A stretch of 64,000 nucleotides of DNA from Phycisphaeraceae bacterium. GTDB taxonomy: Bacteria > Planctomycetota > Phycisphaerae > Phycisphaerales > Phycisphaeraceae. This document shows, in pieces, positions 1 to 64,000 of this stretch. The first letter of the stretch is position 1. Every line of letters begins with the position of its first letter. The DNA lies in assembly GCA_963674705.1 (NCBI GenBank), contig OY771506.1:2624001-2688000 (forward strand), in the 5' to 3' direction. Under the pieces are notes generated by a model that made no database searches, had not been told where the DNA came from, and saw nothing but the letters and a program-made list of their open reading frames with translations. A program made the position numbers and the translations under genes.

Positions 1-89
1 CCCTGCATGTGCAACCGGGCGGCGGCGGAACGCTGCTGCGCCCACTTACGCTCAACCCCACAACTCCCTCTCAACACACCAACTCCCCA

Positions 90-117
90 CGAAGCCCACG
101 TTCGCCGAACGTGGGCC
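90..117. repeat. REP-like palindrome family A (CGAAGCCCACGTTCGCCGAACGTGGGCC)
   Basis: Identical copy at ~2322-2349 and a degenerate copy at ~4309-4336. Forms a hairpin. Confidence 0.8.
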
Positions 118-193
118 GGTTGTTTTTAGTGATAAAGCAGAAAACGCAGAAAAGCAGAAAATAAAATCCCCAATCCCCAACCCCCCAAAATCC

Positions 194-229
194 ACCCGGA
201 CCTTCGCTTCGCTCAGAACCGGCGTTGGG
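194..229. repeat. REP-like family B (ACCCGGACCTTCGCTtCGCTCAGaACCGGCGTTGGG)
   Basis: Second copy at 54032-54067 with 2 mismatches. IS3 is inserted immediately beside it. Confidence 0.75.
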
Positions 230-306
230 GGGGCAAAGAGCTGGTCCCCAAATCTTGGACAGCCGGTTAAAGTGGGCTGGTCTGCAGATTTGAAAGGACT
301 TACTTG

Positions 307-588
307 ATGAGCAAGCGACGACGATTTACGGCTGAATTCAAGGCGAAGGTGGCGCTGGAGGCGCTGCGTGGCGAGTTGACGGTGGCGGAGATCGCCAAGA
401 AGTACGACGTGCATCCGAACATGATCGGCGGGTGGAAGAAGCTGCTGGCACAGGAGGCGGCCCAGCTTTTTGCCCGTGGCGGCGGCAAGGACCCGCAGGC
501 ATCCGACGAGCAGATCAAAGAGCTGCACGCGAAGATCGGCGAGCTGACCATCGAGAAGGACTTTTTAAAAAAAGGGTTGGGGCTTTGA
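307..588 (+). CDS. IS3 transposase OrfA (HTH)
   Basis: RRRFTAEFKAKVALEA...IAKKYDVHPNMIGGWKK is an HTH_Tnp_1-type sequence. AAGGA RBS upstream. Confidence 0.93.
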   Translation: MSKRRRFTAEFKAKVALEALRGELTVAEIAKKYDVHPNMIGGWKKLLAQEAAQLFARGGGKDPQASDEQIKELHAKIGELTIEKDFLKKGLGL

Positions 589-1448
589 GCCACGGCCGCC
601 GCTGCGACATGGTCGAACCCAAGCACCCCGAGCTGAGCATCGTGCGTCAGTGTGGGCTGGTGTCGATCAGCCGATCGTCGTTTTACTTTTCAGGCAAAGG
701 CGAGAGCCCGTTGAACCTGAAGCTGATGCGTCTGATCGACCGACAGTTCCTGTGCACGCCGTTCTACGGCAGCCGGCAGATGATGCGTTGGTTGCGTCGG
801 CTTGGCTACAACGTCGGCCGCAAGCGTGTGCGTCGATTGATGCGCCAGATGGGTTTGACGCCGATCTACCAGGCCCCGAAGACCAGCGTCAAATGCCTTG
901 AAAACAAGGTGTATCCGTACCTGCTGCGGAATCTGAAGATTGATCAGCCGGGTCATGTGTGGTGCGCCGACATCACATACATCCCGATGCGACGCGGCTT
1001 TTTGTACCTCGTTGCGGTCATGGACTGGCACAGCAGGAAGGTGCTGGCCTGGCGATTGAGCAACACGATGGAAGCGTCATTCTGCGTCGAGGCGTTGGAA
1101 GAAGCGCTGAGCAAGCACGGCCCGCCGCAGATCATCAACACCGATCAGGGCAGCCAGTTCACCGGCCTGGAATGGACCGAAACAGTGAAGAGCGCGGGCG
1201 CGAAGGTATCGATGGACGGCAAAGGCCGATGGATGGACAACGTGTTCATCGAACGTCTGTGGCGGAGCCTGAAGTACGAATGCGTGTACCTGCACGCGTG
1301 GGACAGAGGCAGCGAAGCTCGCGCCGGGATCAATGAATGGCTGCGGTTCTACAACACCGAGCGTCCGCACTCGACACTCGCTGGACGGACGCCGGACGAA
1401 GCGTATGATGGAAAACCTATAACCGGACCGCCGCTGGCCGCGGCATAA
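567..1448 (+). CDS. IS3 transposase OrfB (DDE/rve), fused to OrfA by -1 frameshift
   Basis: Slippery AAAAAAAG at 567-574. DDE triad in WCADITY, NTDQGSQF and FIERLW. YNTERPHSTL C-terminal motif. Confidence 0.93.
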   Translation, partial: KKRVGALSHGRRCDMVEPKHPELSIVRQCGLVSISRSSFYFSGKGESPLNLKLMRLIDRQFLCTPFYGSRQMMRWLRRLGYNVGRKRVRRLMRQMGLTPIYQAPKTSVKCLENKVYPYLLRNLKIDQPGHVWCADITYIPMRRGFLYLVAVMDWHSRKVLAWRLSNTMEASFCVEALEEALSKHGPPQIINTDQGSQFTGLEWTETVKSAGAKVSMDGKGRWMDNVFIERLWRSLKYECVYLHAWDRGSEARAGINEWLRFYNTERPHSTLAGRTPDEAYDGKPITGPPLAAA

Positions 1449-1508
1449 ACCCGTTGGCCCACCTTATTCAGGCCAACCGGCTGTCCAAGATTTGGGGACC
1501 AGCTCTCA

Positions 1509-1629
1509 AAGCCATTAGCCTTTAGCAATTAGCCATTAGCAATACAATTCCTACACCCTACACCCTACACCCTACACCCTACACCCTACACCCTACACCC
1601 TACACCCTACACCCCACACCCCACACCCC
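1509..1629. repeat. Heptamer tandem repeats: TTAGCCA-like units followed by about 11 copies of CCTACAC/CCCACAC
   Basis: Directly visible tandem array. Confidence 0.9.
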
Positions 1630-1707
1630 TCGCAAGCCTCACTTCTCAAGCCTCGAGCCTTTTCCCTATACTGCTTTTCTCAGCCATCCACTTTGGAGTC
1701 CCACACC

Positions 1708-2232
1708 ATGCGCGCCTCGCTCGTCCTCACCATCCTCGGCCCGGACCGCACCGGACTCGTCGGAGCTATCGCCGACACCGTCGCTCAACACGACGCCAAC
1801 TGGCTCGAATCCAGCATGGCAAGATTGGCCGGCAAGTTCGCCGGCGTTCTTCGCGTCGATGCGCCGATCGAAAACATCCAGCCTCTCACCGATGCGCTCA
1901 ATAAACTCCGCGCTCAAGGCCTCACCGTCGTCGTCGAATCAACCGACGATCAAACCGCCGACGCCGAAGCACGCGTACTCAACCTCCACCTCATCGGCCA
2001 CGACCGCCCGGGCATCGTCCGCGATATCTCCCGTGCACTCGTCCAGCGCGGCGTCAACGTCATCGACTTCCACACCGAAGTCATCAGCGCTCCCATGACA
2101 GGCGAACCGCTTTTCCAGGCCGACGCCATCCTCCACGCCAACCCCGACACACCCCTCGACGACCTGCGCGACTCCCTCGACCGCATCGCCAACGAACTCG
2201 ACCTCGACCTGCACCTCGAAGAAGCCGACTGA
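1708..2232 (+). CDS. gcvR: ACT-domain protein, glycine cleavage system transcriptional repressor (GcvR-like)
   Basis: Two ACT domains (LTILGPDRTGLV, LIGHDRPGIV). NWLESSMARLAGKFAG and SAPMTGEPLF motifs. Confidence 0.85.
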   Translation: MRASLVLTILGPDRTGLVGAIADTVAQHDANWLESSMARLAGKFAGVLRVDAPIENIQPLTDALNKLRAQGLTVVVESTDDQTADAEARVLNLHLIGHDRPGIVRDISRALVQRGVNVIDFHTEVISAPMTGEPLFQADAILHANPDTPLDDLRDSLDRIANELDLDLHLEEAD

Positions 2233-2524
2233 TTGAAGTTCCACAACACAACACACAACAAAGTCCACCCACATCCCCGTGGACTTTTTTCATGCGCACA
2301 ACCTCCACAACTCACCACCCCCGAAGCCCACGTTCGCCGAACGTGGGCCTTCCCCTGCAACAACCACACAATCCACCTTCCCGATGCGCACAACCTCGTC
2401 CACATCCCCATCAATAGAACCTATTCACCAACCACCACAACACCCCCCCCCAAAAAAAAAACACCACGCAAAATCCCACCAACACCCTTGTTCAACCAAA
2501 GCTGTTGTCTGTACCCTACACCTC

Positions 2525-3004
2525 ATGCCCTGTTATCTCTTCACCTTCCACGCATACCTGTCGTGGCTCCCTGATCGTAAACAAGGCTACGTCCAGCGCC
2601 ACAAAGGCATCCTCCCACCCGATCCCGGCAAGGCCGATCAATATCGGCGCAACGCCAAAGACAGCCCCGTCTGCTTCAATGCAACCATTCAACGCATCAT
2701 ACTCGCCGAAACGCATCGCTCCGTCGAACGCAGCCGCTTCCGTCTCCACGCCATCGCCCTCGATCCTTCCCACGCCCACATCCTCATCAGTTGGAACGAC
2801 ACCCGGCCAGTCAAATCGGTCCGATCAAACCTGAAGTCTTCTTTGTCACGCAGATTGAATAAAGACCTGGGTAAACGCCAATGGTTCGTCGCCAACGCAA
2901 GCCAGAAACGCATCAAAGACCAGACACACTTCGACCACCTGGTCCACACCTACCTGCCCGATCATCGAGGCCTGTTCTGGTCTGAAGGCAAACAAAAGTC
3001 TTGA
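2525..3004 (+). CDS. REP-associated tyrosine (HUH/Y1) transposase, RAYT-like, copy 1
   Basis: N-terminal YLFTFHAYxSWLP, HUH motif HAHIL, W-F motif and a late Tyr (HTYL). Flanked by palindromic repeats. Confidence 0.75.
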   Translation: MPCYLFTFHAYLSWLPDRKQGYVQRHKGILPPDPGKADQYRRNAKDSPVCFNATIQRIILAETHRSVERSRFRLHAIALDPSHAHILISWNDTRPVKSVRSNLKSSLSRRLNKDLGKRQWFVANASQKRIKDQTHFDHLVHTYLPDHRGLFWSEGKQKS

Positions 3005-3013
3005 CGACACAAA

Positions 3014-3342
3014 AACCGTCGCGTGTGACGCGACGGCTATTTAAATATTGCATATTCACTTCACCCGCAATTAGACTTCACCCCCTGCAAGTTCTTCCAT
3101 TCACCCCCCGCATCACCCCTTAGACCGTTTTCAAACCAGGTGTAGCGTTCCATGAACCGTGTATCATCCCCTTGCTATGACAAGCACTGCTATTGATCCT
3201 TTGCATAAACAAGTACCATCATCCACGCGCCCAATGAATCCCCGGACGTGGATCCCCGCGTGCGCGGGGATGACATCAAACAGGGCGGTCAAACGATACA
3301 GTTGGATTGAAAACGCTATAGCCGCCGCGTCACACGCGGCGG
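3014..3342. repeat. Inverted pair of REP family C (ATAGCCGyCGCGTCACACGCGrCGG), enclosing a family E palindrome at 3249-3274 (TGGATCCCCGCGTGCGCGGGGATGAC)
   Basis: 3014-3040 and 3318-3342 are reverse complements with compensatory stem changes. Confidence 0.8.
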
Positions 3343-3459
3343 ACATGTCATACGCGACGGACTCCCCCAACTTCCCCGAACCCAACCCCACCCCAATCTC
3401 CACTTCCCCAACTCACCCGCGAGCCGCGACGTGCCGTCGCGGTCTTTATCTGCGATACA

Positions 3460-4119
3460 TCACAACACTCGTCGCCGCAGCAGGGCTGGGACAACAAACG
3501 TTAATAGCGAAAATGACGTAGGTTCGGGGATGGTGAACTTGGCTAGGAAGGCATCGTGGCCTCCCGCGTTGGTCCCGCCGAGGTTGCCGTAGGTTTGCCC
3601 ACTGATGTAGACGTTACCTAATGTGTCCACATCCACAGAAAAGCTGTTATCGAAACTCGCCGAACCGATCTGCGTGGACCACAGCTCAGTTCCCGACGGA
3701 TCATATTTGACCAGGAAGGCGTCACTGCCCGACGAGCCGGAGCCGCCAAGGATGCCGGCGGTCCACCCGCTGATGTACGCGTTACCTGTTGGGTCTACGG
3801 CCACGGCATAGCTGCCATCAGGTTGTGTCGAGCCGATCTGAGCAGACCACAACTCCGTCCCTGATGGGTCGAACTTGGTCAGGAAAGCGTCCACGTCTCC
3901 CGTGTTAGTCCCGCCCAGACTCCCTTCGGTGTACCCGGTGATAAAAGCGTTGCCTGCCGAGTCCACGGATACAGAATAGCAGTTGTCATAACTTGGCGTG
4001 CCGACCTGCGCAGTCCACTCGACTTGATACGGCTGTTCTGTGGCATTGGCGTGCGACATCGTACCCAACCACAGGACCAGGCAGGTGCCGACGATTAACA
4101 AGCCCCGTGTCATATTCAT
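3460..4119 (-). CDS. SBBP beta-propeller repeat protein with PEP-CTERM
   Basis: Signal peptide. Three VxVDxxGNxYIxGxT...DAFLxK repeats. C-terminal IPEP-TM-RRR. Confidence 0.9.
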   Translation of the reverse strand: MNMTRGLLIVGTCLVLWLGTMSHANATEQPYQVEWTAQVGTPSYDNCYSVSVDSAGNAFITGYTEGSLGGTNTGDVDAFLTKFDPSGTELWSAQIGSTQPDGSYAVAVDPTGNAYISGWTAGILGGSGSSGSDAFLVKYDPSGTELWSTQIGSASFDNSFSVDVDTLGNVYISGQTYGNLGGTNAGGHDAFLAKFTIPEPTSFSLLTFVVPALLRRRVL

Positions 4120-4467
4120 CCTGTTTTCCCCGCATCAATAAGTAGATGTACTTCCGTCAAGTGGATTCACTTAATCCTTAGATTAGAACATGTTAGGCCG
4201 AAATACTATGGTTTATTGTTGCTCGTGTTATTCTGATTGAGTGAAACTGGGTAAACCACTGCACCACGTGATGAGTTTATATCCCTGATACCTCACTCTG
4301 ACAGCCCTCGAAGCCCACTTTCATCGAAGGTTGGCCTCAAAAAACCGCGGCGACACGCCGCGTCTCGCAGGTGAGTATGTTTGCGTGTGTATGCAATGCG
4401 AGCCGCGACGTGTCGTCGCGGTGTGATCATTTACACCCCTCACGTCAATGAATAAAATGTCCCCATC

Positions 4468-4983
4468 ATGAAACAGCACCTCGATCCGGCGAGGACCACC
4501 TGGCACATCACCTTTGGTACTTACGGCACACGTCTACATGGCGATATCCGCCCAACCGTCGACCGCAACCACAACAAGCCCGGCCAACCCTTCATCCATC
4601 ACGACCCCGGCCGCGCCAAAGACGAACGTGACAAAATGAGCGGCGATCCGATCCACCTCACTGCACCCCAGCGTGCCGTCATCGAAACCATCATCCCCGA
4701 AATCTGTAAACGCGGTGGCTGGACCTACCGCATCTGCGCTGCACCCAACGAGGCCGATCACGTTCATGTTTTGCTTGATGCCGAGCGTTCAATAGACCCG
4801 GATCGAATCATGATGTGGCTTAAACGCTGGCTCGGTGAAGCACTCACCAACCGCTGGTCCAAACCCCTCAGCGGCACCTGGTGGGCCAAAGGCGGATCAA
4901 CACCGCCGGTTAAAGACCAACAATATCTCAACAACGCCTACCACTACATCCGCCGCCAACGCACCCTCCCGCAATCCGAATAA
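4468..4983 (+). CDS. REP-associated tyrosine (HUH/Y1) transposase, RAYT-like, copy 2
   Basis: WHITFGTYGTRLHGD, HUH motif DHVHVLL, WWAKGGS and catalytic-type Tyr in NAYHYIRRQ. REP doublets on both sides. Confidence 0.88.
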   Translation: MKQHLDPARTTWHITFGTYGTRLHGDIRPTVDRNHNKPGQPFIHHDPGRAKDERDKMSGDPIHLTAPQRAVIETIIPEICKRGGWTYRICAAPNEADHVHVLLDAERSIDPDRIMMWLKRWLGEALTNRWSKPLSGTWWAKGGSTPPVKDQQYLNNAYHYIRRQRTLPQSE

Positions 4984-5160
4984 ATCGCCTCAACGCATCA
5001 CCACAACACCGCGGCGACACGCCGCGTCTCGCGGGAAAACATATGTCTGCACGTAATGCGAGCCGCGACGTGTCGTCGCGGTCTTCTGCCTTCAATCGGC
5101 TTGTGATTTTCAAATGAAAATGCCCGAACTGAGGAAGTGGGGCGGCAATACCATTTTTTA

Positions 5161-5194
5161 CACCCGACACCCGACACCCGACACCCGACACCCG
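5161..5194. repeat. Heptamer tandem repeat (CACCCGA), about 5 copies
   Basis: Directly visible; abuts a family D REP. Confidence 0.85.
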
Positions 5195-5389
5195 CGAGCC
5201 GCGGCGTGCCGCCGCGGTCTTTGCCCTCACCACACTCTCCCCCTCACCGCGTCCCCCGCCTCCCACGCTTCTTACCCACCCCCAGCGGCGCCACCAGCTT
5301 TTCATACAACCCAAACAAATACTCAAACCGTCTCCGCTCATCCGGAAAATCTAATATCGCATGTGAATTTATCAGGTTATACTCAAGCT

Positions 5390-6721
5390 ATGATCAACAA
5401 GCCGCCTCACTTCATCGTTGATGAAAACGATCCGTTCGACGGAGACCCGCTTGATCGGAAGTTATGTGCAGAAAACCTGACGCGATTGATCGCTGGTAGC
5501 GAGACACCTTTGGTGATGTCTGTCAGCGCACCCTGGGGACAAGGCAAGACCACTTTCATCAAGATGTGGCAAGCACACCTAAAACTCCAGGGATATACAA
5601 CGATCTATTTTGACGCGTGGGAAAATGATTTTGCCGATGACCCGCTGATCTCATTCATAGGCGCGTTGGATGATTTGGTTGAACAGGCAGGCGATGGGCC
5701 AACGGTCATTAAAGCGGCGTATGACAAGGTCAAAAAGGGGATCGTTAAAGTTGTCAAAGCCTCTCCAAAAGTTGCTTTAAATTGGGCACTCAAAGGAGGG
5801 ATGCATTACATCACGGACGACGATCCTAACGCGGCCGATGAGATTGAGGCGGTATCAAGTCTGGCCGCCAATATGATGGTGGCAGAGTTAAATAAGCAGA
5901 AGTCTGTTCGCAAGCAAATAGACGACTTCAAAAAAAGCCTCGCCGAGTTTGCTGCGGTCGCATCATCCAATGGCAAGCCACTCGTTGTATTCATTGACGA
6001 ATTGGACCGCTGCCGGCCGGATTACACAATCGAACTACTCGAGCGAATCAAGCACCTGTTTTCAGTCGAAGGCGTCATCTTCATTCTTTCGGTTGACCGT
6101 GACCGCCTCGGTTGCGCTGCAGCGAGCCAGATCGGATTCAGTAACGCTGACGGTGGGGCGGATGCTGACGGGTATCTCAGGCGATTTATAGATTTGGATT
6201 ACTATTTACCTGAACCTAGAAGCGCACAGTATTTCAGCTACTGTGGTGACAATATTGCACTTAGTGATTGTTACAAGGGCTATTTTTTAGAGGACTGGAA
6301 ATTCTATGGCTTGTTTGCAAATTATCTTGGCTTGAGTCTTCGTGTTCAGCAACAAATCGTTGGGCAACTGAAGGTTGTTTCAGATGCCTATCCTGATATA
6401 GGTGAGTTGTATGCTAAGACGGTACTATTATATTTGCTCATTTCTACGCAAAATCGGGGGCTTGCCTACGATGCTTTGCATGATCGAAATAACGGTTTAT
6501 CAAGAGTCGATGATATGTTGAACAAGTTCATTAAATCATTTGCCGAGGACACGCGAGATAGGGCGGGCGCTGAGTGGATAAAGTACACGAATGATCGAGT
6601 GATTAAAGGCGAGGCCGGGGATAAGGAGGTTGTTCTGATGCCAATACGTCCACAAAAACTCGCCAATACACGAGAGATGCTATGGCGAATGATAGACTTC
6701 AGTGAGCAATTTCGATTGTAA
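5390..6721 (+). CDS. KAP-family P-loop NTPase
   Basis: DPLDRK N-terminal motif, Walker A APWGQGKTT, FDAWEND, Walker B VFIDELDRC and YLRRFID. Start assigned to ATG 5390; the longer ORF runs through repeats. Confidence 0.9.
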   Translation: MINKPPHFIVDENDPFDGDPLDRKLCAENLTRLIAGSETPLVMSVSAPWGQGKTTFIKMWQAHLKLQGYTTIYFDAWENDFADDPLISFIGALDDLVEQAGDGPTVIKAAYDKVKKGIVKVVKASPKVALNWALKGGMHYITDDDPNAADEIEAVSSLAANMMVAELNKQKSVRKQIDDFKKSLAEFAAVASSNGKPLVVFIDELDRCRPDYTIELLERIKHLFSVEGVIFILSVDRDRLGCAAASQIGFSNADGGADADGYLRRFIDLDYYLPEPRSAQYFSYCGDNIALSDCYKGYFLEDWKFYGLFANYLGLSLRVQQQIVGQLKVVSDAYPDIGELYAKTVLLYLLISTQNRGLAYDALHDRNNGLSRVDDMLNKFIKSFAEDTRDRAGAEWIKYTNDRVIKGEAGDKEVVLMPIRPQKLANTREMLWRMIDFSEQFRL

Positions 6722-6931
6722 TTGTCTGTCTTTGTGGGTAAGGATTGCTTGGATCAAACCTAATCGCTTACATACACCCCGCACCCGCGCATAAAAAAAC
6801 GACAACCTCGCTGTGGGCGGCAAGGCTGCCGATAGGGGGAATGATTTGCCTGGAAGGGGGTTCCAAGCGGCCCGGAAGATTTTGGGGAGGGAGGGATTCG
6901 GTAGGGGGGGTATCCGGGGGGGATGGATCCC

Positions 6932-6950
6932 TGACAGGTGAACAGTTGGG
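6932..6950 (-). other. 3' arm of the 16S precursor processing stem
   Basis: TGACAGGTGAACAGTTGGG is complementary, with one wobble, to CCCAACTGTTCACTTGTCA at ~8848-8866 in the leader. Confidence 0.75.
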
Positions 6951-7053
6951 TACTTTCGCATCATGTTGCCATGGTGCTATCCGGCGAGGCCGGTTAAGAA
7001 TGCGTTGACAGATTCGTGTCACAGATCGCTCTGTGAGCACGATCTAAGGTATC

Positions 7054-8569
<1,516 letters not shown>

Positions 8570-8925
8570 ATTATCGTTGACACCCGCTTACGCGGGGAGG
8601 TCTTCGAATAGAAGGTTTGGTCCGAAAATCCTGATAAATCAGGACCGGTCCAGACATACCTGGATAAACCAGGTACGCCGTCCATCGGCGGCAAACCGAT
8701 GGTTGTTCGTCCGATCCTCAATATGCTTTGCAGCATTCACAAGGGATCAGACATGCCTGCCGGGTGAAGACCGACAGACATTGGGGGTTTTAACCTCACG
8801 ACCTGGCATGTGAGCACCAGGCCCTAAGGCCACATTCTTACAGCATTCCCAACTGTTCACTTGTCAAAGATCGATCCGTCGTCGTTACGACGACTGGCCC
8901 TTGTCTTACGACTTGAGGGCCGCGT

Positions 8926-8953
8926 AGTTTAGACATCTTTTTCAAGCTGTCAA
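8926..8953 (-). promoter_or_regulatory. rRNA promoter (proximal)
   Basis: TTGACA-16bp-TAAACT, followed by a boxA-like GATCTTTGACAA near 8863-8874. Confidence 0.75.
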
Positions 8954-9039
8954 GGCCAGATCGTTGCCGGGCGGCAACTTTCGGCAGTGCCATCGGATAC
9001 GTGTCCTCCAAGCGGGGCACCGTCCAAGGCAGAAAGACT

Positions 9040-9068
9040 ATTAGAACACGGTTCAGATGACGTGTCAA
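9040..9068 (-). promoter_or_regulatory. Possible distal rRNA promoter
   Basis: TTGACA-17bp-TCTAAT with an AT-rich tract upstream (9128-9167). Confidence 0.5.
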
Positions 9069-9313
9069 GTCGGTCAAGACGCCATAAACCCGCATGATTA
9101 AAGATGTGTATAAACCCGCCGCGTGGCATATAATTTATTATAAATTAAGTATTTAAATGCAATTAAGCGTGTGCTGAAATGCGCCGCCCTTAATCACGGA
9201 CAGATTATCGGCTTCACCCACGATTCGATTCCAGATAAATGCATGATTTGAAGCTGATTTTTTTTAAGGTCTTTGACTTCCGCATGACCATGCTTCGAAA
9301 ACAACATAAACAC

Positions 9314-9346
9314 AAAAAACCGGCCAAAGCATGAGCTTGGCCGGTT
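9314..9346 (-). terminator. Rho-independent terminator of the GH128 gene
   Basis: AACCGGCCAA/TTGGCCGGTT stem with a U-tract on the minus strand. Confidence 0.75.
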
Positions 9347-9377
9347 CGTGTCTTAAAAGCTGCCGCAGGGCTTATCG

Positions 9378-12300
9378 TTACTTCGTGGTTTTGTACTCAA
9401 AAGCATCAACGATGATCTCGGTGCCCGACGATCGATCGTGCTTGTCACCGCGTACGCGGATCATCAGTGTGTGTTCGCCGTGCGGCAATTCTTCGGATTC
9501 ATACACCAGCGTATCGTAGCCCGTGTAGTCGCTGAAGCAGTCCGCGGTATGCACGAGCTTGCCATCAAGCAGGATGTCGACTTTGCCCAGGTCGTTTCGC
9601 TGATAGCCGAAGTAACGTATCTGGCTGCCGGTGAAGGTGAACGTGGCGGTAGCGTCCTTGCTTTCGCTGTAGTGTTCGGAATAGTTATAGCTTGGGTTTT
9701 GCGTATAGGTTCCCCACGTGCCTTCGTAGACCACGCTCTTGTCGGTATCATCGACTTTGATCCACTTGCCGGGCGAGGTGGTGATGAATGGGGTCATTTC
9801 ACTTCTATTGCCTGCCGCATCGCGTGAGGTGATCGCGTAGGTATAGTGCTTGCCGACCTCAACGTCTTTGTCGATATATTGTGTATCTGTAATCCCGGTA
9901 GCAACCGCGTTAAACACATCATCATTCTCAACTGCGCGGAACACGTCATAACCAGCCAGATCGATCTCGTTGCTGCCGGTCCATGTCACTTTGATCTGAT
10001 CCAGATCTGTCTCGACAGCTACGCCACCAGGTGCAGCAGGCGGAGTCTTGTCCGGCTCATCTGATAGCACCTCAAACACATCGATAATCCCCCGTGCATC
10101 AAAAGCCTTGGGATTTTTTCGACCGGTCAGTTTGACGGTGATCGTGTGCTCGCCGTCCGACAAATCGGTTGCTTCAAACAATCGCATGTGTCTGCGCAAG
10201 CTGCCGTGATACGCATCGACCTCCGCGACGGGTTTGCCGTCGAGCGAAACCTCGAGGATGCCCATCGTGTCACGGATGAAGCCGTAGTAGCGGATGCCCC
10301 GCCCTGTAAACGTCAGGCTCGCTTCGCTGCCCGGCGTCTGGCTGACATATTCCAGCCAGCGGTCGCGCGGGTCGGTGCGCCACTCGCCCGAGTATTCAAT
10401 CGCATCATCACGGCTGGAAACCCGCACCCAGTTAGCCGGGAAAGCGGTCTCTTCATTGCTGAATGCGCTCTTGTTACCGGCCATGTCAACGCTGCGGACG
10501 ACGTAGTAATAACGCGTTTGTTTCTCGACCGTGCTGTCCGAGTACGTGAAGGTTTTAACGCCGTCGGCGATCAATTCATAAGGCCCGCCTTCCTTTGTGC
10601 TTCGGTGGATCTCGTAATGATCGAAGTCGGACTCCGGACCGGTGCTCTTCCAGTCCAAGCGGACGATGCCTTCCGCTTCGCGCGCACGCAGCCAGAACGG
10701 CGCATCGGGCGCCATGTTGTCCGTCTCGCCGACTTCCGCGCCCGGCAGATAAGGTTTGATTACACGCCACTGCACATCGGCGCTTGGCTCGCCCGGTGTT
10801 GCCAGCGTGAGTTGTTCGTCGCGCTGGTTGAAGCAAAGTCGTTTCCCGCTGGCTGGATTCTCAAGGAAAAACCAGCCGTGCTCATGCGGCGTGAAGACCC
10901 ATTCAACACTTCGACCACGTGCATCCTTCGGGAACATAGCCGGTGCATCACCCTTAACACCAAGCCGCTTATCGCCGTCACGTGAAACAATGTAATACCG
11001 TTCGCTGCCCGCATGCACCAGATACCAGTTCGTGTCCGGATGAATGTCCGTGATCGTTGTCATGCCTGGTTCGCCATCGGTCACGTTGAGTCTTTGATTG
11101 CTGGCCTTGTTGTGCAGGTAATACCACATGCCGGGGTGTATCCCCGTGTCCGCATCCCATGCGCCATACAGCCTGCCAAGCGGGCGCAGTGTCAGTCGAT
11201 CGATCTCCCACGGCGCGCCCGGTTTGCCGTTCGGCCAATCCACCGCGAAGGGGAAGAAGAAGTAACGATCGATATGTTCAGCGTTCTCCATGCGGTACAC
11301 GACTTCAGACATCCACGTATACACCTGTTCGTCAGTCCACGGCGCGGGCCCGCCCCAGTTGACGATGTTCCACTCCGTCAGCCAGATCGGTTTGTGATAA
11401 CGATCGTATGCCCCACGGACATGGTTCATGAACTGGTTGGCGAATGGTCCGCTTGTGATGTAGTAATGCACTGCGGTGATATCAAAACGGTAGTGGTTTT
11501 GTTCAGCCGGCGTAAACCACTGATTCGCCCAGCCGTTGTTCCAGTTCGATGGACAGAGACTCGCCAGCGGTAAGTCAATCGCTTCAAGCGCGCTCCACAT
11601 CTGCAGCGTCCGCTGAACCGATAAATCAGACTGGTCCGTATGGTCCGGCTCATTGAAGCCCATCAAGTAAACCGGCTCAGCGGTAGAGTACCACTCAGCT
11701 TGGCGCAGCGCCATCTGCTCCCAGTGATTGTTGCCCCAGAGCATCGGCTGATGTTGTAGGTTCGGCGGATTGTCCCCGGCCGGCTCAAGCCCCCAGTTGT
11801 AAACACTCGCCGCACGCATACTGTTGATGTGCGGGCCCGCCCCTTGCTCAGCAAGACCCTTCTTCGGATAGTGATTGTAGTAGACGATCTTCCACGTGTT
11901 CTTTTTGTCTTTCTTAACCGGTTTCTGTACGAGCCTCTTGCCGGACCCATCGACCGCTAGCGCCAGGCCACTGTGAACATTGACCAGTTGTTTTAATTCG
12001 TTGTCCGCATCCTTAATTGTCCATAGCTGATAATCAAGTGCGTGGTATTTACCTTCACGAATCGCCGCGCCCGACTTCATGGAAGCATCCGCAACCTCCA
12101 GGCATTGATTGGTGCCACGATTGACAATGCGGTAGTAGTCAGTGCCAATCAGGTTAAGCAGATGGTACTGCTGATTCTCCTTGCCTTGAGATGCATCTAG
12201 CACCAGCTTGTCGTCACTGAAGCTGATGATCTTTCCGCTCTTCGGTTGTGTAATCAGATAAAGGTCATCATCGAAAGTGCTGTATCGTGTCTGGCTTGGC

Positions 12301-13271
12301 GGAGTGACGGAAACTTCCGTACCCGCCGGATAACCATCACCATTATTCGGCGGCAGCAGAACCAGTTCCTGAACCTTCACGCTGCCATCATCATCAATCA
12401 CAAGACGGATGCCTGTCGTCTGAATCGGATCGAACGCAAGTTGGACGACGTCTTGTTCATTGTTGGCAACTTCGGTATTCGGCACCATCTTCCATTGCTC
12501 GTTCTCCAGATATTCCAGATGGAAGTTATGCAGCGCATCATCATTTTTACCGGCATAGACGTGCGCGTAGCCAACGCTGCGATCGCTCTGGAATTTGACT
12601 TCCAGCCAATGTGGATCATCACTCGCTTCGCTGACCCATTGCGAAGCCGGATCGACAATCCCGTCGGTTGCCAGGAACGGCCGGTGATCGCCGGGCAGTT
12701 GAGAGCTTGCCGTGACGAACGGAACAAGGCCGACCTCAAGTTCAACCGCATTATCGATCGGGTAGTTATCACCCTCATTGACAGGGAATACCGCGAGTTC
12801 CGCCACACTGATCGGCCCATCATCATCGCAGACAAGCCGGACGCGATCTGTCGTGACGGGCTTATCGAATGAGATACGGAGTTGTGTCTTGGCGTTGTTT
12901 TCGATCTTTGCACCCGGGATGGTCTGCCAGTCGTCGCCGTCTCGGTATTCAAGCGAGAAGTTGGCGACCGCATCTTTGCCGAAGTTACCGGTGAAGACAT
13001 GGGCGCTACCGATCTCGAATCGCCCCGGAAGTTCGACTTCAAGCCAGTGGGGGCCTTGCTTGCTGACCCATCGTGAAATCGGGCTGACCATCCCGTCGGT
13101 AGCAAGATCGGCAGGGTAGTCGGCCTGCTGTCCGCTGGCTGTGGTCGGCATGTAGCGCGTGAGGTTCATGCCTTGCGCGCAGGCGTGATCGATAGTCAGC
13201 AACAGTGTCAAGAGCAGGGCCACGCACAGGCCGAGGGCGGTGCAGCATGGATGAACGCTTCGCTTGGTCAT
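9378..13271 (-). CDS. Secreted multimodular glycoside hydrolase, GH128-like beta-1,3-glucanase, with 2x discoidin/CBM32, ricin-B/CBM13, Fn3 and carbohydrate-binding modules
   Basis: Signal peptide. YNWG, PMLWG, GFNEPD, HYY and PIWLTEW GH128 motifs. LATDG..SRW..PHWLEV discoidin repeats. QxW ricin motifs. Fn3 YYYVVRSVDMAGNKS. Confidence 0.85.
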   Translation of the reverse strand: MTKRSVHPCCTALGLCVALLLTLLLTIDHACAQGMNLTRYMPTTASGQQADYPADLATDGMVSPISRWVSKQGPHWLEVELPGRFEIGSAHVFTGNFGKDAVANFSLEYRDGDDWQTIPGAKIENNAKTQLRISFDKPVTTDRVRLVCDDDGPISVAELAVFPVNEGDNYPIDNAVELEVGLVPFVTASSQLPGDHRPFLATDGIVDPASQWVSEASDDPHWLEVKFQSDRSVGYAHVYAGKNDDALHNFHLEYLENEQWKMVPNTEVANNEQDVVQLAFDPIQTTGIRLVIDDDGSVKVQELVLLPPNNGDGYPAGTEVSVTPPSQTRYSTFDDDLYLITQPKSGKIISFSDDKLVLDASQGKENQQYHLLNLIGTDYYRIVNRGTNQCLEVADASMKSGAAIREGKYHALDYQLWTIKDADNELKQLVNVHSGLALAVDGSGKRLVQKPVKKDKKNTWKIVYYNHYPKKGLAEQGAGPHINSMRAASVYNWGLEPAGDNPPNLQHQPMLWGNNHWEQMALRQAEWYSTAEPVYLMGFNEPDHTDQSDLSVQRTLQMWSALEAIDLPLASLCPSNWNNGWANQWFTPAEQNHYRFDITAVHYYITSGPFANQFMNHVRGAYDRYHKPIWLTEWNIVNWGGPAPWTDEQVYTWMSEVVYRMENAEHIDRYFFFPFAVDWPNGKPGAPWEIDRLTLRPLGRLYGAWDADTGIHPGMWYYLHNKASNQRLNVTDGEPGMTTITDIHPDTNWYLVHAGSERYYIVSRDGDKRLGVKGDAPAMFPKDARGRSVEWVFTPHEHGWFFLENPASGKRLCFNQRDEQLTLATPGEPSADVQWRVIKPYLPGAEVGETDNMAPDAPFWLRAREAEGIVRLDWKSTGPESDFDHYEIHRSTKEGGPYELIADGVKTFTYSDSTVEKQTRYYYVVRSVDMAGNKSAFSNEETAFPANWVRVSSRDDAIEYSGEWRTDPRDRWLEYVSQTPGSEASLTFTGRGIRYYGFIRDTMGILEVSLDGKPVAEVDAYHGSLRRHMRLFEATDLSDGEHTITVKLTGRKNPKAFDARGIIDVFEVLSDEPDKTPPAAPGGVAVETDLDQIKVTWTGSNEIDLAGYDVFRAVENDDVFNAVATGITDTQYIDKDVEVGKHYTYAITSRDAAGNRSEMTPFITTSPGKWIKVDDTDKSVVYEGTWGTYTQNPSYNYSEHYSESKDATATFTFTGSQIRYFGYQRNDLGKVDILLDGKLVHTADCFSDYTGYDTLVYESEELPHGEHTLMIRVRGDKHDRSSGTEIIVDAFEYKTTK

Positions 13272-13532
13272 AATTTCCTCACAAGTAATCCTGGATTCCT
13301 GATCGACGATCAAAAATGTAAAGTGTCGCCTTGTCGCTTCTTTTTAAGGCCAAAACGAAGCAACCGCGCGTATGATATCAGACGAAGTTTGCATCGGGAC
13401 ACCCGAATCGATGTAATAGGTATTTACATTGCTCCATCAGCCCCCATGATCTGATCCTGCAATGTGGGCGTGTAACCTGATCGGTCTTTTCAAGTAAACA
13501 GCACGGCAAACATAATGAAGGAAGGCATCATC

Positions 13533-14009
13533 ATGCGGAGATTCAATGGCTGGACAAAGACATGCGTTGTCTGTCTCGTGACGTGTCTGGGGCTGACGAT
13601 AACGGGTTGCTCGAAAGAAGAAAACAAAACGCCGCAAGACACGGTTAAAAATGCGACTGTGAAGGTAGATGTCTACCACCTGCGAGGCCGGCTCGTTTCG
13701 CTGCCCGATCCCGACAACCCGGCAAGCGAGTTGAAGATCCATCACGAAGCGATCGACGACTTCAAGATGGGCGATGGCGAAGCCGCGCCGATGAATTCAA
13801 TGACGATGCCTTTCACGCCCGGCGAAGATGTTTCATTTGATGATTTAGCGGTAGGTGATGCGGTCGAGTTCACGTTTGAAATGCAGTGGGAGCCCGCCGC
13901 CGAGATGCGCGCCGTTGACTTCAAGAAGCTGCCCGCCGACACGCAACTATCTTTCGAGAATAAAGACGACGAAGCCGGTGATGATCAGCACATGCATGGC
14001 GGACATTAA
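13533..14009 (+). CDS. CusF-like copper-binding lipoprotein
   Basis: Lipobox ITGC; IHHEAI...MNSMTMPF; His/Met-rich tail. Confidence 0.75.
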   Translation: MRRFNGWTKTCVVCLVTCLGLTITGCSKEENKTPQDTVKNATVKVDVYHLRGRLVSLPDPDNPASELKIHHEAIDDFKMGDGEAAPMNSMTMPFTPGEDVSFDDLAVGDAVEFTFEMQWEPAAEMRAVDFKKLPADTQLSFENKDDEAGDDQHMHGGH

Positions 14010-14021
14010 GCCCGGCGCGTT

Positions 14022-15080
14022 TTAAAACCCATGCGTCGCCGACAGCATCAGGGCGCCGAAGCTGTGGTAGCCGTCCTGATCTTCGAACTGGCTGGTAATG
14101 AAAGTCTGCGAGTAATTGGCTTGCAGGTCCCAGCCCTTGAATCGGCCGTAAACCGCGAAACCTGCCTGGGCCTCGCCCACAAGCGGCTCGGTATCGACGC
14201 TGTGGCTGTCCTTGTAGGTATTGCCTTCCAGGAAAAGGTCGTGCTCAACCACGCGGCCTGAAACACGAACGAAAGCATACGCGCCGCCCTGTTCTGACTG
14301 TATTACTGTGGCGTCGGCAACATCTTCAAGCCGGCCCGGGCCGAAGTCGTCGGGCATATGGACGCCGACGCGGTAGGTCGCGCCGAGCGCGATGTTACGG
14401 TACACCGTACCAAGCGCCAGGTCTGCCTGGCTGATGATCTGCTGATCCAACGTGTGATTCCAAAGCTCAAGCGTGCTCATCTCATGCCGCCACTTGCGAC
14501 GAAGCGAAAGCTGAGCCGTGAATTCATCGTGCAGTTGATTGTCCCAGCCACGCGGTTCATCCGCACGGAATGTGCTATGGATGCTGTATTGGAAGTGGTC
14601 TGCCTGTGATGCCGGGCCGGTCGTACCTAGATCGAGTTGGATGTGATCGAAAGTGTTATCATTCGATCGCTGAAGGTACATCCCGCCGAACAGGTACCCG
14701 GCGTAAGGCCGATCATCGTCGAGCAGCCTGCGGGCTCTTATGTTTTCAGGTGTAAAAAACTGTTGAGCGAAGATATAGCCGGCCGCCGTATCGTCAAATA
14801 CTTCACCCAACGTAACCGTGTCGGCAAAACCATCAGCCCAGTCAGGCTGATGGGCAATCGTTGCCGCCAATCCGTTTGTGTAGTAGCGATCGGTAGCACG
14901 GTTGGGCTTCAGAAATGAACTGTCGTTCTCCCAGTACACCGCGAACGTAAACGGATGAGTTTGCTCGGTCTGTTCATCAAACGCTGTTGTATCCTGACTC
15001 TCCGCTTGCAACGCAGGCTGACCGACGCCGATCATCAAGCCAAAACAACTCATGATCGCAACGATTGTGTTGGTTCTCAT
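14022..15080 (-). CDS. lpxR: Lipid A deacylase LpxR family outer-membrane protein (DUF2219)
   Basis: WEND...DRYYTNG, FTP, DRPYAGYL, GWDNQL and C-terminal Phe. Confidence 0.85.
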   Translation of the reverse strand: MRTNTIVAIMSCFGLMIGVGQPALQAESQDTTAFDEQTEQTHPFTFAVYWENDSSFLKPNRATDRYYTNGLAATIAHQPDWADGFADTVTLGEVFDDTAAGYIFAQQFFTPENIRARRLLDDDRPYAGYLFGGMYLQRSNDNTFDHIQLDLGTTGPASQADHFQYSIHSTFRADEPRGWDNQLHDEFTAQLSLRRKWRHEMSTLELWNHTLDQQIISQADLALGTVYRNIALGATYRVGVHMPDDFGPGRLEDVADATVIQSEQGGAYAFVRVSGRVVEHDLFLEGNTYKDSHSVDTEPLVGEAQAGFAVYGRFKGWDLQANYSQTFITSQFEDQDGYHSFGALMLSATHGF

Positions 15081-15166
15081 CGGTTTTACACCACACAAGA
15101 CGCACAGGCGTCTGGTTACATTCAGGGTATTCAGTCACGGCAAGTCTTACTGTATCAGATTGTGAC

Positions 15167-15814
15167 TCAACCGGGTTGCCGTGCCACTGTTGCCATCTCA
15201 GTATCCGCCAGTGATCGGGGTTCATGATTGTGAGATTTGACGTATTGGATCAGTTGGGGGAAGAACTCATCAAAGTCATCCGCAAGCGCTTCGTTTAGTT
15301 CGGGTAGATCATCCACCGCACTCACCAGGTCGACCGGCCTACCCAGACGCTCCGAGAATCGTCCGGACATCATCCCGAGCACAACCGCCATCCCCTCCGC
15401 CGTGGCATAACACCGAAGCCAGCCTTGCTCGATCAGCCTGCCGATGATCGGCCGCATCGGCTCGGGCATCAGGTCGTAGTGCTGAGCCAACTCGTCATGA
15501 ACCAGGTCGATAAACGTATCCAACGGCTCGTCATGGTAACGCTCCCACGAACGTGCCAGTATGTGGTCATAAAACAGGTCTGTCAGGATGCCGCTGAATC
15601 GGCCGTGACGCTCACGAAAACGGCCGCGGCTGCGCAGGAACACGGGGTGGGTATCGGTGAACGCATCAATACGTTTGTGGTTTTTCGCCCCTGCCACAAC
15701 AACGGGATGAAGCCCGTCCGACAACGGCCCCGGGGCCATGTCAGGCAGCAGGTTCCCGATCCGCGAAGCGGCAGTCGGTTCGGCTAAATACAGGTGGGCA
15801 AGAAAGTTCACCAT
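15167..15814 (-). CDS. acpH: Acyl carrier protein phosphodiesterase
   Basis: NFLAHLYLA, GNLLPD, HKRIDAFTDTHP and DLFYDHILA. Confidence 0.9.
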   Translation of the reverse strand: MVNFLAHLYLAEPTAASRIGNLLPDMAPGPLSDGLHPVVVAGAKNHKRIDAFTDTHPVFLRSRGRFRERHGRFSGILTDLFYDHILARSWERYHDEPLDTFIDLVHDELAQHYDLMPEPMRPIIGRLIEQGWLRCYATAEGMAVVLGMMSGRFSERLGRPVDLVSAVDDLPELNEALADDFDEFFPQLIQYVKSHNHEPRSLADTEMATVARQPG

Positions 15815-15972
15815 GGGAGTGTGGCGAAGCTAGGCGGGGATTGCAAACATGGTTGGTGCTGGAACACTGTCAAGCCAACTGTAGCGGGTGCCCTGTTTTG
15901 ACCGCGCAGCGGCAAAGCAGGTAAAGCAGCTCTACGGAATCAAGACGGCTCGCAGCGGTTTATACTTTATGG

Positions 15973-16653
15973 ATGCATGGAGAGACAGAGATCAGCAAGG
16001 CGCCACGGATCAGTTGGGGGATCGCGCATGCCCTGTTGGTATTGCTTGCCGGCTTGCTTTACACCCAGGCGGGGTCGCAGTGGTGGGGCGGTTTTTGGGG
16101 TATCGAGCGCGCGGGTGATGAGTTGCGCCGGCTTGTGCTCTGGTTATTCGGAGTAACGCTCTGGCTGCGGATGACCTTCACCGGGCTGTACTTGCTGCGT
16201 CGGCGTTTTGGTTGGGATGAGTTCTGGCCGGTGCTTTTCGCTTCCGCGATCTATCAGCTTGGATTTGCCTTGCTGGGCACGACTGATCCCAAACCCTTAG
16301 GTATGCTCGATGCACTGGGTATCGGTTTGTACTTGTTGGGCAGTTTCCTGAATACTTATTCAGAGTTGCAGCGCAAGCGGTTCAAGGATCGGCCGGAAAA
16401 TCAGGGCAGGCTGTTTGTCGGGGGATTGTTCAGCCGAATCCGCCATGTCAATTACCTGGGCGATTCGCTTTGGGCGCTTGGCTGGGCGATCCTGACCGGC
16501 AGCGTGTGGGCCCTGATCGTACCCCTGCTGTTGACCGTCGGCTTTATCTTCTACTTCATCCCCACACTCTCCAAACACCTGCAATCCAAATACGGCGAAC
16601 CCTACAAACAGTGGGTAAAACGCTCTTGGGCCCTCATCCCATTTATCTATTGA
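15973..16653 (+). CDS. DUF1295 / steroid 5-alpha-reductase-like membrane protein
   Basis: Multiple TM helices; ELQRKRFK, GGLFSRIRHVNYLGD and KYGEPY...LIPFIY. Confidence 0.85.
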   Translation: MHGETEISKAPRISWGIAHALLVLLAGLLYTQAGSQWWGGFWGIERAGDELRRLVLWLFGVTLWLRMTFTGLYLLRRRFGWDEFWPVLFASAIYQLGFALLGTTDPKPLGMLDALGIGLYLLGSFLNTYSELQRKRFKDRPENQGRLFVGGLFSRIRHVNYLGDSLWALGWAILTGSVWALIVPLLLTVGFIFYFIPTLSKHLQSKYGEPYKQWVKRSWALIPFIY

Positions 16654-16761
16654 GGCTTGGATTAAGAAGCACCTTGCATGTGTGCGGGGCGAACTAACGA
16701 GGCCTGAATTCGCGTTCAGACGATGTTGGGTGCGCCCGGTTAAGCATTACAAGAAGATAAG

Positions 16762-16936
16762 TAGCCACAGATGAACACGGATAAACACAGATGAAAGAGT
16801 TATCCACAGATTACGCAGATTGCGCAGATTTTCGAATACGAAAAGCGATTGAATCTTAAATCTGTGTCATCTGCGTAATCTGTGGATACTTCTTGTCTTC
16901 TTCTTATCTGTGTTTATCCGTGTTCATCTGTGGCTA
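16762..16936. repeat. Nested long inverted repeat with ~9-nt internal periodicity
   Basis: Outer arms 16762-16792 and 16906-16936 are a perfect reverse-complement pair. Inner arms at ~16801-16830 and ~16859-16888. Confidence 0.9.
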
Positions 16937-17383
16937 AATATTGTCTGATTGCAGGCTGCGCTGCGCTCGGCACGGGTCTCCCGCCCCGCCGTGGTCGCTG
17001 ACCGCAGGTCTCCCAGGTTTTCAGGCCAAGCTCTAAAGCACTCACATCAACCATTGCCCGTTTTTTTACGCCTGTGAGGGGGGGACACCAGGCGGCGCGG
17101 CTGCGAATGATGCAAATGGTTTTAAGGCGCTCGCCGGCGCGGCTCAGTGATCGGTAGCCGCGCCGACGAGGCCGAACAAGGAGCATAAAGGCTGCGACCC
17201 CTTGGCCGACTGGCGAAGAATCCGTTTCCCGCTTGCGGGCCACCCACCCTTCTCCTCCGGAACAGTCCTCCCCGGAACAGTCCTCCCCGGATTCACCGGA
17301 CCTGCCACCCGGAACCGGAACTGTCCGCAGACATGCCCCTCGGATCTGACCCCGTGTCTACTCCCGGTACAGCTCCGCCCCGC

Positions 17384-17480
17384 ACTTACCCCCGGACTTA
17401 CCCCCGGACTTACCCCCGGACTTACCCCCGGACTTACCCCCGGACTTACCCCCCGGACTTACCTCCGGATTTACCCTCGG
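17384..17480. repeat. 12-bp tandem repeat ACTTACCCCCGG, 8 copies (5 perfect, 3 variant)
   Basis: Directly visible. A 15-bp duplication CGGAACAGTCCTCCC also lies at ~17258-17287. Confidence 0.92.
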
Positions 17481-17775
17481 ATCCAGCTTCCTGATTGGCT
17501 GCACTTGGATCAATCACCCCCGATAGCTTGTCTCCGGCCCGATTTCTTAACTGTTTTGTTCCGATCTTGGCTGGCCCTCCTGGCTGTGATCCTGCCCCCG
17601 GACTTCCAATAATCCATCAAGCACTCCCCGGTGGCTGTAAGCTATTCAAATCCTTTTGGATATTGGTTTTATGATTATCTGTCCTGTTTGAGATCGCACC
17701 TGGTCCATGAGCCTGAACCGATCAATTCGCCACCCATCCTCGGGTCATTTTTTTAAAAAGACCGATCCGGCAAGA

Positions 17776-18414
17776 TCATGCGGCGATGGCCTCGCAGGCC
17801 GGGCTGTAGGTCTCGCGGGTCGGGTCGTCCAGGCTGGCCATGTGGTAGAGCTGGGCTGTGTCCTCATCCAGGCGGTCGGCCCGTTCGTCGAACCAGGTCA
17901 TCAACTCGGCAAACCGGATGCTCTCGCGGAACTGGGGCAGCCGGGCCAGTAGAAACAGGACAAAAGCGCTGGTCAGTGCCCGGTCCTGCTCGGTGCGGTC
18001 GTCGCTGTGTCTGAAGAGTCCCTCGTCATCCTGCATCGCTGAAAGGCCTACAAAGGCCCGATCCAGTGCCTCAGCCGATGGGCTCTGCATATCCGCCTGA
18101 TGTTCCCTCAGCGACGCAGCCAAGCCCGCCGCCGCAGCAGCCGTGGTCAGGGGGTCCCGGTCCACGCAGCCGGCAAATGTGCCATCAGGCAACTGGGACT
18201 GGATCAGCGTATCCACCATGGCTCGGCTGAGGGACGTCGGGCCGTAGATCAACTCACAGAGCCGACGCAGGCCCAGCCCGATGGCGGCGGCGGGCTGGCT
18301 CAGCCTTGCCTGCAACGGCAGAGGCAGGGCGGCCCCGTTCTGAGCCAGGCACCCGATCATCCGTCCGTGGTCGCCGCTATCAAAAAGCTTCTGGATGTGT
18401 GTTGCGCTGAGCAT
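17776..18414 (-). CDS. Hypothetical protein with prenyltransferase/squalene-cyclase-like (QxxDGxF) repeats
   Basis: SQLPDGTF and MQDDEGLF motifs. Strong promoter upstream and GGAG RBS. Confidence 0.6.
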   Translation of the reverse strand: MLSATHIQKLFDSGDHGRMIGCLAQNGAALPLPLQARLSQPAAAIGLGLRRLCELIYGPTSLSRAMVDTLIQSQLPDGTFAGCVDRDPLTTAAAAAGLAASLREHQADMQSPSAEALDRAFVGLSAMQDDEGLFRHSDDRTEQDRALTSAFVLFLLARLPQFRESIRFAELMTWFDERADRLDEDTAQLYHMASLDDPTRETYSPACEAIAA

Positions 18415-18453
18415 ATCGGTCTCCGTTGTTGAATACGGTCTTTGTTAGGACCT

Positions 18454-18482
18454 AATATATGCCGAACAAGCGGGCGTGTCAA
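18454..18482 (-). promoter_or_regulatory. sigma70-type promoter
   Basis: TTGACA-17bp-TATATT about 40 bp upstream of the 18414 start. Confidence 0.7.
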
Positions 18483-18646
18483 GCATTTTGTTGGGGTAAA
18501 GTTTGGGTTTGTTCGGTAGGTGAAATCCCGTCCGTCCGCCGTTTCCAACAGGTCCGATAGTTGCCGTGACACTCAGAGCGAGCCGTGCCCGGCCGGGCGA
18601 GAGAAGCCTGTCAATGGAAGGGGAGTATGGCTCGGTAAGGCGCAAG

Positions 18647-18687
18647 AAAAAACCTCCGCCACAGGGCTCCGATCCTGTGGGCGGAGG
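18647..18687 (-). terminator. Rho-independent terminator
   Basis: CCTCCGCCCACAGG...CCTGTGGCGGAGG stem followed by TTTTTT on the minus strand. Confidence 0.75.
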
Positions 18688-18983
18688 CGCGCCACGGCTA
18701 ACGGTTGAAAGCGTCAGACCGATCAATTTACCATCCGGCTCTTATCGTATCGGTTGGATTCGGCCTGTGTCAACGAAGGTTGTTGAGAAACGGTGGATTG
18801 TGTAAATCATTGATAAATAATCACATAATAATTTGACTCAGAATTGATACACCCGCTCGACACCTGTAACTTGCCTAGCGGAGCGAGTTTGTGATTGGCC
18901 GCTTAGAAACTGCGGTTTGTCAGAAATTTCTTATTTCGCATTACCGGTCCGGGTTCAACTGACCGCTGAACAAGCCGCCCTGT

Positions 18984-20537
18984 TCAAGCCTTATCGGTCC
19001 GTCGATGGCGAGCGAATCCCGCCCCCAACACGACCGCCAGACAGCACAGACTGCTCGGTTCAGGCACCTGCAAATCCGCGCCCGTCGGCGTCCCGTTGTT
19101 CCAATTACTCAGCACGATGTCCAGGTCATCCAATCCAACGAAGTTATCGCCGGTCGGATCGGCCGAAGGATCCATCTCAGGTGCAGAAAGGTTCCAATTG
19201 TTGAGCACCAGATCAAGATCATCTAATCCAACGAAACCATCACCGTTCAGATCACCCTCGGGGATCGAGATGATCGGTTCCAGCAACACGAACTGCAATG
19301 CCGTCAGCATCGGCGACTTAAGGATCGCAGCGATGTAACCGTCATCATTGATTGCATTGGCTTGTCTTAAGTCACTTGAGATGCTCCAGTCGATCAATTC
19401 ATCCAGGAACCGCATCCCCGAAACGCTGTCGTAAATAAAACCTCTGCGATCGGAACCCTCGTAATACGCGCCGACTGTTGTGCCGTGGTTGTTGATATCA
19501 AAAAGAAATGTCTTGCCCGTGACGGACCCGATCCCCGCCGCATTGCCGTGAAAACGCACGACCTCCTCCGAGCTTTCGTTGGATTCAAAGTAGCCGTTGC
19601 TGTTCGCATCGTCCCAATCGAAAGCGTTGTCGCCGTCAAGGTCGGTCCAGATGAATGCGACTTCGTTGTTGTTCTCGTTGCGCATCGTCCCGCAGACCTG
19701 TCCCAACTCATTGATGCCATACGCGGCACTGATGCTGCTGACCGCACTCATCGCCGGAACCTGCGTGATCTCGATCGCTTCAGCAGACCCGCTTGCATCC
19801 AGGTCTCGCCAGATATAGCCCGCATCCGATGTCTGGAAGATCACATCCCCCGCATCGTTGATCTTGGCGCTGAATACGCTCCCGCTGATGTACACGCGCG
19901 GCGCGGTTTCCGTCACGACGCCATCATTCAAACTAAGTGACGCCATATATAACCCGCTGTCGCCATCGATCAGTACCTGGCCGTTGTTGTTCACCGCGAT
20001 AGCAGACCCATAGCTCGCACCGGGATTCAATGCCAGCTCGTGCATTTCCCCGGCCGTTCGTGCGTTGTTGCCATCATCATCAAACCAAAGAAATGGCCGA
20101 TTATCACTGTCTTCAGTCGCGGTAGTCGTACTGCTTATGCCCACGACCCAGCCCAGATCGTTCAACCCCATGCCCTTGCTGATGTCATTGCGCGGCGACA
20201 CCGATTGATCCGCATAATCACCTGTCAGATCACCCAGATTCGCGACCGTTTGCCCAACCGGATCATAGAAGAACGGACGGGCATCCTGCCATAACTCGTC
20301 GATTCCTGCATCTCCCGTCCCGGTCATCTGGCCCGAAGCATTGATCGCACCAATACTCGGCCGACTCAGCGACAGGGCGGGGCGGCCCTGTGAGATGTCA
20401 TACGCGGGCTGGTCGGCATTGAATAACAACAGGGTGTTGTATTCAATATCAGCACAAGCCGGGTTCACAAACGACACACAGCCGATACCCAAACCCCAGA
20501 CGACCATGACGCGCGGTTGTAGATACTTGCCCCACAT
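18984..20537 (-). CDS. PEP-CTERM protein with HAF-type propeller repeats and a dockerin-like domain
   Basis: AINxxGQVxG repeats, GDLNGDGFVGLDDLD twice, VPEP-TM-RHRR. Confidence 0.88.
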   Translation of the reverse strand: MWGKYLQPRVMVVWGLGIGCVSFVNPACADIEYNTLLLFNADQPAYDISQGRPALSLSRPSIGAINASGQMTGTGDAGIDELWQDARPFFYDPVGQTVANLGDLTGDYADQSVSPRNDISKGMGLNDLGWVVGISSTTTATEDSDNRPFLWFDDDGNNARTAGEMHELALNPGASYGSAIAVNNNGQVLIDGDSGLYMASLSLNDGVVTETAPRVYISGSVFSAKINDAGDVIFQTSDAGYIWRDLDASGSAEAIEITQVPAMSAVSSISAAYGINELGQVCGTMRNENNNEVAFIWTDLDGDNAFDWDDANSNGYFESNESSEEVVRFHGNAAGIGSVTGKTFLFDINNHGTTVGAYYEGSDRRGFIYDSVSGMRFLDELIDWSISSDLRQANAINDDGYIAAILKSPMLTALQFVLLEPIISIPEGDLNGDGFVGLDDLDLVLNNWNLSAPEMDPSADPTGDNFVGLDDLDIVLSNWNNGTPTGADLQVPEPSSLCCLAVVLGAGFARHRRTDKA

Positions 20538-20634
20538 GGATTGGCATTGTAGTGAACACGCTCTTGTTTCTGAACCTTTTTTTTACAAATTAACAGGGAA
20601 TTCTCCTCAAACCTCATAGATATATCCGCGCATG

Positions 20635-20663
20635 AAAAAGGCCCGCCACGATCTGGCGAGCCT
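20635..20663 (-). terminator. Rho-independent terminator
   Basis: GC stem plus U-tract downstream of the OmpA-family gene. Confidence 0.6.
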
Positions 20664-20695
20664 GGGTGGTCTGGGTGGTTTTCCAGCAATCGCGA

Positions 20696-21544
20696 TTATT
20701 TATAAATCGTCGGCGGCTGGGTGATGTCCGGTTTCGGCTCGGTCGTCGGCGCAGCCGGTGTATCGGCTGCCGGTGCGGCGGTTGCTTCCGGTGCAGCGCT
20801 CGGTGTGCTGCGTGCAACCAGGTACAACTCGACACGGCGGTTGGCTTCCGCGCCGCCTACGCCGTTGGGCACGACAGGCATGAACTCGCCGTAGCCCGCC
20901 ACGCTCATCCGCGTCTGCGGCACGCCCGCCTTCGCCAGCACTTCCATCACCGCGATCGCACGGTGCACCGACAGGTGCCAGTTCGTCGGGTGCTTCTCAC
21001 GGGTGCCCACGTTCTTGATCGGCACGTTATCCGTGTGCCCGACCACGCGGACCTCATACTGCGAAGCCGAAGGCGAATTAAAGATCCGGGCAAGGCTTCC
21101 CAGCGTGTTCGTAGCCCCGGCACTCACCTGGGCCGAACCCAACGCAAACGTCAGGTCGCTGCGGAGCTTGACCATGCCACGCTCTGCGTCGTAGCTCATG
21201 AGCTGCGGGTTCGCTTCCGCCAACCGGCTCAGGGCGTCGTCCAGTTCCGGCGGCAGAACCACCGCACTGGCGTTACGCAGGCGATCTTCAGCGTCATCCA
21301 GGGCCTTTCGCAGCCGGTCACGCTCGGCAATCGCCTGGGCCAAAGCGTCGGCCTCGCTGCCGGCATCGCCCTGCAACGCCGCAATACGGGCCTGGGCCTC
21401 CGCCAGCCTTTCCTGCAGTTCCACAACCTGCTCTTGACTGTTACGGTAAAGTGTCTTCAGGTCGTCGGCCTCACGTTGGGCCACGCAGCCCACGGCGACC
21501 ACTGCCAGCAGCGCGAGAATCGTCCATGTTTTCATCAGTCTCAT
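20696..21544 (-). CDS. OmpA/MotB C-terminal domain lipoprotein with coiled coil
   Basis: Lipobox AVGC; VGHTD, NWHLSVHRA, GYGE and NRRVE. Confidence 0.9.
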   Translation of the reverse strand: MRLMKTWTILALLAVVAVGCVAQREADDLKTLYRNSQEQVVELQERLAEAQARIAALQGDAGSEADALAQAIAERDRLRKALDDAEDRLRNASAVVLPPELDDALSRLAEANPQLMSYDAERGMVKLRSDLTFALGSAQVSAGATNTLGSLARIFNSPSASQYEVRVVGHTDNVPIKNVGTREKHPTNWHLSVHRAIAVMEVLAKAGVPQTRMSVAGYGEFMPVVPNGVGGAEANRRVELYLVARSTPSAAPEATAAPAADTPAAPTTEPKPDITQPPTIYK

Positions 21545-21666
21545 TGGGAGCCACTCCTTGTCTCGTTTTTTGTTAGGCCAAGCGGGATTGTAACGCGTCG
21601 GTTAAGGTGTGGGAAGTCTACACCAGCCCGTTACACTACCTGTCCTCGGGTTTTAAGGTCATCGGC

Positions 21667-22950
21667 ATGAAGCATGACAACGTCACAGTTTATCGGGCGG
21701 CCGCCATCCGTGACGCCCAGGGCACAAACGCCCGCCCAGGCGCCGTTGCCGTCAAACACGGCATGGTCGTCGCCTCCGGGCACCCTGATTCGCTCCCCAA
21801 ACGCCTCCTGCGCAACGCCACCTTCATCGATCGGCCCAGGGACCTGATCCTCCCCGCCTTCGTCAACGCCCATACCCACCTCGACCTGACCATCCTCGGC
21901 CCCATCCCGCATGCCGGCAGCTTCTCCGATTGGCTCAGCAGCGTCATCCAGAATCGCCCGATCGAGCCCAAGCGGATCATCGAGTCCGTCAGGAAGGGCC
22001 TTCGGCTCAGCCGCGAGGCAGCCACCGGACACCTCGGCGACATCGCCGGCTCCACCGCCGCCATCATGGCTCGTCGCCAGGCCCCCAACGAAGCCCTCAT
22101 CCCCGGCGTCAGCTATATGGAATGCTTCGGGCTCGGCGATCAGCAGAACGCCTCCATCGTCCGCGTCGAACGCGCCCTCAACGACCTGCCCTTCGAGACG
22201 CGCATCGACAACCACGACCGCGGCGCAGTGCTGGGCCTCGGCCCGCACGCGCCGTACTCCACAGGCATCGAGGTCTACAAGGCCGCACGACGTCTCAGCC
22301 ACACGCGCTTCTACCGCCTGACCACTCACCTCGCCGAGTCGCCCGAAGAGATCGAGTTCGTCCGCGACGCCACCGGCCCCTTCGCCGACCTGCTGCGCTC
22401 ATTAAACAAGTTCCCCGCCGACCACGAACCGTCAGGCCAACACCCCGTCCACTGGCTCGAACCCGTCCTCAAACACGCACGCTGGCTGCTCGCACACTGC
22501 AACTACGTCGAAGATGAACACATCGAGATCATCCAGCGCACCGGCACCAGCGTCGTCTACTGCCCCGTCGCCAGCGACTACTTCGGGCATCGTGACCACC
22601 GCTACCGCGACATGATCGACGCCGGCGTCAACGTCTGCCTCGGCACCGACTCCATCCTCTGCCAACCCCCCGACGAACCCCAACCCATGGGCATCCTCCC
22701 CCAGATGCGCCACCTCTTTAAGCGCGACGAAACCGACCCCAACCTGCTATTAAAGATGGCCACCACCAACGGCATGCTCGCCCTCGAATTCGCCGAAACC
22801 TCCGCCACGTTACAGAAACGAGCCCCCGCCAAGTTCGCCGCCATCAAGATCGACCCGAACGATCCACTCGATCCGCTGGTGCAGGCACTGACGGGGGATG
22901 AACAAGTTAGGTTGGTGGATGGGACGAAGGTGTTTAGCAATGAAGGATGA
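21667..22950 (+). CDS. Amidohydrolase family metallo-deaminase
   Basis: PAFVNAHTHLD, PHAPYS, THLAES, AHCN and LGTDS. Confidence 0.9.
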   Translation: MKHDNVTVYRAAAIRDAQGTNARPGAVAVKHGMVVASGHPDSLPKRLLRNATFIDRPRDLILPAFVNAHTHLDLTILGPIPHAGSFSDWLSSVIQNRPIEPKRIIESVRKGLRLSREAATGHLGDIAGSTAAIMARRQAPNEALIPGVSYMECFGLGDQQNASIVRVERALNDLPFETRIDNHDRGAVLGLGPHAPYSTGIEVYKAARRLSHTRFYRLTTHLAESPEEIEFVRDATGPFADLLRSLNKFPADHEPSGQHPVHWLEPVLKHARWLLAHCNYVEDEHIEIIQRTGTSVVYCPVASDYFGHRDHRYRDMIDAGVNVCLGTDSILCQPPDEPQPMGILPQMRHLFKRDETDPNLLLKMATTNGMLALEFAETSATLQKRAPAKFAAIKIDPNDPLDPLVQALTGDEQVRLVDGTKVFSNEG

Positions 22951-23057
22951 ATTCTTAATGTGATAAGTATGATTTTCGCTTTGAATTCTTTGATATCCGA
23001 CATGAGACGATTTGAATTTTAGTTTTTTATGTAATCTCACCTAAGTAGGGGGTAACG

Positions 23058-24200
23058 ATGGCAAGTCACGTTGTACGGTTTTTCCTATGCGGGTTGGTGC
23101 TTCTTGCTACACACACGGTCTCATGTGCTGAAGAACCAGGCGGAACCATTCCCGCATTGCCTGAAAAGGCATTGTTGTCTGGCACTAACTTTGTGATTTG
23201 GATCGACACGCAAGCTTTAACCGGGAAGTCGATAGAAGACACCAAGGTCACATTAGAAGCGGTTGGATTAATTGATGCTGAAAAACTGACGCCTGAATCG
23301 GTGAAGCAATACGATGTATGGCTATCTGAATTCGTAAGTATTCAAGAAAATTTCGTTGATCAGGGTGTCAATAGTATTGTCATGTCTTTTGGGACTAAAG
23401 ACCTGCTGGTCGAGCCGGGTGTAATCATGCAAGAAGAATCGGCGGACGAAGATCCTGATGCTGAGGATAATGACAATTCAATCCAGCCGGCTCAATTGTT
23501 TTTTAATGTAAAACCGGGCTGTGATCCATCTCATCTGAAGGCCGTGATTATCAGGAGCGTTGAAGAGACCGGTGAAGCAGACGATGAAGCACTGGCTGAT
23601 CTGCGAGAAGCCGAATTCCATGCAATATCAGATCGATGGATAGTAATGGTCAATGACGACTTGTCCATGCCTTCGACGTCTGATGAAACCGCCAGTGAGG
23701 AAGTTGTGAAACATTTTCTTGATGTTCTTGTGCAAGAAGATGGCGCGGCTATTCGCATGGTATGGATAGTAAACGAAGCAGCTAAGCAACAGATCAACGA
23801 ACTACTGCTTGAACCGGAGGCATTTTTCATCTCAGGTTTATTACAACCTATGCGGTCGCTGGATTCAGGTACCATCGCACTGTGGCCGGGAATAAACCCG
23901 AAACTCAAAGTTTCAATGCGTTTCGCATCACCTGAATATGCCGAACAATTTCAGTCTGGTGTGAATGGCATTCTGATGTTTGTTTCAAATATGACAGCCT
24001 TGGCGGCTAATGCTGAAATGACCGAAGAGCAGAAGCTGGCCCAGCAACAGGCGCTAGAACAAACGAAAGTCATGATGACCTTGTTGATGTTTGATCGGAA
24101 CGATGCCGTACTATCGAAAACCGTAGATACGGTCATTTTAAAACGTATGGCTGAGGTGGGAATTACGTTTAACGGGACTGATTCTGAAACCAACGAGTAG
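23058..24200 (+). CDS. Hypothetical secreted acidic protein
   Basis: 380-aa ORF with a signal peptide and lower GC than neighbours. Confidence 0.75.
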   Translation: MASHVVRFFLCGLVLLATHTVSCAEEPGGTIPALPEKALLSGTNFVIWIDTQALTGKSIEDTKVTLEAVGLIDAEKLTPESVKQYDVWLSEFVSIQENFVDQGVNSIVMSFGTKDLLVEPGVIMQEESADEDPDAEDNDNSIQPAQLFFNVKPGCDPSHLKAVIIRSVEETGEADDEALADLREAEFHAISDRWIVMVNDDLSMPSTSDETASEEVVKHFLDVLVQEDGAAIRMVWIVNEAAKQQINELLLEPEAFFISGLLQPMRSLDSGTIALWPGINPKLKVSMRFASPEYAEQFQSGVNGILMFVSNMTALAANAEMTEEQKLAQQQALEQTKVMMTLLMFDRNDAVLSKTVDTVILKRMAEVGITFNGTDSETNE

Positions 24201-24204
24201 CTTA

Positions 24205-24238
24205 GGTGCCACACTTTGACCCGCAGGGCAAAGTGTGT
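24205..24238. repeat. REP-like family F (GGTGCCACACTTTGACCC..GGGCAAAGTGTG)
   Basis: Inverted doublet of the same family at 32144-32223. Confidence 0.8.
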
Positions 24239-24301
24239 TGTCCCCACGCGTCCTTCATTAAACCGGCTGATGTGATGCGATGATGAATTTTCAAATATTA
24301 G

Positions 24302-24913
24302 ATGCGTAAGCTATTGGTGAACGTAATGCACGAAGCTTTTGCAACAATTAAGTTTGGCCCTTTTCATACGGAGTACCATCGTAGAGCGGTGGATAATGAG
24401 TTCAAAGAAGCATTTAGCAACTATCTTGAGACAGAATTACTGCCGCAAGTCGATGAAGCATATGAAACGACCGAGGGTGCAATAACCTCGCTTGTAAATG
24501 AGGAAAAATTCTGTGGCCCCAATAGCCTTGTTAAGGATGTCTATCAATTTGAATTTGCTTTCATCCGTCAAGGTTCACGAGATGAAGTCAAACTGGAGAT
24601 ACGTCGCGATCTTAAAAACGATGTGTTTATACCAAGGTATCGCCATCGCACACTTTATTTATGGACACAGCGAAGAAAGGAAGAACATGATCGCTTCTGC
24701 CAGGCCATAAATGATATGGTGAAGCGTATTCTCGAAGGCCAAGCTGGGCAGTGGCATTGTCCGGAGTGCAACGCGGCGCTTAGTCTTGTTGATGCCAAAG
24801 CCATGTTTGACCTGCGATGCCCCTCCGGCTGTTTCAACTATAATTACCATCGTAATCCGGAAACAGGCGGATTCTTGCACGGTCACTTTTTTGCTGATCC
24901 AAGCAGCAAGTAG
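24302..24913 (+). CDS. Hypothetical protein with C-terminal Cys4 zinc ribbon
   Basis: CPEC...CPSGC; AT-rich 203-aa ORF. Confidence 0.65.
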   Translation: MRKLLVNVMHEAFATIKFGPFHTEYHRRAVDNEFKEAFSNYLETELLPQVDEAYETTEGAITSLVNEEKFCGPNSLVKDVYQFEFAFIRQGSRDEVKLEIRRDLKNDVFIPRYRHRTLYLWTQRRKEEHDRFCQAINDMVKRILEGQAGQWHCPECNAALSLVDAKAMFDLRCPSGCFNYNYHRNPETGGFLHGHFFADPSSK

Positions 24914-25003
24914 CCGGGGTGCCATCTATGAGAAAGCCGCCTTTGTCAAGCAAGTAGCATGGATCATCGCCCCGTAGCAAGTAGCATGGGTTCCCACTCC
25001 AAC

Positions 25004-25222
25004 GTAGGGTGCGGTTAAGCGCAGCGCAACCCACCACGGATACACATTTACTCTCACACTGCCATTCATTGCAAGCCAAACGCGCTGCTGCCAATTTACT
25101 TCGTTGATCATTCGTGGCAATTCAATAGCTTCCGGCACACGCCCCGTAACATCGCGGTAAATCTATATTTGTTCGCCACTGCTCAACTGTGGTGGGTTAC
25201 ACTTCGCTTATAGCCACCCTAC
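25004..25222. repeat. GTAG-type REP inverted doublet (family G); degenerate CTCTCCC/GGGAGAGG repeat at ~25266-25378
   Basis: GTAGGGTGCGGTTAAGCGCAGCGCAACCCACC ... GGTGGGTTAC...CACCCTAC. Confidence 0.7.
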
Positions 25223-25576
25223 AAACCACGAAGTCCTTTGGTTCGGACTTATGGGAAATCCAACTTTCTCACTCTCCCCCCGGGAGAGGGCCGGCGTCCT
25301 TATACGAACATTTTCAATAAACACACGAAATCAATCCAGCCCTCATCCCAGCTTTCTACCGAGGAAAGAAGGGGCCGGACAATGCGATTCACTTAGATGT
25401 TGCGGATTGGATAGAATGAGCGTGAGGCGGATGCAATACTGTTGGGAACACGAATCGACACTAATAACCATAAATCATCTTTTATGTGTTAATCAGCGAA
25501 GATGAGTGTTCCCTGTATCCTGTTACTACATACAAGGAAATCGATCAGGTATCATTGAACATTTTGAAAGCAGATT

Positions 25577-26617
25577 GTGACGAAGAAACAAATAAAATGG
25601 ACAATCAGGATCCCTTTGTTTGTGGGGACCTTCATCTCCTTGTTCTATGTGCCATGGATTCTGATCTGGGCATGGATCCTGCCGCTACCCGATACGGTGC
25701 AGCAGCAGGTGGATGATGCGATAGGTCTGGGTCTTGATGGGATCATTGTCTATGTGGACGAGGCGGGCAAACCGCCGGCGTTTTATGCGGCGGGCTGGCA
25801 CGACCGGGCGAACAAGATTCCCGCCGATCCACATGCGTTATTCAAGATCGCCAGCATCAGCAAGTTGTATGATGCGGTGGCGATCACCAGATTAGTCAGT
25901 GATGAACGTTTGTCTTTGGATAAAACGCTGGCCGATTACTTTCCCGAACTCGTGGGAAGGATCGAGAATGCTGACAGGATTACGTTGAGGATGATGGTGC
26001 AGCATCGAAGCGGCATCCCCAACCTGACGGACACGCCGAACTTCTGGGTTGATCCGCCGAAAAGCAGTGAAGAAGCGCTTCAGCTCGTGTTGGATATGCC
26101 CGCCAACTTCGAGCCGGGCGAAGACTATGAGTATTCAAATACGAATTATCTGCTGATCACCATGCTCATCGAAAAGACCGTGGGCACCAGCAAATTCCAA
26201 TACATCAAGGAAGAAGTGCTGACGCCGCTGAATCTGACACACACATACGGCTCGCTTAGCGAAGTAAATCTGGACGATCTGATGGGCGGCTACTACGTCG
26301 GTATCGAAGAAGACATCAAGACAACCGACTACGGCTCAATGATCGCCAGCGCAGAAGATGTAGGTATATTCCTGCGGGCATTAAACGATGGTTCATTATT
26401 GAATGAAGAAGAACAGACAATCTATTCTTCCATTTATAAGTTTGAGCATACAGGCCTGATCCCCGGCTACCAGAGCAGCGCGAAGTACTACAAAGACATC
26501 GACACGGTGGTCGTCGAATTCAACAACACAACAAACTTCGATGGCTACACCTGGAACCTGTTGGGTATCGTCAATAATCGTATCGTGAAGATACTGAGGC
26601 GTAGCAGAAACTCGTAA
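25577..26617 (+). CDS. Serine hydrolase, beta-lactamase/D-alanyl-D-alanine carboxypeptidase family
   Basis: FKIASISK (SxxK), HRSGI, YSNTNY (YxN) and HTG. Confidence 0.92.
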   Translation: MTKKQIKWTIRIPLFVGTFISLFYVPWILIWAWILPLPDTVQQQVDDAIGLGLDGIIVYVDEAGKPPAFYAAGWHDRANKIPADPHALFKIASISKLYDAVAITRLVSDERLSLDKTLADYFPELVGRIENADRITLRMMVQHRSGIPNLTDTPNFWVDPPKSSEEALQLVLDMPANFEPGEDYEYSNTNYLLITMLIEKTVGTSKFQYIKEEVLTPLNLTHTYGSLSEVNLDDLMGGYYVGIEEDIKTTDYGSMIASAEDVGIFLRALNDGSLLNEEEQTIYSSIYKFEHTGLIPGYQSSAKYYKDIDTVVVEFNNTTNFDGYTWNLLGIVNNRIVKILRRSRNS

Positions 26618-26946
26618 TATACTGTCATGGCATTGCTGGTCCGAGCCGATTCGACCGCCCGACGATCTGATCATCTCGGTATGTTCTGCGGCTTTGCGCG
26701 CTGCTTGATCAAACGAACCGTACCCGTGCGCGCGCCGTCCAATCGCGACAGGGTCGTGCGCCCAAAAGGTGGTGGAAAACCGGTTGTTTGAAAGCCGCTG
26801 ATTTGCCCAGGCGGATCGGAACTGCTAGCCGGCACTTCAATCTCGCGCCACATTCTGCAAGCCAGTCAAGATTTGTCTTGACTACCCGGACAAACCGGTT
26901 AGGATCGACACATCAAAAGACTACACAAGATTATGAGAGGTTGGCT

Positions 26947-27822
26947 ATGAGGCGTTCGTTGTCTGTGCGATCGTTGCCGGCGGTGGTTGTCTGCGTGTTG
27001 AGTGTTGCGTGGAGCAGCGGGGCGTGTTGGGCTGAGTCGATCGTGCTTGAGTCTGCGCAACTCGGGACGACGGGGCACACTGGCGGCACGAGTATCACAG
27101 CCAATCAGCACGTCGGTTGGCGTTTTCATATCGACGAACCTTTGGTCGTCGATCAGGTTGGCGGACATCTGTTGGCGTATTCATCCATCCTCGGCGACAT
27201 CTATGCCGCGCTGATCCGTTTGCAATCGATCGACAGTTTCCCGCAGGGTAGTCCCTATACTGCAGAGGAAGTTGTCGCGGCGACAACCTTTCGGCCGGGA
27301 TTTCCCAGTGACGAATACTTCACTCCACTTTCAGCGTTGCTAATTCCCGGTGACTACGCGCTGGTGTTTGGTTCGAACGAGTTCGGCGCGACAGGTGAAG
27401 CGGCGATGCATAACGGTCTGGACCAACCCGACATCCCGCCGACGGACATCTCGTCATACATCTTCTGGGGCATCCCCGGGCCGAACAAACCGCCGACATG
27501 GCGGACCAACCTTGCGTATGGTTTGCGCTTCATCATTGAGGGACACAGCCCGATCGATGGCGATCTGAACGGCGATGGTTTCGTCGGCCTGGATGATGTG
27601 GATATCGTGTTGATCAACTGGAACCTGAACGTAACCGCAGGTGACTTGCTATCGGGCGATCCTTCCGGCGATGGTTATGTCGGTCTGGATGATCTGGACA
27701 TCGTATTGAACGATTGGAACGCGGGTACGCCAGCAGACGCAATCGTCTTTATCCCCGAGCCGACGACACTGATCCTGTTTGCTTTTATGGGTTTGATCGG
27801 GCTGGCAGGCCGATCATCGTAG
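26947..27822 (+). CDS. PEP-CTERM protein with dockerin-like domain
   Basis: Signal peptide; GDLNGDGFVGLDD and GDPSGDGYVGLDDLD; IPEP-TM. Confidence 0.88.
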   Translation: MRRSLSVRSLPAVVVCVLSVAWSSGACWAESIVLESAQLGTTGHTGGTSITANQHVGWRFHIDEPLVVDQVGGHLLAYSSILGDIYAALIRLQSIDSFPQGSPYTAEEVVAATTFRPGFPSDEYFTPLSALLIPGDYALVFGSNEFGATGEAAMHNGLDQPDIPPTDISSYIFWGIPGPNKPPTWRTNLAYGLRFIIEGHSPIDGDLNGDGFVGLDDVDIVLINWNLNVTAGDLLSGDPSGDGYVGLDDLDIVLNDWNAGTPADAIVFIPEPTTLILFAFMGLIGLAGRSS

Positions 27823-28167
27823 ATCAGTAAGAAGCAAGTACCATGACATGTTGCCGTAATTGGTTATGCGAATTGCAATTCATCGCGATAGTGCAAGCGA
27901 TACTCAAACCTTCAAACTGATGCACGCATTCGCAACAAGCGGGGCCGACCTTTCTGCTGCACGGGGATATTGCGGATAAGTAATCCGAACGGGTTTTTTA
28001 CAGCCTGGAGCAACGACTAAAGATATTTACTACTCTTTTCACTGTATGTACGAGCGAGCAATCTGCGAAAAAAGGTTGTAAGCTTGAGGCAGATACGATA
28101 GATTGCGTGTCACGCATGAGTATGCGATTGGGCAGGATATAAAAATCAACTGGCGGAGGAGAGAAAG

Positions 28168-28824
28168 ATGCGTCAATATTTATCAGCTAAGTTATGCGCC
28201 GCGCTGGTGGCGGGCCTAATGGTTTCGCAGGTGCAGGCGGATGTCATCAGCACATTTGATACGGATACCGACGGCTGGTTCAAACTGCCCGGTAGTGACG
28301 CCGGTTCGTCCGTGCAGTGGGTGTCCACCGGCGGCAATCCCGATGGGTTCTTGCAATATAACGAGGTGGGTTCCGGGTTCCTCGACTTTGTGGCTGCGCC
28401 TGCGAAGTTCCTGGGTAACAAGGCCGGGTACTACGGCGGCACCCTCAGCTTCGACATCAAAACCAACACGCTATCCAGCCCGACTAACCGCAACGACCAG
28501 GTCAAGCTCATCGGCGACGGCATCGAGCTGCGGTTTGAGCTGCCCAATCCTTCGCCATTGAACGAATGGCATGCACGCAGCATCGACCTTGTCGAGACGG
28601 CGGGCTGGATCAATACCGGTGACAATCAACCCCCGTCACAAACCGAGATGCTCAGTGTGTTAGGCAACCTGACCGCTTTGCACCTGCTGACCGATTATCG
28701 CAGCGGCACCGAGAAGCCGTCATACGACAATATTAAGCTGGTGCCCGAGCCGACCACGGCAGCACTGATCGGCATGGTCAGCCCGCTTGCATTGATACGT
28801 CGTCGCCGTCGCGCAAAGGCGTAG
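28168..28824 (+). CDS. PEP-CTERM protein with laminin-B (laminin IV)-like domain
   Basis: GGNPDG, APAKFLGN..YYGGTLSFD, VLGNLTAL, DNIKL and VPEP-TM-RRRRR. Confidence 0.88.
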   Translation: MRQYLSAKLCAALVAGLMVSQVQADVISTFDTDTDGWFKLPGSDAGSSVQWVSTGGNPDGFLQYNEVGSGFLDFVAAPAKFLGNKAGYYGGTLSFDIKTNTLSSPTNRNDQVKLIGDGIELRFELPNPSPLNEWHARSIDLVETAGWINTGDNQPPSQTEMLSVLGNLTALHLLTDYRSGTEKPSYDNIKLVPEPTTAALIGMVSPLALIRRRRRAKA

Positions 28825-28947
28825 CAATCAACATGGTTATTGTGGATTGCGTTTGGGCAAGCCACAAACCATCACGGCACGGCAGTCAGGATCGTAAATC
28901 AATGGAAGGCATTGTAAATCTGTGCCTGCACGGTTTGATCTGCGTTG

Positions 28948-30711
28948 TTATGGTTCGATCGTTGCGATGAACAGGCCCATGGTGCCGTCCGTGAAGGATA
29001 GCCGCATCAGCAAATCGCCGCGGTCATTAAAGCCGATCGGTTGGCCGTCTTCGCCACAGCCGCCGGGATACAAGTCGACTTTTGCCACGGTACGAAGATC
29101 CTCTACCTCCGGATCGTTATTCACATCGATCGAATCCCATTGACGGATGACCGGCGACCATGTTCCCTCTGCCGACCTGAACCAGACACCTCTGTCCGTG
29201 TCTAGCCACGTGTCTGGATCGTGTAGTTCGCACTGAATGACAAACTGATCGTTGTGGTTCATATACGCCAGAAGCGAATTCATCGAGTATGTCTTCGCTT
29301 GTTCGAGAGATTGTTTGTCAGTATCGAGCAAGATCGGCTCAAGTACGTTCGAGCCGGCTTCCAATCGCCAGATGCCGGGCAGGTACTTCTTACTTTGTGA
29401 CGCCGGGTCATGCATGGTTCCGACGATCACGATCCGTCCTTGGCTGTCAGACAATAGCTGGGTGCAAAACGACATCGAAAGTACTTGTTCGTCAGGCTCT
29501 TGGCCCAAGGTGAAGCGGTCGAACTGCTGTAGTGTCTCCCCGTTCCAATACCAGAGGATAAAATCCGGCGGATCGTTGTCCGGCTTAGTTACAAATGCCA
29601 GGTTGCCTTGGTTATCAATCGAAGTGCGACCTGGAACGGGCCTGATGAAGTAATCGTCAGGCATGCCGGGCACTATCTTCAGCGATTCACCATCCCATAC
29701 CCACATGCCTCTTCGATAGTCTTTATATTCCTGCGATTTGGCACCGGCCATTGCCTGAAACAGAACCTGCCCGGAACGTGTGATCATGGGAGCAACTTCA
29801 AATCCACGGAACTCGACTCCCTCGTCCATGCCCGGCGCCGGGCCACCGGTGCGAGCCAGCAACTTGACCTTGCCGTCCTTGATAAGCCAAATACCATCTA
29901 AGACTTCGCCCGAAGATATATCTTTAAAGCCGGCTTTACATGCGATCTGCCCTGAACGATTTATACTTAATGAATTGAATGCAACATCGGTATCACCGAG
30001 TATATTCCCCGGCCTTGAGTGAACACCCACAAACGACAAGTCCTTATAGCCCGGCACTGGCGCCCCCGACATACTGAGCATTGTCAGCCTGTCCCCGTCA
30101 ACCTGCCAGATCACATAGCCTTGGTATTCCTGTCCGGTATAACGATCCCTGTCTACAAAGCCCCCATATCCCGACACGTTAAGGCTCGCCGCATCGCTTT
30201 TGGGCTTCATCTTGCTCAACCCGCCCAAGAACATGACCTGTCCATCATCGGTCAGGTGCGGGACGCCGAAGCCTGCGCAATAACTCGAGAAGCGAAACTC
30301 GTCGGCGTAGCCTGCCGGTGTATGCCCGTTGAAAGCAATCAGACGGATACCTTGCTGCGGGTCCCAAAGCCAGATGCCATCATCGTCGATCGTAGCATTA
30401 TCGCTTTGTTGCCCCCATGCACTGCATAAAAACGCGCACTGTCCTTGGGCATTGAGCACAGCAAAGACATCCAGGTCGACACGCCCGTCGATTCCGCCGA
30501 ATCCGCCGCCGTATCCGCCGTGGCCGTATCCGCCGAACGGGCCATGCCCACCATATATCCACGTAGGATCGCCAAACACCCAGCCCTCCGGCGCCCCGGG
30601 GACCGGATCACTGAGCATGATGATTCTTCGGAAACGTACCTCTGCGTGTGAGAAAGTCGTAATGCCTAAGAGACAGATCACCGCAGCCAGCAAACCGTAC
30701 GATCGAAACAT
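28948..30711 (-). CDS. Secreted NxxGxxAF tandem-repeat (choice-of-anchor) protein, no C-terminal anchor
   Basis: LNAQGQCAF, INRSGQIA and DNQGNLAF repeats; FNDRGD...FTDGTMGLFIA end. Signal peptide after Met at 30711. Confidence 0.8.
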   Translation of the reverse strand: MFRSYGLLAAVICLLGITTFSHAEVRFRRIIMLSDPVPGAPEGWVFGDPTWIYGGHGPFGGYGHGGYGGGFGGIDGRVDLDVFAVLNAQGQCAFLCSAWGQQSDNATIDDDGIWLWDPQQGIRLIAFNGHTPAGYADEFRFSSYCAGFGVPHLTDDGQVMFLGGLSKMKPKSDAASLNVSGYGGFVDRDRYTGQEYQGYVIWQVDGDRLTMLSMSGAPVPGYKDLSFVGVHSRPGNILGDTDVAFNSLSINRSGQIACKAGFKDISSGEVLDGIWLIKDGKVKLLARTGGPAPGMDEGVEFRGFEVAPMITRSGQVLFQAMAGAKSQEYKDYRRGMWVWDGESLKIVPGMPDDYFIRPVPGRTSIDNQGNLAFVTKPDNDPPDFILWYWNGETLQQFDRFTLGQEPDEQVLSMSFCTQLLSDSQGRIVIVGTMHDPASQSKKYLPGIWRLEAGSNVLEPILLDTDKQSLEQAKTYSMNSLLAYMNHNDQFVIQCELHDPDTWLDTDRGVWFRSAEGTWSPVIRQWDSIDVNNDPEVEDLRTVAKVDLYPGGCGEDGQPIGFNDRGDLLMRLSFTDGTMGLFIATIEP

Positions 30712-30997
30712 ATTGGCCCCCACGTCATTGTGTGCATACCCGGATTGATATTCCTTATTAGAGTGCAGATGCACAACAATTACAAGACATTTATGCTTCG
30801 GTGGAGTTGTTTTTTCCCTCGCGCCTCGACAGGGGCAGCGCAAAATCACTTACGGCCACCGTTGCGGCGGAGTCGGGCGACTCGCGCCGAGCGCAGCCAT
30901 ACAAATAGGTTTTGTTTACAGGGTTCCGTACGGATTAATTGCGCGTGCGGATCTTATTGAATGCGTTGCTGAGGCGCATTACCTACATGCATACGTG

Positions 30998-31201
30998 TTA
31001 AGAAAGACGTTTCCCGGCAGACCACCCGCATATCACAGCGCGGATGATTCCCCAACCGACGAACGCCGGGATCACTCCCAGAATGGGCGGCAGTGAGAAG
31101 TTTGCGTTGCAGCCGAAAAACAATCCCAGCCCGCCCAGTATGACAAACACAATAGCTAGGGCGAATGCGAGAACCGCACAGAACTTGTCGAATAGATTCA
31201 C
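30998..31201 (-). CDS. Small two-TM membrane protein
   Basis: 67 aa, two hydrophobic helices, GGAGG RBS. Confidence 0.7.
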   Translation of the reverse strand: MNLFDKFCAVLAFALAIVFVILGGLGLFFGCNANFSLPPILGVIPAFVGWGIIRAVICGWSAGKRLS

Positions 31202-31487
31202 TCTTTAAGCCTCCACTTGCCTGATGAATCACGGCACGGACGCCGGTCGGCCATAGCAGCAGGCTCCCAACCGGAACTGCTATTGTATGTTGTGAGTTTT
31301 GCGGATCAAACGCATCTGACTGAACCCGCGCCGAGCACAGCGTGCCAGTGGATTTCTACATATCCAGCAGCAAACAAGATAAAAAACTCTTGAAAATTTG
31401 GGTTTGTCGAGTTACATTCATAATCGACAAACACGGTGCCATATCCGGCACAGGAGCATGTGGCAAAAGAGGGATGGAGGGAAGACC

Positions 31488-32066
31488 ATGCGAAAATCTA
31501 TGATCCTGGCTGTCATGCTGACTGTGGTCAGTTTCTGGGCGGCTGCCGTCAGTGCATCGACGATCACCATCTACACAGATAAAACGCTTTGGGAAAACGC
31601 TCTGGCGGGGCTGGTGTTAACGGAGGACTTCACTGACGATGTACTCAACGATGGCGTCAGTTTCGTGTCCAGCGAATCCGGCCACATCAATACCGCGCTG
31701 GGTTACTATCACGATGTTTTAATGTCGACCAGCCAGAATGAACCGATGGTCACGTGGAGCTTTACGCCACAGATCGTCGCGTTTGGCGGGAACTGGACAT
31801 TGGCGGGCCCGGGCGGTTCGGGCAACAACCTGCAGGTTACTATCGTCGATGGTTCTGAGTATGTGGGATCCATCATCAGCAGTTACTACGGCGAGTTCTG
31901 GGGTTTCATCTCGGACACCCCGTTCACCTCGGTTCAGTGTGTCGGCGGACTGGGCACCCATCAGCAGAACTACAGTCTGGACGACATGGTCTATTCACCG
32001 GTTCCCGAGCCGACCACGCTGATCCCGCTGGCTTTGGGTGGGCTGATGCTGATTCGCCGTCGCTGA
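31488..32066 (+). CDS. PEP-CTERM protein
   Basis: Signal peptide; EDF, FWGFISD and LDDM; VPEPTT-TM-RRR. Confidence 0.9.
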   Translation: MRKSMILAVMLTVVSFWAAAVSASTITIYTDKTLWENALAGLVLTEDFTDDVLNDGVSFVSSESGHINTALGYYHDVLMSTSQNEPMVTWSFTPQIVAFGGNWTLAGPGGSGNNLQVTIVDGSEYVGSIISSYYGEFWGFISDTPFTSVQCVGGLGTHQQNYSLDDMVYSPVPEPTTLIPLALGGLMLIRRR

Positions 32067-32293
32067 ACTGAGTTGAAACAAAAAGTAACTGTGGCTTCAG
32101 CCCCGAAGTTAAACCGGGCGGGCGATGTCATTGCGCTTGCGCTGGGTGCCACACTTTGACTGCACAGCAGCAAAGTGTGCGTTGGCGGAACACACTTTGC
32201 CCTTCGGGTCAAAGTGTGATGCCATGAAGTAAGCCTCCTTTGTGTAGACTCGGGATCGGATGTTCCACGTCCCATACATCAAAGGAGGCTCAC

Positions 32294-32449
32294 ATGTACT
32301 TCGTTGGATTGGATGCACACCATCGTACGTCGAGTTACTGCATGATGAACAGTCAGGGCCAGGTGGTCAAGCAAGGGACGATCCGCGGCGGGCAGGCGGC
32401 GGTGGCGTGTGAGTTGGCACCCGTTACGGTTGGTTTGAGAACACTTTAA
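32294..32449 (+). pseudogene. IS110-family transposase N-terminal fragment
   Basis: MYFVGLDAHHRTSSYCMMNSQGQVV matches the DEDD/RuvC-like start. AAGGAGG RBS lies inside a hairpin. Truncated after ~50 codons. Confidence 0.8.
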
Positions 32450-32495
32450 ATGGTAATTGCATCTTTTACCCCGAACTCTGACCGGGCGGGCGATG

Positions 32496-33482
32496 TCATT
32501 GCGCTTTCGCTTCCCAGCCGTACACGACATATTGGTTGTGGAATGAGCCGTCTTCGTAGAGGTCTATCAGTCCGTAGCCGGGTTCACATTCCTGGTTGGC
32601 GCCTTTCCACCATGCGCCACAGACCGCGCCGTTGCAGCGGTAGGCGACGCCGTTGTAGCTGACTTCGTCGACAAGATGTATGTGGCCGGAGAGGCAGAGT
32701 TTTACGTTCGGGTGCTTGAGGAATAAATCTTTGAGCTTGCGGGCATCGAGGTGCATCCACGCACCGGGGACGACCCAGTCGCCGGTCTTTTCGTTATCGC
32801 CGTCGAAGTAGGCGCAGGCGGCGAGGATCGGGATGTGCGAGAGGATCAACACGGGTGTGCTCGCGGGGGTGTTTGTCAGATCGCTTTGCAGCCAGGCAAA
32901 CTGTTCATCATCGAGTCGGGCCTTGTAGTGGCCGTCATCTTGAGGGGCTGTACTGTCGAGTACGACAAAGTGCCAGCCGGCCTGGTCGAAACTGTAGTAA
33001 CGCGTAGTCATGCCGAAGCTATCCATCGCCCAGCGTTTGCCTTTATCTTGATCCATGCCGAAAACATCGTGATTCCCGATGCAGTTGCGGTAGGGCAGCG
33101 TGCAGTGCTTCTGCATGACTGTCCGCCAAACCGCGAGTTGTTCCTCGGCTCTTTCAACAGTGCAATCGTGTGCAACCTCCATCACGTTGTCGCCGCCGAA
33201 GAGAATCAGCTGCGGCGGATCGTCCATATTATGTACGTGTTGAAGACACGCTGTTAACCCATCGCCGGCAGAGCGTTCGGGCTGAACGTGAACATCTGTC
33301 AGATGAGCGATGCGCATGACACGACGGGCACTTCGTTGCGGGGCGGGATGCGGCTGACCAAGCGCGAGATTCGCATTGCTGCCGATCCACGCCGCGATAC
33401 CGACGCCCATTGCGGTCTGTTGGACAAAAGTTCTTCGGCTGTAACCTTGTTCGTTCGGATCGGAAGGGAGGAGGTTGGTCAT
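32496..33482 (-). CDS. Tat-exported calcineurin-like metallophosphoesterase
   Basis: SRRTFV twin-arginine signal; DVH, GGD, GNHD, SHIP and GHIH. Confidence 0.92.
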   Translation of the reverse strand: MTNLLPSDPNEQGYSRRTFVQQTAMGVGIAAWIGSNANLALGQPHPAPQRSARRVMRIAHLTDVHVQPERSAGDGLTACLQHVHNMDDPPQLILFGGDNVMEVAHDCTVERAEEQLAVWRTVMQKHCTLPYRNCIGNHDVFGMDQDKGKRWAMDSFGMTTRYYSFDQAGWHFVVLDSTAPQDDGHYKARLDDEQFAWLQSDLTNTPASTPVLILSHIPILAACAYFDGDNEKTGDWVVPGAWMHLDARKLKDLFLKHPNVKLCLSGHIHLVDEVSYNGVAYRCNGAVCGAWWKGANQECEPGYGLIDLYEDGSFHNQYVVYGWEAKAQ

Positions 33483-33695
33483 ATCGTGCCTTGGATGGAA
33501 AGTGGTGTGAGAACGTGTGCATTGTACAGCTTTCATGGCGGGGTCTACTCGGATGAGCAGTCGACATCGGGAAAAGGTATGGATATGGGGGGGGGATGAA
33601 GCCCAGCCATTGCATGGCTGGGTGTCCCACAGATGGAATCTGTGGGCTTCGGTGTGCTGTAGTATCCAAACTGAACCATTGCGCGCCGAGCGCAG

Positions 33696-34190
33696 TCACC
33701 GTTTCATTGGTTTGCCGTCCTGTAACAACTCAATCTCGGGCAGACTCATTGTGAGGTGGTCGACGATATCGGTATGTTTGTTGAACAGGTACCAGCTGGG
33801 TACACAGAGATGCGGACCATCGTGTTTGAGAATGCGTAGATATATCCCGTGTTCACCCTTACAAACATCGATTGTTTTAATTTGTGAGACTTCGACATCC
33901 CACCGCTTGACCCCACTGCTGTAATTCCTGGATCGCCACCAGTACAGGTGTGATTCGTTGATTCCCACGCCGCGTTTTTTCTCCCAGATGAAACCCGCAG
34001 CGATTGCAATCGTGCCAAGACCGGTGAGTAAGGCAAGAAACCAGCCAAACCCACCCGCGGGGCCGAATATCGATAAACAAACGCAGGCTAGTGATATTGG
34101 CAAGAGAATGAAGAAGGTAACAACCATCTCGGTGCTGCGCGATGATCCTTCAAATTCAAGATGAACGCCCCCGTTGCCTTCGCTATTCAT
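33696..34190 (-). CDS. Hypothetical membrane protein (2 TM plus PH-like soluble part)
   Basis: 164-aa ORF with two hydrophobic segments. Confidence 0.6.
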   Translation of the reverse strand: MNSEGNGGVHLEFEGSSRSTEMVVTFFILLPISLACVCLSIFGPAGGFGWFLALLTGLGTIAIAAGFIWEKKRGVGINESHLYWWRSRNYSSGVKRWDVEVSQIKTIDVCKGEHGIYLRILKHDGPHLCVPSWYLFNKHTDIVDHLTMSLPEIELLQDGKPMKR

Positions 34191-34320
34191 GGGCCAACCC
34201 CCAAGGCTGAAGTTTGTGTATTTACGATCTGCCCATCTACGTTAACGGATATTGTCATCTGCCGCGGCGCATTATTGTATCAATAGCCTGGCGGTTTCGG
34301 ACCTGTTCAGTTGCTCTGAA

Positions 34321-34917
34321 TCATGATTCTGCGAATGCATCACGACATAGATCAACAGCTTGTTTGATCCATGCGCGTCGTTGTGGTTCGCTGCTGGTTA
34401 CAACCGGGGTGAAAGTTTGGCGGTGGAAGTTCCGGACACCGCAGAGGTCGAAGATGCAACTGCGCCAGATGTTTTCGAGCGGGTCGCCGAAGACGGCCTG
34501 TTCACGGGCTGGTTCGGTATTGGAGGTGTTGAGAACCACAGCGGCGCGGGCTTTGAGCAGGCCGATGGGGACGCCTTCACCGCTATCGCCTTCATCGAAA
34601 CGGTAGGCCATGCCGGGGCGGACCACACGGTCGACCCAACCCTTGAGGATGGCCGGCGGCATGCCCCACCAGTTGGGGTGCACGATCACGATGCCGTCCG
34701 TGGCACAAAGCTGTTTGCAATGGCGTTGAAACTGCGGATCGACCGGGCCCGATTCGGGTATCTCCTGGGCTTCGATGAGTGGGTCAAAGCCTTCAGCGTA
34801 AAGGTCGTGGAAAGTTACATCGTGGCCGACTGCTATCAGATCATCACGGACTGCTTGAGCAATGGCGTGGTTCAGGCTGGTGGGTGCGGGGTGGCCGAGG
34901 ATGATGAGGATGTTCAT
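34321..34917 (-). CDS. NAD(P)H dehydrogenase (quinone), flavodoxin-2 family
   Basis: ILGHP, DLYAEGFDP and PNWWGMPPAILKGWVDRV. Confidence 0.93.
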   Translation of the reverse strand: MNILIILGHPAPTSLNHAIAQAVRDDLIAVGHDVTFHDLYAEGFDPLIEAQEIPESGPVDPQFQRHCKQLCATDGIVIVHPNWWGMPPAILKGWVDRVVRPGMAYRFDEGDSGEGVPIGLLKARAAVVLNTSNTEPAREQAVFGDPLENIWRSCIFDLCGVRNFHRQTFTPVVTSSEPQRRAWIKQAVDLCRDAFAES

Positions 34918-35169
34918 GATGTTTCTTGATCGGTGGTTACTGAATATTAGTTTTTGAATGTGAAATGATACTGAAGTCAGAGAAGTTTGTTATGGGTGCG
35001 GTTCCAATATATGGTGCGTGCTGATGCAGGATTGTTTTGTGACCCGTGCCGGAATAAACCTTGGCAGGCATATTTTTTGTAGGAGAAAGCCGAGTAGAAA
35101 CCGGTTCAATCTGATTTATTGCGGCCGGCCAACTTCACTTTGTGGCTTCGGATGCGATACACTTAGAGC

Positions 35170-36057
35170 ATGATGCTCTATCCAATCCTAACGTTGGCCC
35201 AGGATGCGGAAGCTGCGACACCTGATGCGCCCGGTATGTTCGACGGGATCGGGTACGGCTGGCGCATCCTGATTATCCTGGCGATTGCGGTGGGGGCGCA
35301 CCTGCTTGTTCGGCTCATCCGGATATTGCTTCATACTTTCGTCAAGTCGCGCTACGGCGGGCGCGGCCGGACCAAGGCGTTGACGCTTGCTCACTTCAGC
35401 ACCAGCGCGCTGGTTTTCATCATTTACTTCATTGCTTGCGGGATGATCTTCGCGGCGATCGAGATCTCGCTGACTGCATATCTCGCCAGCGCGACGATCA
35501 TCGGCTTCGCGGTCAGCTTCGGTTCGCAAGGGTTGATCCAGGATGTCATCACGGGTCTGACGCTGATCACATCCGACCTTGTAGATGTCGGCGACATGGT
35601 TGAGATCGGCGGGCAGGCGGGGATCGTGCGGCGGGTCGGCATGCGTTACACCGTCATCATGAACTACACCGGGGCCGAGGTGTTTATCCCGAATCGAAAC
35701 ATCTCCAATGCTATCAACTACCGTAGCGGTTACATCCGCGTGTTCCTCGATGCGTGGCTGCCTGATGATGAGCAGGTCTCGACTCAAGCGATCGAGCGGA
35801 TCAAGGCAGTGACGCAGACTATTTCCGATCAGTTCAGCGGATTGATGCTGGGCGAGCATGAAGTCATCGGCGCGCAGAAGACGGAGGCGGGCACGAGCTA
35901 TGTCCGTATCAAGTTCCGCATCTGGCCGGGGCAGAATTCGCTGATCGAGTCGGTGGTAAAGCAGGCGGTTTTGACGGAGCTTAAGTCGTTGAAGCCGGAC
36001 TATGCTGACTGGATGGTGACGGTGCAGTACCGCGTCGATACGCTGGCGAATCACTGA
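35170..36057 (+). CDS. mscS: Small-conductance mechanosensitive channel (MscS family)
   Basis: GFAVSFGSQGLIQDVITG, VGDMVEI and IPN. Confidence 0.9.
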   Translation: MMLYPILTLAQDAEAATPDAPGMFDGIGYGWRILIILAIAVGAHLLVRLIRILLHTFVKSRYGGRGRTKALTLAHFSTSALVFIIYFIACGMIFAAIEISLTAYLASATIIGFAVSFGSQGLIQDVITGLTLITSDLVDVGDMVEIGGQAGIVRRVGMRYTVIMNYTGAEVFIPNRNISNAINYRSGYIRVFLDAWLPDDEQVSTQAIERIKAVTQTISDQFSGLMLGEHEVIGAQKTEAGTSYVRIKFRIWPGQNSLIESVVKQAVLTELKSLKPDYADWMVTVQYRVDTLANH

Positions 36058-36199
36058 ATAGCCCCTAAGATTCAGAAAGTCTTATCGCGATGGCTACAAA
36101 GCTGTAACAATCAGCACGGCCATCGCGTATAGTTTGATAACAGCCGATACCGCTATCACTCTGATGGCTCATCTTTGCCCGGCTGACAGGAGAAGAAAC

Positions 36200-37591
36200 G
36201 TGAAGTATTTACCGGCGTGGGTTTTCTGTGGGTTGCTTCTGCTATGCACGCGTTACGCTGTCGCGGCCGAGCCTGTCGAGGATGTGTCGGGCGTGCTTGA
36301 GCGGTTCGTGGCTGAGCCGGATGATGCGTTTACCTATCGCGAACGATCCAGCATGGTGATCGGCGATGTCGAAGCGCGCGAGCTGGAACTGGTATCGCAA
36401 GTCTGGCAGGGTACGGCGTGGCGGCATCGGTTGATCCTGCTCAAGCCAAAGGAATTGACACATCCCAAGCAAGGGCTGCTGCTGGTTGTCGGCGGATCGT
36501 GGCGCGGCGAGGAAGAGCCGCTCTTTGGTCAAGGGCGCAAGCTGCCTAAGGAAGTGAACATGTTCCTGGGTACGGCCCGTGAACTCGGCTCCGTGATCGC
36601 GGTGGTGACGCGCGTGCCGTTCCAGCCGATGTATGAAGGGTTGAAGGAAGACGACCTGATCGCGTTTACGATGGATCGTTATCTTGAGTCGGGCGATACG
36701 GATTGGCCGCTGCTGCTGCCGATGGTGAAGTCGGCGGTGCGTGCGATGGATGCGACGCAGGCGTATTCGCAAGAGACGTGGGGTGTTGAGATCGAACACT
36801 TCACGGTGTCCGGCGCTTCCAAGCGTGGCTGGACGACCTGGCTGACCGGCGCGACGGACAAGCGCGTCAACGCGATCGTGCCGATCGTGATCGATGTATT
36901 GAACATGCAGCAGCAGATGGACCTGCACGTTGCTGCGTGGGGCGCGCCGTCGCGGATGATCCGGCCTTATACCGAACGCAATATCCTCGAGCGTTTCGAT
37001 TCGCCGCGCGGCCAACAGCTTATCCAGATGGTCGATCCTTATGCGTATCGCAACAAACTCGAACACCTGCTTAAAACCGTCCTGCTTGCGACGAACGACC
37101 CGTACTGGCCGGTCGATGCGGCCAACCTGTACTGGGACGGTTTGCACGGCGACAAGCGCCTGGTCTACGCGCCCAACAGCGGGCACAGCATGGACCGCGG
37201 CATCCTGCACGTCGTCGGCAGCGTGGTCGCAACACACATCGCCGCGGCGGAAGGACTCACGCTGCCGAACCCCACGTGGACGTTATCCAAGGATGACACT
37301 GCTCTGCACGTCGATGTGACATCGCAGGAAAAGCCGACCCGCGCCGCCTTATGGTGGGCCGATTCCAACACACGCGACTTCCGCGATGCTAACTGGCAGA
37401 CCAAACCGATTACGGTGAATGGCGAAAAGATCACCAGCGATGTGCCGCGTCCGACTTCCGGTTACCGCGCTGCGTATATCAGCATGACGTACCCCGGTTT
37501 GCCTACAGGTTTCCAGGTGAGTACGCAGATTGGGGTGTTTGCGAGTGATGCGGCGGGGGACCCGATGGAAGTGGGGCAGTTTGATGATTGA
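36200..37591 (+). CDS. pqaA: PhoPQ-activated pathogenicity-related protein (PqaA-type alpha/beta hydrolase)
   Basis: SQVW, EDDLIA, PMVKSAVRAMD, GASKRGWTTW, VDPY, NDPYW and PNSGH. Confidence 0.9.
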   Translation: MKYLPAWVFCGLLLLCTRYAVAAEPVEDVSGVLERFVAEPDDAFTYRERSSMVIGDVEARELELVSQVWQGTAWRHRLILLKPKELTHPKQGLLLVVGGSWRGEEEPLFGQGRKLPKEVNMFLGTARELGSVIAVVTRVPFQPMYEGLKEDDLIAFTMDRYLESGDTDWPLLLPMVKSAVRAMDATQAYSQETWGVEIEHFTVSGASKRGWTTWLTGATDKRVNAIVPIVIDVLNMQQQMDLHVAAWGAPSRMIRPYTERNILERFDSPRGQQLIQMVDPYAYRNKLEHLLKTVLLATNDPYWPVDAANLYWDGLHGDKRLVYAPNSGHSMDRGILHVVGSVVATHIAAAEGLTLPNPTWTLSKDDTALHVDVTSQEKPTRAALWWADSNTRDFRDANWQTKPITVNGEKITSDVPRPTSGYRAAYISMTYPGLPTGFQVSTQIGVFASDAAGDPMEVGQFDD

Positions 37592-37595
37592 TTAT

Positions 37596-38295
37596 GTAGG
37601 TCCGGACCTGCCCGGACCTACGAAGCTGACTTGTTGACTGACCAACTTGTTGCTTGGATGATGGTCATTCATGAGCAGGGGTCGTAAAAAGCGGGGTTGG
37701 GTCTATCGGTCGGGGCTTGTTCTGGTTTCGATAGCCGCATTGGCTATGGGTGTTATTTTGATCGGGAGTTTGTATTGGCGTGCAGGATTCATGATTGGGT
37801 TGCCGAATGATCGCAGATTTAGCGTGAACTTGATGCTTGGGACGATGCATGTTAAGTACTACAACAATCTCAAGACCTCTAAAAACTCCTATGGTGTGTC
37901 ATACATCGAAGAAACCTTTATGGTGCCGACGGCGATACGGCATCGGGAATTTGAGTGGTTTAATTTTGACTATTCTGATGGCGTTCTGCCAGCGTCTTTC
38001 TTAGGCTTTCCGATCCGTATCAGGCATATCGCGTTCCCATTGTGGGTACCGTTGATTCTTATATCCATATGGCCCGTGCTTACAATAATTACCTGGGCGC
38101 GATTCCGTTTCCCACCCGACCACTGTTCCGCCTGCGGCTATGACCTGCGAGGGAGCAAGGAATCAATTGCGTGTCCCGAGTGCGGGGAGGCGATCCAAAC
38201 AAGAGCATGTATAAATAGCGAGTCAGGATGTAGGTCCGGGCCTGCCCGGACAATAGCAATGATTAAGTGTGATGTCCGGGCAGGCCCGGACCTAC
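37596..38295. repeat. GTAG-type REP family H (GTAGGTCCGGrCCTGCCCGGAC): single copy at 37596-37621 and doublet at 38230-38295
   Basis: Directly visible palindromes. Confidence 0.85.
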
Positions 38296-38309
38296 GAAGC
38301 TATGATTAG
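37671..38309 (+). CDS. Membrane protein with C-terminal CxxCGYDLRG..CPECG zinc ribbon (planctomycete-type)
   Basis: Two TM segments; CSACGYDLRGSKESIACPECG. Confidence 0.8.
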   Translation: MSRGRKKRGWVYRSGLVLVSIAALAMGVILIGSLYWRAGFMIGLPNDRRFSVNLMLGTMHVKYYNNLKTSKNSYGVSYIEETFMVPTAIRHREFEWFNFDYSDGVLPASFLGFPIRIRHIAFPLWVPLILISIWPVLTIITWARFRFPPDHCSACGYDLRGSKESIACPECGEAIQTRACINSESGCRSGPARTIAMIKCDVRAGPDLRSYD

Positions 38310-38339
38310 GTTCGGCTTCCATTGAAGGGGAATTGATCG

Positions 38340-39275
38340 ATGCAAGCGTTACACGCGGTGACCGGGGCGTTTGGGTATTCGGGTGGGTATATTGCCAGGC
38401 GGTTGCTGGAGCGGGATCAGCGGGTTTTGACGTTGACCAATTCGCCTAAGCGGGTGAGTGACTTGGTGGGGCGGGTGGATGTTGCGGGGTTTAACTTTGA
38501 TCGGCCGGGAGAGTTGGCGGAATCGCTTAAAGGGGTGCGTGTTCTTTATAACACGTACTGGGTGCGGTTCAATCACAAGACGTTCAAGCACAACGAAGCG
38601 GTTAAGAACACGTTGGTTTTGTTTGATGCGGCGAAGACGGCGGGGGTTGAGCGGGTGGTGCATGTGAGTATTACGAATCCGGCTGAGGATTCGCCTTTGG
38701 AATACTTCAGCGGGAAGGCGGAATTGGAGCGTGCGTTGATCGGGTCGGGCATGTCGTATGCGATCCTTCGGCCGACGGTTTTGTTTGGGAAGGAAGATAT
38801 TTTGATTAATAACATCGCGTGGGTGTTAAGGCACATGCCGGTGTTCGGTGTGTTTGGGGATGGCAAGTATCGTTTGCAGCCGATCCATGTGGACGATCTT
38901 GCTGCGCTTGCGGTTGAGCAGTGGGAGAATGACGAGGATGTGATCATAGATGCGATCGGGTCGGAGACGTTTACGTATCGTGAATTGATCGAGATGATCG
39001 GGAAGATCATCGGCGTGCGTCGGCCGATTGTTTCGGTGCCGCCGTCGTTGGGTTATGTGCTGGGCTGGGTGATGGGCAAGATCGTGGGCGATGTGATCAT
39101 CACACGCGAAGAGATCGAAGGGCTGATGGCGGATCTGCTTCATGTCGACAGCCCGCCCGCGGGGCAAACGAAGCTGACGGAGTGGGCGACGCGGCATGCG
39201 GATACGTTAGGTCGCAAATACACCAGCGAACTGGCGCGGCGCAAGGATCGGACGAAGGCGTATCAGAGCAATTGA
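38340..39275 (+). CDS. NAD(P)-dependent epimerase / atypical SDR (NDUFA9-like)
   Basis: VTGAFGYSG, YFSGK, ILRPT and QPIHVDDLA. Confidence 0.92.
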   Translation: MQALHAVTGAFGYSGGYIARRLLERDQRVLTLTNSPKRVSDLVGRVDVAGFNFDRPGELAESLKGVRVLYNTYWVRFNHKTFKHNEAVKNTLVLFDAAKTAGVERVVHVSITNPAEDSPLEYFSGKAELERALIGSGMSYAILRPTVLFGKEDILINNIAWVLRHMPVFGVFGDGKYRLQPIHVDDLAALAVEQWENDEDVIIDAIGSETFTYRELIEMIGKIIGVRRPIVSVPPSLGYVLGWVMGKIVGDVIITREEIEGLMADLLHVDSPPAGQTKLTEWATRHADTLGRKYTSELARRKDRTKAYQSN

Positions 39276-39438
39276 TCTTCTTGTGCATATTTATCCGCAA
39301 ACGCTTGTATAAGTATGCTCTATTGGTTAATTTGATTGTTAACAAAAACATCAGATGGCTGATTGGATAGCTGTGTGATTGTTTGGGCGGAGAAGCACCT
39401 CAAATCCATATTGATCCATATCTACAGGAGGGCGGAGA

Positions 39439-40095
39439 ATGGCCAAGGAGAATTTTGAACGTAGCAAGCCGCACGTGAACATCGGGACAGTGTCGCAGAT
39501 CGTCACCGACACGTCGGGACAACTCACGCTAAGCGGTGTCGGAGATGAGTTTGTCGGCAACGATGCGCCGAGCACGAAGCTCTACATCAGCGCGCCGGGT
39601 TCGGGTGACCCGCAGAGTTTCATTGTTGCGTATCCGTTCGATGCGGACTTCACGTTTGTGCCGGACGATGCCGCGTGTTGCAGGGAGATGTCGATGGACT
39701 TTGCGATCGACATGCTGCCGCTGGATGTGACCGGCACAGCCAACCTCGAAGTCACGCTCGCGATCCTTCAAGGTGAAGTGTTTGTCGCGACGGGGCACGG
39801 CGGATCGGTTGTGCCGGGCGCGGGCTGGATGACGGTCAGCGATTCGGGTTTGATCGCGAGCGACTTCTTTGAGGTGGATGGCGGTTCGAGTCACCCGGAC
39901 TTCACGCGCACGTTCCAGTTCGGTTATGCGTTCATGGGCGATTATTCGACGGACGGGTTGAGTGTTGAGCTGAATGTCGACAACATGCACGTGGGCATCA
40001 ACAACGTCCCCGAGCCGGTGACAGGCACGATCGTGCTGGTGCTGATCGGGGGGGCGTTGATGTGCCGGCGTGGTCTGATCCCGACAATGCGATAA
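39439..40095 (+). CDS. PEP-CTERM protein with EF-Tu-like N-terminal 17 residues and no signal peptide
   Basis: Begins MAKENFERSKPHVNIGT and ends VPEP-TM-RR. AGGAGG RBS. In-frame TGA at 39412-39414 excludes an upstream extension. Confidence 0.85.
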   Translation: MAKENFERSKPHVNIGTVSQIVTDTSGQLTLSGVGDEFVGNDAPSTKLYISAPGSGDPQSFIVAYPFDADFTFVPDDAACCREMSMDFAIDMLPLDVTGTANLEVTLAILQGEVFVATGHGGSVVPGAGWMTVSDSGLIASDFFEVDGGSSHPDFTRTFQFGYAFMGDYSTDGLSVELNVDNMHVGINNVPEPVTGTIVLVLIGGALMCRRGLIPTMR

Positions 40096-40235
40096 GACAA
40101 TTGAAGGTGATGTATTCTCAACTATTTCAAGGAGATTCGATCTCTGGCGGCTATCGGTATTGAAAAATCGGATCAGAAATGTATATGATGAACCTCACGG
40201 TCGTAATAACGGGGACTTATCTGGGAGGTTTCATC

Positions 40236-41039
40236 ATGCAGAATTTGATGCGCGGCGCACTGCTGGCAGCTTTGGTGGGTTGTGTCGGTACAAGCAGCGC
40301 GTTGGGAGATAGTTATACGTTGTCGTTGACTGAGCTGGAGGGCGTGCGGTTCAGTTATGGGGATTCGATCACCACGCCGATCGACTTTGGGCAATCTTTT
40401 GCCCAGATCGATGAGATCACCGTAACGATCACGGGGACGGGGCACACCGGCTCGGCCTATGTCTCCGGCAGTTGGGGGGACCCCTGGAATCCCAGCCTTA
40501 TTGTTGTCGATCTTGACGCCGAGTTCATCGTGTTTATTGGTGATGATGGCGAAGCCGATTCGGTATTCTTCAATGACTTCGGCGTTTTCGGGGAAACAAC
40601 CACCACCAATGAACACACCGAAACCGAGACGCAGCCACTCTTGAACGGGATAGGTAGTCTCCGGCTGGAAACGAACTACATCTTATCGATTGGTGGAGGC
40701 GGAGCGCTACCGATCGAGCTGTCTTATGTTGATATCGAATCGGCGAGCGTCACGGTGACGGGGACAACGACTGCCAGTTTTGGCGATCCGACCGCTGACG
40801 GTTTTATTGGCTTGGACGACCTGGACCTGGTGCTGAAGCATTGGAACCAGATGGTGACGCCGGGCGATATCTCGAAGGGTGAATTGACCGGTGATGGATT
40901 TGTGAGCCTGGAAGACCTGGACGTTATCTTGAACAACTGGAATATCGGCACGCCATCTTATCCTACCACGTTGCCTGAGCCGGCATCTGTGGGGATGGCG
41001 TTGATGATGATTTGTGGTGTGCTGACACGGCGGATATAA
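40236..41039 (+). CDS. PEP-CTERM protein with dockerin-like domain
   Basis: Signal peptide; GDPTADGFIGLDDLD and GELTGDGFVSLEDLD; LPEP-TM-RR. Confidence 0.88.
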   Translation: MQNLMRGALLAALVGCVGTSSALGDSYTLSLTELEGVRFSYGDSITTPIDFGQSFAQIDEITVTITGTGHTGSAYVSGSWGDPWNPSLIVVDLDAEFIVFIGDDGEADSVFFNDFGVFGETTTTNEHTETETQPLLNGIGSLRLETNYILSIGGGGALPIELSYVDIESASVTVTGTTTASFGDPTADGFIGLDDLDLVLKHWNQMVTPGDISKGELTGDGFVSLEDLDVILNNWNIGTPSYPTTLPEPASVGMALMMICGVLTRRI

Positions 41040-41085
41040 GTGTTGATGCAGATATATTGGCTGTTCATTTTTGAAGCACGGTGTT

Positions 41086-41718
41086 ATGACAAAAAAGCCC
41101 GCAAAACATGTCGATCAGGCATTAGTAACTGCGTGGTTGGACCGTTATAACGAGCTTGAAGCACGTTTGAGCCAACAGCCGGACGGGCAGTGGGCGTGGC
41201 TTTGGCGGGTACGTCGCGACATCTTGTTTTATCTGCTCAGTCAATACGGTCCGAGTGATTGGTCAACTGAGCACCGCAAGCAATCAAGCGAATCGGGGCA
41301 GGATAACGCAGCGACTGAAGAATCCATCTCGAGTTATGTGCAGCAAGCGGCGGACATATCAGCCGGGACCGGCGCGAAGTATCCGCTGCGCGATCAGGGC
41401 GCTTTCCGATCGCGGTTGCATCATCTGCGGTCGATCAACGATAAGGTCCGTGCGGAATATCCGGTTGATATGAATCCCAATATCGGTGTCGATCCGCGTG
41501 CCCTGATTATCCGCACGACTTATCCGGAATCGCCCCGGAGTTATGAGAATAAACGGCATAACGAAGTTCTGCTGGAGGTATTCAGCCGGGAGCTTGAAGG
41601 GATCCGTTCGTATCTGCAAGAGAACGGCCACAGTGTGCCGGAGGATGCACCATTAACCGAGAATGATGTGTTGGCTATTCTGCTTGGCGATGAAGCAAAC
41701 GAAGCCGACAGGGATTGA
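41086..41718 (+). CDS. Hypothetical protein
   Basis: 210-aa ORF filling the gap and ending at a terminator. Confidence 0.65.
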   Translation: MTKKPAKHVDQALVTAWLDRYNELEARLSQQPDGQWAWLWRVRRDILFYLLSQYGPSDWSTEHRKQSSESGQDNAATEESISSYVQQAADISAGTGAKYPLRDQGAFRSRLHHLRSINDKVRAEYPVDMNPNIGVDPRALIIRTTYPESPRSYENKRHNEVLLEVFSRELEGIRSYLQENGHSVPEDAPLTENDVLAILLGDEANEADRD

Positions 41719-41741
41719 TGGTTCGATCTTATATACAACAG

Positions 41742-41773
41742 AAACAGCCCGCCGGTTTATGTCGGCGGGCTGT
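41742..41773. terminator. Terminator hairpin between convergent genes
   Basis: ACAGCCCGCCG...TCGGCGGGCTGT. Confidence 0.7.
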
Positions 41774-41819
41774 AATCGATTTGATCAAACTTGATTGTCG
41801 AATCTGTATCAGAACCAGA

Positions 41820-43856
41820 TTATCTATTACGTCCGGCATTGACCTTGAACTGGCCCACCAGCCGCTGCAACTGTTCAGCCTTATTGCTGAGTTGCGCCGA
41901 GGCGGTGGCCGCCTGGTTGGCGCCTTCAGTCGCTTCTTGTGACACGGCATTGATCGACTGGATGCTGCTGCTGATCTCTTCGGCAGCGGATGACTGCTGC
42001 TCGCTGGCGGCAGCGATCGAACGGATCATCGACGCGACATTGCTTGCGCTGCCGACGATCTGATCAAGCGATTCTCCCGCCTTTTCTGCCAGTTCCACGC
42101 CTGCGCTGACACGTTCCGTGCCGGCACCCATACGTTCGACCGCCAGCTCGGTTTCGCTCTGGATAGCGCTGATGGACTCGCCGATTTCTTCGGTCGCCTT
42201 GGTCGTGCGGTCGGCCAGTTTGCGGACTTCATCCGCGACCACTGCGAAGCCTCTGCCGTGTTCGCCGGCACGCGCTGCTTCGATCGCAGCATTCAGAGCA
42301 AGCAGGTTCGTCTGATCGGCGATGTCGTTGATGACACCGATGATCTGCCCGATCTGCTCGCCACGCTTGCCCAGTTCATTGATCGCCGCGGCCGATTCAT
42401 TGACCACGTCGGCGATGGCCTTCATGCCATCGACTGACTGATCGACGACGCCGCCGCCTGCCTGGGCCTGGGCACCGGCATCTTCAGCGCTCTTGGCGGC
42501 TTCGCCGGCCTTACGCGCCACTTCGGCGACGCTCGCGGACATCTCTTCGATGGCGGCGGAGACCTGTGTCGCCTGTTGCGACTGCTGCTGCATACCGGTT
42601 GCCATCTCCTCGGAACTTGCCGCGATCTCGGTCGACGCCCCGGCTACTTCGTGTGTCGCGGCTGCGACTTCCACGATCAGGTCGTGGATCTTTTGCACGA
42701 ACACATTGAAGCGGTCGGCGAGCTGGCCGGTCTCGTCCTTGCTGTCGATGCTCAGGCGTTGTGTCAGGTCGCCGTCGCCTTGTGAGATTTCATGGATCGC
42801 ATCGGTGACACGTTTGACACCGGCACCGATACGTCGGCCCAGGAACACGGCACAAATGCCTGCGATAACTACGAATATCACGGTAGCCATAATCATGAAG
42901 TTACGTAATCTAATCGCTGCGGCGTTGTATTCATCCGCATAGGAACCGGCGGCAATGATCCAGTCATAAGGCTCATAGTATTCGTAAGCCGTAAACTTCA
43001 GACGGCCTTCCCAATCATATTCAACCCAGCCGCTCTTCTTTTCCTTCATCTCCGTGCAGAAGTCGTACTTGGACAGGTCGGACCCCACCTTTGCGGGGTG
43101 GATGACCAGGACGCCGTCGCCGCGCATGACGTAGACATAACCGGTATCACCCAGCTTGATCGAAGAGATGGCATCGCTCAGTGCGGTGAAGTCGGTGTGG
43201 GGTTTGGCCAGGCCTACCGCCGCCACAATCTTGCCGTCCGAGGAACGGATCGGTGAATAGGCGCCTTCATACAACTCGCCATTGATAAGATTAGTACCCG
43301 TGTAGTCTTTGCCGCTCATGATCTGTTTGTAGACCGGCGAGTTTCGATCGACTGCTGTTCCTGTGATGCGTTTACCGTTCGCATCAAAAATGCTGCTTGA
43401 TGCACGGACCAGGTCACCGTTGGTTACGATGAACAGGGCGGCGCCGCAATCGGTCGATTGGGTGATCGCATCAACCAATTTGTCATTGCCAATCAGTGAC
43501 AGATCACCAATTTTTACTTCGGGCACCGTGTACTGGCCGACCCGCTCGGTTTCGCCCGTCAGTTCAGCGCCGCTGGCCCAGTTGTCCTGGTTGCCGCTTG
43601 ACATCTTCATGTAGCTTTCAGCCAGCGCCAGGTCAGACTTGAGCTTCGATTTAAGCAGCTCATCCTGAGTCGCACATATTGCGCGGGCTTGTGATGCCAC
43701 GTGTTTGAGGTCATCGGCCGCGACATGATTCAGTGCGTTTTGAGCGTGGTACACAGCCAGGATGCTTACCGCGATCACCGGGATGCCCGTCAGGATCGAC
43801 GCCATCACGGCTACCTTCTTTGAGATGCTATTGAATTGTAATATGCCTTTAAACAT
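41820..43856 (-). CDS. Methyl-accepting chemotaxis protein with Cache sensor domains
   Basis: Two [54 protein letters not shown] Cache motif. Confidence 0.95.
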
Positions 43857-43935
43857 GCTGAGACCCACTCCTATCTGTTGTCGTTATGACAGAATTCTGT
43901 GCCCCACCGGGTCTATACAGAACGTTTTCACTTGG

Positions 43936-45288
43936 TTAGAACAGTAATTGAACCTGTGTCCGTGCCACGATCTGTCCATCTTCATCCGTCGAATCGGTGC
44001 GCCAGCCGGTCAGGTTGCTCGAAAAAGTAGCGGGGACGGGCTCGGTGCCATAGCCGATGTCTGCACTGATCTTGACGCGGTGGCCCTGCACGTAATAGTT
44101 GCCGCCGAGGGTTACGATCCCCAGGTCATCCTGCCCATCGGTTGCCACTTCGAGGTCCGCCCATTCGTACCGGCCGAAGACTTCCAGTTTATCGGTCAGG
44201 AACAGGCCGCCCTGAACCATCACACCGAGACGATCGATCTCGGCCGTGTCGGATTCCTGATGGTCACCGATCACCGCGACGAACACGTTGGCGCCACCCA
44301 GGCCCCACGTGACGTCTGCCGTCCACCGCGTGATGTCGGATGTCTCAGCGGTTGTGCCGTTTTCACCCTTCTGATAATGGGCTGCACCGCCGACGACCAG
44401 CACGGGCTCTTCACCCCGGCTGGACATCCAGTCGCCGTAATCCGCCCACTGTCCATCAACCAGCCACTCGGCACGACCGGTGAACGCGAAGTCGACGTCG
44501 GTAGCGCTCCAGGTTGTGTTAATCCCCCCAAGCCCGTCGTTAAATGACAGCGTCAGGTGGATGTTGTCATTCTTGTAGTCGGCCATGATGCCTTGTGTGT
44601 AGCTGCCGGCCAGCCCGTTGAGCAACGAACGCTCAACCACTTGCTGCGACTTTTCGGAAACCAGCCATTCACGCCACATCGGCACCTTGAACTGACCGGC
44701 GGTCACGGACCAGCCGTTATCGAAGACCTTGGTGATGTAAGCATCCAGCAGCAGATCGCCGCCGGCGTTGCTGTGGCCGGTCCAGATCACGTACTTCCAC
44801 GTGGGATCAATCACATTACCAATGAACCCGTAGCGGATACGTGAAGCCTCGAAGCCGCTGACCTCGTCGTCGGTCGGGGATTGATCCTGCGTGTTAAACA
44901 CGTGCCGGATCTGGAGCATGCCGGCGACCTTCAGCAGGAATGCGCCGTCTTGCGATCGGATGTAGAAGTTCTTGCCGTCATGCCCGGCGGTAACGCCTTC
45001 ATCTAACAGGTTTGCCCTGGCGTCGGCATCCGAGAGCACTTCGCGGATCAGGCCCTTGACCTCTTCCGCCCGCCGCGCGTCCAGCCAATCGCCGTCGTTG
45101 ACAGCCATGCGGCTAATCATGGCTTGTTGCTTTTCAAGTAGCGCCTGTTGTGCTTCGATCTGCTGACCTTGTTCCGCGATCATCTGTCGCAGCTCATTGA
45201 TGTCTGCATTGCTTGAAGTGGTTTGGGCCTGTGTTGTCGCGCCGAACGCGAAAACGGTAGCCACCAATAGTTTGCCAAATGTATACAT
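43936..45288 (-). CDS. Outer-membrane porin (OprO/OprP-like, planctomycete type)
   Basis: Signal peptide, coiled coil, LLDAYI, GQFKVP, GRYE and terminal QVQLLF. Confidence 0.85.
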   Translation of the reverse strand: MYTFGKLLVATVFAFGATTQAQTTSSNADINELRQMIAEQGQQIEAQQALLEKQQAMISRMAVNDGDWLDARRAEEVKGLIREVLSDADARANLLDEGVTAGHDGKNFYIRSQDGAFLLKVAGMLQIRHVFNTQDQSPTDDEVSGFEASRIRYGFIGNVIDPTWKYVIWTGHSNAGGDLLLDAYITKVFDNGWSVTAGQFKVPMWREWLVSEKSQQVVERSLLNGLAGSYTQGIMADYKNDNIHLTLSFNDGLGGINTTWSATDVDFAFTGRAEWLVDGQWADYGDWMSSRGEEPVLVVGGAAHYQKGENGTTAETSDITRWTADVTWGLGGANVFVAVIGDHQESDTAEIDRLGVMVQGGLFLTDKLEVFGRYEWADLEVATDGQDDLGIVTLGGNYYVQGHRVKISADIGYGTEPVPATFSSNLTGWRTDSTDEDGQIVARTQVQLLF

Positions 45289-45927
45289 GTTGCCTCCACT
45301 GTTGTTACCCGATCCACTTTTGTGGAACTAGGTATTTCCAGTAGATCGCATCTTTTTTAGGCGTGATTAATCATCTTTAACACTCGCAGCCTCATCCGGT
45401 GATGATTGCTGTACCGTTCGTAACGATTACGGTCATTAGTTTGCATACCGTTATAAATGTAAGTATTTAGTAATGCCAAGCATGCGACAATATCTGACGT
45501 TGACAATATGCCGATAATTAATCAGGTTAATCACGTATGTTTTGATTGAAAAAAACGTCCCAATAACTTGGTTACTCTGCGGTCAGCGCACGCGCCAACA
45601 TCACTCCCACCGGCCAAGAGCAGTAGCATCCCCGTCTATTCAGGCTCCTGGTTAATAACAAATAACTAACAAAACAGTTTAACCTCTTTTTAATCAGATT
45701 GGGTTTTCCCCGTCAAGTCCATCGGGCATGTATCCGATGCTGCGCAATGCCTGACTTTTGTCATGCAATACAGGCGTTACATAGTGACGCGCTGGTGTTG
45801 GCCCATTTCGTTCAGGGACTCAACCATTCATATTGCAGGTGTGATTCGTGACTAATTGGTCAGTTTTTTTATTGCCGTAACCCTCTATTAAGTAGTTTGT
45901 CCAGCTTCATGACCCAGGAGAACTAAC

Positions 45928-47118
45928 ATGCGATCAATGACGAAGTGGTGTGCTGCCTTTCTTGCGATGACGATGGTGGGTACGGCTACGTCCGATATCC
46001 ACGCGGAAAATGGTGTGACGGATTCAAAGATCATCCTCGGCCAGTCTTGTGCCTTGAAGGGCCCCGCGGCGGGCTTGGGGCAGGGGATGTCGACCGGATT
46101 GAATGTTTACTTCGATAAGGTAAACGCCGCCGGTGGTGTAAACGGCCGCACGATCGAACTGAAGAGCCTCAACGACGGCTATGAACCGGATCGTGCTGAG
46201 CAGACAACGAAGATGTTGATCGAGAACGTCAAAGTCTTCGCACTGATCGGAGAAGTTGGCACACCCACATCCTCGGTGGCGGTCCCCATCGCCGAAGCGG
46301 CCGGTGTCCCATTTATCGGCCCATTCACGGGCGCCGAATTCTTACGTAATCCATATAAGCCTCTGGTCGTCAATGTGCGTGGCAGTTACTACCAGGAGAT
46401 GGAACGTCTGGCGCAGTACCTGGTGGATGAAAAAGGTCTGGATAAGATCGCCTGCTTCTACCAGGATGACGGCTACGGCCGCGCGGGACTCAGCGGGATC
46501 AATATCGCTTTAGAGAAGCGTGGATTGAAGCTTGTGGCCGAGGGCACGTATAAGCGGAACACGACCGCGATCAATGAAGGCCTCAGTGCGATCGAAGGCA
46601 GTCAGCCGCAGGCCGTTGTCATGGTTGGTGCGTACAAGCCCTGTGCTGAATTCATCAAGTCCGCCAAGACCAATGCGAACCTCAAGGATGCATACTTCTG
46701 CAATATCTCCTTCGTGGGAACCAAGAATCTGGTCTCAGAACTCGGCGATGCCGGCGACGATAAGTGTCTGATTTCGCAGGTCGTGCCTTATCCCTGGGAC
46801 GAGAGCAACGGCTTGGTCAAGGAATACACCGAAGCGATGAAAGCGGCCGGTAAGGCCGACGACATCGGCTTCATTTCGCTGGAAGGCTATATGGTTGCCA
46901 AGTTCTTCACGGAGGCGATGAAGAAGGTTGATGGTGAGCCGACCCGTGAAAAATGGCTTGCGGCCGTAAGTGAAACAGGCACATTCGACCTCGGCGGTAC
47001 CGTTCTGGAATTTGGCGCTTCGGACAACCAGGGCATGGACAAGGTGTTCCTGTCGCAGGTGTCCGGCGGCAAGGCGATACCTCTGGGCTCAGATAGCTCC
47101 GTAGCAACTGCAGAATAA
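45928..47118 (+). CDS. Periplasmic binding protein, type 1 (LivJ/K-like)
   Basis: ILGQS..L.GP, NAAGGVNGRTIEL..DGYEP, VGTPTS and YQDDGYG. Confidence 0.92.
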   Translation: MRSMTKWCAAFLAMTMVGTATSDIHAENGVTDSKIILGQSCALKGPAAGLGQGMSTGLNVYFDKVNAAGGVNGRTIELKSLNDGYEPDRAEQTTKMLIENVKVFALIGEVGTPTSSVAVPIAEAAGVPFIGPFTGAEFLRNPYKPLVVNVRGSYYQEMERLAQYLVDEKGLDKIACFYQDDGYGRAGLSGINIALEKRGLKLVAEGTYKRNTTAINEGLSAIEGSQPQAVVMVGAYKPCAEFIKSAKTNANLKDAYFCNISFVGTKNLVSELGDAGDDKCLISQVVPYPWDESNGLVKEYTEAMKAAGKADDIGFISLEGYMVAKFFTEAMKKVDGEPTREKWLAAVSETGTFDLGGTVLEFGASDNQGMDKVFLSQVSGGKAIPLGSDSSVATAE

Positions 47119-47250
47119 ACCTACGATCCCTGGCGGTGGGTGACAGTCCATCGCCAGGATTTCCCTCCTGTATTGATTATGTGTTGTGTGAATGGACCGG
47201 TGTGATTCAGGAGCATGTGCCGGATCACGCGTAACTCGGAGGTAGCACAC

Positions 47251-49353
47251 ATGGCGCTGATTCATGTCCATTCGATACGTCAGAAGATCACGATCCTCTG
47301 TGGATTATTTCTGGTTCTGACCGTTGCTTCGATTGTCACGTACTCCGCGATATCAGTCCGAAAGTCTGCAATCGAGAACGCGAAGAACCAGGCTTTAGCA
47401 ACCGCCCACGAGCAGGCCGCCAGTGTCCGTGGCGAATTGGATGAAGCGCTCGACTCCGCCAAGACACTTGCCAGTACACTCTCGGCGGTAAAGGACGAGA
47501 ACGTACAGCTTGACATCACGCGAGAGGCGGTCAACGGCATCCTGCGCATCATTCTGGAATCCAACCCACGCTTTGTTGGCGTCTATACATGCTGGGAACC
47601 GGATCGTTTTGATGAAATGGATGTCGGGTTCGCTGATACCGATGGCCACGATGCGTCGGGACGGCTCATTCCCTACTGGTATCGTGATGCCGATGGGTCG
47701 TCCGTATCGCGCCCACTCGTTGGTTACGACAATGAACAGGCTGATGGTGAAGGCAAACGACCCGGCGATTACTACCTGATCCCCAAGCAGACGATGCAGG
47801 CCTGTATCCTGAATCCGCAGTTGCGAGAGGTTGAAGCAGATGGCCAGCGGTTGATCCTGCCGCTGTCGGTGCCGATTATTGCCAACGATACGTTCCACGC
47901 AACCGTCGGTATCGACCTGGCGATGGATCAATTGCAGAAGCATGCTGACGCCTTGGATATCTACAACCATTCGGCACAAATATTCGTATTCAGCCAGGAC
48001 GGCACGCTTATCTCCGCGACCGGTTCGCCGAACAAGGTTGGCCAAAAGCTGGCCACGGTTTTTGAAGACGCACCCCAGGTTATCGATCAAGTGCAGCGCG
48101 ATGAACAAAGCGCTGAGTTCGTTGGTGATTGGCTGCGCGTCACGGTCCCGATCGACATGGACCAGGCCGCGGACAACTGGGGTATTGTCATCCGGATCCC
48201 GCAGTCAAACATCCTGGCAGATGCCTCCAGCATGATGTGGATGCAGGTCTGGTTGGGGGTTGGTTGTGTGGCCGTGACAATTGTCCTGTTATGGTTGGCC
48301 GCTACGTCAATCACCCGCCCGATCCGCCGCATCAATGAGTTGCTTAAGGATATCGCTCAAGGCGAAGGCGATTTGACACGGAGGCTGGCGGTTAATTCCA
48401 ACGACGAGATCGGCGAGCAGGCCAAGTGGTTCAACACGTTCGTACAGAAGATCCATGATGTAATAGTTGAGGTGACACGCTCTGCGGACGAGGTTGTCCA
48501 AAGCGCTACCCGTATTGCCGCATCCAGCAGCGGGACCGCGGAGCAGATGCGCGCCCAGGCCAATCAGGTTCAAAGTGTTGCGTCCGCGATCGAGGAGATG
48601 GCGGCGTCCGTCGAAGAGGTCGCGAAGAAGTCAACCGAGGCAACAGAAACCGCGCAGCTTTCACGTGACAAAGCCGCGGCCGGTGGTGATATCGTCGGTG
48701 AGACGGTTCAGAGCATCAAGTCTATTTCTGCAAGTGTGGAGGAATCCGCCCTTGCGATTAACGAACTCGGTAAGCGCGGCGATCAGATAGGCCAGATCAT
48801 CGGGGTGATTAACGATATCGCCGATCAGACCAACCTCCTTGCATTGAACGCTGCGATCGAAGCGGCCCGCGCCGGTGAGTACGGAAGGGGCTTCGCTGTG
48901 GTCGCGGATGAGGTCCGCAAGCTCGCCGATCGCACGACAGCCGCGACGGCGGAGGTCGCGGATTCCATCAGTGCCATCCAGGACGAAACCAGCAAAGCGG
49001 TACAGCGCATGAATACCGGCTCCGAATGCGTGGAACACGGCGTCGGTATGGCGGAAAACGCCGGACAATCACTCAGTGAAATCGTCTCCGGCTCCGATAC
49101 GGTCTTGAATATGATCCGTTCAATCGCCTCTGCCACTGAGCAGCAGTCGGCCACCGCCACGGATATCACGACGAATGTCGAATCAATCAACAACCTGATC
49201 GGTAAATCCACCGACGCCACGGTCTCGTCTGCCATGGAAGCCGACGAAATGAGTTCCAAGGCACAGCACCTTCAGCAACTCGTCAGCCAGTTCAAGGTCG
49301 ACAACAGCCGGAATACAGGTGGAAGCACGTTCGAATCAGAAGCCGCCGATTGA
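47251..49353 (+). CDS. Methyl-accepting chemotaxis protein with dCache domain
   Basis: Two TM, WEPD.FD...GRLIPYW, HAMP and conserved signalling hairpin. Confidence 0.95.
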
Positions 49354-49416
49354 TGCTAAAAATCCGGGATGCAAGGGGGGGGTTCTGCTACTCGATCCCG
49401 GCTGCCAGACAGTGAA

Positions 49417-49490
49417 TGGGCGATATAGGACTCGAACCTACGACCTCACGGGTGTGATCCGTGCGCTCTAGCCAACTGAGCTAATCGCCC
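49417..49490 (-). tRNA. tRNA-Val(CAC), CCA not encoded
   Basis: GGGCGATTAGCTCAGTTGGCTAGAGCG CACGG ATCACAC CCGTG AGGTCGTAGGTTCGAGTCCTATATCGCCCA folds as a cloverleaf. Confidence 0.95.
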
Positions 49491-49571
49491 TGCGGGGCAG
49501 GGTTAGGCTGCCGAATACGAAACGATAACCGATCGTGGGTTCTGGTCAAGTAGGGGGGTAGGGCTGCCGGC

Positions 49572-50639
49572 TTATTCAGCGGTGGCCAGGACGACCAGGT
49601 CGTCGGCTTCGAAGCCCAGACGGACGTTGGGGTTGCTGATGCGGTGGGAGCGTCGACGGGTTTCATCGACCTGGATTTTGACCTCGTCGCCGAAGCGGAA
49701 GTCGTGCCGCAGGCCTCCGCCGCGGAAGATCGTTTCGCAGTGGATGCCGTCTACCATATTCGCTGCCTGGTCCGATCCATCCAGTAGCCTGATGCGTTCC
49801 GGGCGGATCATGCAGGTGACCTTGTCGTTTTTCTTGTGTCCGTTCATGGATGCACGCAGGTGTCCCAACGGCGTGGAAACGGTCGTCCCATCCGGGCCGC
49901 TTTCCTGAACGACGCCGCAGACAAAGTTCGCCGAGCCGAGGAAGTCGGCGACGAAGTGATTGACCGGCCGATCGTAAACCTCTTCCGGCGGGCCACACTG
50001 AATGATCCTGCCCTTATCCATCACCGCGATGCGGTCGGCCATGGAAAGCGCTTCTTCCTGGTCGTGCGTGACATAAACGCTTGTTGTGTTCGTGGTCTTG
50101 CAGACCTGACGGATGCCGGAACGCATCTCGGTACGCAGCTTGGCATCGAGGTTGGATAGCGGTTCGTCCAGTAGTAGTACATCCGGGTTCACCACCAACG
50201 CACGTGCGAGCGCGACGCGCTGCTGCTGACCGCCGGAGAGTTGTCCGGGCTTGCGGTCGGCCAGGTGATCGATCTGTACGGTCTTCATGATCTCGTCGAC
50301 GCGCTGCTTCTTTTCGTCCGCTGCGACCTTCTTGGCATCGAGACCGAAGCCGACGTTCTGACGGATGGTCATGTGAGGCCAAAGCGCGTAGTTCTGAAAG
50401 ACCATGGCGCAGTTGCGTTGGCCTGAGGGCATGCGGGTGACGTCGAGGTCCCCGAACAGCAGCTTTCCGCTGGTAGGTTCAAGCAGACCGGCGATCATTC
50501 TTAATAGCGTCGTTTTCCCGCAGCCGGAAGGCCCGAGCAGGAAGAACAATTCGCCCGGCTCGATACGCACATCAGCGTGATCCACCGCGTGCATGTGGCC
50601 GTAACTTTTCGTCAATTTTTCAGTGATGATGGGTATCAT
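49572..50639 (-). CDS. ABC transporter ATP-binding protein (Fe3+/polyamine class)
   Basis: GPSGCGKTT, LSGGQQQRVALARA, LLLDEPLSNLD, VTHDQEEA and TOBE. Confidence 0.95.
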   Translation of the reverse strand: MIPIITEKLTKSYGHMHAVDHADVRIEPGELFFLLGPSGCGKTTLLRMIAGLLEPTSGKLLFGDLDVTRMPSGQRNCAMVFQNYALWPHMTIRQNVGFGLDAKKVAADEKKQRVDEIMKTVQIDHLADRKPGQLSGGQQQRVALARALVVNPDVLLLDEPLSNLDAKLRTEMRSGIRQVCKTTNTTSVYVTHDQEEALSMADRIAVMDKGRIIQCGPPEEVYDRPVNHFVADFLGSANFVCGVVQESGPDGTTVSTPLGHLRASMNGHKKNDKVTCMIRPERIRLLDGSDQAANMVDGIHCETIFRGGGLRHDFRFGDEVKIQVDETRRRSHRISNPNVRLGFEADDLVVLATAE

Positions 50640-50765
50640 TTCAGCGGATATTGTAGCCCCGAGGCGGAGCGCGCACATGCGTTGAATTGTTAATGTTTGG
50701 TTAGCAAAACGTGAGTGGATACGGCAAGTCGCAGGACGACGATATCTTGTTCCACGAAAACGTAA

Positions 50766-52214
50766 ATGAGCAAAATACTTCCTCAAGTGTTGGTGCTGTC
50801 GTTGCTGGCTCTGCTGATCGGAGCTCCGGTGCTGTGGCGTCCGGCGGAGTCAGTGCCGGCTGCGGATGCCAAGCGGTTGGTCATCTTTACGCCGCACAAC
50901 GAGCAGATACGCCAGGAACTCAGTGTTGCTTTTAATGATTGGCATATCGAGCATTACAACCAGCCGGTCGAGATCCAGTGGCGCGTCGGTGGTAGTGGTG
51001 AGATCCAGCGCATCCTTTTGAGCCAGTACCAGGCGGAGCTTGAGCAGGCTATCGCCCTGGGGCGGGATATTGAGCCGGTCGGGTATGACATCGTCTTGGG
51101 CGGCGGTGACTACATGTTTGACAAGTACTTCCGGCGCGTCGGGGTGGAGGTGGAAAATCCTGACGATCCGGAAAACCCCTATCACGCTTCTGTGACTCAG
51201 CCGATTGAGTTGCCTGAAGATCTGATTGAACGCGTCTACGGTGACGGAATGATCGCCGATGCAAGGACGTATGATCCGAACGGCCATTGGTGGGGGGTGA
51301 TCCTCAGCAGCTTCGGGATCGTCTACAACAACGATGCGGTCGAATCCATCGGGACCGGCACGCCAAGCGGCTGGAGCGACCTTGCGGATGAGCGTTACTT
51401 CCGCTGGCTGGCGATGGCGGACCCATCGTACTCCGGGTCGGTACGTGTGACGTATAACGCCATATTGCAAAGAGTTGGGTACGAGGAAGGCTGGCAGATC
51501 CTGCGCCGGATGTTTGCCAATTCCCGTTACTTCGCCACCTCCTCGACGAAGATACCGCTGGATGTGTCGGCGGGTGACGCGGCGGCGGGCGTGTGTATCG
51601 ACTACTACGGTCGATGGCAGGCTCAGTCGGTGGGGCACAACCGCGTTGGATTCATAGCGCCTGCTGATACAACAGTTTACGCGTGCGACCCGGTGGCGGT
51701 GCTCAACGGCGTCAAGGGCGAGCGGCTGGAATTATCGAAGCATTTTATTGAATTCTTGCTGTCTTACGAAGGTCAGGCCCTGTGGAACTTCAAAGCAGGT
51801 GACCCGGATGGGCCGCTGCATTACGAACTGAGGCGCCCCCCGGTCAGCCACCAGTTGTACACGCCGGAACTGATGGCTCGCATGGTCGACCCGGTGAACT
51901 ACTACGACATGGCCCGTCCGCTCAAGGATGGGACGCCGAATTACATGGGGTCTGTTTCCGTGGTGCTGCACGCGATGGCGATCGACACGCATGACGATCT
52001 GGTCGCCGCATGGCGTACGATCATGGCTGAACAGGACCCTGTGCGCAAGCAAGCGATGCTGGATGTTTTGGATCAGATGCCGTTTACCCAGGAAGAGTTG
52101 GCAGCGAGGCCCGACGCATGGGATCAGGATTCCGATCTGCGTGAACTGGACCGGATCGCGTGGACGCGGTTTTTCGCTAAGCAGTACAAGCGGATCGTGG
52201 AGGGTGACATTTGA
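50766..52214 (+). CDS. ABC transporter substrate-binding protein (Fe3+ class)
   Basis: IFTPHNEQIR, FGIVYN, W.DLAD, ADPSYSGS and IDYYG. Confidence 0.88.
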   Translation: MSKILPQVLVLSLLALLIGAPVLWRPAESVPAADAKRLVIFTPHNEQIRQELSVAFNDWHIEHYNQPVEIQWRVGGSGEIQRILLSQYQAELEQAIALGRDIEPVGYDIVLGGGDYMFDKYFRRVGVEVENPDDPENPYHASVTQPIELPEDLIERVYGDGMIADARTYDPNGHWWGVILSSFGIVYNNDAVESIGTGTPSGWSDLADERYFRWLAMADPSYSGSVRVTYNAILQRVGYEEGWQILRRMFANSRYFATSSTKIPLDVSAGDAAAGVCIDYYGRWQAQSVGHNRVGFIAPADTTVYACDPVAVLNGVKGERLELSKHFIEFLLSYEGQALWNFKAGDPDGPLHYELRRPPVSHQLYTPELMARMVDPVNYYDMARPLKDGTPNYMGSVSVVLHAMAIDTHDDLVAAWRTIMAEQDPVRKQAMLDVLDQMPFTQEELAARPDAWDQDSDLRELDRIAWTRFFAKQYKRIVEGDI

Positions 52215-53947
52215 AAGAGCCACGCGTCCGTCATTATGTTGCATTTGGTGCGTGCTTCGCCGTGCTGGCTTTGTTCCTGCTTTGGCCTATCAGTTTGACG
52301 GTGATCGGCGCATTCAAGAATAAGGATGGCAGTTGGACGCTGTTGCATCTGTATCGCATCATCGAAGACCCGATCTTGCGTGAGGGTGTGGTCAATAGTT
52401 TCATCATCGCGTTCTGGGTGACGGGATTGAGCATCCTGATTGCCGGGCCTTTGGCGTGGTTAAGCGCGCGATATGAATTCCCGGGTAAGAAGCTGCTGAC
52501 GGGATTGGTGTTGTTGCCGTTGGTGTTGCCGCCGTTTGTTGGTGTGATCGGTTTGCAGAATATCCTAGGCCGATACGGCGCGATGAACGCGCTGTTGGTG
52601 AACCTCGGCATCATTGACTGGAATAACCCGATCGATGTGTTCGGCAACGCGCGGTTGACGGGCGTGATAATTGTCGAAGCACTGCACCTGTTCCCGATCA
52701 TCTACCTGAACCTGATCGCAGCGATTGCGAACCTCGATCCGTCTATTGAAGAGGCGGCGATCAACCTGAACGCCAGCCGATGGATGCGGTTCCGCAGGAT
52801 CATTTTCCCCCTTATTTTGCCGGGTATTTTCGCTGGCGGGACGATCGTATTCATCTGGAGCTTTACTGAGCTGGGCACGCCGCTCATGTTCGGGTTCAAC
52901 CGTGTCACGGCGGTGCAGGTGTTCTACGGCGTGCAGGAAATGGAAACGAGCCAACGGCCTTACGCGTTGGTTTTTGTCATGCTGACGATGGCGGTGCTGA
53001 CGTACTGGGTCGGCAAGATCCTGTTGGGTCGGCAGACGCACACGACGACGACACGCGCAATGCGTGCGGCGACGCCGATGAAACTGAGCGGCCCCGCGAC
53101 GCTTGGGGCGTTTGGGTTGTTCCTGTTTGTCGGTGTGTTGGCGCTATTGCCGCATGTTGGTGTGGTGTTGACGGCGTTCAGCCCGCCGGGCGGTTGGTAT
53201 CAATCGGTGTTGCCCGAGGGGATGACGATCGATCACTTCACGCGCGCGATGACGCACCCGCTTGCCGCGGCGTCGATCCAGAACAGCTTGAAGTACGCGA
53301 TCATTGCGACGCTGCTGGCGATGGTGCTCGGTGTGTCGATCGGGTATTTGAACACACGGTTCAAGCTTAAAGGCCGGTGGCTGTTGGATGGTCTTGGCAT
53401 GATGCCGCTGGCGGTGCCGGGCATCGTGATGGCGTTCGGGTATATCGCGGTGTCGATCGAGTTGCAGAAGTGGTTGCCTGACGGTTCGGTGCCTTCTCTA
53501 TTGCAGGTGTTGGGGGAGAATGCTGACCCGACAGCGTTTTTGGTGATCGCGTACATGATCCGTCGTTTGCCTTACGTGTTACGTTCGGCGGTGGCGGGCA
53601 TGGAACAGGTGCCGATCGAGTTGGAAGATGCGGCGTCGGTGTTCGGTTCGAGCTGGATCGCGACGATGCGAAAGATCGTGATCCCGCTGGTGTCTGCGAA
53701 CCTGCTGGCCGGGGGCGTGCTGGCATTTAGCTTCGCGATGCTGGAAGTGTCGGATTCGTTATTGCTTGCTCAAAGCGAACAGTACTTCCCGGTGACGAAG
53801 ACGATTTACACATTATTCGAACGGTTAGGTGATGGTCCGCAGGTCGCAAGCGCGTTGGGCGTCTGGAGTATGGGATTGCTCGGACTGACGCTGATTTATG
53901 TGTCGCTGATCTTTGGGAAGAAGGTCGGTTCGATATTCAGGGTGTGA
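52211..53947 (+). CDS. ABC transporter permease (FbpB-like, fused double domain)
   Basis: LPPFVG and two EAA loops (EEAAINL, EDAASVFG). TTG start overlaps the upstream stop. Confidence 0.93.
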   Translation: MKEPRVRHYVAFGACFAVLALFLLWPISLTVIGAFKNKDGSWTLLHLYRIIEDPILREGVVNSFIIAFWVTGLSILIAGPLAWLSARYEFPGKKLLTGLVLLPLVLPPFVGVIGLQNILGRYGAMNALLVNLGIIDWNNPIDVFGNARLTGVIIVEALHLFPIIYLNLIAAIANLDPSIEEAAINLNASRWMRFRRIIFPLILPGIFAGGTIVFIWSFTELGTPLMFGFNRVTAVQVFYGVQEMETSQRPYALVFVMLTMAVLTYWVGKILLGRQTHTTTTRAMRAATPMKLSGPATLGAFGLFLFVGVLALLPHVGVVLTAFSPPGGWYQSVLPEGMTIDHFTRAMTHPLAAASIQNSLKYAIIATLLAMVLGVSIGYLNTRFKLKGRWLLDGLGMMPLAVPGIVMAFGYIAVSIELQKWLPDGSVPSLLQVLGENADPTAFLVIAYMIRRLPYVLRSAVAGMEQVPIELEDAASVFGSSWIATMRKIVIPLVSANLLAGGVLAFSFAMLEVSDSLLLAQSEQYFPVTKTIYTLFERLGDGPQVASALGVWSMGLLGLTLIYVSLIFGKKVGSIFRV

Positions 53948-54113
53948 GGGAAGCCGTTAGCCGTTAGCAAAGAAGATGCGCTAAGCCGCAAGCGGCTTGT
54001 TTATGAGTGTATCGTCAGTGGTGGAGAAGATACCCGGACCTTCGCTGCGCTCAGGACCGGCGTTGGGTTGGATGACTACCGTCATCGAATTAATAAGCTT
54101 CAATCCCCAATCC

Positions 54114-54989
54114 CTACTCATAACCAAGTTTTGTGGGCAGGTTGCTGGCGGCGGCTTGGTAGGTGGCTATGTTGGAGTCGTCGAAGTGGTTTTGCCAGTC
54201 GCCGATGACACCTTTGCGGAAGAAGGATGCTTTGTCTTCTTCGCCGCGGGTTCTGCCTTCGGTGAGTTTCTTGAAGCTGCCGGCTTCGAGGCATTTTTCT
54301 ACTGTATCTTCACTGTCGTCCATCCCTAGGAAAGTCAGCATCGCGTGCGTCTGGTTGATGGGATCGGTGTGTAAATCTTCGTAGCGAAGTTCGTGGTATT
54401 GCTCGGGGTGTTGTTGGCCGAATTGCTGCGCATGTTGGATGTAGGGAAGCCAATGCTGTGTGACGGTGTATTGGATGTAGGTGTTGAGGTTGGGGAAGTT
54501 TTTAAGGAAGCTGGGTTTGGCCTGGCGCTGGTTGTGGAACCAGCCGGAGACGCAGACATCGCGGCCGTCACGTGTGATGTGGATGAACTTCGCGTTGGGG
54601 AAGCATTCGTAAAGCGGGTTCATGCACAGCGCGTGTTCAGGTGTTTTTTCGCCGATGGCTTTGACTTCATCGTCGCCGACCCAGCGTTTGAAGCTCAGGC
54701 CGACCGCGGTGCGGAGTAGTTCACGCAGGTCATCGTTGTTGAATAAGCCTTGCTCACCGGCTTTTTGTTTCTGGTTATACGCTTGAACGACTTGTTGCAA
54801 CAGCGGCATCATGACGGGGCCGAAGTAGGCTTCGCCGTGGCACCGGATGTCGGGGTGGCCGTTAAGTAGGCGCTGCACCCAGGTCGTGCCGGACTTCTGG
54901 CAGCCGACAATGAAGAATATCTGCTTGTTGAGCAGCTCGTCGATGCGCTTGAGTGTAGATGGTTTGTCGGGTGCGATGGTAGAAGTCAT
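54114..54989 (-). CDS. Sulfotransferase family protein
   Basis: GCQKSGTTW 5'-PSB loop, GEKTP, RDGRDVCVS 3'-PB, RYEDL and FRKGVIGDW. Confidence 0.93.
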   Translation of the reverse strand: MTSTIAPDKPSTLKRIDELLNKQIFFIVGCQKSGTTWVQRLLNGHPDIRCHGEAYFGPVMMPLLQQVVQAYNQKQKAGEQGLFNNDDLRELLRTAVGLSFKRWVGDDEVKAIGEKTPEHALCMNPLYECFPNAKFIHITRDGRDVCVSGWFHNQRQAKPSFLKNFPNLNTYIQYTVTQHWLPYIQHAQQFGQQHPEQYHELRYEDLHTDPINQTHAMLTFLGMDDSEDTVEKCLEAGSFKKLTEGRTRGEEDKASFFRKGVIGDWQNHFDDSNIATYQAAASNLPTKLGYE

Positions 54990-55807
54990 ACGGCAGTGCT
55001 TTCCTGCACTCTGGGCAATGTGATTTTAGGTTTCAAAGTAGGGGACTTCTGAGGCTTTCCCAGGCAGTACCTGTATTCCGGTTTGTGTTTGTGCAGGAAC
55101 AGGTCATCGATCACACGGTGCATGTATTCCAGGTCGTATTCTGCAAACAGCGACTTCTTCTCCCGACCCGCGCTGCGCACTTTAAAAGTTTGTGGATCAT
55201 TGGGATCGATCGGCGCGATGACCGTGCCGGCATATTCAGGCGTTATTGAAAGACGTTTCATGTTCTCGAAGCCGGCGTCTTCGACGACTTGCTCGAGCAG
55301 GTTTTCATCGACGCGCAGGTCAAGTGATTCGATGACGCGGGTAAAAACGGTTTTGGGGTTTTCGAGCAGTTCTTCGTAGGCGAACACATCGCATCTGGCA
55401 ATATCAGGGCGGATATATTCCAGGATGTTGTAGAAGGTGACGAGTTTGATGATGCCGAATCGTGGGTCGCGAAGGAAGTCGCTGGGGGTTCCTCGAAAGA
55501 CCTTGATACGGTCGCGTGCCTGGAAGTACGCACTGGTGAGTGTCGACTGGAAGTTACGGGTCAGGATCAACCATGGCACGCGTTGCATGGATTCACCCAA
55601 CCGCCAGCCGCCCATGGCCCAATAGGGCAAGCAATCGATCATGGCTCCCGAAAGGTGCGTCCACTCGATCGGATGAACCTTCTTCAGTTGATTTTCGGCT
55701 TCAAATACGTTCGAGCAGTTCAGATCAAAAACCCGGCACAGGTAGCTGTCGACCATGAATCGCAGCCAAGTTCGGCCTGACTTCGGGTAAGAGAGAATGA
55801 TGTGCAT
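54986..55807 (-). CDS. Sulfotransferase domain protein
   Basis: SYPKSGRTW, R..S.YF, YEEL, FENMK and KVR. Alternative start at 55840. Overlaps the next gene by 4 nt. Confidence 0.88.
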   Translation of the reverse strand: MHIILSYPKSGRTWLRFMVDSYLCRVFDLNCSNVFEAENQLKKVHPIEWTHLSGAMIDCLPYWAMGGWRLGESMQRVPWLILTRNFQSTLTSAYFQARDRIKVFRGTPSDFLRDPRFGIIKLVTFYNILEYIRPDIARCDVFAYEELLENPKTVFTRVIESLDLRVDENLLEQVVEDAGFENMKRLSITPEYAGTVIAPIDPNDPQTFKVRSAGREKKSLFAEYDLEYMHRVIDDLFLHKHKPEYRYCLGKPQKSPTLKPKITLPRVQESTAV

Positions 55808-55926
55808 AGGGCGACTCTGTGGGTTTGAGGGATAGTGCATTATTGTTATCGGTCATGCGGCGGGCGTCCGGTGAAAATCGATGTGTCTTGTAAGTCTTTT
55901 ATATGTTAGAGTTAAGGTGTTTTAGT

Positions 55927-55967
55927 AAAATCACCTCCGGCAGAGTGTTAGCATTCTGCCGGAGGTG
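55927..55967 (-). terminator. Rho-independent terminator
   Basis: CACCTCCGGCAGA/TCTGCCGGAGGTG stem plus U-tract. Confidence 0.75.
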
Positions 55968-56009
55968 TGTCGGTGGATAATCAGTTTTTATCGCGGCTGA
56001 ATAATCCGC

Positions 56010-56552
56010 TTAATCGAGCATGGATGAGAACGCTGCCAGGTGGTTGTATGAGCCGTTGAGCAGGTTTGTGTAGACACGTTTGATGTCGGATTTGGTGGTT
56101 TCCGCGATGAGGATTTTCAGGTCGTCGATGTCGAGTTCTTCGATGGCGACGCCGACCTTGTAGGCTTCTTCGACGGATTGGTTGCCTTGTGCGACGAGTT
56201 GATCGAACAGTTCGGTGAAGACGGGATCGGTGAATTCACCGATGCCGTTGCCCGCAGCGGGGTCCGCCAGGCCGTACTTATCCAGCAGGTTCTTGACGGC
56301 GTCCATGTGGCGCTGTTCGGAAGCGGCGATGTTGTCGAAGATCAGCTGGTTCCATTTTTCGCCGAGTGTGAGGTAGACATCGCGGGCCAGTTTTTCCTCC
56401 TCGCGCATCGCCAGCAGGCCGGCGGTTTCGGCGTCGGTGAGGGCTGGGGTGCTGCCGCTACCGCCACCACCGCGTTTCTTTGCGGCTTCGGTGAAGGTAG
56501 ACATGCTGGCGATCACGACGACGATCAGAGCGAGGTAACCCAGACGTTTCAT
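56010..56552 (-). CDS. DUF2202 ferritin-like secreted protein
   Basis: MREEEKLARDVY, FDNIAASEQRH, IEELDIDDL and GSYNHL. Confidence 0.92.
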   Translation of the reverse strand: MKRLGYLALIVVVIASMSTFTEAAKKRGGGGSGSTPALTDAETAGLLAMREEEKLARDVYLTLGEKWNQLIFDNIAASEQRHMDAVKNLLDKYGLADPAAGNGIGEFTDPVFTELFDQLVAQGNQSVEEAYKVGVAIEELDIDDLKILIAETTKSDIKRVYTNLLNGSYNHLAAFSSMLD

Positions 56553-56755
56553 TACTGCATCTCCTTGATATTGTTGTGTTAACAGCGATCAAGCCCATCG
56601 GTTTTGAGCCTGGAGAAGCGGTGTCTTCTCATTGGTTGATACGACTGGCTAGGGTTTTCCCTGCTGTGGTATTTAGAATATTTTTAAGTTTTGGATTTTT
56701 GACCAGTGGTGGCTGGATCAGGTTGGGAAGTGGGGGGGGCGAAGTGCGCAAATAG

Positions 56756-56782
56756 AAACGGCGACCGTTTCCGGCCGCCGTT
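56756..56782 (-). terminator. Terminator downstream of flagellin
   Basis: AACGGCG.CCG/CGGCCGCCGTT hairpin. Confidence 0.6.
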
Positions 56783-56841
56783 CCGCATCAGTGATCGGAT
56801 GCCCCGCGTGTTTCGAGGCGTCCTACGATCTGTTTACTCGG

Positions 56842-58362
56842 TTACCCGAGCAAGGAGAGTACTGACTGTGGTTGACTGTTGGAGATACTCAAGACATTGG
56901 TTGCCGCATTGACCAGGATCTGGCTGCGAGTCAGTTCCGCCGTCTCTGAGGCGAAGTCGGTGTCGCGGATCGAACTTTCAGCGGCGCTGGTGTTCTCAAG
57001 GGCGACGCCCAGTGAGTTGATGGTTGCGCCGATGACGTTCTTCTGGAACGCACCGAGTCGTCCACGCAGGCTAGAGACCTGAGTGATTGCATCATTGATG
57101 ATCTTCTGACCCAGTTCGAGGTTGCCGTCCACGACGTTGGCGGTCTTGGAGGAGCCGAGATCGTCGAGGTAACCATTTTCCAGTGAGCCGAGGTTACGCG
57201 ATGCGACATTTTCGATGCCGATGCTGACCTGGTTCTGGATATCGACGTTGGGGCCGAGGTTGAACTTGGCGCCGCCGCCGGTGATGGTCATGGCGCTGAT
57301 TGAACCGAGCGTTTGTGCGCCGGTTGTGGTCAGATCGAGTTCGACATCGAGGAAGTCGGAGACGATCCGAGCGGTCTTGCCATCCGAGGTAGCGGCGATG
57401 CCGTTGATGATAGCGCCGACGTCCTGTCCGTCGTCACGCTTGCCGCCGTCACCCAGGTCACGGACTGCCGTGATTGTCTGGATGTTGGAAGCAACGGTGC
57501 TGAACGTGTTCTCGTCCGTTGCCGACATGGTCGTGAAGCTACCGGCCTGGCCGGCATCATCCTTGACGACGATGCTGACGAACTGGTCGGAGCCGAACTC
57601 CGTGCTCTTGAAGACGATGGCACTGGTCTGCGGTGCTGCGGCGGAGACACCCGTGATGGAACTGAACGTGTTGATCGCGGCGACGATGTCAGCCATCGTG
57701 GTACCGGATGCAAACGTGAATTCGCGGGATCCGAGAGCGCCGGTGATCTCGAACTGGAACTGCGCGGTGGACGCGGACAGGTCCAGGGCGGTGCCGCCGG
57801 TTGAGAGCACGAGTGCGGCGTGCTGCGCCGAGTTGGTCACGAGCACTTCGACGTCGCGGTGATCGCTGCCTTCAAGTTTGGCGGCATTGATCTGGAAGTC
57901 CGCAACGGATGTTGACTGTCCGGAGACAGTAAAGTCGAAGGTTCCGTTAAGCAGCTTGGTGCCTTGGAAGCTTGTGGCCGAGGAGATCCGGTCGATCGTC
58001 TGGAGGATCGAGTCGATCTCCAGCTGATTGGCCTTTTTCTCTTCATCACTGAGACCGGCGTCGTTGGCCGAAGCGCCGACGAGGCTCTGGATCTGCAGCA
58101 GCAGAGAGTTGATTTCCTGCAGGCCACCTTCGGCGATGTTGATCACCTGGTCAGCGCGTTCGGCGTTATCGATGGCTGCGGTGATGGACGCCTCTTCCGA
58201 TCGCAGGTTTTCACTGGCGATCAGGCCGGCCGGGTCATCGGCGCCGCGGTTGATGCGGAAGCCGGTGCTCAGCCGTTCGAGCGACGTGCTAAGAGAGTTG
58301 TTTTGCTGGGTCAGGATTCTCTGAGCCAGCAGTGAGTTAACGTTTGTGTTGATACGACTCAT
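56842..58362 (-). CDS. fliC: Flagellin
   Basis: MSRINTNV, ERLSTGFRIN...DDPAGL, RGRLGAFQ and S.IRDTDFA.E. Confidence 0.97.
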   Translation of the reverse strand: MSRINTNVNSLLAQRILTQQNNSLSTSLERLSTGFRINRGADDPAGLIASENLRSEEASITAAIDNAERADQVINIAEGGLQEINSLLLQIQSLVGASANDAGLSDEEKKANQLEIDSILQTIDRISSATSFQGTKLLNGTFDFTVSGQSTSVADFQINAAKLEGSDHRDVEVLVTNSAQHAALVLSTGGTALDLSASTAQFQFEITGALGSREFTFASGTTMADIVAAINTFSSITGVSAAAPQTSAIVFKSTEFGSDQFVSIVVKDDAGQAGSFTTMSATDENTFSTVASNIQTITAVRDLGDGGKRDDGQDVGAIINGIAATSDGKTARIVSDFLDVELDLTTTGAQTLGSISAMTITGGGAKFNLGPNVDIQNQVSIGIENVASRNLGSLENGYLDDLGSSKTANVVDGNLELGQKIINDAITQVSSLRGRLGAFQKNVIGATINSLGVALENTSAAESSIRDTDFASETAELTRSQILVNAATNVLSISNSQPQSVLSLLG

Positions 58363-58574
58363 GGTGTCGATCCTCCGTGAAACACGCGGTTCTGTGGTTC
58401 ACCCTTAATCGGGCGCCTGGCTCCTGCCTGGTTACGGTCACAGATCTCCGATCCGATGTGATGCTTTTTTGAACGTGGGTAACAACGCGTTACCCGGTAC
58501 TTTTTTTAACTTGTTGTTCAATGCTTTTGACAGATTTTGTTTTTTATGTCATCTGCTCATGTCACCGCTCCTTT

Positions 58575-58588
58575 CTCCATCCTTGGAG
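58575..58588 (-). promoter_or_regulatory. CsrA/RsmA-type GGA hairpin in the flagellin leader
   Basis: CTCCA-AGGA-TGGAG on the minus strand. Confidence 0.6.
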
Positions 58589-58995
58589 CACGGGAGCCGG
58601 GCGGTGGTCTACCACCCGAATGGATCGTGGGGCTGTCTCGCTTGGCCGACCCTGGCCCTCGATGCAGCCCCGATGCCTGACCAAATTCGGCGGGCCGGGT
58701 CCGCTTTCGCCACCCGGTTATCGAACTTGTCTTATCGGAACAGCGGTCCATTGCGTTCTCCGTTCGCATCCGGGCAGAGGTTTTTGACCCTGCCCGTGCA
58801 ACCGGAGTGATCGTCATAACCGGAACACGGCTTAAGCGCCTCATAATCGGAATAATCGGCCCGCCGATAATCTGTGGTGTGGCGCGCACCAAACCGTGAA
58901 AAGGGGTCCAAAAAAATCGTGATTATTTCGGGCAAAGACGCTGAAGACAGGCTGTCTACGGTAAAGACAGGGCGGCGCGCCGGGTTGAAGCGCGC

Positions 58996-59031
58996 AAAAA
59001 AAAGCGGTGACCGAGTTCACGGCCACCGCTT
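58996..59031 (-). terminator. Rho-independent terminator of the upstream flagellin
   Basis: AAGCGGTG.CCG/CGGCCACCGCTT stem followed by a U8 tract. Confidence 0.8.
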
Positions 59032-59065
59032 GGAGTTTTGTTTATACGGACCTTACTTCGTTTAC

Positions 59066-60589
59066 TTACCCGATCAGGGCCAGCACGTTCTGGGGTCGGC
59101 TGTTGGCGATCGCCAAACTGTTGGTCGCCGCGTTCACCAGGATCTGGTTCCTTGTCAGGGTTGCGGTTTCCGCTGCGAAGTCGGTATCGCGGATGGCACT
59201 TTCTGCCGCGGTCATGTTCTCCAACGCGATGTTCAGAGAGTTGATCGTCGATCCGACCACGTTCTTCTGGAACGAACCGAGTTTGCCGCGGAGGCTCGAA
59301 ACTTCGTCGATGGCGTTGTTGATGATCCGCTGGCTGATGCTCAGGTCACCGTCATCAAGGTCAAAGAGCTTGCCGGAGCCGAGGTCGTCGAGGTTATAGG
59401 ACACACCGCTGACGTATTCACCGCCGAGGTTGCGGGTGGCGACGTTGCCGATGCCCAGACGTGTCTGGTTGGCGATGTCGACTCGAGGTCCGATATTGAA
59501 TTCGGCGCCGCCGCCGGTGATCGTAAAGGCGCTGATGCTGGCGATGGCTTGTGCGGCACCAGAGTTCAGCATGATGGTGGCGTTGAGGCCTTCGGTATTA
59601 ACCGCGAGTTTCAGGCCGTTGCCTGCGGCGGTGTTGCCGTTGATGGTGGCGGCCACGTCCTGGCCGTCGTCACGGATTGCACCATTGGCTGCGGCGAAGG
59701 TGGTATAGCTTGCGGCTTCGGTGGACACGGTGCTCTCATCGGAAGCCGAGGAGAAGTACACACCGGTGTTACCGGCCAGGCCCGGTGCCGCGTCAACATC
59801 GACCGACACGAAGGCGTCTGAACCGAATGCCGTACTCTTAAGCTGCACACCGGTGGTGCCGTCGGACGCCGAGACGCCTGTTACGCCCTTGAAGGCATTG
59901 ATGGCGGTCACCATGTCGGCCACCGTGGCGCCTGAGGCGAAGCTGAACTGGCGTGAGCCCAGCGTGCCGGCGACTTCGAAGGTTAGCCTGCTGTCGGCAT
60001 CGTCATCGAGTTCCAGGGCGCCGGCGGTCGACAGGAAGATCGAACCACGCTGGGCGGACTGGGTTACGAGGACGGACACGTCGGTGTTGGTGCCGTCGGT
60101 GAACTTGGCCGCATCGACCTGTACGTCCAGGACGGTGGTCGCCTGGCCGGAGATCTGGAAGTCGAACGAGCCGTTGAGCAGCTTGGTGCCCTGGAAGCTC
60201 GTGGTCGACGCGATACGGTCGATGGTCTGCAGGATCTGGTCGACCTGCAATTGGTTGGCTTTGCGCTCTTCTTCGCTCAGGCCCGCGTCGTTGGCACTGG
60301 AGGTGACCAGGCTCTGGACTTCCAGAAGCAGGTTCTGGACTTCCTGCAGGCCGCCTTCAGCGACGTTGACGACCTGTTCAGCACGCTCGGCGTTGCCGAT
60401 GGCGGCTTCGAGAGTCACTTTTTCTGAGCGCAGTTTTTCACTGGCGATCAGGCCAGCCGGATCATCGCTACCTCGATTGATCCGGTAACCCGTGCTCAGC
60501 CGCTCCAGCGACTTGGTCAGGCCTTGATTCTGTTGGCCCAGGATGCGTTGGGCGATCAGCGAGTTAACATTGGTGTTGATCCGACTCAT
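59066..60589 (-). CDS. fliC: Flagellin (paralog)
   Basis: Same conserved N- and C-terminal flagellin motifs; divergent central region. Confidence 0.97.
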   Translation of the reverse strand: MSRINTNVNSLIAQRILGQQNQGLTKSLERLSTGYRINRGSDDPAGLIASEKLRSEKVTLEAAIGNAERAEQVVNVAEGGLQEVQNLLLEVQSLVTSSANDAGLSEEERKANQLQVDQILQTIDRIASTTSFQGTKLLNGSFDFQISGQATTVLDVQVDAAKFTDGTNTDVSVLVTQSAQRGSIFLSTAGALELDDDADSRLTFEVAGTLGSRQFSFASGATVADMVTAINAFKGVTGVSASDGTTGVQLKSTAFGSDAFVSVDVDAAPGLAGNTGVYFSSASDESTVSTEAASYTTFAAANGAIRDDGQDVAATINGNTAAGNGLKLAVNTEGLNATIMLNSGAAQAIASISAFTITGGGAEFNIGPRVDIANQTRLGIGNVATRNLGGEYVSGVSYNLDDLGSGKLFDLDDGDLSISQRIINNAIDEVSSLRGKLGSFQKNVVGSTINSLNIALENMTAAESAIRDTDFAAETATLTRNQILVNAATNSLAIANSRPQNVLALIG

Positions 60590-60950
60590 TTCTCCGGTCC
60601 TCCAGTGGTGCCTTTCAGGCTTCGTTCCAGGGGGACTGACTCGGCCACGTGCCGTGTCAATTGGGTCCTGCTGGTCGACCCTGGATTGCCCACCGATTCA
60701 CTTTTATGTGCCCACGTATCATGGGACGACAGGACCAGACATCGACCCGAGATGTCCGAATCATCAGCTTCTGCATTCATGTTGGGTATTATTTGCCGAT
60801 CATGCGACCGACCAGACGGCACAATCGGTACAGCCGGACCATCGATTGGCCCCTATGAGCCTTGACAGGCGGACGAGGCCAATCCTGGAAAAGCAAGGGA
60901 TTCTACGGATTAGTGATAACAAGGTATGTGCGGTTTGACGTTTAGTCTGG

Positions 60951-62792
60951 TTATCGGAAACGATTGCACATCATTACTGAAGAAATCCCCAACAATATTA
61001 AAGTGCCCGGTTCGGGGATAGAGGAATATATAGTTGCACCAGGAGGAGTGTCGGTGTTCCAGTTGGCCAGTAATAAATCCAAGTCATCCAGCCCGACATA
61101 ACCGTCGCCGGTAGTATCACCGGCGGTGAAGTCCCAGGGGGTGACGGATTGATTCCAGTTATTCAAGATGATGTCCAGATCGTCGAGGCCGACGAAGCCG
61201 TCGCCGTTGAAGTCGCCTGATGGGCGGGTGTTGGCGACGAAGATACCGGACGTACCGTCGGTGAAGGTTAGAGTGAATGCGAGCTGGCCGGCATTGTTAA
61301 ATGATGGCGGCTGGCCGTTATTACCGGTATCGCTCGCAGAGAGGAAAGCAAATGAATCGATGGTCTTGTACTCTTCAATAAATGGATCGTCGTTGACATC
61401 GAATAAGTCATCCTCTCGAACGATAAGTTGGAGCGTGCCCGTACTGTTGATAACCCATAGACCACCATCATTCAATTCAGTGATGCCCGGGCCGTTAAGC
61501 AAAGCCCCGAAGGCAACCTGTCCCACGTCATTGAGCAATAGTGAGCTAGTGAAGTCACCACGGAAGACAACTCCCGGCTCGAAGCCCGGTGCGGGTTGGC
61601 CGGTTCTGATAAGAAGCTGCGGTGCATCACCTCGATCAATCCAGATGCTGCCATTGTTCGTCTGATCGACGCTGTCGCCATGTAACCTGGCAGTGAACAC
61701 ACAGTCCCCATTGCTGTTGATGGCGGGATTAGAAAAATCGAAGAATCTGACGCCGGCTTCGGTGCCGGGGGCCGGCTGACCTCCGCGGGCAATGAGCGAC
61801 AAGTCATCACTTCGTTGCGCCCATAGGCCCCATTTGTTGAGATCGTCAACATCTGGTCCAGCCAATACGGCGCGGAAGACCACATCGCCTGTGTCATGAA
61901 TCACAGGTTTTGTAAAGATGTAGTAGTACTCGTCAGGCGCTGTTCCCGGGGCATGCGTCCCCTCCCGGGCAATCATAGAAAAAGCACCTGAATTGCCTGC
62001 CCAGATGGCTGTGTCATTTGAAGGGTATACCCCGTTACCCGTCAGTATGCCCAGGATTGCAGCTTGCCCGTTGGTGTTGAGTGACACGTTTTGTTGTTCA
62101 TAGGTTAAATAAAACAACGCGTGCGTTGCTGAATCCACGACGGGATCGCCTGATCGGGAGACCATGTTTAACGCACCCGGTTCGCCGTACCAGACGCCCA
62201 TGCTGTTGTCAGCATTCACACCTGCGCCAATCAGCGACGCCAGGATTGTGGTTTGGCCGGAGGCATTAAATGAAGTTCCTCGTATGGTGTTGAATTCTGA
62301 TCCGGTACCGGGAGCGATATCGCCAATCTGAAGAAGTAACTCGATGTTATTGTTGGCAAGACGCCACAAACCTTGGCCGTTGCTCAATGGGCCGTATGTC
62401 TGGCCCCCGAGCAGAAAGTCACCCATATTGTTTATCTTCCCGCCCACACTTGTAAAGTAAGTGCCCGGCTCTGCACCAGTTGCCGGGTCGCCGGTTTGAA
62501 TGACAAGTTCGATACCATCTTGGGATGCAAGCCATAGCCCGGCTGAGTAAGTGCCGGCCGGGATCGAAGGCCCGCTTAATTCACCTCGGATCAATAGCTG
62601 TCCGGCATCGTTGATCGTGGGGTTGAATAATCTGGAAAAGACAACATCCGGATCGGTTCCCGGTGCGGCCTGGTCAGTCATCACAACCGTTTGGAATGTG
62701 ATTGCTGCTTGTGTGTTGCTACTGAACGCAAAAGAAAGTACCAGCATCGCGCTCGTCATTATCGACAGCGCGCTTGTATATCTCGTGTGCAT
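60951..62792 (-). CDS. NxxGxxAF tandem-repeat protein with dockerin-like domain and PEP-CTERM
   Basis: INDAGQ, LNTNGQ and LNDVGQVAF repeats with G.PAPGT; GDFNGDGFVGLDDLD twice; IPEP-TM-R. Confidence 0.9.
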   Translation of the reverse strand: MHTRYTSALSIMTSAMLVLSFAFSSNTQAAITFQTVVMTDQAAPGTDPDVVFSRLFNPTINDAGQLLIRGELSGPSIPAGTYSAGLWLASQDGIELVIQTGDPATGAEPGTYFTSVGGKINNMGDFLLGGQTYGPLSNGQGLWRLANNNIELLLQIGDIAPGTGSEFNTIRGTSFNASGQTTILASLIGAGVNADNSMGVWYGEPGALNMVSRSGDPVVDSATHALFYLTYEQQNVSLNTNGQAAILGILTGNGVYPSNDTAIWAGNSGAFSMIAREGTHAPGTAPDEYYYIFTKPVIHDTGDVVFRAVLAGPDVDDLNKWGLWAQRSDDLSLIARGGQPAPGTEAGVRFFDFSNPAINSNGDCVFTARLHGDSVDQTNNGSIWIDRGDAPQLLIRTGQPAPGFEPGVVFRGDFTSSLLLNDVGQVAFGALLNGPGITELNDGGLWVINSTGTLQLIVREDDLFDVNDDPFIEEYKTIDSFAFLSASDTGNNGQPPSFNNAGQLAFTLTFTDGTSGIFVANTRPSGDFNGDGFVGLDDLDIILNNWNQSVTPWDFTAGDTTGDGYVGLDDLDLLLANWNTDTPPGATIYSSIPEPGTLILLGISSVMMCNRFR

Positions 62793-63068
62793 GACCTAGC
62801 CCCCTATATAAAGAAACTGTCTTCGGGGGCGATGTTAACAGTTGGGCTAAGGCGTTTCAATGCATATCGATTCAACAAGCCTGATATTGACATCCTGTAC
62901 CATCCCTGCATCAATCAAGCGATCTGTTCCTCGTACAGAAACCCGGCATGGCATGTCTTTCAGCGCATCAAAATGCGCGATGCGATTGTTTTAATGGAAT
63001 GCGATACGTAGAGAGATGTCTGACTGGCATGGTTGGGTAATATAGGGATTCAAAGCTCAATCGTAACG

Positions 63069-63599
63069 CTACTTGTTGTCCCGGCCTTCGATGCGTTCGA
63101 TGTCTTTGATGTAGGCTTCGGTGCGGTCGAGTTCGCGCTTCAGGTGGCGAACGCGCAGCAGGCTCTTGACGCGGGTGATGAGTTCTAGTTTGTTAACCGG
63201 TTTGGTGACGAAGTCATCGGTGCCGGACTCGACGCCGCGTTCGATGTCGCCCAGTTCGTTGAGCGCGGTCACCATCATGATGGGGATGGTGCGTGTCTCG
63301 GGGTCGTTTTTCAGCCGCTTGCAGACGTCGAAGCCTGACATCTTGGGCATCATGACGTCGAGCAGGATCAGGTCGGGGGTCGGGCGGTCCGGGTCTTCGA
63401 TCAGCTCGATCGCTTCCAGGCCGTCGTAGGCGGTCAGGACCTGGCAGGGCATGTCGTCGAGGTAGGCCTGCATCAGTTCGACGTTCTGCTGGTTGTCATC
63501 AACGACGAGGATGACGGACTGGCTGAGGTCGATCTGCTCCTGGTCGGCGTTGGCGATCGTATTGTTGCCCGTCTGGTCGGGACTGTTGGTATCTGTCAT
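63069..63599 (-). CDS. Response regulator receiver protein
   Basis: ILVVDD, LLDVMMP, VTA and DFVTKP. Confidence 0.95.
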   Translation of the reverse strand: MTDTNSPDQTGNNTIANADQEQIDLSQSVILVVDDNQQNVELMQAYLDDMPCQVLTAYDGLEAIELIEDPDRPTPDLILLDVMMPKMSGFDVCKRLKNDPETRTIPIMMVTALNELGDIERGVESGTDDFVTKPVNKLELITRVKSLLRVRHLKRELDRTEAYIKDIERIEGRDNK

Positions 63600-64000
63600 A
63601 GCTGAGAATCCTGAGTGATCATCTCCAGGCGTTGTGCCAGGCGTTTAAGTGCCGGCTCCTCGGCCGACTGGAGTCTTTGCCGCAGTGCTTTGAGGTCCTT
63701 GACGTCGTCTACATCCTGCCAGGTGGGCAGTTGCTCGAACGTCAGGCCGGCCTTTTGTGCGGCATCACGCGTCTGATGGTACACCGCAGTGGTGCCCCAG
63801 TCGATGCCGGCCAGCAATTCGGGGGTATATCGTCGAGCAGCCAGGCACCAATAACCTCCATCATCCACCGGGCCACACGCCGCGTCGGCTGACTGAAGGG
63901 CGATGGGGATGCTATCCAGGTGTGATTTCGGCACATCCGGGCAGTCCACGCCGAAGAACACAGCCGATCCAGATCCGATCTGACGCCAGACGTGGTCCAG
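63596..64000 (-). CDS. DUF2064 / TIGR04282-type glycosyltransferase (5' end lies outside the window)
   Basis: GVDCP, GPVDDGGYW, IDWGT and DVDDVKDL. Confidence 0.88.
   Translation of the reverse strand: MDHVWRQIGSGSAVFFGVDCPDVPKSHLDSIPIALQSADAACGPVDDGGYWCLAARRYTPELLAGIDWGTTAVYHQTRDAAQKAGLTFEQLPTWQDVDDVKDLKALRQRLQSAEEPALKRLAQRLEMITQDSQL

Follow-up and report, generated by a model that had tools for sequence, protein, structure and literature searches.

The N-terminal peptide of EF-Tu in place of the signal peptide of a PEP-CTERM-type protein, and its recurrence in unrelated membrane and secreted proteins

EF-Tu is a well-known leaderless surface protein. Its N-terminal 18 residues make up the epitope elf18, which is read by the receptor EFR, a receptor described as restricted to the Brassicaceae (PMC5593925, PMC11161748). 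In the parts of these two papers that we cite, EFR is the sole reader of the EF-Tu N-terminal epitope and the elf18 variants tested all come from annotated EF-Tu loci; a heparin-binding motif is also predicted within the N-terminal stretch (PMC5593925). The same sources describe the truncated peptide elf12 as a weak antagonist and report that some csp22 variants antagonise perception, which provides a precedent for decoy epitopes. An enzyme acts on this region as well, since EftM methylates Lys5 of EF-Tu (10.1101/773556). Among the PEP-CTERM proteins, a signal peptide is found in 97% of members (Haft et al. 2006, PMC1569441).

Here we analyse a gene in a 64,000-nucleotide stretch of the genome of a Phycisphaeraceae bacterium (the window) that joins an EF-Tu N-terminus to a PEP-CTERM-type C-terminus. 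It occupies 39439–40095 on the plus strand and encodes 218 residues (Table 1). The original prediction, made from the letters of the window, had begun the reading frame at 39290, which is intergenic; the AGGAGG ribosome binding site and the TGA that it reported are both present. Among the 10 family members for which DNA is available, a purine-rich Shine-Dalgarno-like site precedes the start in all 10, eight have an in-frame stop no more than 12 codons away from the start, and the start codons are ATG (5), GTG (3) and TTG (2). A promoter and terminator scan upstream of the gene gave nothing above chance. Across the 11 loci listed, no neighbours are conserved save in the two closest genomes and for a few shared flanks, and this variation means that the gene has no operon partner there. 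Its codon adaptation falls at the 86th percentile of 391 PEP-like genes, as measured against a reference of only four genes.

Table 1. Features of the tag gene (window positions)
Feature	Position	Strand	Remarks
In-frame TGA	39412-39414	+	Nine codons 5' of the start; excludes an upstream signal peptide in the same frame
Shine-Dalgarno AGGAGG	39426-39431	+	7 nt 5' of the ATG
ATG start	39439	+	
EF-Tu-like tag, codons 1-17	39439-39489	+	Extends to the residue preceding the P-loop; from identity, selection and model
Body, residues 18-189	39490-40005	+	Jelly roll of CBM-like type (predicted); homologues form a large PEP-CTERM family with signal peptides
PEP-CTERM-type anchor	40006-40095	+	VPEP 190-193, predicted transmembrane helix ~195-209, basic residues, stop
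TAA stop	40093-40095	+	

The gene is unusual in its surroundings. Eight frames of the window combine an xPEP motif with a transmembrane segment, and the remaining seven have a signal-peptide-like N-terminus, as had been claimed. Genome-wide, a simple pattern identifies 386 such genes, many of which end in a dockerin-like repeat, and there are three exosortase genes (three PF09721 matches over the cut-off). Seven of the 386 lack a signal peptide according to a heuristic, and by eye the other six resemble fragments or frames with misplaced starts. We also scanned the genome for other borrowed peptides; the best 60 of 186 rows and the best 110 of 943 rows were mostly dockerin-like repeats and paralogue motifs, and these rows stop short of the tag’s own score.

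Over residues 2–17, the protein and the genome’s own EF-Tu share 12 of 16 residues and 36 of 48 bases. Because the next best match among the approximately 11.08 million six-frame 16-residue windows of the genome reaches only 8/16 (six windows), the likeness is not due to chance, and the proposal of an EF-Tu N-terminus at the start of the reading frame is borne out. The core of the EF-Tu N-terminal motif is encoded at just two sites in the 5.54-Mb genome, the tag gene and tuf. The tag ends just before the P-loop, and the NCBIfam EF-Tu models match residues 1–21/22 only, with E values of 5.5e-4 to 2.9e-3 and scores far under their cut-offs. When the gene was aligned with tuf, including its untranslated region, the similarity was confined to a single 35-nt stretch (86%) inside the coding part, and we found no likeness between the untranslated or leader regions.

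We then asked how homologues begin, using residues 18–195 alone as a query. This search identified 31 homologous proteins among 146 candidates, at 54–96% identity, and although they were found by their bodies, all 31 carry the tag at their start, with 11 of residues 2–17 invariant. A hydrophobicity heuristic detected a signal peptide in none of the 32 members of the aligned close clade. The gene is present in 8 of 11 genomes of the window’s genus and 10 of 144 of its family, and among 401 genomes sampled across the phylum no further one has it; the named records that contain it belong to Phycisphaerae and one Bythopirellula. Contigs from three of four sequencing runs span the tag–body junction, which run X4 does not cover. 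The first is identical over the whole stretch and may be the source of this DNA, the second is identical over 39413–39710, and the third, from another study, has 63 differences. We conclude that the tag gene is real and no assembly scar, which refutes the recombination or assembly scar that the original prediction had entertained. A chimeric assembly or a dead one-off pseudogene has only the oddity itself in its favor, and with the homologues, the genus distribution, the junction contigs and the purifying selection described below against it, its probability is negligible.

To look for the motif outside GTPases, we searched 185,579 genomes with a DNA pattern for the EF-Tu motif not followed by the P-loop glycine. 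The pattern occurs at 44 loci, a lower bound because tags that run on into the P-loop were excluded. Nine belong to the tag-gene family, three encode Asgard membrane proteins and four encode secreted proteins of other bacteria; of the rest, one is an unclear short frame, one matches outside any gene, and 26 are variant or broken tuf genes or the ends of contigs. In a Pelagibius CARDB protein (L028, 2408–2986, plus strand), the tag directly follows a normal signal peptide, and the predicted cleavage would give the same N-terminus as that of mature EF-Tu. Three of its four homologues have the tag likewise after a signal peptide, degraded in one, and the fourth is without an N-terminus (the family includes P0181, P0183 and P0184, from alphaproteobacteria). 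The tag also lies just after the signal peptide in L049 (2001–2432, plus strand), inside a proline-rich linker in L024 (minus strand, around 2501–2540) and at the C-terminus in L038 (1637–2566, plus strand); these three signal-peptide proteins are unrelated.

The Asgard family of membrane proteins (P0185–P0274; L020, 2486–3733, plus strand; L029; L040) has a bacterial EF-Tu N-terminus in 83 of 90 members. A second EF-Tu-like piece is found in 88 of the 90, and an HExxH motif of the zinc-protease type in 86. In three of the genes the pN of the tag is 0, against 0.177. None of the three Asgard genomes searched has a bacterial-type EF-Tu above the cut-off, and EF-1 alpha, found in two of the three, has a different start. 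The tag of this family probably faces the cytoplasm, as suggested by its placement before the first membrane helix.

Two further groups of matches deserve mention. At six loci from Gracilibacteria, other Patescibacteria and one Dehalococcoidia (L011, L015, L046, L050, L052 and L054), a tuf-like frame stops right after the motif, at the residue that precedes the P-loop glycine; candidate causes are breaks between scaffolds, masking or an assembly artefact common to them. At L031 and L035, tuf stands in its normal operon with the P-loop region lost in frame, and these are probably assembly collapses between tuf copies.

Across eight genes of the tag-gene family (excluding L036, a near-duplicate, and the distant L012; pairs are not independent), the tag has a pN of 0.046 and a pS of 0.58, compared to 0.162 and 0.57 in the body (dN/dS 0.04 versus 0.17). 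Its pN is the lowest of 13 windows, and an equally low value occurs in none of 156 sliding body windows and in 67 of 20,000 random codon sets. In seven of these hosts the corresponding tuf codons have a pS of 0.29, so the tag is free of the constraint that tuf bears on silent sites. We conclude that selection acts on the tag peptide, not on its DNA, and that no other part of the gene is as constrained as the tag. The first of the functions originally proposed, in which the 5' region of tuf was captured as a leader for high expression, is thus unsupported as a reason for retention, given this difference in pS, the lack of likeness in the untranslated region and the GTG or TTG starts of five of the 10 members. 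The second, a selected tag that may serve either export or mimicry, is supported as a class.

The tag is independent of the host’s own tuf. In nine genomes it matches its own host’s tuf at 34.2 of 48 nucleotides and that of other hosts at 34.5, and most hosts’ EF-Tu have Gly/Ala-Val at positions 4–5 where their tags have Glu-Asn/Thr. For a broader comparison we reused 80 tuf loci from a metagenome scan with the family alignment, all of them real tuf matched over the N-terminal 33–61 residues only; the scan has no bearing on the range of the family, and the resulting EF-Tu reference is small and biased towards the query. Among 43 tags, changes occur mostly at positions 5, 7, 9, 13 and 15, which are those that vary across 96 real EF-Tu N-termini; the D7-T9 pair is absent from all 43 tags and occurs in one of the 96 EF-Tus. 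One of 24 tag variants appears letter for letter in the EF-Tu reference set, which is small and query-biased. Two of the 43 tags are degraded (P0037 and P0038).

Repeated recombination with foreign tuf DNA, instead of selection on a function of its own, could also keep the tag EF-Tu-like. On short branches several sites switch at once (positions 5, 7 and 9 in P0024 and P0026), which speaks for such re-templating, as do one Asgard tag variant that equals a real EF-Tu variant and the longer EF-Tu-like stretches in P0034 and P0127. However, the host’s own tuf, the most available donor, is not tracked; Ser9 is encoded by AGC in 8 of 8 tags versus 15 of 42 real tuf genes, a uniformity that fits descent from one capture; and the synonymous divergence of the tag equals that of the body. 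We consider re-templating improbable.

The body descends from proteins of a familiar kind. A profile search of 1.84 billion representatives gave 248 matches at E≤0.001, and of the 132 distant relatives listed, 113 begin with a hydrophobic stretch and many carry a C-terminal xPEP. In a body tree of 47 rows (midpoint root; the partial P0029 and P0041 and short fragments left out), 37 leaderless proteins split from 10 signal-peptide relatives with a support of 100/100. By this phylogeny, the tagged proteins are one clade inside a large family with normal signal peptides. In the alignment the tag lines up with the relatives’ mature N-terminus, and its F6 with a Phe conserved in 86 of 102 relatives, and therefore the signal peptide and the first strand have both been replaced. 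A Pfam search of the protein matched no family; in the ESM Atlas the whole protein fell into unnamed clusters only, and the tag alone had no usable match. A vicinal Cys-Cys pair is present at residues 80–81 (window 39676–39681) in about two thirds of the close clade; PEP-CTERM proteins are described as poor in Cys (PMC1569441).

We modelled the protein with AlphaFold2 from a 138-row alignment and obtained a mean pLDDT of 88.9, with residues 11–20 at 56 and the rest at 75–97. The model is a jelly roll covering residues 2–191 (VIA-align Z 10–11.1, rmsd 3.0–4.5, 145–158 residues aligned; Foldseek E about 1e-5). Residues 2–7 are predicted to be its first strand (block mean pLDDT 77), an assignment that the signal-peptide relatives in the alignment may bias, and residues 8–19 a low-confidence loop. 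A model from a 32-row alignment gave 57 for residues 2–7 and 45 for residues 11–20. Because F6 aligns with the conserved ancestral Phe of the first strand, part of the constraint on the tag may be structural. One clade member, P0127, is a 115-residue mini-protein made of a longer EF-Tu tag, a short spacer and the PEP-CTERM anchor, with most of the jelly roll missing.

The EF-Tu tag is exchanged in a subclade. In L002 (1486–2115, minus strand), L189 and P0036, which belong to the same clade, it is replaced by another borrowed leader, 23/39 identical to the N-terminus of a leaderless protein of the peptidoglycan-binding type whose Pfam scores lie just under the cut-off. This leader is kept over approximately 15, 17 and 28 residues in the three members. 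P0036 is nested among tagged rows in the body tree, and one genome (G483) has a paralogue with each leader type. Both borrowed leaders start with the same three residues. A search for the donor of the alternative leader gave no match in plasmids, phages and four of five genomes, and its 30-mer has no Pfam match; the leader pattern matched 1 of 401 genomes of the phylum. In viral contigs neither this pattern nor that of the tag had any match.

These observations bear on another possible history, in which a 5' deletion was repaired once by a captured tuf 5' end that supplied a start codon and a first strand and was kept for folding or expression only. The modelled strand at residues 2–7, the register of F6, the three residues shared by both leaders and the uniform Ser9 codon, as expected from one capture, all agree with such a repair. 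Nonetheless, it leaves unexplained the invariant residues in the low-confidence loop, a constraint above that of every body window and the recurrence of the tag in tails and linkers of unrelated proteins, and the GTG and TTG starts count against it as well. We give a one-off repair only a slim chance.

The C-terminus retains the features of a sorting signal. An xPEP motif is present in all 36 full-length clade members examined, down to approximately 40% identity, and all 36 have at least one Lys or Arg after the helix modelled at 195–211. PF07589, the Pfam model for PEP-CTERM, does not match the protein at E≤1, and the motif is read from the sequence and its relatives; clade members P0127 and L002 score 20.2 and 14.3 bits against a cut-off of 20.7. 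Lys and Arg make up 2.0% of the body, compared to 10.6% in soluble proteins, and a composition classifier for ectodomains, which is confounded by fold class, returns 0.99 for close members and 0.94 in seven deep members. Compared to its signal-peptide relatives, the anchor is more hydrophobic (2.29 versus 1.91) and the tail less basic (+2.5 versus +4.0), and several deep members have acidic tails.

Composition and xPEP therefore point outward and the anchor and tail changes inward. As summarised in PMC7616256, a segment longer than approximately 100 residues crosses the membrane through SecY and only if a hydrophobic segment precedes it, and proteins whose sole hydrophobic segment is C-terminal (within ~70 residues of the end) are inserted as tail-anchored. 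The sole hydrophobic segment of the tagged protein is near its C-terminus, and because none precedes the domain, the rule predicts a cytoplasmic domain. Loss of the signal peptide would then have left a tail-anchored protein whose tag tethers or decoys an EF-Tu-reading factor at the cytoplasmic side of the membrane. For such a tether this is the default outcome, the altered anchor and tail fit it and the Asgard tag is likewise probably cytoplasmic. Against it stand the xPEP motif in every member and the body that is still ectodomain-like in the deep members, as well as the viral contigs in which the tag pattern has no match. We find a cytoplasmic tether quite unlikely; its candidate factors would be the translation machinery, a modifying enzyme or a phage or competitor effector. 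Weighing these features, we judge that the domain is rather probably displayed on the outer face. If so, its export must be leaderless.

The tag could account for such export if it were read in the cytoplasm by the machinery that releases EF-Tu and other leaderless proteins, replacing the signal peptide. It sits exactly where relatives have their signal peptide and first strand, hydrophobic at the N-terminus in most of the distant ones, while xPEP and an ectodomain-like composition are retained; the alternative leader resembles another leaderless protein; and EF-Tu occurs on bacterial surfaces (PMC5593925, in the part cited). However, proteins that already possess a signal peptide also contain the tag, located either behind the predicted cleavage site or at the C-terminus, and our literature search for an EF-Tu N-terminal export signal found none. 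An export handle of this kind is the main alternative, though an unlikely one.

Our best explanation, offered tentatively and with a shade less than even confidence, is that the tag is a displayed mimic of EF-Tu, bait for a reader that normally recognises the free EF-Tu N-terminus. A selected copy of EF-Tu residues 2–17 stands where relatives carry the signal peptide; in the model, residues 2–7 would fill the slot of the first strand, leaving residues 8–17, which are mostly invariant, as a loop. The protein would reach the outer face, and be handled by exosortase, via a route needing no signal peptide. The tag would occupy or trigger this reader, which might be a receptor, an enzyme or a binding protein and might belong to another organism or to the community. 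We favor a displayed mimic because the invariant part of the tag is modelled as a loop and selected as a peptide, because the general bacterial form of EF-Tu is copied and not that of the host, and because the tag is kept where neither folding nor export explains it, namely after a signal peptide, in a linker and at a C-terminus. The xPEP motifs, the low Lys and Arg content and the classifier result count for the outer face that it requires.

Other observations count against a mimic. The nested subclade does without the EF-Tu tag, two of 43 tags are degraded, and the absence of a hydrophobic segment before the domain goes against the general translocation rule. Since the Asgard tag is probably cytoplasmic, one outside reader would not explain the Asgard family. 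EFR is described as restricted to Brassicaceae and nothing links these hosts to such plants, and of the decoys for EF-Tu-targeting enzymes that the original prediction envisaged, one for EftM is unlikely, as Lys5 is present in only 3 of 43 tags and this protein has Asn. Display and an export handle are not mutually exclusive. A wider proposal is that the tag is a portable peptide, grafted many times by bacteria and Asgard archaea onto membrane or secreted proteins for a widespread non-plant reader, that in the tag-gene family it additionally brings a domain of 190 residues to the cell surface with no signal peptide, and that it is one of a wider class of borrowed signature peptides, with the second EF-Tu piece, the zinc-protease motif and the peptidoglycan-binding leader. 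We regard this proposal as possible, if rather doubtful.

Whichever holds, the tag gene is a handle on how leaderless proteins get to the surface of bacteria, as the signal peptide is replaced by 16 residues of EF-Tu and the sorting signal is kept. It is also a handle on who besides the Brassicaceae reads the EF-Tu N-terminus, for the bacterial form is under strong selection in groups as different as planctomycetes, alphaproteobacteria and Asgard archaea, and this suggests that a reader exists. Our literature search, whose coverage was largely open-access and at the level of abstracts, returned no description of an EF-Tu N-terminal peptide grafted onto unrelated proteins.

Compared to the described systems, the protein resembles elf18 in having the same EF-Tu stretch at what would be a free N-terminus, 12/16 identical to EF-Tu chain 5i4r_C; unlike in elf18, the carrier is an unrelated membrane-anchored protein, the two final residues of the epitope are different and there is no plant link. 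Its likeness to EF-Tu itself (TIGR00485), including the surface moonlighting form, is limited to residues 1–17. It has no P-loop, G domain or domains II–III, and it scores 17.7 bits against a cut-off of 522.4 with a match that ends at residue 17–22; by these measures it is not an EF-Tu. The predicted jelly-roll fold of the body resembles CBM15 (1gny), CBM11 (1v0a), CBM27 (1of3) and CBM22 (4xun), with Z scores of 10.2–10.8 and rmsd of 3.1–4.5 but at 5–12% identity only. This is a likeness of fold that does not imply ligand binding, and many jelly rolls tie with the CBMs, among them complex I factor chains and a turret protein of a virus. With the PEP-CTERM/exosortase (EpsH) substrates, as characterised in the part of PMC1569441 cited, it shares a C-terminal PEP, a membrane helix, basic residues and a body with few basic residues; its genome has exosortase genes, and its nearest relatives are ordinary members with signal peptides. 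It departs from them in the EF-Tu peptide that stands instead of a signal peptide, in the 2–4 Cys of the close clade and in the missing PF07589 match. Judged by sequence, the protein is built like a PEP-CTERM member and descended from them, yet it falls outside the family’s definition by signal peptide and by Pfam. The carrier protein is a variant of the known PEP-CTERM type; for the grafted EF-Tu tag as a recurring design, the literature search gave no counterpart.
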